From NCBI GenBank assembly GCA_964188305.1, contig OZ076901.1: a stretch of DNA of 64,000 bases, one strand, 5' to 3'. The position numbers were made by a program, and so were the translations under genes. How positions within the stretch are numbered: the stretch's first letter is position 1; every line of letters starts with the position of its first letter. This stretch comes from Podarcis bocagei (Eukaryota). Shown here piece by piece: positions 1 through 64,000 of this stretch. The notes beneath the pieces are model-generated. The model was given only the letters and a program-made list of their open reading frames with translations, was not told the DNA's origin and ran no database searches.

Positions 1-28
1 GCTGAAATGCTGGCTGGGCTCATTAGAT

Positions 29-513
29 CAGTGTTTCCCAACCACTGTTCCGCGGCACACTAGTGTGCCGCGAGATGTTGCCTGGTGTGCCGCAAGATGT
101 TGCCTGGAGGGAGGCGGGCGAGTCGGGCGGCGAGAGGCGGGGCGGCGGCGGCGAGGAGAGGCCGCCCAGCGCGGGGCTCTCGCCATCTGCCTGCCTGCCT
201 GCCTGCGAGCTCGGCGGGCAGCGCCTCCGTCCGCAGCGCCCGCCTCGCGGCTCATTCCCTGCCCCTGCCAAAGCTCACCCAGCCAAGCCGCGCTCTCCTT
301 CCTGCCTCGCTTTGCTGCCTCCTCCCCCCCCCACCCCCAAAGCTTGGAGGTTCCCCGGCAAGGGGGAGGGAAAAAAATGGAAACTTACACTTTCGTGCGT
401 CCCTCCCGGCGTGACGCTGCGCGCTGACGTCACGGGGCTGTAATGGTGGTGTGCCTCGAGATTTTTTTCATCAAACAAGTGTGCCTTTGCCCAAAAAAGG
501 TTGGGAAACACTG
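29..513. mobile_element. Non-autonomous hAT DNA transposon with GC-rich interior
   Basis: TIRs cagtgtttcccaacc / ggttgggaaacactg; perfect 8-bp TSD cattagat (21-28, 514-521). Confidence 0.9.
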
Positions 514-1502
514 CATTAGATGAATCTTGCCCATTAGTTTGTCAATTTAAAAGAGGGAGCCCACAAACCTGGGGGAAAATCACACAAATCTTGGAATAGC
601 TCGATAGTGTTAAAGATATCACTTTATTAATTAAATTGGTTTACTTTTCCAGGTACTAGCTTAAAAATCAAATTCAGATTATGTTTTGGAACAACAGCTC
701 TCAAAACAATTTACAACCTTATATCATTTTTTAATTCTATAATTTAAGACTAGATGGATATTTGCTTTTGTTTCCTTCTTATTGTAATATTAAAAATCAA
801 AGGATCTCTGTTTCTCCTACAGAATATTGTTTGTGTCGATTGGGGTGGGGAGTGAGGGATTAGAGGATGAAAGTGAGCAGATTAGCCTGTTGGCCTTGAC
901 AATTTATAGTAAATAGCGTGGGAATAGGGACCTAGGGTATGATGGGTTTGCACAAGAAAAAGAGATAAAGTTCAATCTTTTTATAAATATTGTTACTGCT
1001 AAGAAGATGACAGGTGAAACACCGTCCAAGTGTGTAGGCAATAATTGAGGAAAACAGTGGGAGTGTAGGTAGAACAGCCAATAACAGTTTATTGCTGTTG
1101 GTACTGTATTGCCTTTGACACACAGTTATAGACACAGACACTAATGAAGAGATGCCTTTGATTGCCTCCTTCACATGCAACTCCCAGCCATCTGGCTGTG
1201 ACAGCACCTGAGAGATACCTGTGTGAAAACCTGAAGAACAGCAACAGGATGTGGAGTGGCGAGGGACTATACTTCCTTGCTACTTGAGGCAAAACATTGG
1301 CAAGCCAGGTTCATTTTCTGTAAACAGCAGGACTCTGCAAAGGTATGTTTTTCTGCAGATTTGTGGATTCCGAGCTTCCTTGCAACACTAAAACCAAATG
1401 TGTCAGAATTTAGCAAGGACCTCCAAATTGGAGGAGTGGGGAGATTTTGGGCTAGAGTTAAAGACTACCCTTCTCAGAAACCTTTCTCTCCCATAGCAAT
1501 TA

Positions 1503-1671
1503 CCGTATTTTTCGCTCTATAACACGCACCCAACCATAACACGCATGTAGTTTTTAGAGGAGGAAAATCCATAGGCATGCCACCCGTAGGCATTTCCTCC
1601 ATAACACGCACAGACATTTCCCCTTACTTTTTAGGAGGAAAAAAGTGAGTGTTATGGTGCAAAAAAGATGG
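1503..1671. mobile_element. Tc1/mariner (Tc2/pogo-like) MITE
   Basis: TA-flanked ccgtattttt...aaaaagatgg; ends resemble element 47393-48085. Confidence 0.7.
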
Positions 1672-1730
1672 TAAGTGCTTGGGTGAATCTTCCTCACTAA
1701 CACTACAGGCCTTGAACAGCCCTATGTAAA

Positions 1731-1870
1731 ATCATAGAACTGTAGAGTTGGAAAGGGCGACGAGGGTCATCTAGTCCAACCCCCTGAAATGCAGGAGTCT
1801 TTCGACCCATGTGGGGCTCGAACTCATAACCCTAGTATTAAGAGTCTCATGCTCTGATGACTGAGCTATC
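1731..1870 (-). mobile_element. tRNA-Lys(CTT)-derived SINE with CR1-like tail
   Basis: Reverse strand reads tagctcagtc..agagcatgagactcttaat..ggg..ttcgagccccac, then ttggactagatgaccc..ttccaactctacagttctatgat; relatives at ~59077 and ~61308. Confidence 0.75.
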
Positions 1871-2722
1871 TCTTGCTGGAGCCCTGTTAGGAAATAAACC
1901 ACAACATTTTTTTAAGGTTCTCCACTTGTATTCTAAGTAGCAGTTACAAAGAATCTCTATAGTACCTTATTTTTGCATCACACTTTTTATTTTCTTGTAA
2001 ACCTTAATGATAGCCTAAAATGTAGATCGGTATTATTACAATATTCCTGTATTAGAGATGGGAGCAAAGGCTAAGTAAAAGTGGCTTGACTTAAATACCT
2101 AGAAGAAATTAAATTTGAGCCAGCCACTCATGCTATACCAGCTGAAAACACGCTGTACTGTATAGATCTTGTGACTTCGGTAATTGAAACATTTGGGAAG
2201 GACATGCTATGCATAAATACTGTTGTTACGCTTTTTTTTCTCCCTAGCTTTGGTAGGTGGAGGGATGTTCTCTGGAATTCTAATGATGGGTTAAGTGTGC
2301 AGGTTACAAACTCATTTGAGACTTGTGACAACTGGGTGGAGAAGTGAATCGGTTCCTTTTTTATTTTCAGGTCGCTGAAAAGGAAAGCACTGAATAATGT
2401 CTTAATGAATAGTTGAGCCTTAACCTGTTTTATATGCGGCATCTCACAGCTAATGGTTGGCAGTCACCTCTACTTATTCATCAAATAGCATGGATAGGAC
2501 AGTCTCTAGAATTTAGTCTGACCTGAAAAGAACTTTAGATACCATTTGCTGGTGCTATTTCCTTCAGGCTGAAGTCACAAAGTTAACTATTAACTATAAT
2601 GGCTAATATTACAGGTTATTGCTATACTGAAGAGTTGTTACATCCCTTAGAGATTAAAGGTGTTTGTTTTTTTTTAGAAATCAGATAAACCATATCTCAG
2701 ACATTGCCATTGTTTCCTAGCT

Positions 2723-2922
2723 NNNNNNNNNNNNNNNNNNNNNNNNNNNNNNNNNNNNNNNNNNNNNNNNNNNNNNNNNNNNNNNNNNNNNNNNNNNNNN
2801 NNNNNNNNNNNNNNNNNNNNNNNNNNNNNNNNNNNNNNNNNNNNNNNNNNNNNNNNNNNNNNNNNNNNNNNNNNNNNNNNNNNNNNNNNNNNNNNNNNNN
2901 NNNNNNNNNNNNNNNNNNNNNN
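2723..2922. other. Assembly gap (200 N)
   Basis: Run of exactly 200 N. Confidence 1.
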
Positions 2923-5478
2923 CACTGATAGGAATTTAGGGAAAATAAACTGGAGTAGGAGTTCTCCTTCTACCAGTGAGTAGACTGAACAGTAGACTGC
3001 TCAGGAGAAGTTATGTGCAGAAATGAAGTGTGTGTAAGCATCTAATCTGCCTTTTTATGGTAAGCTATAGCTATAGCTGGTCTTCAGAAATGGAATGAGC
3101 GATGTTGTGTACCCACACACCAGTGGGAGACTCAGTGGCTGCTGGAGAGTTGATCTCCCTCACTTTTAGGAAGAACAGCATCACACAGATCAGGTAGCCT
3201 GTGGCTATGAAAGCTTGAGATGATAAGACTGGCCTACTGCTGTCACCATATAAAGCTTATTGAAAGCCCACCACATAAGGTTACAACATTGCCATTTTAG
3301 TGCTTAGAAAATGTGCGATTTTCTTGATCTAATCCATGGTCTCAAAAAAGTTTCCATTCTTAATGTTACTTTTAAAAAGAAAATCCCTACCCTTTAACCT
3401 CAAGCAGATTTCCAAATACACAAGATTGTTAGATTATTGTTAGAGTATCAAAAGAAGATAAACCAACCTGCTACTTCTAGCATTTTTCCAAAACTGAAAG
3501 TAGATCATGGTTTGCCAAAATATCACCCTGGCTTTGGCCAGGTTTCAGGAACAAGACGTGTGATATAGCAGCAGACAGCTCTATTCAGCTGCTGCTTTGT
3601 GCAGGTGGGTTGTGTGAAATCATGAAAGATAAGGCAGAGTTAAAGATTATAATAGCTAGAAAATTAATGCACACACAAAAAATGAAAATTTCAGAACTAG
3701 CATAATTTTACTAAAACTACATGAAAGGACCATCAAATACTTCCCTAAGAGGCTAGTATGAAAGCTTGAAAATATTTCTCAAACAACTAATTGTAGGCTA
3801 TGTGATATCTACTGAACTTAAAGCTTTGCAAAACATGTCAATTTTTCCTTGATAAAAACAGTCTCCTATTAAATGATTGTCACACAATGGTGTGCTTTTA
3901 CCTATATGCCTGAAAAAGATCAGAGTATACAAGTGAAAAGAATGTGTTAAAATGATTGTATCCTTCAGAGTGTTATACTCCTTGGGACAGCTTTTTCCCA
4001 TTGCAGTTTCTTTTGCTATATCTTTCTCTTCAAGTTCTGGAAACAAACAAGGAAACAGGTAAGATTCTTCACTAGAAATGGTGATAATGTTAGTCATGCT
4101 CAGAGTAGACTCATTGAAATCAGTGAATTTAAGTAACAAGTTTGTTGATTTCACTCTATATACATGGGTGATATCCAACTGGATCTAATATGAGTATGAC
4201 TTTGTTGCTATCATCCACAGATAACTGTTGTTTAATTATTTGTCACATCCACAAATACTGTATCAGAAAAGATTTACTAGTTAGGAGGAGGTTCTAATGG
4301 AAATAGATGTAATAATTGGCTGCCGCTGAGGAAATCAATGATATGAATCAGAACTAAACAGCAGCAGTGGGACTGAGGTCTCTGAGGCATCTGGTCTCTG
4401 ATGTTTCTGCTAATCCATGGCAGATACCAATAATAATGTCTTATTGCTCAAATAATACAAATAAGAGTGAGCAGCCTATTAGATGTAGTCTTTTTTAAAT
4501 CATCCAGTAATAATACAACCTTCACAAGAATAATGTAAAAAATATGTAGTTTAGCTTCTGAATGGTAAAGCGCTTAAATTCTGACAATTCTTTTAAAACA
4601 TGATAACTCAAGAAGTGAAAGTGAAATCCAGTTCCTACATATTTACATTAAGCAGATGTTTAGTTTATTGTATAGTGATTAAGCTTCAAATTCCAAAAGT
4701 TACTGGTTACATCGTTCATGCTTCTGGGCGGAAATTCTTGCTGATTAATTTATGACTTGTCAGTTTACATGACCCAAATAAAACACTCTTGGGCACAAGG
4801 AAGTTTAATACAGAGAAAACTTTTGAAGGAGCAAGCATGTTTCTGTAGAAGAACAATAGCTAAAAGCAATATATTCTCTTGAAGCTGGGCCTCATGGAGG
4901 ATTTTTAATTGAAATGCAAAGGTGGAGTGAAATAGAAAAGAAATAAATCTCAACAAGGCCACTTCCAGACAAATACGTTAATTAGGTATGTTCATCCCTT
5001 GACTGGCTGAGGAAATATATCAGCAAACATCGTAAAGGCACTACTTATTTTACTTATTGCATCTAATAAGCTGTACAATCATGTCCTTCAAGATCCCATC
5101 TAATATTTAGAATAAGGACATGAAACCGAGCCATCATGGGCTACATCTTTTTGAATGTAAGCCACAAAGATGTTTTCTGGGAATAAATTTACAAAAATAA
5201 GCAGCATTTTAACAGATGTATTCAGCACTTTCCACATTTCTAAGTGAATATTTATCATGGCTGTCCCTTTGCCCCACTGAGTTTTTGTACTATTAAAGTA
5301 TTTTTACTCCTTTAGTTTAAGAAAAGTTCGGTTCCAGTCTGACATATGGTGTAAAATGAGATCAGTGTTAAGATTTGCATTGATCTCTGTAAACTTGAAA
5401 CAATAGCATTACAGAAAATCTGCAGTGTGAAACATGATTGATAACCAGCTTTGTGACTAATTTTGTTGTTGTTTCTAG

Positions 5479-5569
5479 GTCAGGGGTCACCACATTGCCA
5501 AGCTTGATCCTCTCGGCATTAGTTGTGTAAATTTTGATGAATCGGCAGTAACTGATTCTCCAAACGTCG
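5479..5569 (+). CDS. OGDH: OGDH mutually exclusive exon 4a (91 nt; lacks DADLD Ca2+ site)
   Basis: ttctag|GTC...GTC G|gtgag; VRGHHIAKLDPLGISCVNFDESAVTDSPNV, similar to the recalled mammalian alternative exon; phase 0 to 1. Confidence 0.93.
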
Positions 5570-5696
5570 GTGAGAATTACTCTGCAAATTAATTCTAATG
5601 TAATTTTAACTTTTATACCCCTTTCCTTTCCATCCCCTTCCTCCCCATCCCTCTTCTGGTATCCACTTTCCTTTTCATTCCTGGCCCATTTCATAG

Positions 5697-5799
5697 ATTC
5701 GAGGGCATCATGTAGCACAGCTCGACCCACTGGGCATCTTGGATGCTGATCTGGACTCTTCCGTTCCAGCCGATATTATCACTTCCGCAGATAAACTGG
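5697..5799 (+). CDS. OGDH: OGDH mutually exclusive exon 4b (103 nt; DADLD Ca2+ site)
   Basis: catag|ATT...CTG G|gtgag; [34 protein letters not shown]; phase 0 to 1. Confidence 0.96.
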
Positions 5800-8002
5800 G
5801 TGAGGGCTCCGAGAGCAGTTAGTGCCGCATTGCTTGAGCTCCTCCTCTCTCACTTTCACAGCTTCTAGTTAGATTGCTTCACTAAGTCTGAAGGGAAAGG
5901 TCTTAAGTTTCCTTTATAATGATCACTTTTTTAAAAATTGAACAGCAGCAAAGTAGTTCTGTCCCTTGTCACTTACCACTGTGGGCACAAGGTGTTACAT
6001 GTGCAATACAAGCCAGTTTGTTCTCTTCTACTGTTAATTTTGAGTTCAGTAGTTAATGGCTCTGAGTAGGTTAGTAGTGTCTATTATTTGCTTCTGAGGA
6101 AATGAGGAATATTTTGGAGTCACGTAAACAGGCCTTCTTCCTTGCCTTTAGCATCCCTTGACCCCCAGTGTTCAGTAGGTCTCTTGCTTGGAACTGCAGT
6201 GACTTGATTCAGCAGACTTCAAGAGTTCTGCAGTGATGCTACTGGGGAGGAACGGGATGGGTTTTCAAAAGCCTTCAGGCAAGTCTTGTGGTATTTCCTC
6301 ACTCAGTTCAGTTGTAATCCTTAGCTATGCAGCTTGCCCTAAAATCCTAAGAGTAGCTGAACCAATGACTTTCAGTGATCATGACGAGGAAGCTTTGGAG
6401 TTTATTCCCACATCTAATCAAGAGACTGAAATGGTGAGACCCTTGGTTGCAAGGTGCATGTATGTTGCTCAGATGAGGGTGTGTGTGCTGAGCCATGTTT
6501 GAAATTCGGTTTTCCAGTAAAGTCCAACCTGATCTTTTAAGTTTGATCACTAGTATTTTTTCCAAGCATAGCACAGGTTACGGTGGCTGAGCTCTATTTA
6601 TTGCTGGTGCTTTCTACAGGTTAATCAACCTGGCTCCGCAAGCGCTTTTAAGTAGCATGCTTCTAACTTAGAATAGAACAATAATAATGACCACTAACTC
6701 CTTTCAAGACTGACATGTGATTAGAGTATTTGTGCATGTAATGTTTTGAGATGGTCATGATTGATGTGCTCATAGAATGTATATTTGTGAAATGGAAGGT
6801 ATCCAAAGGAGAAAAAAATGAAAGCAAAACTGTAATGGATGTTGTTCTACTTGAATTCAGTCCACTTGGCTACACTATCATCTTCAACTTACAGTTGGCA
6901 TTCTGATGTTGTTGCCCCCTTTATGTTAAAGATCCATTACTCATACAAAGAGTGTTGGTCATGAAGTCTAGGGGTTCTTTTCAGGCCTTTGAGGGGGATA
7001 CCTAATGTGTTCTACAGTACTCCTTTGATATTACACACATTAAATCATCTTCAGCAAGTATGTCAGATACAGGACAGTGGGGTGCAGCACCCCTTTACAA
7101 TGGAGTGGTGGTGATGAATTCAGATGCAATAGACGTTTTGAGGGGGGAAATCATAAGTGGGCCCCTGCAGCATAGAGAATCTGACTCTATAACCCATTTT
7201 ACTTATGTCCCTGCTTGATAATGGCTTCATTATTACTCTTGTAGTCTGTCATTAATACTTCACAAGGGTAGAGTTACACCACCACCGGTTTTATACCTGT
7301 TAATATATGTGAATCCTATGATTTTAGTAAAGCTGTATGTAACTCTGCTACCTTGCATAGACAGTATGTGTATGAAATTCTTTAGATAATCTTTTTCTGA
7401 TCAGAGTGTGAAATCAAGGCTGTTTCACATTAAATAAAGTTAACTGGGATATTAAATATTCACTAGCAATGATTTTTTTATCTACTAATATTTAGTATCT
7501 TATCCAGTCTTATGGGGCTCTCAGACAGTAGCTAGGTTGTATTCTGAGAAATATGTGCCACCTTACATGCTAAGTTATCTGTGGCAATGGACACTGCAAA
7601 CTCAGTTTGAGAAGTAAGGTGTAGAGTGGTTCATGTTGCCTTACAACAATGGTAGCCAAAAGTGTATTCACACTGATATAGCAGCATCCGTTTCTGTCCA
7701 GTGTGGAATTACCGTAGTTGTGTATACTCTGTACTACAACAAAATGGGCATACTACAAAATGGGCAAATGTGTGCAAGCTCAGGCACTAGTTCTTAAAAG
7801 TTACAGCTCATACAACAACCAGATGGGTGGAAGCAGTTCAGGTAGCCTGATGCAATGGGTACTGTTAGGTGAAAACTGAGGAGAGCCAAATATGCCTGGT
7901 ATCTCAGCAGAGCTGATGGAAGAGCCCTGCTTACCACCTCTCTCCCTCAGGATCCTGAACAAATTCTGGAATACGTAGGAAACTACCTTGTACCAAACCA
8001 TT

Positions 8003-8170
8003 TGTCTGCCTAGTCCAGTATTGTCTACTTTGAATGGCTGTATCTCTCCAGGATGTCAGGGCTGAAGCCTTTTCCATCACCTTCTACCTGAGCCTTTTAA
8101 ATGGATATGCCAGGGATTGAACCCAGGATCTTCTGTGTGCAAAGCATGTATTCTACCACTGAGTCATGTT
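8003..8170 (-). mobile_element. Squamate tRNA-derived SINE (Squam3-like), degenerate
   Basis: gggattgaacccaggatcttctg..tgcaaagcatg..ctaccactgag head on the minus strand. Confidence 0.6.
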
Positions 8171-8902
8171 TACTTTCCACATGTAAGCAGTTGGTTGCTC
8201 TATATATAACTGCTTTCTCAAGCATTGTTTTAAGCTCAATAGGCTGGCTTAAAATTGGGTGCTATGTCTTGACAGGATTTTACAGGGTGCTTATTGCAAC
8301 AGACCTGTAGCTCAGAAAAAGTTTGTTAAAAAGCAGTTTTGTTAACTTCAAGATAATTTGCTCTTGAAATTATTACTGAGTATAGTTCATGACACAGGGG
8401 AGCTGCTACCTAGTAAACTTGCAGCAATCTGCTGAGTTATGCACCAGCCACACACCAGCTGGTTTTCCTGGGATGTGCATTGGAACAGCTGGCACACACT
8501 GTACCTCAACATAGTTTATTCCTTTTGCAAGCTCTACTTCCTTTTTGGGAAACTGAATTCCTTTTTTGTGCTTCTTTATAAATGTGCTTATAGACATAAA
8601 GGCAAGCAGGTCTGCTCTTAAGGACTGCTTGGCAGGCAACTTGAACAGGGTAAGCAAACAAACCATAGCTAAAGGTATATGTCTGATCCGCACATAATGC
8701 CATGTCATAGATATAACAGGTCAAGCTTCCAATGACAAGCCATGGCTTCATATCACAGTTTGTTGAAAGTTAACATAGCATAGTTCAGCTGCTAGGCAGC
8801 TTGAAGATTATCATACTAAATATTGTTTAATAAGCCATGGCTTAGCTTTGCATGTAAACCTGGCCTGTATCAAGGGCAGGGCAGAACCCTTATAGTAATA
8901 TC

Positions 8903-8969
8903 TGTTTGTAAGAAAGGGACTCCTGCAGCCAGATGTTTGTAAGAAAGGGACTCCTGCAGCCAGATGTTT
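8903..8969. repeat. Perfect 31-bp tandem duplication
   Basis: tgtttgtaagaaagggactcctgcagccaga at 8903 and 8934. Confidence 0.95.
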
Positions 8970-9699
8970 CCTACCAATGCCCCATTCATACTGCAGGCAT
9001 GGAATGGGGGACTATAAGTAAATACAACTTGTGCCTCTTTGGAGATAAGCCAGCAGCAAAATAAGCTTTCAGAGACATATCTTGCTATTTCCTTTGAAAC
9101 TAATTAGTGGCTCAATACAGTACACACACATATATATAACTTTGGGGGGGGGGTTATAATCAAGTGGTATATAATTTCCATGAAATAAATAAAAATAGGA
9201 GGGGAGGCCAAATTCTTACTGAGAAGTGGTTCCGCCATTACTAGAGCCCTTCTCTGCTGATTAGCAGCACTGAAAGGATGAATTTGTTACCATTGTCCTT
9301 TGATAGTGGAAGCGCTGTGCTAATGTGGTTTTTATGCTGAATGCATTATTTGCTGCTGAAAGCTAAGTGATACCCATTTGCAGTTTATCAACTTCTATGG
9401 AAGAGGTTTGTATAGGTATTCATCTTGTTATGTTGAACTGCTTGCTGTACATAGGAATAAACTCTGTGATTATTTTTGGTCCCAAATAATCCTAAAGTAC
9501 AATTTGTAGAGATAAGTACTGGCCTTGTGCTGCTGAGCTTGTGTGCCTGGCTTTTAAACCATGAATTCAAACAAGTACAAAGTCACTATGTTCCTAGATA
9601 TGAAAATGCCAATTAGGGAGAGTCACGTGGAAGGTGGTTGATAGTAGCCATTGAAGTGTGGCTTACATTTTAGTAGGGGAAAATGTTGACATTTTAAGT

Positions 9700-9835
9700 C
9701 AGGCTTCCTCAAACTTGGCCCTCCAGATGTTTTGAGACTACAATTCCCATCCTCCCTGACCACTGGTCCTGCTAGCTAGGGATCATGGGAGTTGTAGGCC
9801 AAAAACATCTGGAGGGCTGAGTTTGAGGACGCCCG
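9700..9835. mobile_element. Palindromic hAT MITE
   Basis: caggcttcctcaaact...agtttgaggacgcccg; 8-bp TSD ttttaagt; same family as 31559-31694. Confidence 0.85.
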
Positions 9836-11269
9836 TTTTAAGTGATCTAGCAGAATGACTTCAGTTGTTGCTATAATACTGTTCCCCCTTTTTGTACATT
9901 TTGACATTTTATTCCTTGAATACAAGTATTTTATAACCAAGACAGGGAGATTCAGAACTACATTTTCTCATTCAAAATATCCCGTTATCTTGTTTTATTC
10001 CTTGCTTTGACAGCACTATATTAATTGTTTAATTGATGTCTCACCAATATCCAATGCAAATATTATTATTACAACCATATACCCTTGGAGAACAAGCATT
10101 CCTTCTTCCATAAAATGTAAATAGAATTGTTACTTTTTAAATCTTATTCCTCTCCAGTGCTATTCTACAAGATAGGTTATGCTGCATTCAGGCCAGTAAA
10201 ACACAGACACAGAACCCATCAGAGACTGTAGGCACATCACCTTCCTTTTCTGCAGCCTCCGCTGTATTTTGACTCAGCAGAAAATGTCATGCTAGTTGTT
10301 TGTTTTTATTAGCAGGCCTTCAAGGTCCAGCAACAAACCTATGGCTGGAAACAGAATATTCAATCCACATTGTCTCAGGAGTTCTTTGGAAGGGCAGGCT
10401 CTCTGCTTCTGTGAGTCAGTCCATTCTTGCCCTTGAGTCAGGGAATGGTGCTATGCAGCTACCTTTTTGCCCACCCACACAAATTTCCTGTTTCTAACTG
10501 ATTTGCTCCTGGGACCCAATCCCAAAATACTCAGCACAGAACATGAAGTCTCCCAGTCCTTGCATGCTGTGGTTGATTATGTGACATTTGAGTTCAGTGA
10601 ATGTTTTGAACTCTTGTGGTCTAACATAAGCAGTCCGCCAGTAGGATTTACCATGTGAACTGGAAATACTTTTGTAGAATGGTTAAATTTTCAACTTTAC
10701 ATTCTTTAGAAATTTGTCACTTCCAAAGTTTCCTAGAGAAAGTTATGTAAGACAGCCACTTGGACATCATCTGTTCTAGACTAAATTGATTTGTTCCATT
10801 TGTTAGGTCATATTCGATTCATTCCTTTCTCTAATACAGTTTGCACCATGCATAGAGGCAAACTGCTTTGGTATAAACCAAAATCTAGAATAACACCTGG
10901 GGCAATGAAACTCATCAACGAATTGTCCTCAGATTTTATCAGGTACCACTCCAACAATGGCAAGGAGCAGGGACAGACTATGGAGCATAGGGGACAGGTT
11001 TTGTCTTGTACCTACATCATGAATCATAACATCTTTCACAGCATTGTGCCCCTTGCTCTTCAAAATAGTTGCCTTGTTATATTTTGCTCTGGATCCATCT
11101 TTCCAAGGATCCTATGAAGGAACCTGAGTCACTCTACAGTATATGCGATCCTCTCCTTCATTTAATGGCTAATGGTGCTGAGAACTCATTTGGAAAGCTG
11201 CAGGACAAGGCATGATGTTCCTTGGGACAGCAACCCATAAATTTCTTTTACCTCCTTCCAAACTAACCT

Positions 11270-11990
11270 GAGAGGAATATAACCTCCCCTGTGGACTGGT
11301 ACTTGAGAGAATCTGAGGACAACACGTAGGTGAGTACACTGGCCATTGTCTACACAAATGGCTTTTGGGAAGGAGTAGAGGATGTGCCAGTCTGTAAATG
11401 ACTGGGTACCTCTGGGGTAGTTTGTCCGCCTTTGGCCCCCACTTGTACTCAGTTCTCATCTGTGGCTCCTGGAAGCTGTCAGCATGTGACAGCATGTGAC
11501 CTTACGAACAGCTTCAACTGGCCAGCTAAACCGGGTGAGGGTAGACGATGGGTCTTAAACCGTTGGTGAGTTAGGACTTGCCCTGCATGCAAATACAAGA
11601 TCCAGCGGATTGATCAGATGAGACCAAAAGTGGGTCCAATGCTTAAGAAGGCGGTTTCTGCACATTCTGCAGAGAGAAGTGAGGAGCAGGTGGGGCTCGT
11701 CAACCTGGGAAGTTAGCCCACCTAGGAGAAGGAAAACTCTGACCCTAAACCTCTTTTGCCTTGCTAGATATATTCAGAAGAAAAACCTAAGGAGTAAACC
11801 GTACACAAATCCAGAGTGGAGTCCCTAAGACTGTTGGGTGGCACCTTGTGGGCTCCTGACAGCAACTCCTGTAGCCAGGCTGGTGCCAGATGTATTGCTT
11901 TGCTTTCTTTGGACCACATCAGTGAAGCCAATGGGGCGGGGTCTTGTCACCTGGGCAGCAGTTTGACCTCACCCCCTCGGGCATACTCCA
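11270..11990 (+). mobile_element. Probable RTE-clade LINE 5' region fragment
   Basis: Motifs such as ctaggagaaggaaaactctga resemble RTE 5' UTRs as I recall them; boundaries approximate. Confidence 0.4.
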
Positions 11991-12732
11991 TTGTCTCCTG
12001 AGACAAACAGATGTCAACAAAGCCTTTGTGCAATTCACTCAGCCTTCTTATGGAACTAAGCACATCATTTGGCATGATCTGCCCTTGATATTCAAAGCTT
12101 TCTCAAATATCTCTACCATACCCATGATTCAGGGGCTGAGGCACAACTGAAATACTGTTGCACAAAGGAATCTTGCTATAGCTGCTTACAACTGCATACA
12201 GAGAACAAAGTTGTTTATGGTTACATTCCAAGCTAATGATCATCCTGTGGTGGAAGCTCTGAACCTCAAGGGGGTCATATGAACGTGCTTAGGAAGGTGC
12301 CTACTCAGCTCCCTGTGATAAAGGGTTTGATGGTTTCCCTCCCAGAAGAAGCTGTGTTCAGGACAAAGAATGCTGTTGGGTGTCCAGGCCATTTGAGAAG
12401 GATGAGTCATAGCAGCAGTGACTTGCAATAGTACACAATAAGTTTCTGTTTAGCAAAATCCTGCCAATAAATTACCCTGCCAGTACATTGTTCCTTATTA
12501 GGAGGTGCCCTTGAAATCTCTGTCGATAGCCAAGCTAGGTTTAAACTTTAAAGCAAAGCCATTGACAGTTGTTTTGACTTTGACAAACCGAAGAGCAGGT
12601 GAGCCAGAGTAGTCAATAGTTAGCTTGTTGAGAAAAAACATAGGATGCACAGTCTCAGCTGTGAATCTCATTAGCCTTTGACATCTTTCAGTCTAATCTA
12701 TCTCACAGGGTTGTTTGTGTGAACACTTTGTA

Positions 12733-13047
12733 GAGTGGTGCCCCGCAAGACAAATGCCTCGCAAGACGGAAAACTCGCTAGACGAAAGAGTTTTCCGTTT
12801 TGGAGGTGCTTCGCAAAATGAATTTCCTATGGGCTTGCTTCGCAAGACGACAATGTCTTGCGAGTTCCTGCTGGTTTTTCCCCCTCCCCCCTTTTTCTAA
12901 GCCGCTAAGCCGCTTATCAGGTGATCTGATCAGCAGATAAGCCGCTATTAGCGCTAATCCGTCAATGGGCTTGCTTCGCAAGACGAAAAAACCGCTAGAC
13001 GAAGAGAATCACAGAACGGATTCTTTTCGTCTTGCGAGGCACCACTG
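12733..13047. mobile_element. Tigger/pogo-like MITE, copy 1 (315 bp)
   Basis: TA|gagtggtgccccgcaagac...cttgcgaggcaccactg|TA; closely similar to 19537-19851. Confidence 0.9.
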
Positions 13048-13572
13048 TACATTGCCTTGAGCTCCACAGAGGTAGATGGGATACGAGAAAGTGCTAAGAA
13101 GTTACTTCAACTGGAGCAGATATGGGATTCTGTAAGAAGGCTTTCATTTATTCATTTGTACTTTTTAAACTAGGCTCCTGCTCTAGAGACCACTTGTTCC
13201 ACGGTTTACTACTTGATGCTCTGAACTTCCCCCCCCCCTTTGCATATTTTACATAAGGAAACAATGAGGAGATCTCAAACCATGTAGCTTAACTGCTGTG
13301 TATGGGGTAACTTTCACACCTCTTTTTCTCTGTATGGTTTATATGGCTGGCTCTGAAAGATTCATTCAAGGATTTCCCCCCTGTAGTATTGCAGTCATCC
13401 TTCATTCTAACCTCCTTTCCTATGGTGGTGTTGACGGTGTGAGTACTGTTTAAAACGTTGACTTTCTCTGTATATTGCTACTTCCGCGGTTCTTTGGGGT
13501 TTTAAAAAACTAACTTTGACTGGGTCTCTCTGTCTTCTCCTTTCTGCATCCCACCTTACCCCCTTCTCCCAG

Positions 13573-13617
13573 ATCTTGCAGTATTCAAGGAGCGGCTGAG
13601 AGTGCTAACAGTAGGAG
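13573..13617 (+). CDS. OGDH: OGDH optional 45-nt insert exon
   Basis: cccag|AT CTT GCA...GGA G|gtatg; phase 1-1; (D)LAVFKERLRVLTVG, matching the recalled 15-aa mammalian insert. Confidence 0.9.
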
Positions 13618-15293
13618 GTATGCAAATAATGAGCGTCTAACCCCTTCTGGAGATTAGGACTCTCTGAATAGTTGACTCTGAGCATGTATAGTTTAGGTAA
13701 AGTTGCAGCTTGCCCCCATGTCAAACAGTGTTTGTTTTCTTCTCAGAGTGGTTTGGAATGTATGTGACCAAAGTGCTTCATCATCATCTTCCTCCCAAAT
13801 TACATACCTCTTTATTTAATTGAGTGGTAGCCATTTTTTCCTACTGTTTTTTTGCCATTGTTTGTTGTGTTGAGTACTGTCTTAATTGTTGTCACATGTT
13901 CATTAGAGCACTTACTCAAGTGCCTTTGATACTTAACCTTACTTGTGTGATTTAATATTATTTGGTGCACAAAAGTAAATGTTACATTTAAGTAGGTGCC
14001 AGACTTCTGGCAGTGACATTCAGGCATCTAAACAGCCAGGCTTGGTTATTTTTCTATCTTGCTAAGAGATTCCCATCTAATGGTAGTCTTATGCTGTGAG
14101 TTGGATACTTCAGTGTCCAATGCTTAATCATAATTTCCAAGTTACTGTTTTTTTATCCAGTTGAACAGAGCAAAATATTTCTAAAGAGAGATTAATCCCA
14201 CACTATGTGTGGTGCTTTCCGTTTCACAGCTAATCTGGGCTTCTTTCTGGCAGGCTGGTATGTTGCAATGCATATAGGTGACAATTAAGAAGTAAAGCAT
14301 ATTAAGAAAATGCTTCCTTGCTACATGCACAAGAATGAATATTTAGCTTTCCTGTTGTCACATGATACTGTATTCTTCTCCTAAATCAAACCTACTGTTG
14401 GCCTTGGTTTGGATTTGTCTCGGTAAAATCTCTGTAGATAAACAAATGGCTATCTCATTTATTGGGATCTAATGTCCCTAAACAGAAGACAACTTTAAAA
14501 AGTTATGACTATACCCAACTAAATGGGTGTTTTTTTAAAAACAAAACAAAAGACAAAAACCCTGGTCATACTCCCACAGTCTTTCCAACCATCAGAAATT
14601 TATGGAGTTAAATAAAAAAACAAAGGCTGGTTTGCTCCTGCAGCAGCCCTTTTGTGGATAGTATACCCTCGGTCCTTTCTCTCTCTCTCAGCGTTTGTAA
14701 CTTTAAAATCCCTGCTAATCACATTCTCCCTACTTCAGCATCTCTACTGGGATGGGAGATGCAGTGGTGAGTAACAGAATGACTTGCCTTACCCTAGCCT
14801 GATTCTGCATCCAGGGTAGCAAAATGATGTCCTTCGGGCTGAGGGTGTGTTCATGTCATATTTATGCTAATAATAATAAGCATTAAAATTACTTGATAGA
14901 TGCTTTTTTCTAATGGGTGAATTAGAAAAAAGCATCTATCTCATACCTCTTGATACATAGTATTAACAGGTCTATGCACTGAATTTCCAAACAGATGAGA
15001 ATTACTTCTAACAAGCAGGACTAACCTCACTCAGATGAATTTAAAGTCACTCTGAGATCTTCCCTTAATTTAAACCTTCACAATTTAAAAAAATGCTTCA
15101 GTTTTTACAACAAAGCAAAAGGGAGACCCAGAAAGCAGCTAGCACAATATGTTCTGACACAAGAACAATATTTGGTTTCCCCATGCAATTCCCACCCACC
15201 CCTTCTACGAAAGAGCTTATGCTGTGAACCAACAATGTAGATTTTAGAAACTAGCAAGTGCCAGACACAGGAATTAGACTTGGGTAATAAAGT

Positions 15294-15390
15294 ATGACCA
15301 AACTGCGGGAGGCAGTGGAAGACAGGAGTGCCTGGTGTGCTCTGGTCCATGGGGTCACGAAGAGTCGGACATGACTAAACAAACAACAAC
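15294..15390 (+). mobile_element. BovB LINE 3' end, 5'-truncated
   Basis: ggaggcagtggaagacaggagtgcctgg..gtccatggggtcacgaagagtcggacatgactaaac plus (caa)n tail; matches 49210-49306. Confidence 0.85.
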
Positions 15391-18001
15391 AATAAGGTAG
15401 GGGAATTACCCAAATCTTTCTCCTGAGGACAGAACTACACCTGATTCAGGTTGCCATCAATATGAAAGCAAAATTTCAAGTACTCCCTGACCTCTGTATC
15501 GTGTTTCAGCTGGAGTTGGGGGGGGGGGCGATCTCTTGACAGTGAACCTAATTAGGCCCACCATGCCTTCCCATTTGGTCCGCCAGGCATAATGAAGATA
15601 ACAGGCATTCCATTGGCATCATACCTCACATCATAAATGGTGTCTAGTACGGGGCAAGTAAAGCTGGATCAAAAAAAGGGGTGGAGCACCCAGCTGATCA
15701 GCACTGGGTGCAGTTATTTGCAAGGCACTTTGAAGCCCTGGCTGTCAGCTGATCACTGGAGCCCTAAAGTACAGTGCAGAACTCCCTTTCCAAGCAACAA
15801 CAATCAGCTGGTGGTACCTGCACAGCCAAAGTCCCAACAGTTCACTGGGATTGGCCCAGGGAGCTGGAGGAAGTAGCTTGGATTCAAAGCACTTCCTTCA
15901 CTGCTTTCTCAGAAGAGATGAAAAAATGCTCAATTTAAAAACTTGGTGTGTTTTTTTGTTTTTCTTTTCCCAGGGGAGCAATTTATATTCAAAGCACTGG
16001 AGGAAGTGCTTTGAATATAAACAGCTTTCTCTCCAAAGGAGGAAATGTTCCAATTATAGGAGCATTTTGCCCTCTGCAGATACTTCAAAGGGGTTCCCTG
16101 TAACCAACAATCAGTCAATTATCTGTTACCGTGACCTTCAGGCTTTGACAAGTGTCCGTCACCTCGTGCCATTATGAAGTCAGGTGGACCACCCACCTGT
16201 CCAAGTTTATTTGCAAGAGATGAGGAAGATAAGGAATTGCCAGAAGCAATTCCCGACCCCACCCCTAGTTTAGTCAGACTTGCCCCATTTTGTTTCCTTG
16301 CCCCCCTGGTGGGAGAGCAGCATGGGATACAGAGGACTAAACATGGCAGCAAGGAGTGAGAATTTGGCATATCATTTAAAGGTTCAGTAGCAACCCTTTA
16401 TCAAGCAGCATTGTAGCTCTGCCTGCTTCCAAGTCTATGTAATCTTCTACTGACAGATGAAGCAGAAGTGTCTGGTGGGAATTGATTGCTTTGCAATCGG
16501 CCTGATGCAGGAAGAAAAACGATGTAACGTGTACAGTCCTTTCTTTGAGCCCTTTAGGCCAGCTGCAGAAGCCCTTTCTTGTGTCTTGCCGCCGTCTGAA
16601 ATCTTGCTGGTGGTAGCAGGGAAAGGGCCTTGGTTACGTGGATCTCCCTGCTCCAAGAAAACCATCCATGCCTATTGCCAGTGGCCTTATGCCATCGTCT
16701 TGCAGCATTTTAGACAGGACATTAGTCTGTCCTTTGTTTGGCTTTTGTCTCCCCTTGGCTTCATGATGATTTTGCTGGCCTGTGAGCTTCTATTGTCTTA
16801 GGTTTAAGATGGTTCCTCTCTTTCAGTTTGTGTTTAACTGTTTTGGGTTAGTTGCATGTAGTGCTTACTTTAAGGTCAAAGGCGGAATAGACATTTCAAA
16901 ACACATAAAGGGCTGGATTCAGCTAATGAGTCCCATCAGTGGAAGCCCTGTGCTTGCTCTACGGGGCTTTACCCCTGTCCTCCCCTCGTTTCCCCTGGAA
17001 AGGGCTGGGGGGGGAGTATTAGGAGAACCCCCTGGAACAGCGTGCCTGGGGAGGAGATGCAGAATTGTTCTGTCTGGCAAGCTGAATTGCTTTCTGTTAC
17101 AAAACTCCTCCCAGAATAGTTTCTCATAGATACCAAGTAGATACCAAGGAGTTTTTCTTTAATGTTGAAAATGCTTGTCAAGTTGCTGTGCAAAATCTCC
17201 ACTTGGATTAGTTGGTGTATCTTTTTATAGACAACTTTCTGGCTCTCAGTTGTATGATCTTCAGATGAACACTCCTTAATTATTCCAGCAACTGATGCTG
17301 AAGTATTTTAATATTGGTAATAATAAGATACTTCTGGTCTGTGCTCCTGCACAGTAAACGTGAATAGTGGATGCTTAAATGTATTGCTGAGAGAGAATTT
17401 TGAGATTTTGTGAAAGCAAAACCTTTGTGAGGCCTGTGAAGAGCATTGTTTGCAGAGTCCAGTTAATTCTCAAATCTTTGTTCCATGGAGTGAGCTATTC
17501 AGGAGAGTCCTACACAGAACCCTAAAACTGATACATAATCATGCTGCTTTTCTACTTTTTGGTTCTGGGAGCTGGGCCTTTAACTCTTTTATTTCCTGCT
17601 TCATTTTACTTTTAATTTTAAATATGTGGTGAAATGTGGTGACAATGTATTTTTGCAATACTTTTTTTGTCTTTAACATCCAAAAAAATGTGTGAATGTG
17701 GGTCTAAAATTCTTATTGATTCCTCCCCTGGATTTAATTACCAATTTTAACGGCAAGTATATTACCTGTGTTTACACCCTCCGTGCCTTTTACGGTAACC
17801 TTTTTTGTTCTTGCTTACCTGTTCATCATTTTAATTGCTGCCTTTTTTTTCCTTCATACAAACCTCCTTCATGCTTATTTTGTGCTGCTTTCTTGTCCCT
17901 CCTCTCCTTCACCAAAACCTGGTTCCTGTGCTGCGGCTGTCTGCATTGAACGCCTCTTCCCACTCCTTTTTTGCCTTCTCCTACCCATGAAAATTCTGCA
18001 G

Positions 18002-18117
18002 GGTTTTATGGCCTGGACGAATCGGACCTCGACAAGGTTTTTCACTTGCCCACTACCACTTTCATTGGAGGAAAAGAATCTGCTCTCCCTCTTCGGGAAA
18101 TCATCCGCCGTTTAGAG
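18002..18117 (+). CDS. OGDH: OGDH exon (116 nt)
   Basis: ctgcag|..|gtaag; [39 protein letters not shown]. Confidence 0.97.
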
Positions 18118-18544
18118 GTAAGAGACCTGCACAGGGTGCAGGAGCCCTGGAGAGTCAGCACTGTTCAGAAGTTGTCACTTTTCTTCCTTCCCTACCCCAG
18201 TGTATACATAACAAGGCAAGGTACAGGCTTTAGAATTGTGCCTTTCCTCTCTTCCTTTCATAAGCTATAAAAACACTGCTCCCCACCAAGCCACGCTGAA
18301 TTCAGCACACAATCTTCACTCCCTCTTCTACATGCCGAGAGTGGATAAAAAATTAGCCAAAGATCAACTCCCCAACTCACTGTGCATAGCTTTCGCAAGG
18401 TGGAGTGATGTCCAAACAGTGCTCTAATCAGAAACAAAGCAATTTATCCCAAATAATTTCCTCTGTAATAGTTACACTTGGTCGGTCTGCTTTTTAACAT
18501 GGTGCTAACATTGTAGTCCAGAAGCTAATCTTCACACTGGGCAA

Positions 18545-18618
18545 AAGATTCCTGCGTTACAGGGAGTTGGACTAGATGACTCTCGTGGTCACTTCCAACT
18601 CTACAACTCTATGATTCC
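18545..18618 (+). mobile_element. CR1-type 3' tail fragment
   Basis: gttggactagatgac..ttccaactctacaactctatgattc. Confidence 0.65.
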
Positions 18619-18738
18619 ATGCCAGAAAAGGTATCCCATTACACACTTGTGTGACAAAATAAACGCTGGCACCTTATTTCCCAAGTGACATCACACCTAC
18701 ATTTCCAGTTGGTATTAACTTTGTGTAGGAAAGAGAGC

Positions 18739-18955
18739 CACTGTGGGGTAATGATTAGATTATTGGACAAGGTCATGGAAGACCAAGGTTCAAATCCCTG
18801 CTCAGCCATGAAGCTCACTGAGTGATGTTGGGCCAGTCACAGTCTTGGCCTAAGTGACCTCATATGGTTGCTTTTGAGGTGGGTGGGAATAGAGAGGGGA
18901 AGTACCATTATGCCACATTGAACTCCTTGGAAGAGAGGTGAGATATAAATGAAAT
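18739..18955 (+). mobile_element. Old tRNA-derived SINE (MIR/L2-like)
   Basis: tgtggggtaatg..ggttcaaatccctgctcagccatgaagctcactg; relatives near 21060, 23575 and 58030. Confidence 0.55.
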
Positions 18956-19536
18956 AATTAAACAAACAAACCTACTGTTTGAATCTTCTGCCTTAACTGA
19001 TCTGTACTACTCCCTAGTGGCAGCTGGTAAACGTGAGTTCTCAAAGCAATTTTTTTTCCTTTGCAATGTCCAAAAGCAGTACTATTATCATTAGAAGCAA
19101 TAATAGAATCCTAGAATTGTAGAGTCAGAAGGAACCCAGAGGACCATCTGGTCCAACCCCTTACAAAGCAGAAATGCTACCATTGGCCATTACGAGTGAA
19201 GAAGCAAGTGTTTCCATGAAGGATGGCAAGCTGGTCCTGTAAGCAATTTGCGGCAGACCCCTTCATAGGTGGTGAAATAGCTGCCTGTGGTGTTTCCGTT
19301 GCCGATGTGCTACTTCAGAAATTGCAAGAGGAGTCTTCAGCGGGAGCTGCCTCTTGTTGGAATATTGTGGAAGCCCATGTTGATACCTTTCTACACTGTA
19401 GTCTGAAATGTAAAGTACATTTTTAAAGTCTGTATGAATTCTCCTTAGAGATGTTAGCATTGTGTGTGAGGATTTGGGCAGATAAGACGCTGTGGCAAAT
19501 AACCTGTCCCCAGAGAAACTATATTAGGGTAATATA

Positions 19537-19851
19537 CAGTGGTGCCCCGCAAGACGAACGCCTCGCAAGACGGAAAACTCGCTAGACGAAAGAGTTTTCC
19601 GTTTTGGAGGTGCTTCGCAAAACGAATTTCCTATGGGCTTGCTTCGAAAGACGAAAATGTCTTGCGAGTTCCTGCAGGTTTTTTTTCCTTCCCCCCTTTT
19701 TCTGAGCCACTAAGCCGCTTATCAGCTGATCCGATAAGCCGATAAACCGCTAATCCGCTAATCCTTCAAAGGGCTTGCTTCGCAAGATGAAAAAACCGCT
19801 AGACGAAGAGAATCACAGAACGGATTCTTTTCGTCCTGCGAGGCACCACTG
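19537..19851. mobile_element. Tigger/pogo-like MITE, copy 2 (315 bp)
   Basis: TA|cagtggtgccccgcaagacg...cctgcgaggcaccactg|TA. Confidence 0.9.
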
Positions 19852-21366
19852 TACTGCAGAGGGATAAGGTATTTGACCCTGGTGCTCTGGCAGCTTCAAA
19901 AAGGCAGTGAAATAGAAGATAAAATGTGGTTATCCAATGGGAAAAATGTGAGAACACCAGTCCTTCTGGATGTTGCAACCACAGAAACTACTGTGCTCTG
20001 TAAACTATGAACATATGAAAGCTTAACATTTTAATGGTCATTCTTGATGAAAGAGCATTTCTTACGCCTGTTTTCTGGCAGTCATACAGATTTTTTCCCT
20101 TGCCAGTGTGGCTGCCTCTTGCTCAGCACAGCAAACGAACAGCTGCTGCTGACTCTTGAAAGGGGAAGAGATGGGAAGGAGAAGAAAAACCTCAAGGACA
20201 GGAGCACTCTTTTCCTGTCTCTGTCTTCTGTAACTGTGTTGTGCAGAATAAAGGCAGCCACTCAGCTTCCTCACCCGCCGTGGCTTCTCTTGTCCATCTT
20301 AACTCCTCAAAATGTGTCTCCTTTTATTCTGGGCTTCAGGGTTATCTTTCCACTCAGTAAGCAGGTTATAATTTGCATACTTCATATGGCAACACCACTT
20401 CCTAGTGAAGAAAATGCAACCTTGGTGTCCTCTGCCTACATTAGTTCTGTGTCATGACTATGCCTAAAAATAATTTCCAACAAGGCTGTGCAAAGGTCAG
20501 TCTTGCCAACACTTGCCAGACATTCCTTTGCTCTTCTGCTTGCATCTCCTGCCAGTTCCCTGCATTGGTATTAAAATTTGAACATAACCGATTCAAAAAG
20601 TAGCTAGTGCAGTCACTTAGGTTATGTCTTACCTTTCTGAGTTTCAAACATCTACCTTCAGGGATCATTTTAGCACTTCATCTGTGCATTGCAAAGGATT
20701 CTGGGGCACATTTTAAGGTGCATAGGTTACTGGCCAGCCCTCTTTTGTCTTACTGCTGCTGCATGTGAATGTAAACTACATTCCCCTGTAGCTACACATT
20801 TCAAAGACAGATTATTAGTGGTAATCAAGCTGTTGTTTTCAAGGAGGTTTGTCTGCCATTATTAATCATCTTATTGAGGAGCCCTTGATAAGTTTCCAAG
20901 TTTTGAAAAATGCTAGCTTATTTGAAGACCTTAGATGTTCAACTTCTGTTTTTCCAGTCCCAGATTTGAATGAAACTGCACAGTCTTCATGTGCCTGATT
21001 GTGACTGTTTCAGGAAAGTATATCTTATTCAAATTAATGAAACCGGCAAGTTCCAGAGCCGGTGGGGTGCAGTATAAGATTTGGATTGTCAAGACCTCAG
21101 CTCAGATCCTAAGTCATCTATGAAGCATCACTGGACAATCTTCTGCCGCTCCCTTGGTGTAGTGTACCTTACTGAATGGTTATGATGGTAAAATGGAATT
21201 ACCCATTATGCACTGCCCCAAGTTCTTTAGAAGAAAAGAAGGATAAATGAATAAAACATAATTATTTGATGATATATAGTTGTTCAAAAAGTACTTTTAA
21301 TCTGTGCTGTGAGATGCTCAACTCTTTTGCTTTATTTTGTGTTGAAACTTTTTTTGTGTTTAATAG

Positions 21367-21521
21367 ATGGCCTATTGCCAGCACATTGGTGTAGAATTCA
21401 TGTTCATTAATGATCTGGAGCAGTGCCAATGGATAAGGCAGAAATTTGAAACTCCTGGTGTCATGCAGTTCACTAACGAGGAGAAGCGCACCCTGCTGGC
21501 TAGACTAGTCCGGTCGACCAG
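21367..21521 (+). CDS. OGDH: OGDH exon (155 nt)
   Basis: aatag|ATG..ACC AG|gtac; [35 protein letters not shown]. Confidence 0.97.
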
Positions 21522-21575
21522 GTACTTGCATTTCTTTAACTTCCCTGATTTGTAGGGTTTTGTTTTGGGGTTGTT

Positions 21576-21580
<5 letters not shown>

Positions 21581-21620
<40 letters not shown>
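21581..21620. repeat. (GT)20 microsatellite
   Basis: Pure GT run. Confidence 0.98.
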
Positions 21621-21623
<3 letters not shown>

Positions 21624-23171
21624 GGTCGAGTCTCTTAGGTCTCTCAGGGTTCAAGTTTCATGGCAGTGGACAAGCGGCCTACAAGCATAGATTCACAGCC
21701 CAGAAGGACCAAATGGTTCAAGAACTGATTGACATTCTCAACAAAAATAGATGCACACATATGGTTCTAACCCAGTGTTTTTCAACCAGTGTGCTGTGGC
21801 ACCCTGGGGTGCCTTGAATGATGGTCAGGGGTGCCGTGGGTCAACACTGGCCTCTATCCCTCTTTCCTTTCCTACTTCCTCTGATGCCCTCTTGCATCTC
21901 TGCCTCCCCAAGGCTTGCACAGCTGTTTGTTGCAGCAGCCCTGGCTACAAGCTCCCCTGGTGAATGGTGCCTCTGGGGCTGGTCAGGGGGCGTGCTGGTT
22001 GCCAGGAGCTGAGGCAGCAAGCAAGTGGGTGAGGGAGGCCAGTCTGCCAGCCCTTGCTGTTGAGAATGGACAGACAAGTCCCAGGGCCCTGTGGGGCAGT
22101 GTGAGGAGACACCATTCATTGTGGTGGGGGGTAGAGGCTGCCCAGAGGACTCCCAAGGAGAGGAGAGGATTTATCATCTCCTCCAATGCAATTTAAGTGA
22201 GGTTTTTGTTTTCTAAGCTAAGCTTTCTCTCTGGCATGTACATGTTCCTTGACTATATTTTTCCAGCTAAAGCTGCAGTCAGGAGTGGTGTTATCCTCTC
22301 CATCCTACCGCAGTTATACAGGATGTATTTTTTTGTGCTAACGGCACTGAATGTAGGCCATCATTAGTATGGCATGAAGGGAAAAGTCTGCTCTTCATTT
22401 AGGAAAGACCTTGCGTGTTGGCTCTCCTCACTTTTCTCTGCTTACTCACATCTTTGACCTAATTTTACATTGAGAATAACTGTATGTAACCTCAGATCAC
22501 ACATGTTCTGAAACACCCTGAGATCTACAGGTATAGGGCAGTATACAAATTCAGTAAATAATAGTAATGTGTATGTATGTCATAATCTAGTTGCATGGCT
22601 TCTTCTGCTATCTCTCTAGAGATGACTTGCAAAACTATTCTCCTGAATCTTTATCATTTCCTCTTCATCTTCCCGTCCCCCCTGCCACCTCCTGTTTCTG
22701 AGAGATTTGAGAGATCTGGAAAGATATGACCATGATTTAGCACTGGGTTTTAACTCTTCCCTTTCTTTTGAATAATGCAACTCATTATGTTGCTATTTCC
22801 TCTACAGCTCTTGAGCAATGCTTATTATGCCTGTAAGTTTAATGCAATTGAAGTTCTTCAGCCAATAACTACTACCGATGTTCCAACTCCTGTTTGTGTC
22901 CACATCCGCAATGCTTTAGATTGAGGAGGAGGAGGGAGTTATAGGAAAGTTCTCCACATGCATCTTTCACCTCTGTTGTCTCTGATGTCCAGCTTGTGAG
23001 GGAAAACAGTGGGAAGGGTTAACTGCCAGAACATCCCATGCAGAGCCAGTGGGTCATGGTGCAGAGATAAATTCCTGTCAGAATCACTTCCTTCTTGGAG
23101 CTTTTGAGTCATTCTAGTTGGTTGTGTGGCAATTCTTGTCGGACAAATGACGTATATCTTCTGTTTTCCAG

Positions 23172-23318
23172 ATTTGAAGAGTTCCTGCATAGGAAATGGT
23201 CATCTGAGAAGCGATTTGGTTTGGAAGGCTGTGAGGTGCTGATCCCCGCCTTAAAGACAATAATTGACAAGTCTAGCCAAAAAGGAGTGGATTATGTCAT
23301 CATGGGGATGCCTCATAG
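23172..23318 (+). CDS. OGDH: OGDH exon (147 nt)
   Basis: ttccag|..|gtaac; [26 protein letters not shown]. Confidence 0.97.
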
Positions 23319-23885
23319 GTAACTTCATCCTCACAGAAAGCTGATTATCGGAAGAGAGTTCTAAGAGTGCTGAAGATACACTGGCTAGAAAGTTGTACTT
23401 TAATTTGAGAGGCCTGAACTGATACCTCATCTCTGCTATGGCCTTATTTAATTTTATTTATATGTTGGGCAAGTCTTTCTTCTCTCAGCTCGGTGTCCCA
23501 CTTTTAAAATGACTGGTATTTTTATATCTGACAGACATGTTGTGAAGACAGACACAGAAATTGTGAAGTGTAGTGCAGTCCTCAGCCATGAAACTCACTG
23601 GGTGGCCTAGGGCTGATCATCACCTCACAGGGTTGTTGTGAAGATGGAACAGGGAGGGATAGAAGCTTGTGTGTCCCTTTGAGGTTCCTGTAGGAAAAGT
23701 GAGATATGACTTTCATTCATAATGAATGAATAAAAGTGTCACATGAACTGTAATTAGTAGTGGTAGATGTTTATATAAACAAGAAGTGTTGCAATCTTTT
23801 TTTTTTTTTTTACTTTGAGGGAAGGTGTGTCAGAATGAGTCAAATAATCTTGTTTCCAAGACAAGTCTGCACAGTTTTTTGCTAA

Positions 23886-24020
<135 letters not shown>

Positions 24021-24747
24021 TGAATTGTCTCCTCCTACTCCACTCCATGGGGAGATAATGATTAGTTAGCTTTGAAAGCAGAAGCAACAGCACTGTACCC
24101 GTTTTCCCCTCCAAACATCCTCTCTTAGGATGGATCTAGACACATAAAAATGTGTTACAGGAAAACGCGTTCTAAATCTCGTAATGGAAAATCACATTGC
24201 CGAAGGACCAAACTCTACAGTGCCATCTGGTGTTGCATGTCTATAACACAGTTATAACAATATAATTGCCGGAATGTAGCTGAGTCATGTGGGATTTTAA
24301 AAGCTTGCCTTCCAGTATTTTTGTTACTTGTTCAGTGAGGCCAGCTTGGCTACAGCTTTTCTACAGTGTTGAAGTTATATGCAACTTTTTTACACAGCAC
24401 AGAATGTCATTTCCGTTGTGACTGAATGTCATTAGTGAATTTTTCAGTTCTCTGAACCTGGCCTTTCATAGAACTTGAGCTTCCAGAGTAGATAATACAG
24501 GTTATGATCCAGTAGTACTACTGCTGCCTTGTTCTGAGCAGTGGTGGCTTTATTAAAGTGAGCCTTGTGAGATACCAAGCACTTCTCAGGTAACCTTGGA
24601 TAATACCGAATGTAACCATGTTACATGATTATTGATTCCTAGCAGCCACTCGTACAGGTATCTGCATATAAGGTAATAGTGCTGAAATCTCATTCTGGAT
24701 AGATTCCTTCTTGATAGTTGCAAAAGCTCATCAATTTGAACAGAGGT

Positions 24748-24797
24748 GAAGGAAGGAAGGAAGGAAGGAAGGAAGGAAGGAAGGAAGGAAGGAAGGA
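24748..24797. repeat. (GAAG)n microsatellite
   Basis: About 12 tandem GAAG units. Confidence 0.95.
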
Positions 24798-25028
24798 GGA
24801 AAGAAGGAAAGAAAGTCTAATCAGCACCATTCATTCCCTGTTCTGTGTTTGAGTTCTGGCCGTCTCTATGATAGATCTGAATGAGCACTCCATGCACCTT
24901 GAACTTCCAGTTCATTCCCTCCTAAAGAACTCAAACCACAAATATTTTGCAACCAAACATGAGGCCCTGAAAACTGACAGCATCAAAGGCCCAGGCTACT
25001 TAATCTGTTTTACTCTCTCTCTCCTCAG

Positions 25029-25208
25029 GGCTCAGGGGATGTAAAGTATCATTTGGGAATGTACCATCGGAGGATTAATCGTGTCACTGACCGAACCATC
25101 ACCCTTTCACTGGTTGCAAATCCATCTCACTTGGAGGCTTCTAATCCTGTAGTTCAGGGCAAGACAAAGGCAGAACAGTTTTATTGTGGGGACACCGAAG
25201 GGAAGAAA
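25029..25208 (+). CDS. OGDH: OGDH exon (180 nt)
   Basis: ctcag|..|gtaag; [25 protein letters not shown]. Confidence 0.97.
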
Positions 25209-25265
25209 GTAAGTTGGTCCTTTTCAGTTGTACGTGTATGGGTGGACAAAATGGAAAAACTTTGA

Positions 25266-25640
<375 letters not shown>

Positions 25641-26829
25641 TGATCTTGTGAACTTGATCGTGTGCATTTATAGTAGAAGCTGGGTGATGCTGTTATGTAC
25701 TGAAACTGAATCAGATTTCTCTTCCTTCCAAAATGTATGGGAAAACATCTTGAAAGGCCATGCCCGCTTCACAGATTGCTGCTGGCTGAGCTATAACAGT
25801 TCACAACCAACGCACTGGCTTTTCATAATTGAGCTAATTCATTGAGAAAATGGTTTGGCTCGTCTTATTCATGCTAGCTTTCCTGGATCTTGGCAGAACT
25901 GAGTGTAGAAGACTTTCTGGGCTCCTGGCAGTCTTGATGAAATGAATCTACTTTTGTCTCACCTGTGGAAACTCTTTGAAAAGTAAAACTCTTCAAAAAG
26001 AGACTAGTTGGTTTTTCTCTTGTTCCTTACCTCAGATTTGTCAAATGAACATTTGAAATTGAAGTCCAGGATATAGCTAAGCTTTTCTGTTAAGCAGCAA
26101 GAATTCACTGTTTCTTTCTTTACCATTAACCTTAAAATAAAAGCAGCTAAATTATTGCACAGTTGAGATTGAAGCCAATACATCAGTACTTCAGCCGTGC
26201 CTAATGAAGACCATTTTTTTAGTGGTTAGACGAGAGAACTAGGAGTGACTTAAATAAAATGAACTAGATTTCATCTTGGACTTCCTAAGGCATCTTAATG
26301 CTGATGATTCCAAAACATGCTAGTAGATAGGGTCTTCCAGTAAAATGATCTTGTTCCACTGTTAAAGAGGAAGGTCATCGCTGACCAGTTTGGTTTTGGG
26401 GGGGAGGGAAGCCTTTACTGAATAGAGACACATAGGAATTCATCAGTTAGCAGCCATGAGAAGCTACAGTAGGCATGAAAAATAGAGGGGCTACTATCTA
26501 AGATGCTCCTTCCACAGTTATCTTTAGCAACTGAGTCCCGTCCCCCCCCCCCAGTTTCTCAGTGTTCTGCCAGACCCTTACAGATTTGCTTGAAGTAGCC
26601 TTAATTGTACGCAAAGAAAACAAATGCTGATTACAACTTTTTGAAGTTTTTGAATGAAAAAAAACATGGTGTGCAAACATTCATTCTATTTTATTTATAT
26701 GCCGCTTTTCACTTACAGGAGTCAAAAAGCGGCTTACATTCAATAAATAATATAGTAGAACATCACAGTTGCAACAAATTATATAAAACAGTTGACAAAT
26801 CAATAGTAAAAAAAACAACCCACCTATAA

Positions 26830-27102
<273 letters not shown>

Positions 27103-27378
27103 TGATAATATGTTTGAGAGGAAACATAAATATATTGTAGTAAACATGCTAAAACTTAAACCCATAAGCCTTTGTTTGTGTCATTAACATTTCCCTTTTT
27201 CATTCAAGTAAGCCGGTATTTAGATTACACTGAAACTTGCTAAAATGTCATCACAATTAGTCCCTCTGAAATTTTCTTTGCATCAGATATCTCCAAATAG
27301 TTAATAATTGGTGCTTGGAACTTCCTTTAGTTTTTGAAGATATAATGAGGTTTCTGTTTTTCTCTCCAAATGTGCTAG

Positions 27379-27531
27379 GTATGCTACAGGCGCAATGGGC
27401 ACAATGAAATGGATGAGCCAATGTTCACCCAGCCATTGATGTACAAGCAGATCCGAAAGCAGAAGCCAGTGCTACAGAAATATGCTGAGACTCTAGTTTC
27501 ACAAGGAGTGGTAAATCAGCCAGAGTATGAG
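27379..27531 (+). CDS. OGDH: OGDH exon (153 nt)
   Basis: gctag|..|gtaca; [24 protein letters not shown]. Confidence 0.97.
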
Positions 27532-29145
27532 GTACACTCATCTATGTCTTCACAGTCAATCTGGAGCTACTGACCCATTTTAACCTCTTAGAGATGTTGT
27601 ATAATCTTACTTTAATGACTAAGCGGAAGGACGCTCAACTGAGGTCAAAGAAGTGCAAACTAAAATTTACTTTAGCATATATGGCAAGATCATCTGTCAC
27701 CATCTCAAGCTGAATACAGAAGGTTGTAACAGCGTTTTAAAAAAAGAACTAGGAAAAGAATCTAGTATAAATGAAATATAAAGAAGTTGAAGAAGCATTC
27801 TGATAAATGGGGAGGATGAAGCTCTGAACAAAATATCAGAGAGGTTTAAGTATGATGCGTGGTTACGCTTCAGAACAACAAAACTCTTTTAAAAATGCTG
27901 GTTCCATCTTGCTAATGCTATTGCCATTTCTTGGCCCAGAATTTCTCCTCCGCTCTAGTCCTATAAATATTACACTAAAGCTTAGAACGGTTTTCTGTCA
28001 TCAGTCTAAAACCACGTTTATTGTGTCATGTCTAACAGTTAACTGTCGTGGAGAGGAGTTTCAGAGCCTGTTGTCATTCTGTAACTAATCAAAACAATAC
28101 AGAATGATACATATTTAAGATAAGTTGTAATTATATTTCTTCATGTTGCCAGGTGATAGGCTTCCATTTATTTGCAGACTAAAAATACAAGTTGGTGACT
28201 CAAATGGTGGTAAACAAGGGGAGTGGGGGGAAATCACTATCCACAGACCCACCAATATACCATGCAGAAGGAGAGTTAGGATTTATTAGAAGCACACATA
28301 ACCTGTATGATTAGAGGGGCCAGGATTGAAATACCCAATGGTGTGCATCATCCAGCCACAATCTCCCCACCCCATCTAGCACTATTTAAGCTGTTATGGG
28401 TTCTGCACTCTTGGCAGATTCTGATGGGGTTAATTTGGATTGGAGAAAATAGTTTTCACTCTCACCCCACATTACACCTTTAAGATGCAAACAGGGCAGA
28501 TCTGAAGATACCTGAAGATCTTGCAGATGGGGTAGAAACATTAGATAATTCCATAACTCACCCCAACCCAAAATTATGCCTTACTTGTAGCAGATCGTGT
28601 GATTTTCTTTCAGCCTGCCACCCCATGGACAGATAACTTGTGTCTGTTCACCACCCTCATGCCACCCGAGTTCCATGGCAGCATATGGACAATGTCTTCC
28701 AACTTCGGGGCCTATTCCTTTTTTAAAAAGGAGGTGTCTCTTGGGTATACATTCTCTGCCAGCTGTGTTATTTTCTACGTTGCCTTTTTATGACCATATT
28801 GATTGTAGTAGGACAATGCCCTTTTGTGTTGGAAGGAAATATAGTAAATAAGTCAACATCAGTCAACTGATGAGCAGCTTGAAATTCCATATCACATGGT
28901 TTTGCTGCTATTGTTTTCTGGTAGTCTTCCTTTTGTTCACTAGTTTTCATGCATTGGCATTTTCCTATAAAGGAAAAGCAGTATCTTAATATTTTTTAAG
29001 AATAAAATAAATAAATAATAATGGAACAGAATGCAGAGATAATAGAATGCTTCCTGAACTCTCTTTACTTAGAATGAACTGATGCCAATTTTTCAGTTTA
29101 GGCTCACCCTTCTAACTCTTATGTTGTGTTGGTTATGCATTTCAG

Positions 29146-29248
29146 GAGGAAATTTCCAAGTATGATAAGATCTGTGAAGAGGCCCTTGCCAGGTCCAAGG
29201 ATGAGAAAATCCTTCACATCAAGCATTGGCTAGATTCTCCGTGGCCTG
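29146..29248 (+). CDS. OGDH: OGDH exon (103 nt)
   Basis: ttcag|..|gtagg; [20 protein letters not shown]. Confidence 0.97.
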
Positions 29249-29669
29249 GTAGGCGCTGGCTGCTTCCTAATAACTTTTGTTAAAAGGTAGTTCTGCTGCC
29301 AGGGGATTACACATGCAGCTCCTGGCGCTAAAAAGAGATACTTGCCCCACGCTCCAAGTACTGAAATCCCATATAAAAACTGTAGGAAGATGTGAGCATT
29401 ACACACTTAGTAAACAAAATGCACAGACAGTAAAGAGAGGGGCACTTTATGAGCAAGTTTTGTCCTTTCTGCAGATGCTCTGGCAAGGAATATTTTGTTC
29501 AGTGTTTAGCTCAGGATGGTTTCTTTGCCAAGTTTCTTCTTCTCAAAGGGAGAAAGGCAATGAAAGGGCCACTTTTACATAGTTTAGTGTTTCAGAAACT
29601 AGATCTTCCTCCACTGTTCTATGAATGGGAGGCTCATCGCATTAAATGTGCTCTCCTTTACTTCCCCAG

Positions 29670-29798
29670 GTTTCTTCACTCTGGATGGCCAGCCCAGAAG
29701 CATGACTTGCCCTTCCACTGGTCTCAATGAAGAAGATTTGGCCCATATAGGAAAGGTGGCCAGCTCAGTGCCTGTTGAAAACTTCACAATTCATGGTG
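29670..29798 (+). CDS. OGDH: OGDH exon (129 nt)
   Basis: cccag|..|gtatg; [24 protein letters not shown]. Confidence 0.97.
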
Positions 29799-30584
29799 GT
29801 ATGACTTTCCACATTGATAGCCATTAATTTCTCAGGGTTCATTTTTAATGTAGTGAAGGCTGCACGAGAAAAGGCAACACTGGGCTTCTTTTACCATTCC
29901 ATTGCGCTTTAGTTGGTATGGTGGACTCTTAGGTACACGGTGAGCCAGTCAGTGTGGGAATGCTGTGGATAAACCACCTACTCATGAAGGGGTTTCAGTG
30001 AAGTGATGTTCTTGTATGGGGAGACTCACATATAATCTGAGCACTTGGGAGAGGGGGACACCGTGGCGCTTGTGCTCTTGCCCAGCACATACTGAGCATG
30101 CCTCACAGTGGGCTCAGTACTAGTCATGTCTGCAGGGGTCCGTGAGGACCATATGCTTACAACATCCTTTGCAAATTTCTTCAGTCACTTTCAGGTATAT
30201 GTTCAGCAACTGATGAACGTTCATCTATTTCTGTTCTTCGTTTACTTTGAACGTTTAGGAATTCTCCATTATAATATGTCCCAGTCCACTATAGATTTGC
30301 TTTAGTGGAAGGAGATCTTGCTTCAAAACAGAACCCTTCAACTTGGCTCCTTCACCACTTTTTCTTTTGCACCTTTATATTATAATGTTTTTCATGTTTT
30401 CACCCCATGTTCTCTGGAGCAGCAGTATTTCAAGGTATTTTGGGTGCTGAGTTCAAGCACGAATGTGAACAGTGCTGTCGTAGAGTCATCCATAGAGTTA
30501 AGGCTGTACTCTGGAGTCAATCATTGTAGTTTTTTCAAGGCAGGCTGAAAACGTTTTCTTCTCTCTCTCTCTCTCTCTCTCCAG

Positions 30585-30735
30585 GTTTGAGCAGAATTCT
30601 AAAAACACGTGGAGAATTGGTTAATAATAGAACTGTAGACTGGGCATTAGCAGAGTACATGGCATTCGGCTCTCTCCTTAAAGAGGGAATCCACATCCGA
30701 CTGAGCGGGCAGGATGTTGAGAGAGGGACATTCAG
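30585..30735 (+). CDS. OGDH: OGDH exon (151 nt)
   Basis: tccag|..|gtaaa; [37 protein letters not shown]. Confidence 0.97.
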
Positions 30736-31011
30736 GTAAAGTGCTTGCCTAAAAAAGAATGCATTCCTAAGGGGGGTTACATTACATCTCAAAGTGTCAT
30801 TGTACCTAGCAGCAGGTCACAATAATGAGTTCTAAAACTTTTCCAGCTGCAAATCAAACACCTTAACCAGAGCAATGTACATCTACTAAAGCTGTATAGT
30901 TAGGTGTACCTAACTCCATGTTAGGATTGGACTGCATCTGTGCTTGCTTTAATGCCTCACCTGGTCACTCTAACCAGTTAAATTGCAGAGCTTTCTTTTT
31001 TTCCTCTTCAG

Positions 31012-31139
31012 CCATCGACACCATGTCTTGCATGATCAAAATGTTGACAAGAGAACCTGTATTCCCATGAACCACCTGTGGCCAAACCAAGCTCCATATA
31101 CAGTCTGCAATAGCTCCCTCTCGGAGTATGGAGTGCTAG
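31012..31139 (+). CDS. OGDH: OGDH exon (128 nt)
   Basis: ttcag|..|gtaag; [19 protein letters not shown]. Confidence 0.97.
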
Positions 31140-31257
31140 GTAAGTACATATCATGGCTCCTTGCAGAAATCGAGGGTAAGTTAATTTGGTACTATTTGAG
31201 TCTCTCACTCATAAGGTTCCAGAAAAGCATATTGTTTTTTAATCTGTGTCATTGCAG

Positions 31258-31436
31258 GATTTGAGCTGGGCTTTGCTATGGCCAGCCCCAACGCTTTAGT
31301 GGTGTGGGAAGCCCAGTTTGGTGACTTCCACAATACAGCTCAGTGTATTATTGATCAATTCATCTGCTCTGGACAGGCCAAATGGGTGAGACAAAATGGC
31401 ATCGTACTGCTGCTGCCCCATGGCATGGAGGGCATG
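31258..31436 (+). CDS. OGDH: OGDH exon (179 nt)
   Basis: tgcag|..|gtaag; [34 protein letters not shown]. Confidence 0.97.
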
Positions 31437-31558
31437 GTAAGAAAACATTATTGTTGCTAAACAGTATTTTGCCTATCTTAGATTTAGATTTTAGATAGGC
31501 GTAGCGCATGCAATGGCCTCATAGAAAAAGCTCCTCTGAGAATAGGAAGGCAGTAGAC

Positions 31559-31694
31559 CAGGCATCCCCAACCTGCGGCCCTCCAGATGTTTTGGCCTGC
31601 AACTCCCATGATCCCTAGCTAACAGGACCAGTGGTCAGGGATGATGAGAATTGTAGTCCAAAACATCTGGAGGGCTGAAGGTTGGGGGTGCCTG
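31559..31694. mobile_element. Palindromic hAT MITE
   Basis: caggcatccccaacct...aggttgggggtgcctg; perfect TSD cagtagac. Confidence 0.9.
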
Positions 31695-31784
31695 CAGTAG
31701 ACCCTGATAATTATGTTGCAGGTTATGAAACAATGTAGCATAGCCTCTTCCATTGTAAGTTTATGCATGACTAAATATGAAGTA

Positions 31785-32141
31785 GGGTCGCGGGTGGCGC
31801 TATGGGTTAAACCACAGAGCCTAAGGCTTGCCGATCAGAAGGTCGGCGGTTCGAATCCCCATGACAGGGTGAGCTCCCGTTGCTCAGTCCCAGCTCCTGC
31901 CAACCTAGCAGTTCGAAAGCACATCAGAGTGCAAGTAGATAAATAGGTACCGCTCCGGCGGGAAGGTAAACGGCGTTTCCGTGCGCTGCTCTGGTTCACC
32001 AGAAGCAGCTTAGTCATGCTGGCCACATGACCCGGAAGCTGTACGCCGGCTCCCTCGGCCAATAAAGCGAGATGAGTGCCACAACCCCAGAGTCGGTCAC
32101 GACTGGACCTAATGGTCAGGGGTCCCTTTACCTTTACCTTT
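31785..32141 (+). mobile_element. Sauria SINE, full length
   Basis: A/B boxes (ggtggcgc..gg; ggttcgaatcc), ACCTTT tail, TSD taaa(t/g)atgaagta. Confidence 0.93.
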
Positions 32142-32414
32142 TAAAGATGAAGTATTAGTAGTAATAGAGCCTGGTGTTCTGAATGCCATATAAAGTCTGA
32201 ATCAGATAGTAAGCCAAAGCCTTTGGCTGCTCTGTTCCTTTTGCACAACAATGAAATTGGGACACAATCAGAACCTTAGGATTAAATTATGGAACAAAGT
32301 CTTATCCCCCCCCTTAATATTGGCTACTGCTGGTGCCTAAACTGCTTCAGTCAGTATACAGTTTAGCCAATTAAGTTTTAATCCAAATCCTTGAAAGTCC
32401 TTGTGTTTTTGCAG

Positions 32415-32486
32415 GGCCCTGAGCACTCTTCCGCCAGACCAGAGAGGTTTCTGCAGATGTGCAATGACGATCCAGATGTCTTCCCG
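32415..32486 (+). CDS. OGDH: OGDH exon (72 nt)
   Basis: tgcag|..|gtgag; [24 protein letters not shown]. Confidence 0.97.
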
Positions 32487-32871
32487 GTGAGTTAAATCTG
32501 TGAGAGTACTTCCTGCTCCTTCCTTTTGTGCTTAAGTACACTCTAGTCCCTATTTCTTGAGAGTATCAAGAAGTGGTTCCAGAAAGGACTTCTTAATGTA
32601 ACATGTGAAATGGCGGCCTTGTGCGTCTTGGTCCTCAGCCATGAATGAGGTTATGTCCTTGAAGCCTCTGTGCATCTCAGTGCTGTGTTACTCCTACCTG
32701 GGTATTAAAAGTCATACTTGATCCTCCACTAGCAATCAAAGTATGTGACAGAAAGAGTATATTGTACAATTGATTTTATTATAGCCGTGTTTTGGCTGTT
32801 TGGCTATTTGTTGATGCCTGCAGCATTTCCCAGCCACTAACTATGGCTCTTGTATTTTTTTCCTCCTGAAG

Positions 32872-32994
32872 AAACTAGATGACTTTGATGTGCGCCAGCT
32901 GTACGACTGCAATTGGATTGTAGTGAACTGCTCCACACCAGCAAACTTTTTCCATGTTGTGCGGAGGCAGATTCTTCTCCCCTTTCGGAAGCCG
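32872..32994 (+). CDS. OGDH: OGDH exon (123 nt)
   Basis: ctgaag|..|gtcag; [33 protein letters not shown]. Confidence 0.94.
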
Positions 32995-33752
32995 GTCAGT
33001 ATGTAGAATGACTTCCTCACTTCAGAAGGAACATGTGCTTTCTCCTCCCCCCAAGTCCAGCACACAAGTAGGATGATGAAATGACTTGGGAACCTGTAGA
33101 GCCTTTTTGTTCCCCTGGCATTCTCTTATCAATGCATCAAGGAAAGACAGAAGCCTTGCAGTATGAGAGAGCTGGAACCACTACCCTGGAACCAGAAATA
33201 AGTTAGAAGTGGTCTGGCAAGCCAACCAATCCTTGATGAATTCTGATTATCCAGAAAGTGTTTTTCCTTAGTATTTTTACGGCACCCAATTCCATGGAAG
33301 CTCTGTTTCTGATTTCTTAAATGAATGCCTTTGGACAGAGTGTATTATTTTGGTTCTCCTTCAAACTGCATAACTTTGCCGCTCTTCAGTGATAACTATT
33401 TGTGCACCTCCTGCCCATTCATTACTTAGAAAGGCTTTCAAGAGTCATTGCTGATGGAAAAAGGCTAGTTTGGGTCAAATCCAGCTGTCACGCCAATAGA
33501 GTGAAGCTTCAGAGCCTTGCTGGATCAGACCAAAGATGGATCTATTTTATTTTTCATAAAACTGCATAAAAACCTTCTGTTTCCTGAGCTGTCCCAAGTG
33601 TTTTGCCGTCCCCAGAAGTTGATCTGCATGATCCGTTATGTTTCAGGATCTCCTGCAGTATCACAGTGAGTGCAAATGTGACACAGTTGTGCTCACTCAC
33701 AAGACATCAACACTGGTATTTTTTTTCTTTGCAATAGTGTAAGGAACACTGA

Positions 33753-34102
33753 GGGACGCGGGTGGTGCTGTGGGTTAAACCACAGAGCCTAGGACTTGCC
33801 AATCAGAAGGTTGGCAGTTCGGATCCCCGCGACAGGGTGAGCTCCCAATGCTCGGTCCCTGCTCCTGCCAACCTAGCAGTTCGAAAGCACATCAAAGTGC
33901 AAGTAGATAAATAGGTACCGCCCCGGCGGGAAGGTAAACGGCGTTTCCGTGCGCTGCTCTGGTTTGCCAGAAGCGGCTTAGTCATGCTGGCCACATGACC
34001 CGGAAGCTGTATGCCGGCTCCCTCGGCCAGTAAAGCGAGATGAGTGCCGCAACCCCAGAGTCGGCCACGACTGGTCCTAATGGTCAGAGGTCCCTTTACC
34101 TT
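33753..34102 (+). mobile_element. Sauria SINE, full length
   Basis: Same consensus as 31785; perfect 13-bp TSD taaggaacactga. Confidence 0.95.
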
Positions 34103-34665
34103 TAAGGAACACTGAATACTCAAAACACAATACCACTTCATTGGCACGCACAAAAGTAATACTAAGTGGGCAATTAAATCTTCAGTCAAATCAGCCTTCT
34201 GTGTATCCCATTTGTGTTGCTGTTCTCTGGGCCAGCAGTGGCAGATCTGGTGCCACTCCCATCATCCCTGCCCATGTTAGTTGGGGCTTTATGGGAGTTC
34301 AGAGTCTAGCAATGTCTGGAGGTTCACAGATTCTTCCCTAAGTCATTCTGTGTGTATGATTCAGTTCATTATGGCAAAACAATTATGACTCAATAAGGCA
34401 GAATTACAAGCATGAAAATGGATATTTTCCTGGTAATTATCATCATCTTGGTGTGTGTTAGACATGTCTGGGTAGACAGTGCTTTCCTAGTAGACTTTGG
34501 GTCACATTGTTACTGCTTCAAAACATCTGTGTTTGACTGACTTCAGATTATAGGGCTTTTTTACTCCTGAATGTAAGTATAATAATTCAGTACTTAATTC
34601 AGGAAGTGTTTCCATCCCATACTGGCTGTAACCCTGGAATCATTTTCTTTTCTTTCCTGTCTTAG

Positions 34666-34738
34666 CTGATAGTCTTCACTCCAAAGTCCCTGTTGCGTCA
34701 CCCTGAAGCTCGCTCCAGCTTTGATGAAATGTTGCCAG
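34666..34738 (+). CDS. OGDH: OGDH exon (73 nt)
   Basis: cttag|..|gtacg; [24 protein letters not shown]. Confidence 0.97.
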
Positions 34739-35838
34739 GTACGGCAGGCTTGGGACTGGGTTCAGGGAGGAATTTCTTCCCTTGTATTCCACTGCCAGGC
34801 AGATGATAATGTGACTTGGTAGTCAGGTGAGGAAACAGTAGCCTTGACTTGGGACAGCTGTGCCCTGCAGAAAAACCTGGTCCTTTTTTTTGTGTGGCCA
34901 CGAAAAGCACATTTGCTGACTAGGTTTTAGCTGGATACCTGCTCCCACACTTCCCATCTCCTGTTCTCTTCATCTGGTAGGTAGAAATATAGCCAGACAG
35001 AGCAGATTCCTAGAAAGGTTGATTTGGGAGACCACTGTAGGCATTTGCTTAATCTCATTTCTAATTCAGCTTGCTAGCAGAATACAGGAGAACTTCACAT
35101 TCAGCACTTTAAATACTGCAGCAGTGTTCCACATTAATAGTTCAGTAGCGCAGTTCTCTGGTTTATGCCCTGAGAGTGTCAAGACCCAGTCAAAGGGGCC
35201 TCTAACTAAGTCTTTAAATTTGGCATTCTCCAGGTTTCCAGTGCAGAGTAGCAGTTGCCTCCTGGCAATCAGGATTAGCAAAATACAACACAGTGCTGCA
35301 TCAGTTGCTTTGTCTTTTTTCCCTAGAGGGTCATAATACCCCACAATGATGTTGATCTTTCTCAAGTCTTCTGCATGCTCAGGGACAGATTTCATTTTAT
35401 TTATTAAATTTGTATACCACCCTTCATCCATAGATCTCAGGACAGTTCACAGCATAATAATACAAGATCAAAATACATAATCAAAACAAAAACAAAAAAA
35501 CCCCACCTTTTCCCCACCCCATATGTGATCACCATAAATAAAATCATGCTCTTGAAGCTACTATATAGCTATTGCTTGCCTCAGACCTGGGAGCTTTGGA
35601 ACTCAGGTCTAAGGGAACCAGCTTGCTGGCTTTGCTGCTGCTGTGGTACGCAGCGTCTTTGCAAGGCAGTGCCTTGCCTTGCTTCTGACTTGCTTCAAGT
35701 CCCTGTGAAGAGAACCATGCATAAGAACCAGTTCTCCACTGCTGTTTAACTCTAAAATAGGAACTCAAAGGTTCAAGATGGGCAGCTGGGAACCAAAATT
35801 TCCTTAAGCAGCATTTGCATAGCTTTCTTGGTTCTACA

Positions 35839-36186
35839 AGGGACGCGGGTGGCGCTGTGGGTTAAACCACAGAGCCTAGGACTTGTCAATCAGAAGGTCA
35901 ACGGTTTGAATCCCCGCAACAGGGTGAGCTCCCGTTGCTCAGTCCCTGCTCCTGCCAACCTAGCAGTTTGAAAGCACGTCAAAGTGCAAGTAGATAAATA
36001 GGTATCGCTCCAGCAGGAAGGTAAATGGTGTTTCCGTGCGCTGCTCTGGTTCGCCAGAAGCGGCTTAGTCATGCTGGCCACATGACCCGGAAGCTGTACG
36101 CCGGCTCCCTTGGCCAATAAAGCAAGATGAGCGCTGCAACCGCAGAGTCGTCTGTGACTGGACCTAATGGTCAGAGGTCCCTTTAC
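35839..36186 (+). mobile_element. Sauria SINE, full length
   Basis: Same consensus; 12-bp TSD cttggttctaca. Confidence 0.95.
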
Positions 36187-36498
36187 CTTGGTTCTACATT
36201 AATCATATTTATTTGGCTCAGTTTTGTCCATGTAAACACTGTGTCTAAATAAACGTTTTGTGTCTGACAGGGCTAATTGTTAACTGATCTGTAACTAACC
36301 CTAAGCTTGTTCAACTGAAACAGCATTTTCTTTTCCTGTTTACCCCTGCCTCCTTTTTCTGTTTTCCCTGTGTTGAACTTTCAGATTGTAAGCTCTCTAG
36401 AGCAAGGGACCTATCCCCTTGTGGTCTGTAAAGCACCAGACTTGCTGATGGGACTATATAAATAAGGTTGTTATTTAAAAAACACTTCTCCTTTGCAG

Positions 36499-36662
36499 GG
36501 ACTCATTTCCAGCGTGTCATCCCAGAAAACGGTCCTGCTGCGCAGAATCCAGAGGGGGTGAAGCGAGTTCTCTTCTGCACTGGTAAAATCTACTATGAGC
36601 TCACCCGAGAGCGCAAGACTCGGAAGATGGAAGCAGACGTGGCGATCACAAGGGTGGAGCAG
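36499..36662 (+). CDS. OGDH: OGDH exon (164 nt)
   Basis: tgcag|..|gtagg; [27 protein letters not shown]. Confidence 0.97.
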
Positions 36663-36839
36663 GTAGGGGGGTGCCGGAATTATTTCTGTTGCTTAAAATT
36701 GTCAGTGTGAGTCTGCCGTGTGACCTTCTGAGGTCTGAAATGAAGTATTTTAGGTTCTCTCTTTAAACTGAAAGGCATTTTAGGAGGAGGCTGAATTTTA
36801 AATTGATTCTCCCAAACCTCTTGGCTTGATAGCCTATTC

Positions 36840-37172
36840 CAGGGGTCTGCAACCCGCGGCTCCGGAGCCGCATGTGGCTCTTTTACATCTTTGCTGCGGC
36901 TCCGGGGCAGATACTAGCGAGGGGAGGAGGCGCATTGTGCTCCCGAACACTCCTCACTGTGGCGGGCGCTGTACTGGCTGTGACGTCGCATGGAGCGGTG
37001 TGTGCGTTAGTCACGCACCGTCCCGACGTCACCTTCCCGCCCGCTCTCAGATCGTGGCTCCGGAGATATATTTGTTTTAAATGTCGCAATGGTTTTGCGG
37101 CTCCCAGTTGTTGTTTTTTCTTCGGAAACGGGTCCAAGTGGCTCTTTTTGTGTTAAAGGTTGCAGACCCCTG
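36840..37172. mobile_element. Non-autonomous hAT element
   Basis: TIRs caggggtctgcaacc / ggttgcagacccctg; TSD gccta(t/g)tc. Confidence 0.9.
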
Positions 37173-37772
37173 GCCTAGTCTAACCTTCCAAGCACTGCTC
37201 TGGAGGCAGTAAAGCCCCTCCAGGGGACACATTTTAGTACTTCAGTTGAGCCCTACAGACTAAAGTTCTGAAGTGGAGCATTTATTGTTCAAGCATGCTG
37301 CAGACATATAACAAGGAGCTCATTCTAGAAACAGACTCTTAATGGTGTTGAGCAGCAATTTGCAGAATACTTAAGAGATTCAGGTCAGCTGAGTTTCCTA
37401 TAGTGGACACCTCCATTAAGCCCTGGGGGTTTGTTCCCTCCCCACCTGATCTATGAACAAGGGCCAAAGTAAATATTCTTGCAATCTGCCTTTACTTTCA
37501 GGGAAAAGTGGTTTGTGCCCATGTCATACAGTTGTAGCGACATTTGCATTTGGCCTCAAGAGTGACCTCAAACTTCACATAGTATAATGTTTCTGGGATT
37601 AAGAAGTATATTCTGGACTCCAAAAGCTTTTTACTAAAAGAAAAAGGCTGCACGCAACCTGTTTCTTACTGCATGGAACTAACAAATAAAGACTGTTGTT
37701 TTCCCCACCACAATTTGTCTGTTGCTGGGTGGTCACAGTCCTTGTGAACTATAAACTTTCTGTTGTTTGTAG

Positions 37773-37927
37773 CTGTCGCCATTCCCATTTGATCTCCTGC
37801 TGAAGGAATTCCATAAATACCCAAATGCAGACCTTGTTTGGTGTCAAGAAGAGCACAAAAACCAAGGATACTATGATTACGTGAAGCCCAGACTCCGCAC
37901 AACCATCGACCGGGCAAAGCCAGTGTG
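37773..37927 (+). CDS. OGDH: OGDH exon (155 nt)
   Basis: tgtag|..|gtaag; [24 protein letters not shown]. Confidence 0.97.
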
Positions 37928-38709
37928 GTAAGGACCGCCTTCTGACAGTCAGGTGCCAGATCAGTGGGTGGAGGCCAAGCTTCACATATTTACTCTGGAG
38001 GTAGATGCAGTTGTGGCGGTCATTCCTTCCACTCATTCTTCTTGGATGGTAGGGGAGTGGAACGAAACGTCAAGCTGAGCTAGCGAGTGACAGTGTCAGT
38101 TGGAAAACGACTATTGAAAGGCTGTGAGAGACAGAGGGACTGAGATGTGACAAAAATTATTTATGTATTCAATTTGTACACTCCTTCTTTCGGAGATTGC
38201 AGGGTGCTTTGCAAAAGAAAATTGCAAAACGAGAACACAAAACGTGTAACAGAAACAGACAAGCAAGGAAACCAATAAACCCATATAAAAGATTACATAC
38301 TGTTAAAAGCCAAAGGGCTGGTTATAATAGAGGAATGTTTGTTTACCTTCTTTCTTTTTTTTTCAGTTATTAATCCCACTTTCCAAGGCAGCTTACAAGT
38401 AACATAAATCTGCATATTTTGAGAACACAAACACATTAACATATTAAAAAATCACCAAGATCCTTCCCACAGAACAGAGTAGTAGTTGGTGATAGATCAC
38501 TTTGGAAGTGGTACTGCAGGCTGGGAAAGAGTATGTAAAATTGGGATAAGTGTCATGAAAATTAGGACAGTTGTTTTAAGCTGGGAAATTGGTATACCGT
38601 GACCATCTATTTTGTTCGTTATGGTACTTAAATGAATGTTTTAACTGTCTCTGGTGTGGGTGGGTTCCAAGATAAACGTCTCTCCCTCCACATGCCTGGT
38701 TTGGATATA

Positions 38710-38940
38710 CAGTGGTACCTCGGGTTACATCTTCAGGTTACATACGCTTCAGGTTACACACTCCGCTAACCTAGAAATAGTGCTTCAGGTTAAGAACTTT
38801 GCTTCAGGATAAGAACATAAATCGGGCTCTGGCGGCAGCGGGAGGCCCCATTAGCTAAAGTGGTGCTTCAGGTTAAGAACAGTTTCAGGTTAAGTACGGA
38901 CCTCCGGAACGAATTAAGTACTTAAGCTGAGGGACCACTG
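38710..38940. mobile_element. Tigger/pogo-like MITE
   Basis: TA|cagtggtacctcgg...gagggaccactg|TA. Confidence 0.88.
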
Positions 38941-39661
38941 TACTAAAGTAAGAACACCGAAAGAGCAGCAAGTATTTTAAGGGAGGCCTGGACTCAACCA
39001 TCTGGGAACAGGCCTTGTTTAGGGAACCCTGGGAATGTCACAGCACTGAGCTCCATATGTGGGCTTACATAACTGGACATAGTGCTGGGAACTGAAGGGT
39101 ATTGCCCCAGTTGCTGGTTGTGGGGTACTTGAGCTGCACTGGGCACATAAATGACCTAAGTTGGAGGACCTTTCTGACCCATCAAGCCAAATTCCTTATC
39201 CGCCCTCACCAGTTACATTGGGTAACTGATAGCTGAACAATCCTGCCCACCTATCGGAATTTGCCTATGGTGGGGGGAGAAGGGGGAACACGCTGGTGAA
39301 GCAGCATCGAGCAGGACTGAACCACGCCCATTAGCTCCCATCACTCCAGTGATGTCAATTGATTGACAGGTCTGCAGGCTGGAGTTTCCCGTGGAAACCT
39401 TGTTTTAGCAAGAAAACTGGGGGAAGAGGGCAAAGAAGGTGTGGGGCAACCACTGCCAAAGAACACAGAAAACAAAAAACCCGCACGTGACTTTGTGGTA
39501 GCTGACCCAGGGGCAGAAGAGCACAGGGCTGCAGGGCCCAAAGTACATCCCTGGTCTTGAACTCTGCCAGTCCCATATAGGGCCAGTGTGACTGCAGATG
39601 AGCAGTTAAAGGACACCAGCTACAAATTGCCATCTTTCTATTTCTCCTTTCCACATGCTAG

Positions 39662-39782
39662 GTATGCTGGACGTGAACCTGCTGCCGCACCAGCCACAGG
39701 CAACAAAAAGAACCACCTGACTGAGCTGCAGCGCTTTTTGGACACTGCCTTCAACCTCGACTCTTTCAAGGGCTTGTCTTAA
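39662..39782 (+). CDS. OGDH: OGDH last coding exon to stop
   Basis: gctag|G TAT..; [29 protein letters not shown]; TAA 39780-39782. Confidence 0.97.
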
Positions 39783-41179
39783 ATACTCTTGGACTGGTTT
39801 CCGCAGCGCACCGTGTGTGTTTCTCTGTCTGCTCACTTCCTTTCTATGTCCTTAACTATAGACCTTGTAAGCTAACTTAAGGCGCCTCTTATTAATCTCT
39901 TGTTTGCTCTTGAGGAACTGCCTCTTCAGTGACCCTGTCCAGAATGCTCGTGTTAGGTTTTATCTTCTGTGTGCTGTAGATCAAACTTCTGGAACAGTGG
40001 GTTATCACTCCAGCACAAGCCCATGTCCTTTCTGAGAACCCTGGGACTAACCAGCCCCAGTCCCCAGAATGAGGGATTTAGAGGGACTGGTATTTGCCTT
40101 CCAAACAAATGTCCCTCTTTTGAGACTGTGATGACTCCAGATGATGCCCGAGTCATTGTCTCCAACCCAACAGTGGTTCAGGAGGCAGGCGTTGCTTTTA
40201 AATCACAAACACAAATGTGCCCACCTGGAAGGACGAGAGGAATGATGTCTTTCCATTCCCTTTTCCTCTCCAGAAGTGTTTGATCTGGCATAACTCTTCA
40301 ATTGTGTAATGAGATTAGATTCCCTTTCCTTATGCACGACAACCCTAGTACTGAAAATCCTGGGCTAGCACCCTAAATCACTGCTGCTGTTTCTTGTGGT
40401 TTAGCAGCCTAGCATTACCCATGCTGAATACACGCACAGACAGCTTAAATTCAGGCACTCTTCTTCCAGGAGGAGTCCCTCCCCCTTTAATGAAGAAGTT
40501 ATAACTCAGCCCAGGCATTAATCTGTTTGCGGGAGGGGCGTGCTCTTTTCAAAACTGCCACCATTTTTAGTCCTAATATCCCTTCCTGGGTAGGAACTTG
40601 GTATACAGTGGACACTAAATAATCTTTTATACAGTCACCAAAGCCACTTCTCTTTCAGCCTCCAGGTTGGCTTAGCTTTCAGGTTCTGACCAAGAGAAAG
40701 CTACACTTGGGAATAAAAAAAAACCCACGAACTAATGTTTTGTATAGGAAAATGTTGGGACTGATACTTAGATCACACTCTTGTCTGTAATACCACATGT
40801 AGAGCAAAATTTGAGTCTCTACTATTGCTTGAGCAGAAGTTAATGTTTCCCCCCTCTTCATGGGCTATAGTCACATTGCACTTTTTTTTCCTGAGTTTCA
40901 CGCAAATGGGAATCCACCTTTGCTGCACACCTCTTTCATAAATTACTTCCATAATTATTATTTCAGTCTTAACTTTGAGTTTAGCAATGCTTTTAAAGGA
41001 CTACTTGTGTATATAGAATTGGCGGATGAAGTATTTTTTTTAAAAAGAAAAGACCTATTTTCTGTCATTGCAAAACTTTTGGATGAGGCCTGAGTTGCAA
41101 CAACTTAGCATAATTGATATGTAGCCTGCTAGAAACATTTTTATGTTGGTGTCTCTGACCTCCACAGAGTTTTCTAGCA

Positions 41180-41372
41180 AGAACCTCAAGTTATGTTAAC
41201 CTTGGGTAACGTAAACTTAAGTTTGCAAAAGCAGGAAACCTGGAAGTGTTTTGCCACATGTGCAGAAGTGGTCTACTGCCGTGTACGCAGAAGTAGTCTC
41301 TCCGGTTGCGAAAACTTTGGGATACGGCCGGACCTCCGGAACGGACCCCGTTCACAACTGGAGGTACCACTG
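41180..41372. mobile_element. Degenerate Tigger-like MITE in the putative 3' UTR
   Basis: ggacctccggaacgga..gaggtaccactg end is shared with the MITE at 38710 and resembles that at 50351; left end eroded. Confidence 0.65.
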
Positions 41373-42504
41373 TGCTTGTCCCAGGAGGCTCAAACATGGA
41401 TATAAACACCCAGTTTCCTTGTCGCTGGATAGATTCTGTCCCTGTGCTCTCCTAGCTCTGTGCTTAGACTGTGTGAGCAGAGTTTAGGACGGCATGCACT
41501 TCTGCAATGGAGTAGCTTGTGCCTACTTCTCATTGGCTTTCTCCTGAATTACACAGCTTCTCAAACACAGCCCTAATTGGGGAGCAGGGAGAGAGACACA
41601 GTGAAACCAGTTAAACATTATGGCTTTAAGAAAAGGGTTTTGAGATAGTTCCCAGGATCTTTTCGGTGAACCTCCCTAACTTTATGTTACTGTAGTCTTC
41701 TGCCTTTCTGGGGCCCCTCGGGTGTTGGGGCTTTCCTAGCCGTCGCCTGAGCAGGGCGCCTCTCAGTAGGTAGTGTGCTAAGAAGATAGCTCAAAATTGA
41801 TCCCACGTGAGATTTCTTACTGCTTCCTCATCCGTGTGCACACTGGAATATACTGACTGATCTTAGGAACGCTGATGTCATTTATCTTCCGCCTGCAGTC
41901 CAGAGGCTCAAGCATGGCCACAGTCAACCCCCCTCTACTTTGTGGCCTTTGCAACAGGAATTGATGCCATTTCTTGGCTTGCTCTTTTTTTTAACCCATT
42001 GCTGATGTCTGGCAACTGCTTTCAATCACCGTAATTACACAGTGGTCTGCCAGTGATAGAATGTACCTCAGTGCTTTGACTGTCCCTTTTTCCCCCCTCC
42101 GTGCGGTCATCACAATGTCATTTGGTGGCAATGGCAGCAATGACTTGATTGGCAAGGCTGTTGAAGAGAGAAATTCTAAACTAGATTGAGCCTACCCTCT
42201 TGGACAGAACACATAGCATGCGCCCGCTGTTGCACTTCTGCCTAAGCCTGTTTCTATTCTGTGTCAATCTCCTGAGCTTCTGAATGTGGTCTGTGTATGC
42301 TGCCATGCCATGTCACGTCAGAGCTTTCCCATCCCTCAGAGAAAAGAAAACCTTAACATCTTTGCTGTCTTTGACAGGAGATGTCCAGCTCTATATTCAT
42401 CTGGCTGACCCCTGGGCATTACTGAGAGACATACAGCTTCCTCCTGTCCCCATCTATCTTCTGTGTGTGCTGCCAGCCATACCAAAAGAGTGTGCCATCT
42501 TGTG

Positions 42505-42510
42505 AATAAA
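42505..42510 (+). terminator. Candidate polyadenylation signal
   Basis: AATAAA followed by T-rich and TG-containing sequence. Confidence 0.55.
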
Positions 42511-45500
42511 TACTTTTCTATAATCTAAGAATCTGTGCTGCTTCACTAGTGGGAACAGCACATTCCAAAAGTGATGCCCACTGTTTGGGGGTAGGCTGTC
42601 AACAAAAGGGTTTATGTGGGACTGCAATATTTGTTCTTTAGCTCTGCAGAGAGAGAGAAAAATCCTAGTGTCTAACCTTTGCCAAAGCCAGGGGCCAGTG
42701 GAGAGAGGAAGGTTGCCTGTTCAGGGCTAGCGCTACCCTAGGGCTCCCCTCAAACTCACAGCCTGACTTTTATTTATTTTGGTTTTAAAACAAAAACAAA
42801 AAATCAGACATGTCTGGCTTAAACAATAAAGCCTGATCTTCTTCCCAATGTGTCTCCAGCTTGCTCAGTTGTCTGAGATTCATTCTTCCACCCAGTGCAA
42901 ATGACACAGGCCCCTGTTGAGGGCAGGTGAGATGGAAACCGGGAAGGGCCAATTCCATCTGCAGCCTTGCACACTCCTGTGAAAACGTATAAAATGACTT
43001 GAGCAAGAGTCATAATCTGTGCTTATCTGAAGCTATTTATTACAGTTGGTGTTCAATGAGCACATCCTGACCCTGGTCTGAAGACCATCCATCCCCAAGT
43101 AGGCACACTAAAAGCTTAAACATCATTTTGAATTGGTCCAACCTGCAAGTCCAGGTGGTCCAGCAAGGCAGGTATATCTCAAGGTAAGTACTGAATCGAC
43201 AGCAGCAGCCACCACTGGGCTTCAGTGCAGCATAATTATCTTGACATGTTCAGAGGAGTCAGTGCCAGCAATAGGATGCATGGAAAGTGACTTCTGAATT
43301 TTTCTCATTCACCTTTGGTTAACAAGCATCACAAAATATGCAGCAAAGTAAAGCATGGAAATATAGGCTGTTAGACCTTTAAAATATGTCCTTTAAAGTG
43401 AGCTCCAATATTTCTCTCTTACCCCAGCATATAAAAAAGACTGCACATTTGGTAAGTTACAAAATAAGTTTCCTTACAAACTCTCCAAAGGTCAGATCCG
43501 TGTGTTTCAGAAAATTGCACAGGCAGTAAAACATGGCATAGTTATGAAATGGTGAAAGTTTCTAAATTATTGGTATAGGAACTTGAGAGCGGTTTGTGAG
43601 AGCCATGTGGTCTGAACTGGAGCAGCCAGATTAGATGTTCTTACATGGCGAACTCAATAGGAACAAAGACTTGACTACCTAGTTCCTCCCAAGGTGAGCT
43701 AAACCTGGCAGGACAGCTTACTATATGGTCTTTTACACCTTCATGCATTAATCAGACTTCAAGCATATTGGTTATTTAAGCTGGTTATCCCATACCTAGA
43801 AAGAGGCGTTTTTTAGAGAGAGAGAAAACTTTTTTTCTTAAATGCTCCTATAGAGTTGGCTCATGAAGTACAGTAATGAAAGAAAGCCAGGGCAGCTTTA
43901 GTGTCCACCAGTACAGTTTAGGGGGGGGGGGGACTATGAATTGAAAAGGAGTCCCTGATTAATTGGGCAGCAGATTTCTGAAAACAAAGTTGGCATTTTA
44001 AAAGACTTACCGTATCCCCTCTTTTTCCTAATGCATCTTTTAAAATGCTATTACACATGTGCATCATCTGAAAACAAAGAAAATAACGCTCCTTCAGGCA
44101 TACCATGTTTATTTGCAAATGTATGCAGATTTAATAAATAGGTTAACTAAGTAATAACTCAATGTTAGAAATGCAATTTGTTCTAGCCACAGAGAACATG
44201 AAATGAGTTAGATGGTGGCCAACCCACTTTTATTTCCTGCTAATCAAGAGGTTTGCCTTGCTCTCCTCTTTTCATTGGAAGTCAAGACGTGATTTCAAAA
44301 TAAGCAGATTTTGTTGGAGCAGTTTCTTAGTTCTTCTCTCACCCCCCACAGTGCTGTTAGTGCGTACAGAGTGCCAGTGTCTAGCAAGTACCACTGAAAC
44401 TGCAGTTGGCCTCAGGAGGGCAGCTGCTTATGTTTCTAGGCCAAGGGCAAATGGCTTTCAGAGGGCAATTTTATCCAGGCTAGCATGGGATGAAGGTAAA
44501 ATTCCCTTCCATCTGCTGTGGTTGCGATCTTGGCGGTGGGCGTGCAGTATAGCTGCTATTCAAAAACACTGCAGATGCAGCTCTGAAGATGAAATTGAAT
44601 ATATAGTCTGGCAGTCAAGATAGGCTAGAAGAATAACTTGGCTTCTACCCACTAAGAATAAAACAACTTTGTAGATCAGGGCCACAAGGAACTGGTGGTC
44701 CTCTAGCTATTGGTGTCAGGCAAGTCTATCAACTCCAACTGGCATGGACAATTAATCGGGTGCTCGGAGTTGTTGATTGACTAGAATGGGTTTCCCACCC
44801 ATGTTGCAAATGGCTCTGAAAACTGAGCAAGTACTTGTGTCCTTTTCAAATGGGATTTTTTTCTTTCCATTTTCCACTCCCATCATCATGCGTAGTGCTC
44901 TTATTTTGTTCTGCACTGGCACAATGCAGAGGAACAGCAGAAACTTAAGTTGCCACTGCATTAGCGGTATAAATAGGACAGGAATAAAGTGCACGATTGC
45001 CTAAGGTGCAAATTAACTGGTGCTGTTTGAGAAAACAGGTGTGAATTCCGCATGGTTGGCACACCATGAAATAGCAGCAGACCTTGCAAGAAAGTGATGG
45101 GGCGACTGACTGCAAGCTCTGGTCTTTGTACCACTCCGTCATTAGGACTTGAGCACCACAGTGTGCTCTCCATGCTTTTAAATCTAGAATAGCTCAGATG
45201 TCCCTATAGTTTTAGGAACCCCCAGCTGGCAGAGCAATCTTGGCCCTCCAGAGGATCCAGTTTGGTTAATGAGGCCATTTCCACAGAACCACACTCCTCT
45301 GCTGCTGTCCTGGTGATATGTGCTGGTGGATGAGGCTCAATTCTTTGACGACTGTGCCCATTACTGTACATCCCTTTCCATTTGGCCGGGCCCTGCAATT
45401 CCCCTGATGGGGGCTGCTACATGCAACCATAGCAGCAGGATCAAACACTGCTCATCCGCTGATTCTAAGGGCAGCAAATTGTTTTGGTGGCAAGTGGGAC

Positions 45501-45976
45501 TATGCATATGACTGGCATAGTAATTTTTTTATTGCACCACAAGTAACCAGTCCAAAAAGCCTTTGGAAGGGATGGTGTTATCTCACTTAGTAGGTGCCTA
45601 TTTTTTTAAAAAGAGATGCTATACAGAATGGACTTGGCTAGGGGCAGGAGACAGAACCCACCTGTGGCCTTTGTGTCAGGTCTCTACAGCTGTACGGAGA
45701 GCTCTGAAGCTGTAAAAGTTCAATGACACTTGAACACACTCATTAACAGCATGTTAAGGGACAGTTCACGGTGCTGACTGACATACCAAAGTGCTTAAAT
45801 GTCTTGAGATATAACAGACCTGGGAAATGTCTAACACATCTCCCAGTTGTTACCTTGAAAATAGCCCATGAACCCTTTTTAGGAGGTTTGGAAAAGTTTT
45901 GTTGTAGCACCCAGATGCTTGGAGCCTTAATGTAATGCGCCTCCAGTCTACAATGCTGGGCGATGGGTCGTAATGG

Positions 45977-45995
45977 AGCCACCAGATGGCAGCAC
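45977..45995 (+). promoter_or_regulatory. Candidate CTCF site
   Basis: gccaccagatggcagca closely matches the CTCF core. Confidence 0.55.
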
Positions 45996-46038
45996 ATTAT
46001 TGGCATAGATTTGGGATTAAATCTGATATAGATGGAAC

Positions 46039-46209
46039 TAGGGTTGCCATATTTCAAAAAGTGAAAATCCGGACACAAAAGTTGTTGAGCTTTATTGGGG
46101 GGGGGGGCAAATAAATGACACTTCTCCTGGGTTGCCATATGCCCAGACGCCATTTTCGACGGACAAATCCTGTGTATGTCCGGGAAATTCCAGCCATATG
46201 GCAGCCCTA
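46039..46209. mobile_element. hAT (Blackjack-like) MITE
   Basis: TIRs tagggttgccatat / atatggcagcccta; perfect TSD gatggaac. Confidence 0.9.
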
Positions 46210-47392
46210 GATGGAACCAAAGAGTACTTCAAAAGATGTTGCCGCAAGCATTTTAATTTTCCTAAGGCCTTCTATGAAAATGAATGTTAATAGCAACCAA
46301 AGGTACATTAGAATGCTAAACAAAGGGAATGCACAACAGCTCAATGCAGCAGCAAGGAACCTGTAGCCCTCAACAAGTTGTTGGACTCCAGTTCCCACCA
46401 GCCCCAGCTAGCCTAGCTGCCTAGCCAAAGCTCAGGAGTTATGGGAACTGTAGTCCTGCAACATCTGGCGAGCCACAGGCTTCCCATCCTTGGACTCCTT
46501 AATGGATTCTCTCCCCACCGTTTGTGCAGAAGCTTGGAGGTTCCCAAGCTGTTCCAGTGAAAACTGTCCTACCGACCCCATACATACTACAGTAATTTGT
46601 GATCCAGCACTGCCTCTGTTTCTTGGTCAACAAATCTGTTTAAGAGAAAACTCGGGTGGAGTTTTCTTTCTATCCAAGGCGGAAAATCTGGTTTTTCTTG
46701 TTAAAGCTAGATAAATGGGCTTGGCTGCCAGGCACCACCATAGTAATGTGTAGGCGATGTCAGAGAAAACAGAGCCATGAGAAAACTGTAGTAATGAGCA
46801 GGTGATGGCAAGGAAACAGAGGCTGGGAAGAACTTTGAAAGGTTCTCTACAGTTCATATGCCTTCTCTCCAGTCTTTGGATATTTAAACCCACCCTCTTA
46901 TTCAGAATTTACCCATAAATTTTGGTTCTCCTGCCAATTCAGCACTGACAATGCTGGTAAATAGATAGCATGCATGCAATAGCATGCACCCTGCTGCAAT
47001 AGCATGCACCCTGCTGCTACATGTGAGCTCTGTAGAAAAGGGTACCAAGTCACTTGCATTAAAACAGAGCATGGCATCGTTGACTCACCTCCTAAAACCA
47101 CAATTGAATGACCATTAGAACTAAATGGCAGCAGTTCTTGAACATTGAGTGGTGTTAATGGGGTAAGGTGGATGCAGTTGGCCCCATGATTCCCATGTGG
47201 ATCAATGCAGCTGTTCTAGCAAGAGCTCGCCATCACCTTTCCAGGCTGCTGAGAGGAGGATGGCCGTAGAAACTTATGCACTGGGAAATGATATACAATT
47301 AATTGAAGAGGATGCTCAAAATAACTTTTGTAAAAAAAAAAATCAGAAGCTTTTCTTTTGGGAATTATATGGACAGAACTACCTAAATTGTA

Positions 47393-48085
47393 CCGTATTT
47401 TTCATCCCATAGGACACACCTAGTTTTTTTGGGGGGGGAATAAAAGAAAAAGTTTTCCCCTTTATTTCCCCCCCAAAAGCAGGTCGGGGAAACCGAACCA
47501 GGTCGAGGAACAGCGGGATGGCGGCGCTGCGCCTCCCTGCTGTCCCCCGAGCTTGTGGGGCTGGCCGATGTCTGCCTGGCGTGAGGGGCACTCTGCTTCA
47601 GGGCGCCCCACGTGCCAGGCAGCAGGCTGCTATCCGCAGCGTGGGGAGCCCTGCGGGGAACTCCTGCAGGGCTCCCCACGCTGCGGATGTCTGTCCGGCG
47701 CGCGGGGCGCTCTGCTTCAGGGCGCATCACCCGCCGGGCGGCAGGCTGCTATCCGCAGAGTGGGGAGCCCTGTGGGGAACTCCCGCAGGGCTGCCTAGGC
47801 TGCGGAGGTGTTCCCGAAGCGCTGGGCGCTCTGCTTTCAGGGCGCCCGACGCTCCGGGAAGCAGGCTGCTATCCGCAGCCTAAACAGCCCTGCGGGACCT
47901 CCTGCAGGGCTGCCTAGGCTGCGGATGTGTTCCCGAAGCCTGGAGAGCAAGAGGGGTCGGTGCGCACCGACCCCTCTCGCTCTCCAAGCTTCAGCGAAAG
48001 CCTGCATTTGCCCCATAGGACGCACCCAGATTTCCCCTTCATTTTTGGAGGGGAAAAAGTGCGTCCTATAGGGCAAAAAATACGG
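47393..48085. mobile_element. Tc2/pogo-like non-autonomous transposon with internal ~120-bp hairpin repeats
   Basis: TA|ccgtattttt...aaaaaatacgg|TA; three GC-rich internal units. Confidence 0.88.
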
Positions 48086-48121
48086 TATACTACTACAATT
48101 GCTATACTACTACAGCAGCAA

Positions 48122-48535
48122 GAATTCTACTTGCCCCAAAGTGAAAAGAAGCAGAAGTCCCAGCAAAGGAAGAATGGATCCAAAACCTATGGAACATGCA
48201 GAAATGGCGAAACTTACCGGAAGAATAAGAAATCAAGACAACAAACTTTTTGTAAAAGAATGGAAATGGTTTATTGTATATTTGCAGATAAATTGCAAAT
48301 AGAAACATTGGCGGGATTTTTGTAATAACCTGCAGTTTCATAAGAGTGTATATTTAAAGTAGATAATTAAATGAGCAAATTAAATGAATTTGGATATGCA
48401 GAAAATATTAAAAAATAAATTCAGGGAACCGCAGAGAGAAGGGGAAGGAAGTCAAGTTTTGAAATGTTAAAATGATTCTAAAACTAATGAAATGTATAAA
48501 CTTGAAAAGTATAAATAAAAACTTTTTTAAAAAAA
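48122..48535 (+). mobile_element. L1-clade LINE 3' fragment
   Basis: AEMAKLTGRIRNQDNKLFVKEWKWFIVYL, similar to 62506-62850; A-rich tail. Confidence 0.8.
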
Positions 48536-48766
48536 GAACCTCTGAGACACTGCATCCTCCTGCTCTGGGGTGTTGTGCCCCTATAATTTGAGAACCACTG
48601 CTGTTGTTGAAATGCATGTCACAATTATTCTGCATACAGAAGTATGACTTATGGTACCATGCTTAAAATAATATGATTATCATTATAATAGGGTTCATTA
48701 CACTGGCTTTTTTAACATTATCAGTAGAGGTCTCCACTTTGGAGAGTTTAACACTGATGGGTGGTA

Positions 48767-48899
48767 GATGCTGCCCATCTAGTAATGTCAATGTGTAGAG
48801 TCATCTCTTGTGTTGTTGGAAAAGAGTGTTTGTGATGACCAGCTTGTTCTCTTGACAGAGCTCTATTAGCCTTTGCCCTGCTTCGTTCTGAACTCCAAG
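48767..48899 (-). mobile_element. BovB endonuclease-region fragment (inverted)
   Basis: Minus-strand LGVQNEAGQRLIELCQENKLVITNTLFQQHKR, typical of an RTE/BovB APE domain. Confidence 0.8.
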
Positions 48900-49307
48900 G
48901 GAGCTGGACCATAAAGAAGGCTGATCGCCGAATAATCGATGCTTTTGAATTATGGTGCTGGAGGAGCCGCTTGCGAGTCCCATGGACTGCAAGAAGATCA
49001 AACCTATCCATTCTGAAGGAAATCAGCCCTGAGTGCTCACTGGAAGGACGGAGCCTGAAGTTGAGGCTCCAATACTTTGGCCACCTCATGAGAAGAGAAG
49101 TCTCCCTGGAAAAGACCCTGATGTTGGGAAAGATGGAGGGCACAAGGAGAAGGGGACGACAGAGGATGAGATGGTTGGACAGTGTTCTCGAAGCTACCAG
49201 CATGAGTTTGACCAAGCTGCAGGAGGCAGTGGAAGACAGGAGTGCCTGGCGTACCCTGGTCCATGGGGTCACGAAGAGTCGGACATGACTAAATGACTAA
49301 ACAACAA
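48900..49307 (+). mobile_element. BovB LINE 3' end
   Basis: RVPWTARRSNLSILKEISPECSLEG..YFGHLMRR..HGVTKSRT plus (caa)n tail. Confidence 0.93.
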
Positions 49308-50059
49308 TGCACAATCAGGATTGCATATTAAGGCTCCCGATTGTGCATTGGCAGAGACAACTGCCACACACCTGATGTCACATAAGGCATTGCTTTGGGA
49401 TGGGTTAAGTGTCAGCCTCATGGGCCAAATTCAAACTCCTGGGGGGCCAGATGTTCCCCACCCCATTTTAAATCATGGGGTAGGAAGAGATGAAGGTGAT
49501 CAGGTACATTTGCAGAAACCTCAAACATAATGAGAGATAAGTAATTTTACATCATGGATTGGAAGGTATTTCCATTCAGGATCAAGCAAGAGTTAGCAAA
49601 AGTCTTCTATCCCCAAACCTTATTATTCCCTAAATAGTCTTCACAGAATAGAATTTCCTTCTCCTTGCTGCTTATGAAGGCTTGTTAGATTGCCAGCCCT
49701 CTTCTGTCAACTCCAGAAAAGGAGGGAGGTAATGGGGATTGTGTGTGGGTTGGTATTTAAAATTTTATTTTTGTGGTTATTACAGGGTGAGTACAGAATC
49801 ATGAGACCTGATAAAAAGCACAAGATCTGGCAGCCTAATGGAAAAAGGGGGAAATAAAGGGTTCTCTAAGAAGAGTTCTGACCTGGCATACTACAAAGCA
49901 GCTTTTTGTCCATCTAACTTGCAGCTCTTTACATTTTACAGCACATTGTTTCCCTCAAAGAATTCTGGGCAGTGTAGTTTTCTGGGAATTGTAACACTGT
50001 GAGGAGCACCTCCACTACGCAGTATTTCAGACTTTTAGTTTAGGGGAAACTTCTGCCAC

Positions 50060-50320
50060 ATGAAAGAAGCTTATAAAATTACACAAGGCATGGAGAAAGC
50101 AGAGAGAGGTTTTTCCTCTCTCATAACACTAGAATTCACGGACAGTCAGTGAAGCTGAATGTTGGAAGATCTGGGACTTGCAAAATAAAGTCTTCCTTCA
50201 CGCAGCACATAGCTAAACCAATGGAAGTTGCTCCCAAAAGAGGCAGTGATGGCCACAAACTTTGAAATGGCTTTGAAAGAGATTTGGACAAATCCATGGA
50301 CAAGAAAGCTATCAATACCT
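50060..50320 (+). mobile_element. CR1 LINE 3' fragment
   Basis: ctctctcataacactagaa..gaagctgaatgttggaaga..gaggcagtgatggccac..ttggacaaatccatgga. Confidence 0.7.
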
Positions 50321-50350
50321 GCTTGTCATGATGACTTGGCTTTGCCTTTA

Positions 50351-50600
50351 AAGTGGTACCTCGGGTTACAGACGCTTCAGGTTACGCGATTTCGGGTTGC
50401 GCACCGCGCCAAATCCAGAAATACCGGAATGGGCTACTTCTGGGTTTCGGCGCTTGTGCATGTGCAGAAACACTAAATTGTGCTTTGCACATGCACAGAA
50501 GCATCGAATCGCCACCCACACATGCGCTGCGGGTTGCGAATGCTGCGGGTTGCGAACATGCCTCCCGCATGGATCACGTTCACAACCTGAGGTTCCATTG
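50351..50600. mobile_element. Tigger/pogo-like MITE
   Basis: TA|aagtggtacctcgggtt...aacctgaggttccattg|TA. Confidence 0.8.
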
Positions 50601-50886
50601 TATGGTCAAAGGCAGCAGCGCTTCTGATTCTATCTTCTGGAAACCTTGGGAGGGGAGAGGGCTCTTGTGGTTGCAGGTTTCCCGCAGGTACCTGGGTGGA
50701 CAATGTGAAGAACAGACGGCTGGACTCAGTGGGCCAGCAGGCTGTTCTTATGTACATGATTCTCCTGACACTTGGTTATCTCTCACCTTTTTGCCATCGT
50801 GGAGCTTACAGTAGCATAGAGCAGATTTCTAAGGTGTCTCCCATCCTGACATGGACCACACCAAGACCTACTTAGCTTCTGTAAGG

Positions 50887-51497
50887 TAGGGTTACCAGAT
50901 GTCCCTGGTTCCCAGGGAATGTCTCCAGATTTGCAAATCTGTCCTCAGGAAATGTGGCAGTGGCAGTCTCAGTAGCCCAGAGCCAGCCTGGTAGCGCAGT
51001 TGGCTCTGGCTGGCTTCAGGAGCTGCTTGCTGCCATGGCGTCCGCCATTTTTCCTTGCTGGAAGTCCCCATATGATGTGAGCAACACATCATATGGGGAC
51101 TTCTGATGAAGAAAAATGGCAGGCGCCACAGCAGCGAGCAGCTCCTGAAGCCAGCCAGAGCCAACTATGCTACCAGGCTGGCTCTGGGCTGCTGACTTCC
51201 GCTGCCACCACCACTGCAGATCTCCTGCCCCCTTCCCCCTTTGTTTTGACTGATCGGGGGAGGCTCGGGAGTTGCGGGTGGGTGGGTGTTGCCCAGTTTT
51301 GTAAAAACTCTGTGCATTTATGTTTCACAGGGTGTGAAAGAAGGGCATTGCACCTTTATACAACATGCATGTGTGCTTGGGCCCAGGGTCTTTTGCCTCA
51401 CCATCCCCACTACTGACTCCCTGTTGCGACTCAGCTTCAAAAAAAATAAAAAAAAATAAGTGTTCCCAGATTCATTGAAAAAAGTCTGGTAACCATA
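50887..51497. mobile_element. hAT (Blackjack-like) element with a long internal palindrome
   Basis: TIRs tagggttaccaga / tctggtaaccata; no clear TSD. Confidence 0.65.
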
Positions 51498-51904
51498 GCC
51501 TCATAGAGCTCTGTGGTCTACAGCTCAAGATGGCTACCTGGCCCATCACACCCATCGGGCAAGGTGAGGCGAGAGCAGCCTCTCAAGGAATGAGATCCAG
51601 CCTCCAAGGAATGCATTGCCTGTTGCTGCCACCTTGGTGTGCTCCTTAGAGGCCAGATCTGTCCCCCATCGCCACCTCTACAGTGGCCTCTTAGCCTAGA
51701 GGCGGCGCTGCTGGTCTCTCCCCAGCCTTGTTCATGATGTAAATCTTTGTTCCCCCCGCCTTGTTCCTGAGGTCACTCTTCCCCCACCCCTTCTTCCCTG
51801 GGCACGGAGTGAGCAGAACCATTTTGTGGTTTACCTCAGGTGGCAAAATGTTTGGGGCTGACACTGATGGCTGCCATGATTTCAGTGGAGTGGGAGAATG
51901 CTGT

Positions 51905-52718
51905 TGTTTTTTAAATATTTTTTTAATTAGGAATTTGAACAAAATATATTATCTTAAAACGTATCATCCTTAATTTCCCCCCCCCCTATAAAACAACCCA
52001 CCCTCCCCTCCCCCCCAACTTCCCTCAGATCCAATCTCTGGTTTCTCTACAAATGCTATTCTCTGCATGTTACAAAATTGTATAAATCCTTAATTTATCT
52101 GACTGGTTATTGTCAATAAAAAGTTTGTAAGTGTTTTTCAAAGCCTGCCAAGGAGTCCAGTTCACTTTGTTGCTTCTTTAAGTACTTTGTAAAAGGTTCC
52201 CATTCATCTTTAAAGTCACAGTTATCCTTGTCCTGTAGTTTATGTGTCAATTTTGCCAATTCTGCGTAGTCCATCAGTTTCTCTTGCCATAGTTCTTTAG
52301 TCGGGGTTTCCTCATTCTTCCATCCTTGTGATATTAAGACTTGCTGCCATTGTCACATACATGAAGATATTTTTCTGCTTCCTTGGCAGGTCTTTTCCTA
52401 TAATCCCTAACAGAAATGCTTCAGGTTTCTTAACAAATGTTAGATGTAACATTTTCTTCAATTCATTGTATATCATTTCCCAAAACTTTTTAATTTCCTT
52501 ACAATCCCACCACATATGGTAAAATGTCCCCTCCTTTTCCTTACATTTCCAACACATATTTGAGCTGGCTTTATACATTATTCCTAACTGCACTGGTGTC
52601 TTATACCATCTATACGTCATCTTCATATAATTTTCTTTCAACAAAGAACCATCTGTAAATTTTAAATCAATTTTCCATAACCTTTCCCAATCTTCCATCA
52701 TAATGTTATGACCTATAT
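51905..52718 (-). mobile_element. L1-clade LINE 3' fragment (ORF2 C-terminus)
   Basis: CWKCKEKEGTFYHMWWDC zinc-finger-like motif; related to copy at 62365. Confidence 0.88.
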
Positions 52719-52916
52719 GGGAGAATGCTGTTTTGAACCATAGCGTTGAGGTGCTGATGGCCACGTCAGATGTTACTGGATGCGTATTACAACTACAACA
52801 CCTACCTGTGTCTATCTCATAGCATTTAAAGCAGCTACATCCATTCCCCCCCCCCCGGCGCCACCCACATCTGTGGCATGTGGGAATACTGTGCAAGAAG
52901 CTGCCGTTTGTCCTCC

Positions 52917-53326
52917 TGAAATATACTCAGAGTCGCAAAGTGATTTCATGCTCTTTATTCAGCTCATAGTGGTGAGGAGGAATGAATGAAAGTCCCCTCA
53001 CAGTATCTGCTTTATATACATTATTTACACAATGGGCTGCACATGATTGGCTAATTCCGGAATTCTACTGTAAGCCAATCAGGTTGTGGATTCACTTCTA
53101 TCTGGAGCAGGATTGGGTGGTTCCTGCCAACCAATCATACTGCTGCATTGTTCTAGGACCAATCAGACTGCTGCATTCTGAATCCTATTGTTCTAGGACC
53201 AATCAGACTGCTGCATTCTGAATCCTATTGTTCTAGGACCAATCAGACTGCTGCATTCTGAATCCTATTGTTCTAGGATCAATCAGACTGCTGCAGTTTG
53301 GATCCTATTCAACTCAGTACATAACA
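52917..53326 (-). mobile_element. Solo LTR, family A (410 bp)
   Basis: TG...CA ends; 5-bp TSD cctcc; four 40-bp repeats (53151, 53191, 53231, 53271), three with an intact CCAAT. Confidence 0.92.
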
Positions 53327-55392
53327 CCTCCATTTCCCACCATGCAATTCTCAACGGGCAAAAGAAACTATGTAAGAACTTCAAGACTTTGGCTGAATCA
53401 CTGGTGGTGAACCTCTGGAGGATCACAGGTTCCCTACTCCTGTTCTGCAACGGAACAAAAAGACTTGCTTTTGCTTGTTTTGTTTTTGCTTTCCCTTATG
53501 TTTGTCACCTCCTGCCTAAGTCTTGGCCCATCACTGCTGCCTGCAGAGCAAGTTTAGTTAATGGATAACGCAAGCTGTTATCCTTTGGGTGACGCAGGCA
53601 GGGAGGGAAACTCTTGCAACTGTGATTCATGGGGGGGGGGGTTAGCTTTTTCCTTGACAGTTTGCTCTGTGACGCCACACATGAGATTCAAAAGTGCTGG
53701 GGACTGTGTTTACTGATGCTTACGCCCGCAGAGTAGTGGTGGAGCCGAAGTCTTTCCCTGTGCGGGCAAGACTCCAAAAGGCCTTTTTTCTGCAGCAGAT
53801 TGCAAGCAGACAGTCGCAGTCATGTCTAGGACACCCTCGAGCTGCTTCTCCTGAACTCTAAGCACGGCTGCAGCTGCCATCAGTCGGCAAGATGGCATCT
53901 GTCTTAATTACACCCCAGGAGGTTTTTAAGGTAGCGCCAAGGCTCGCTCTTGTGCATAGGAGTTTAATTCTATTTAGACAGTTGTACTTAGATCTGCAGT
54001 ATAAATTAGGAGAGTGCCTTCCATACCTTTCCCCCCTAATAATAACAGATTAGATGGTATAATAAAATGCAACAGCAACTTAACCAGGGGAACAAATTAT
54101 CTAAGTCCTAGGAAAATGTAAAGGGCAATGGAAAATATATCACAGTCAGCACTGTGGTGTCACCACAGAGAAGACCCTGGTCTCTGATCATCATTGGTGC
54201 TACCTCTAATGGAACTAGAGAAGGGTCTGTGAGGGAAGGTTTAAACTTAAAGGATACATCTGAATCACGATTATACCATTTTAACAGTAATAACTTCCCC
54301 CAAAGAATGCTGAGAACTGTAGCTTGTTAAGGGTGCTGAGAGTTGCGTTAAGGCTCCCTATTTCCCACCCTGAATTAAATTCTCAGGGTGATTTAACAAT
54401 CAATTTCTCTTCACATGGAACTTGGGGAATTTGTAGGTCTGGGAAGGGAACAAATGCAATATATATTTCGCAATAAAATACAACCATATATAAATATCAG
54501 ACAACATGCAATATGTAACGAAACAAAAACCAATAAAGTCAGTCACCTTAGCTAATCAGTTCACAATTACTGGGCCATGAAAGTATTTCAAAACAGACAA
54601 CTCTGTCATGTGCCCATGGAAGTTTATTGGCTGTGGGGCCTTTGGGGTGTGTCGTGCTTGTAGGAAAACGAGTGGGAGATATTACTAAGGAGAATATGGC
54701 TGCTAACACACATTGTATTCTACAATTACTGGCAGTTGGGTACTTGTTCCCCACCACCACCACCACCACCACCACATAGTCCATGCACAGTCTAAATCGA
54801 TTGCCTGCTTTTTGGCCCTGAAAAGCACTTCTTGAGAAACTGCTTTCATTCCGAAAACAAAAGCTCACTGCAGATGATTCCACATTACCAGATCCTGGCA
54901 AGAAGTGTGGAGCCATCCCTGCCCCGTGACATTGTGGGCGGTTGTATACCGAGATCACAAGCTCTGCTTTCTCCTCCCATCACCTGGGTCATGTACAGGG
55001 AGGAAAGGTGCGGAAAGCCTAATAAGGGGCAGGTTAATGCATTATCAAGTAACCTTGCATGCCCTTGTGGACGGCAGGATCTAGAATCAATCTAGGCTGA
55101 ATGCAGCCGCGAACAATTCCGGGCTGAGAAAAATCGTGTTTTTGTGCTGCAAGGGGGTTCAGCGTGCATGCAGCAAGTGACTTGTGTCATCGGGTCAAGG
55201 ATGGAGGAAAGAACCACACCTTTGTCTCAGATGGTCACTGTGTGCCTGACCTTTGTCAGCGGTGCCCAGTGCATGACGATCTGGCTGGGTCGCTGTGACC
55301 AGCCAGGGATTCAGGGAGCCCTTAAGGCGGTTTTGCTAATGAGCGCAGCAAGGACCTAGGACAAGGAGAGGCAGCCCGCACAGTGCCCTGCT

Positions 55393-55406
55393 GTCACCAT
55401 GGCAAC
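55393..55406. promoter_or_regulatory. Candidate RFX X-box
   Basis: gtcaccatggcaac fits GTNRCCATGGYAAC. Confidence 0.45.
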
Positions 55407-56008
55407 AGCAGTTCATCCCGTCTGCAGGAGGGGAAACGGGAGGCACAAAAGCATGATCTCACAACAGATCGACCTCTTCGCCAGCCAGTTCCGTCTTCTC
55501 TGACTTAGTAACAGTGCCAGCCATGCTTCCCCCCCCCCAGTGTGTGGGGCAGGGAGGGGAATCCCAATTTAGTTTTGATTACGCACCAGTAGCCAATTGC
55601 ATACCTCCTGACTAAATTCAAGATGTGGTACATATCTTCAGAATGTATATAACGTCTAGGTGCATCTTTTATGGGTAATATCTGCTATATATATTATGGG
55701 AAATGGCTTGTCTGTTTGTTTGTTTGCTTGTTTGTTCTCTGTGCTTTCGGACACCTCTTGCCAAAGTTGGCTTGAGGGCTCCCAAGATGGGGGTGGTGTT
55801 TACTGTTGACCTTGAGCTACTGGCCGCCATTTTGAATTAAGGTAGCGGACTGAAACGCGACTTTGGCAGGACTTTACCTACCGGTAATTTTTGGCATGAC
55901 AGGTGCAAACTGACAAATTACATCCTCTGTTTAAAAATCACAGATTAGTTTTGGTTTCTAAAAATTTCCAGTCAGAGCCAGGAAACACCCCCCCCCCATA
56001 GTTACATA

Positions 56009-56094
56009 AAAGGTAAAGGTAAAGGTACCCCTGACTGTTAGGTCCAGTCACGGATGACCCTGGGGTTGCGGCACTCATCTCACTTTACAGGCCA
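56009..56094 (-). mobile_element. 5'-truncated Sauria SINE
   Basis: (aaaggt)n tail; flanking duplication agttacata. Confidence 0.8.
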
Positions 56095-56156
56095 AGTTAC
56101 ATAAGTTACATATAAATTCACTGCCAATTAGCTGCCAAGTCAGGGTGCAATTTTTC

Positions 56157-56504
56157 AGGTAAAGGTAAAGGGACCCCTGACCATTAGGTCCAGTTGCAAC
56201 GACTTTGAGGTTACGGTGTTCATCTCGCTTTATTGGCAGAGGGATCCAGCGTACAGCTTCCGGATCATGTGGCCAGCATGACTAAGCCGCTTCTAGCGAA
56301 CCAGAGCAGAGCATGGAAACACTGTTTACCTTCCCACTGGAGTGGTACCTATTTATCTACTTGCACTTTGACGTGCTTCCGAACTGCTAGGTTGGCAGGA
56401 GCAGGGACCGAGCAACGGGAGCTCACCCTGTGGAGGGGATTCGAACCGCCGACCTTCTGTTCAGCAAGTCCTAGGCTTTGTGGTTTAGACCACAGTGCCA
56501 CCCG
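56157..56504 (-). mobile_element. Sauria SINE
   Basis: Reverse complement of the 31785/33753 consensus. Confidence 0.93.
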
Positions 56505-57078
56505 TTTTTTCATGTATTAAGCACTATATAGCCTGTAAGCAGGATACCTGAAATATCATCTCACATTTACTCTGCAGGAGGCACATTCCCCACACTGTAG
56601 GAACTGAGCCTTTCATGTTGCGGCACCAAGCCTTTCACTTCCTCTCATGTTAATATTAGACAGGCGCTGTCTCTATTTCCCTTTCGGTGCCTACTGAAAA
56701 CCTTCCTCTTTCAACAAATCCTTCAAGCAGCAATTGTGACTGTTTTTGAGATGGTTTTAAGGCTCTGTTGCTTCTTGCTTGCTACTCTGTGCCTCCTTTG
56801 GGAGGAAGGGAGGGATATAAAGTTAATACCGGTAAATAGTCATATGAATTGGCATTACAAAATTATATTAGAATTGTCAGAGGAAAGAAGAAAAACAAAG
56901 CAACATTATCATATACGTAATCGCCACATGCAATGAAATCACTGTGTATGATGATTGAAGGTTTCTGGGTGGGGTGGGATCCCTAGAACTTATGGGTCCT
57001 CATGCACGACACGTATATGGCCACATTCTGCCTAGCAGAATGTACACATGCAGCTTAAAATAGTCATCCCTCTCCACC

Positions 57079-57487
57079 TGTTATGTACTGAGTTGAAAGG
57101 ATCCAAACTGCAGCAGTCTGATTGGTCCTAGAACAATAGGCTCCAAATTGCAGCAGTCTGATTGGTCCTAGAACAGTAGGATTCAGAATGCAGCAGTCTG
57201 ATTGGTCCTAGAACAGTAGGATTCAGAATGCAGCAGTCTGATTGGTCCTAGAACAATGCAGCAGTATGATTGGTTGGCAGGAACCACCCAATCATGCTCC
57301 AGATATAAGTGAATCCACAACCTGATTGGCTTACAGTAGAATTCCAGAATTAGCCAATCATGTGCAGCCCATTGTGTAAATAATGTATATAAAGCAGATA
57401 CTTTGAGGGGACTTCCGTTCATTCCTCCTCACCACTATGAGCTGAATAAAGAGCATGAAATCACTTTGCGACTCGGAGTATATTTCA
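57079..57487 (+). mobile_element. Solo LTR, family A (409 bp)
   Basis: tgttatgtactg...tatttca; 5-bp TSD ccacc; 40-bp repeats, TATA ~57387, AATAAA ~57445. Confidence 0.92.
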
Positions 57488-58327
57488 CCACCGTTGTTCA
57501 TTAGGGCAAGCAAGTGAATATCTGGAGTTATTAGCTACTGCATTACAATTTGCATTTATTACCGTATGTCACAATTGTAAAGGATCATGGATGAGCAGCT
57601 CCTTTGCATGTAGAAGGTTCAACTTCAGGTAGGGTTGGGAGAGGCCCCTGTCTGAAACCCCAAAGAGCTGCTCTCAGTCAGTGTAGACAATGCTGAACCA
57701 GATGGGGCAGTGGTCTGTTGTTGTCTGTCTGTCTGTCTGTCTATTTATATCCCGCCCACCTGGCTGGGTTTCCCCAGCCACTCTGGGTGGCTTTCCGCAA
57801 AATATAAAAAATAACAAAATATCAGACATTGAAAAATGTTCCTCCTCCCTCACCTCATCTGCCCACAGCTATCCCAGACTAAAAATCATTTCTGAGAACA
57901 TGCCGATACCTGCCTTACCGCTGTGGCGGCATAAACCAGTCATTAGGGAAGGCTTGGCATGTCACCGTGCCAATGATGACACATGCTTTTCCTGGTTTCT
58001 CCTACCTCTGAAAACGGTGCCTCGCAGCAAGCTCCTCATTTTGTCTTCACGACAACCCTGTGGTGTAGGTTCGGCTGAGACGCAGTGACTGGTCCAAGGT
58101 GACTCGGTGAGTGTCCTGGCCCAGTGGGGATTTGAACCCTGGTCTCCCAGGTCACAGTCTAACGCTCTGGCCACTCCACCCACACCAACCACAGTCTATT
58201 TGGACAGCAACTGTCTAGGGATCATGGCCTCGGGCTGAGAGAGAGAGCTTTCTTATCACCTGTGCTGCTACCTGATCCTTTTAGCCAGGGATGAACTTGT
58301 GAACTTCTGCACGCAATGGATATCTTT

Positions 58328-58810
58328 TGCTATGTATTCAGTGGTCTGCGTTTGCCTGAGCTTGAGTCTGGACTAAGGATTCTAAGCTCCTGTGTTCTGA
58401 TTCAATACACGATGTCCAGTCACCAAACATTTCAGGATTTGGGCCTCTGCCATTGGCCCTTGAACTCCGAGTCGTGATTCGTAGCTTGGAAGTTTAGACA
58501 GCCAATCACGAGTGGGAGTGGCCCAGGCTTTCAGGAATGTTTATAAACAGTTGCTGTGCCCCTGTTTCCCAGTTATGTACAGTGGTCTCTCGGGTTAAGA
58601 ACTTAATTCATTCTGGAGGTCCGTTCTTAACCTGAAACTGTTCTTAACCTGAGGTACCACTTTAGCTAATGGGGCCTCCTGCTGCCGCCGCAGCACCACC
58701 ACGTGATTTCTGTTCTCATCCTGAAGCAAAGTTCTTAACCCAAGGTACCACTGTAGTTCAATAAAGGTTCTTGCTGTTATCTTGCCTCATGGGAACCCAC
58801 CTACACTTCA
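58328..58810 (+). mobile_element. Solo LTR interrupting a SINE and containing a MITE
   Basis: tgctatgtattc...cacttca; 5-bp TSD tcttt; CCAAT, tttataaa and AATAAA in order. Confidence 0.82.
58580..58753. mobile_element. Tigger/pogo-like MITE nested in the LTR
   Basis: TA|cagtggt...ggtaccactg|TA; reverse relative of 38710-38940. Confidence 0.88.
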
Positions 58811-59076
58811 TCTTTTACCACTGAGCTATGGCCCTTCCCCCTAAATTTAACAGCTACATCAGGCAGACAGGGAATCATTCCTGTCCCTGCGTTTCCAAGC
58901 TCACAAACCCTTTTCCCTGTTTGATTTCCTCCTAGCACACTGCTAGTCCCATGCTGCTAGCATATAGTATGTCCCTGTCAGGATATGGGGGAAATTCCTG
59001 CAAAACGCTGGGTTTCATTGGACTCCCAAGTCCCTGCTGCCCCAGCCAGCATGGCAAATGACCAGGGCTGGTAGAA

Positions 59077-59215
59077 ATCATAGTGTTGGAAGGGACCCTA
59101 AGGATCATCTAGTCCAACCCCCTGAAATGCAGGCGGAATATGTAGCTGTCCCAAACGGGGATCATACCTGCAACCTTGGTGTTGTCAACACCAGGTACTA
59201 ACCAATTGAGCTATC
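59077..59215 (-). mobile_element. tRNA-derived SINE with CR1-like tail
   Basis: atcatagtgttggaaggga..catctagtccaacccc..ctaaccaattgagcta. Confidence 0.65.
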
Positions 59216-59378
59216 CAGTGGTGTAGCGTGGGTTGTCAGCACCCGGGGCAAGGCAAGTAATTTGCACCCCCTAACCCGTGGATTTGCGCCCCCTAACCCG
59301 TGGATTTGCGCCCCCTAACCCCCAGATGTTGTGCCCAGTGCGGCCGGCCCCCCCTGCACCCCCCACGCTACGCCACTG
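59216..59378. mobile_element. hAT (Tip100-like) MITE with ~22-bp internal repeats
   Basis: TIRs cagtggtgtagcgtggg / cccacgctacgccactg; perfect TSD gagctatc. Confidence 0.9.
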
Positions 59379-59595
59379 GAGCTATCCAAGCTGGAGTTAG
59401 GAAATAATCCAACATATGGAGTCCCAGACATTGCCTGTCTTGTGACTACGCATTGGGGAACTATTTCGCAATGTAACTACATGCAACCAATCCAACTTCA
59501 CAAAACAGAAAGTGCTTTTTTAACATTGCAGCAACCTGTCCTGGCTGGGTGCCCTCCAGATTCGTGTTTCCATTCCAGGATGCCAAATGCTCAGG

Positions 59596-60242
59596 TGTGA
59601 TAAGAATTTTAAGGTCTTAGATATGTAATAAATGTTCATAAACGTACCAAGCAAACACGTACATAAATATATAAACCACATGTCTGAAAACCCCACAGAA
59701 AAAAGTCCTAAACAAACTGACCTCAATTATTTCTCTGCAAAGTCAAAGTGGGAAACCTCCCCATTGTCTCTTTCCTCACAAATCCTGTCTTAAGGGCACA
59801 TTTAAGATATGAATAGCGTGTGAGCCTGTGATCTGGCTCAGGAACTAAATATTTATCATTACAAAAGACTGGCCAGGCTCCCCAGGCAATCCAATCAAGT
59901 GACCATTAATCAGGTAACCTGGCAGACAGGAGGTAAACAAAGCACTCAGATTTCTGCTGTAGACCGCCCTTTCTGTGATGTAGGTATGATGTATCAGCGG
60001 GGGGGTGGTCTTGAGCTACACCCCTTCTGTGATGTATGTATGATGTTTCTGGGGGTGGTCTTGATCTACAGGGTGGCAATTTCAAAAGTCTCTAGAAGCG
60101 CTTGCACACCATTGTTCTGGGTTCCTCCTCTCTCCTGCAAGTGAGGGGAGCACCCTGTTGCAACAGATCAACCTATGTAAGGACTCTATATGGGCTCTTG
60201 GATACCCCATAAGGGAAAAGGGGTAGATTTTCGTTTACAACA
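59596..60242 (+). mobile_element. Probable solo LTR (ERV-like, 647 bp)
   Basis: tgtgataa...ttacaaca; 4-bp TSD cagg; internal ~50-bp duplication at 59967-60070; strand tentative. Confidence 0.7.
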
Positions 60243-60599
60243 CAGGGGTGATGGGAATTGCAGTACAGCAACACCCATCGGGCCAGAGGCTCCCTGCCCC
60301 TGTTTTAGCCTCTGCCCCAAGCAGACAGCGCGCAGGGGGGTGGCTCAGAGGCAGAACAGATGCTTTGCATGGAAAATGTCCCAGGACGTGGGGGGAGAGA
60401 GCCGCTACCGATCAGTGTAAACAACTTGAGCCTGGCGGTGCTGTCCCTTTAAGCAATTGTATACAGTGGACTCTTAGGCCAGTGCATTCAGCCCAGCACC
60501 CTGGGAGGCTGCACTCTTCCAGAGGCACAGGGGAGGCTGCTGTACTGTGTCCTGAGCTAACCAGAGATACAGGATTTTTGCATCTCCTACCAAAATCCT

Positions 60600-60955
60600 G
60601 GGACGCGGGTGGCGCTGTGGGTTAAACCACAGAGCCTAAGACTTGCCAATCAGAAGGTCGGCGGTTCGAATCCTCGCGACGGGGGTGAGCTCCTGTTGCT
60701 CAGTTCCTGCTCCTGCCAACCTAGCAGTTTGAAAGCACGTCACAGGGTAAGTAGATAAATAGGTACCACTCCAGCAGGAAGGTAAACGGCGTTTCTGTGC
60801 ACTGCTCTGGTTCGCCAGAAGCGGCTCAGTCATGCTGGCCGCATGAGCCGGAAGCTGTACGCCGGCTCCCTCGGCCAATAAAGTGAGATGAGAGCCGCAA
60901 CCCCAGAGTCGGCCACGACTGGACCTAATGGTCAGGGGTCCCTTTACCTTTACCT
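60600..60955 (+). mobile_element. Sauria SINE, full length
   Basis: Same consensus; 12-bp TSD taccaaaatcct. Confidence 0.95.
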
Positions 60956-61307
60956 TACCAAAATCCTATCTTCTCTTCCAGCCAGCAGAAATATATCTCT
61001 CCCCCCCCCTTTCATTGTGCACATTGGTCTCTCCCCATCCACCCCCAGAACCCTGGAAGGAATGGATCCATCTACTCTGCCTTTCCAGGCACAGCCATGG
61101 AGTGTGGAGTTAAGGTGACTCCAGGAAGACCCTTAAGGGGGCCTGAGTCTGAATGCCAAGAATATCTTGGCCTGGGAATAACAGCACAGATTAGTCAGTG
61201 CATCTTGAAAGCATGTTACGGCCCAGGAGCTCTGCAATTTGAGCGCTGTCTCACAAGGCCAGCAGCTTTAAACCAGAGATGGGCAACTTGAAGCCCTCTG
61301 GATGTTC

Positions 61308-61426
61308 ACAGAATTATAGAATTGAGAGTTGGGACCACGAGGGTCATCTAGTCCAACCCCCTGCAATACAGGAATATTTTGCCCATGACCCTGAGATTAA
61401 GAGTCTCTTCTCTACCAACTGAGCTA
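61308..61426 (-). mobile_element. tRNA-Lys/CR1-tail SINE
   Basis: Same family as 1731-1870. Confidence 0.7.
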
Positions 61427-61445
61427 CAACTCAATGTGGTGTAAT

Positions 61446-61709
61446 TGTTATGTACTGAAGTTCTCACCCTGGGCCAGCAGGGGGGTACTGTAGATAGTTT
61501 TCACTCAGGTCCACATATGCAAATAAGGACTTGAAAGTGACGTTCAGTGATTGGATAGTTACAGAAAGTTGTTACTGTTGCGTTGTAGTGGAGCTCTATA
61601 TAAGCACGTTGGCTGAACCCTTCAGTTCTGTTCAGTTCAGTTCTGTGAATAAACAAGAGCTGTTTGAAGAATCACTGTGTCGCCTGATATGTTCACCCAC
61701 AACTTAACA
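61446..61709 (+). mobile_element. Solo LTR (264 bp)
   Basis: tgttatgtactg...cttaaca; 5-bp TSD gtaat; ATTGG, TATATAA, AATAAA. Confidence 0.9.
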
Positions 61710-62364
61710 GTAATGACACAGAAAGCTGAATTTCTGCTTGTGAAGAGCTGTTAAAAATACAGGAGCCCCACGGGGAGGGGGGGTACGTGTGGCTGCCATT
61801 TCTTCCCACATTGCGCTAGATGAGGGTGGGGACACTTCTTGAACCCAAGGGCCTTGTTCCCTCCTTCCGGGGGCCACATGCCAGGTGGGAGGAGCCAGAA
61901 GGAAAAGTGGGCAGAGCAAAAAATGCAAATTTTACCTTTGTTCAATAGGCTGGTTTCCTGCACCCCTCTCTACCTTCCATCCAGACAAGGAAAAGGCATT
62001 ATCAGAGTTCACGGAAACGGCCCAGCCAGGTAAAGCACTAAAGGAGGCTGTGAAGCAACTCTGGCGTGGCCAGGGAGATGGAGTATGACCCAAGGAGTGT
62101 TCAAAGGGCCGCATTCACACACGCACTGGCCCTGAGGTTTCTTGTTGCTACACTAGAGCCTTATCTCTAATGAATTTCATAGGCTCCATAGAGGAAATCC
62201 CAGCAAATACCATTGGATATGGCAGCCAAGGAATAAAAAAATGTGCATTTTCTTAGGCCATGTCTCCAGCTATTATTAAATCTTAGCTTATAAAGCTGTA
62301 AGAGCTGGAGTATTAGCACCATATTAGCCGTACTGCTTCCAGGAAATTTTCCAAATAATGGAGA

Positions 62365-63065
62365 TTTAAGAATGTAAGAGCCCAATTAGCAAAAATGTAT
62401 AAAACATGCTCAAATGTATGCTGGGAATGTAAGGAAAAAGAAGGCAGCTTTTATCATATGTGGTGGACTTGTAAGGTAGTAAAGGATTTTGGGAAATGAT
62501 ATATAATGAGTAAAAAAAAAATGTTTAAAACAACCTTTGTTAAAAAGCCTGAAGTCTTCCTTTTAGGAATTCTAGGTGCCAAAATCCCAAAGGAGCAGAA
62601 AAGACTATTTATGTATGTGACCACAGCTGCACAGATGTTACTGTCCCAGAGATGGAAAGAAGATAACATCCCTGCCAGAGAAGAATGGCAGATGAAGTTA
62701 ATGGGCTATGCTGAAATGGCTAAAATGACTAGAAGAGTCAGAAATCAGGAAGACCAAACTTTTAATAAGGAATGGGAAAAATTTATAACTTATCTTAAAG
62801 ACCATTGTAAACAGTTAAAATCGTTAGTAGGATTGGAATATCACTTGTAGCTGAAGGCTGAATTCTAGACATAATGGAAGAGGTAAAGAATTTGGAGTAT
62901 CATAAAAGATGCAGGAGGAAATGATTAATAATAGGACCCGCAAAGGGGAGGGTGGAAGTCCACGAGATTGCTTGGAATCTTGCTTTTATTATTTATGTTT
63001 GATATATCCCTGTAAAATTTTAATTTGAAAAACCAAATAAATAAATTTGTAAAAAAGGGGAAAAA
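62365..63065 (+). mobile_element. L1-clade LINE 3' fragment
   Basis: CWECKEKEGSFYHMWWTC, then KKPEVFLLGI..WEKFITYL; A-rich tail. Confidence 0.88.
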
Positions 63066-63173
63066 ATTAAGAACCCTATTGGATCAGAGTGAACGGTTCA
63101 GCATCCTGCATTCCCACAGATGCCTCAGTGAACCCTGCAATCATGGCATGATCTCTGGCAGTATGGCATTCCT

Positions 63174-63546
63174 TGTTGGGATACTGCCAGGGAGATAAAG
63201 TCCATCATGGCCCCCAAGCCGGCTGCCGGACGATCCATCGACCGCCCGTAGACACGCAGTATCAGCAATTAGCGACATGAGCTCCAGAACATTCTAGAGC
63301 CGATGCACACTCTTTATCAGCAGATAATGCACAGCCAAAAGTTGCACTCAGGAGAGCATTATTTACAGGTTTTATTCAGCGTTGATCAGAACAAAGAAAG
63401 ACATGACTGCCTGCCTGCTTCAGTGTCTCCAGACACAGAGAAAGAGGAAAGCAATAGATAACATAAACATCCTGTGAACAGGAAATTCGCAGACTCTGTG
63501 ACTCACAGCCTGCTCCCTTTTAAGGTGGAACGGAAATATCCTAACA
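63174..63546 (-). mobile_element. Solo LTR (373 bp)
   Basis: tgttgggata...tatcctaaca inverted termini; 5-bp TSD ttcct; TTTATT ~63371. Confidence 0.85.
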
Positions 63547-63647
63547 TTCCTCTCCTCCACTGCAACTTAAATTCAGAGGCACTGCCCCTAGACCTAGAAG
63601 CTCCACTGTTTTCTGTACACCATTTGGCAGACTGTCACGTGGTCTAT

Positions 63648-63965
63648 CAGGGGTCAGCAAACTTTTTCAGCAGGGGGCTGGTCCACTGTCCCTCAGACCT
63701 TGTGAGGGGCCGGACTATATTGGGGGTAAAATGAACAAATTCCTATGCCCCACATATAACCCAGAGGTGCATTTTAAATAAAAGCACACATTCTACTCAT
63801 GCAAAAACACCAGGCAGGCCCCACAAATAACCCAGAGATGCATTTTAAATAAAAGGACACATTCTACTCATGTAAAAACATGCTGATTCCCGGACCATCC
63901 GCGGGCCGGATTTAGAAGGCGATTGGGCCAGATCCGGCCCCCGGGCCTTAGTTTGCCTACCCATG
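63648..63965. mobile_element. hAT MITE with internal duplication
   Basis: TIRs caggggtcagcaaact / agtttgcctacccatg; gtctat on both flanks. Confidence 0.8.
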
Positions 63966-64000
63966 GTCTATGTAAAATAAATTTGAATATAGCCATCATG

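Follow-up and report, generated by a model that had tools for sequence, protein, structure and literature searches.

A putative distal branch-point cluster between OGDH exons 4a and 4b in the lizard Podarcis bocagei, orthologous to a published arrangement

The analysed stretch of 64,000 nucleotides of Podarcis bocagei contig OZ076901.1 (the window) carries the tandem exons 4a and 4b of OGDH, separated by a short intron whose putative branch-point cluster is orthologous to the one described for this gene by Kralovicova et al. (Nucleic Acids Res 2021; PMC7969005) and which is strongly conserved among sauropsids. We consider it highly likely, from the sequence comparisons below, that the pair forms a Ca2+ switch in this lizard, and that its exclusivity arises from branch points placed too near the exon 4a donor. 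In the predicted scheme the two exons would be an ancient tandem duplicate, giving an enzyme that is either Ca2+-insensitive (4a) or Ca2+-activated (4b, through its DADLD motif). The 4b acceptor would be served by branch adenines 23–40 nt past the 4a donor, followed by an AG-free pyrimidine tract of 84 nt. U1 at the 4a donor and U2 at the branch sites would be unable to coexist within ∼50 nt, so that the 127-nt intron could not be removed and 4a could not be joined to 4b. Exon 4b would then be reached from exon 3, and exon 4a joined onward to exon 5 or exon 6; any product containing both would be out of frame anyway. Ca2+ activation requires DADLD (Armstrong 2014 and Denton 2016, both cited in PMC7969005), and the choice of exon would decide the mitochondrial Ca2+ response of the rate-limiting E1 of the Krebs cycle and hence tissue-specific energy supply.

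Anatomy of the exon 4a/4b pair

An initial annotation of this DNA had described two paralogous phase 0-to-1 exons 127 nt apart, and our reading of the sequence confirmed their coordinates, phases and peptides (Table 1). Exon 4a lies between an AG at 5477-5478 and a GTGAGA at 5570, and exon 4b between an AG at 5695-5696 and a GTGAGG at 5800. Both donors are U2-type, which rules out U2/U12 incompatibility as the cause of exclusivity. Exon 4a translates as VRGHHIAKLDPLGISCVNFDESAVTDSPNV with one leftover base and exon 4b as 34 residues, also with one leftover base; 11 of the first 14 residues are identical between the two peptides, which are tandem paralogues in the same phase. The 4b peptide has 100% identity with its Lerista counterpart. 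DADLD is encoded by 4b and not by 4a, as had been noted at the outset, and the exon lengths bear out the further statement that double inclusion (91 + 103 = 194 nt, no multiple of 3) shifts the reading frame.

The 3' splice region of exon 4a is conventional, with branch-like UGAC (A 5456) and CUAAU (A 5460) motifs 23 and 19 nt upstream of the exon, and then a U-rich tract and AG. Mapping in human placed the branch that serves 4a 27-28 nt upstream of its exon (PMC7969005).

A separate observation concerns position 91 of exon 4b (window 5787), which is G in a GCA codon for Ala. Alanine also occupies this codon in Phrynocephalus, Lerista, snakes and crocodile, where G was judged from the encoded residue. 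Only the A allele of endotherms and the T allele of fish, amphibians and turtles were tested for their effect on 4b inclusion (PMC7969005).

Table 1. OGDH features in the window, and length of intron 4a at the other loci compared
Feature	Coordinates	Length	Strand	Remarks
Exon 3, probable, unreadable	2714-2922		+	acceptor-like tttcctag (2713-2720) next to 200-base N run
3' splice region of exon 4a, conventional	5450-5478		+	sequence read directly
Exon 4a, Ca2+-insensitive version, no DADLD	5479-5569	91 nt	+	phase 0 to 1; sequence read and script check
Intron 4a, U2-type GT-AG	5570-5696	127 nt	+	AG-free from 5575 to 5694
Distal branch-point cluster, putative	5590-5611		+	four UAA motifs; positional conservation with mapped chicken/human branch points
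Long polypyrimidine tract ('megaPPT')	5610-5693	84 nt	+	85% pyrimidine; C 36, T 35
Exon 4b, Ca2+-sensitive version	5697-5799	103 nt	+	phase 0 to 1; DADLD codons 5742-5756
Conserved intronic block directly 3' of exon 4b	5800-5949		+	75-88% identity vs six sauropsids
Alternative exon 5, DLAVFKERLRVLTVG	13573-13617	45 nt	+	neuron-enriched partner of 4a in other vertebrates
Exon 6, common downstream exon	18002-18117		+	includes second Ca2+ site ESDLD; reads as in OGDH
Intron 4a, Phrynocephalus		120 nt		
Intron 4a, Lerista		120 nt		
Intron 4a, Gekko		131 nt		
Intron 4a, Liasis		132 nt		
Intron 4a, Ardeotis (bird)		129 nt		
Intron 4a, Crocodylus		158 nt		

A putative branch-point cluster close to the exon 4a donor

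Apart from its acceptor, intron 4a contains a single AG, that within the donor GTGAGA itself at 5573. The initial annotation had given the AG-free zone as ∼5576-5694, which holds and slightly understates the case, the whole intron between donor and acceptor being free of AG. Among the 4467 AG-to-AG gaps of the window, the resulting one of 122 nt ranks fifth in length; the four that exceed it are a run of N and three gaps immediately upstream of exons 5 and 6 of OGDH.

Four branch-like UAA motifs follow the 4a donor, with adenines at 5592 (+23), 5598 (+29), 5603 (+34) and 5609 (+40), all within 50 nt of it. Two of these, TTCTAAT (A 5598) and TTTTAAC (A 5609), had been recognized from the start; both are real, but they are not the only ones, since further UAA motifs stand at +23 and +34. 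Four UAA motifs in a stretch that is 85% A+T are not far above chance by composition alone, and the argument for these candidate branch points is one of conserved position rather than of composition. The ∼85 nt of mostly pyrimidines said to follow the motifs measured 84 nt. C and U are about equally frequent in this C-rich tract, in agreement with the published account in which U enrichment of the megaPPT came later, in mammals (PMC7969005).

An alternative basis for exclusivity would be competing RNA secondary structures instead of distance, on the docking/selector model known from insect Dscam, and we considered the fold of this region. In a predicted 8-bp stem, the 4a donor region is base-paired to +31 to +38, with +23 and +29 in the loop, and comparable hairpins around the branch cluster have been reported in human and chicken (PMC7969005). 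The lizard fold is nevertheless weak (−5.7 kcal/mol, z −0.39), 69 of 200 shuffled sequences fold at least as well, and the alignment fold contains no compensatory change; in the published work, moreover, the hairpin tunes branch choice rather than exclusivity (PMC7969005). Structure in place of distance is thus a very improbable basis for exclusivity here. By the same measures, a fold no better than shuffles and lacking covariation, we set the hairpin aside as support for the branch cluster.

Conservation across sauropsids

We compared the window with six OGDH loci, from Phrynocephalus, Lerista, Gekko, Liasis, Ardeotis and Crocodylus. The lizard intron falls inside the published range of 118-131 nt, and the Crocodylus intron, the longest of the set (Table 1), agrees with the remark that the alligator intron stayed longer (PMC7969005). 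At all six loci, as in the window, the sequence from cluster to acceptor is AG-free, the sole extra intronic AGs being one in the python at +18 and one in the bird at +33, upstream of or inside the cluster. In the window, agamid, gecko and python, UAA stands at +23, +29, +34 and +40/41, and URA motifs occupy matching positions in the six loci; in Lerista, +29 reads UGA and the fourth site is gone. All seven sauropsids share A23 and A29 without change, as well as the donor GTGAGAATT and the final 10 bases of the intron. Overall, the window intron is 84-87% identical to those of the four other squamates, which represent four families, 79% to that of the bird and 67% to that of the crocodile. A neutral flank, taken 151-300 nt upstream of 4a, gave 44-54% identity, with a shuffle baseline of 51%. 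Conservation extends into the intronic block directly 3' of exon 4b and drops to the ∼50% baseline past 150 nt; the block is likely to be a conserved splicing control element.

The same comparison bears on whether the reading frame, rather than branch-point position, mainly enforces exclusivity. A yUnAy-like UUCAU, with its A at 5677 (+108), lies 19 nt before the 4b acceptor. Were this proximal branch used, 4a would be joined to 4b, nonsense-mediated decay (NMD) would remove the product and the distal UAA motifs would be bystanders. The combined exon length of 194 nt suits such a scheme, as does the occurrence of the motif in both the window and Liasis, and NMD may have helped to clear out-of-frame transcripts early after the exon duplication; fish and frog reporters yield 4a+4b+ products (PMC7969005). 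However, the A at +108 is G in Phrynocephalus, and Lerista, Ardeotis and Crocodylus have a poorer CCAU; on this alignment UUCAU is not a conserved element, whereas A23, A29 and the tract free of AG are conserved. In human and chicken, lariat mapping detected distal branches only, and NMD-immune minigenes from amniotes gave no out-of-frame product (PMC7969005). A proximal branch would also leave unexplained why the intron has kept a length of 120-132 nt and its AG-free state across five squamate families. We regard enforcement mainly by the frame as unlikely.

Exon 4a could alternatively be a conserved relic, unused in this lizard, which would then make 4b constitutively and possess no switch. 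The low level of 4a-only isoforms in most tissues (PMC7969005) is in keeping with such disuse. Against it, exon 4a is open, with its AG acceptor and GTGAGAAT donor intact, both here and at six of six other sauropsid loci, and its first 20 residues are nearly invariant across the loci compared. Annotated gene models contain 4a in Lerista, Gekko, Sphenodon and Lepidochelys, as well as 4a+5 in birds, and exon 5, the usual partner of 4a, is intact in the window too. We find disuse of exon 4a hard to credit.

Relation to the published OGDH mechanism

Using lariat mapping and mutagenesis, Kralovicova et al. (PMC7969005) established that distal branch points keep OGDH exons 4a and 4b exclusive, the experimental evidence for this intron coming from human, chicken, frog and sunfish. 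The human branch adenines were mapped to +25, +31, +36 and +41, all below a steric threshold of ∼50 nt, and those of chicken to +23, +29, +34 and +39, of which +39 is dominant; the two sets are shifted by two because Eutheria gained a 2-nt insertion (PMC7969005). In human constructs, double and triple branch mutations reduced 4b inclusion, and the triple mutant also produced small amounts of 4a+4b+ and 4a-4b- products (PMC7969005).

The lizard arrangement is the same as the published one in gene, in exon lengths of 91 and 103 nt, in the restriction of DADLD to 4b, in the donor GTGAGAAT, in the AG-free pyrimidine tract, in the 118-131 nt size class and in the conserved ...CCTGGCCCATTTCATAG acceptor. 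Its first three putative branch adenines match those of chicken, whereas the last lies at +40 rather than +39, and UAA, the optimal motif, is present at all four sites in the window, while the +29 site reads GAA in chicken, turtles and alligator. Nothing of substance differs between the two arrangements, and function is assigned to the window by orthology.

Reptiles are represented in the published work by its Supplementary Figure S1, which aligns OGDH intron 4a from anole, Burmese python, tuatara, three turtles and alligator (PMC7969005). The anole row equals the window's gtgagaattactctgcaaattaattctaatgtaattttaacttttatacccc, allowing for machine-reading noise, and the same motifs are visible in the anole, python and tuatara rows. 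The reporters of that study came from human, opossum, chicken, frog, cod and zebrafish, and its endogenous RNA from human, rat, quail, frog, opossum, echidna and platypus, with no reptile in either set; a python minigene appears in the primer table, yet no python result is given among the figure legends (PMC7969005). The steric switch was offered in the initial annotation as a new inference from tropomyosin and actinin. The reading itself is supported by orthology and by a motif-for-motif match to the sauropsid cluster, but its novelty does not stand, since the mechanism has been known for OGDH itself since 2021, with reptiles in the alignment (PMC7969005); the observation made in the window is correct but ordinary.

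The authors held that the size restriction of intron 4a, seen in birds and mammals as the amniote range, had its origin among reptiles, and tied its tightening to the road towards endothermy (PMC7969005). A squamate with four optimal branch motifs and an intron of 127 nt would fit this account as one more data point, raising no new question.

Two other exon pairs offer parallels, and both are cited in the same study, TPM1 exons 2/3 (Smith and Nadal-Ginard 1989) as the steric precedent and the NM/SM exons of ACTN1 alongside it (PMC7969005). In TPM1, as predicted here, the downstream exon has its branch far from the acceptor and too near the upstream donor, followed by a long pyrimidine tract; the gene and exon pair are unrelated, and TPM1 has one dominant branch in place of a cluster. 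ACTN1, likewise an unrelated gene, has, like the scheme predicted here, a distal branch point, a long pyrimidine tract, mutual exclusivity and a Ca2+-related choice. Exclusivity of the NM and SM exons also depends on repressor proteins.

Protein models and possible leakage

Retrieved sauropsid protein models carry 4a, 4a+5, 4b or 4b+5, and 4a together with 4b was absent from all retrieved amniote protein models. Both exons occurred together in four models, all from fish. Human-looking protein matches (P0009, P0011 and P0229) were left out of these comparisons. None of the matching sequencing runs listed is recorded as RNA. Contig runs marked 'RNA?' were rejected as proof of 4a expression, as they contain 36-77% of a mostly intronic stretch of 701 nt and may be DNA.

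One of the fish models, P0005 from Aldrovandia affinis, is annotated with 30 residues of 4a and 34 of 4b in a single frame, and appears to be an artefact of annotation, not a genuine isoform. A truncated 4a is joined to 4b in frame in annotated isoforms of two fish, Poeciliopsis and Syngnathus, and in a short contig product (P0161, P0198, P0002). The lizard exon also contains an in-frame GTAACT donor at 5548-5553, 22 nt inside the end of exon 4a, use of which would leave a 69-nt 4a' of exactly this truncated kind. Its distance to the branch cluster is 45-62 nt, and it is weak, having no G at -1 or at +5.

Leakage of the block in this lizard, or its bypass under regulation, through either the lineage-specific proximal UUCAU (A 5677) or the donor at 5548, appears improbable. 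If the donor were used, it would yield a tandem protein of a 23-residue 4a' and 4b resembling the models in a few fish. The proximal motif, if used, would permit 4a-4b joining, and is one feature that could make the species leaky. By either route the switch of an ectothermic amniote would gain an isoform that is unproductive or a third one.

The wider OGDH locus

To identify the gene we searched with the 4b peptide by phmmer, which led to the full-length fish OGDH P0005, and aligned the latter to the window by tblastn. This recovered exons 4a and 4b together with 21 further exons between 18002 and 39779, the 21 being ∼86-93% identical to sauropsid OGDH. The closest retrieved proteins are squamate OGDHs (Phrynocephalus, Lerista, Liasis, Naja and Gekko), at a rough tblastn identity of ∼90-93%. 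We assign the gene to OGDH, and not to OGDHL or another E1, because of these exon matches, the OGDH-like reading of exon 6 and the presence of the alternative exon 5. The second Ca2+ site in exon 6 is one described for OGDH (PMC7969005), and the exon 5 peptide DLAVFKERLRVLTVG is found in annotated bird, python, cobra and crocodile isoforms as well.

Residues 1-136 of full-length OGDH had no tblastn match anywhere in window 1-5478. The acceptor-like tttcctag is followed after two bases by an N run of exactly 200 bases (2723-2922), under which OGDH exon 3 is probably hidden.

Further AG-poor stretches were observed along the locus. Upstream of exon 5 lies a 129-nt stretch free of AG (13443-13570), which forms a second extended AG-exclusion zone of the alternative region; the A of a strong CUAAC branch motif is at 13513, 59 nt upstream of the acceptor. 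Before exon 6, a pair of AG-free gaps, 186 and 244 nt long and divided by a single AG at 17756 (17571-18001), reaches the acceptor at 18000-18001; these are the longest natural AG gaps in the window. Downstream of OGDH, AG-free gaps of 121 nt (52442-52563) and 107 nt (55658-55765) were also present.
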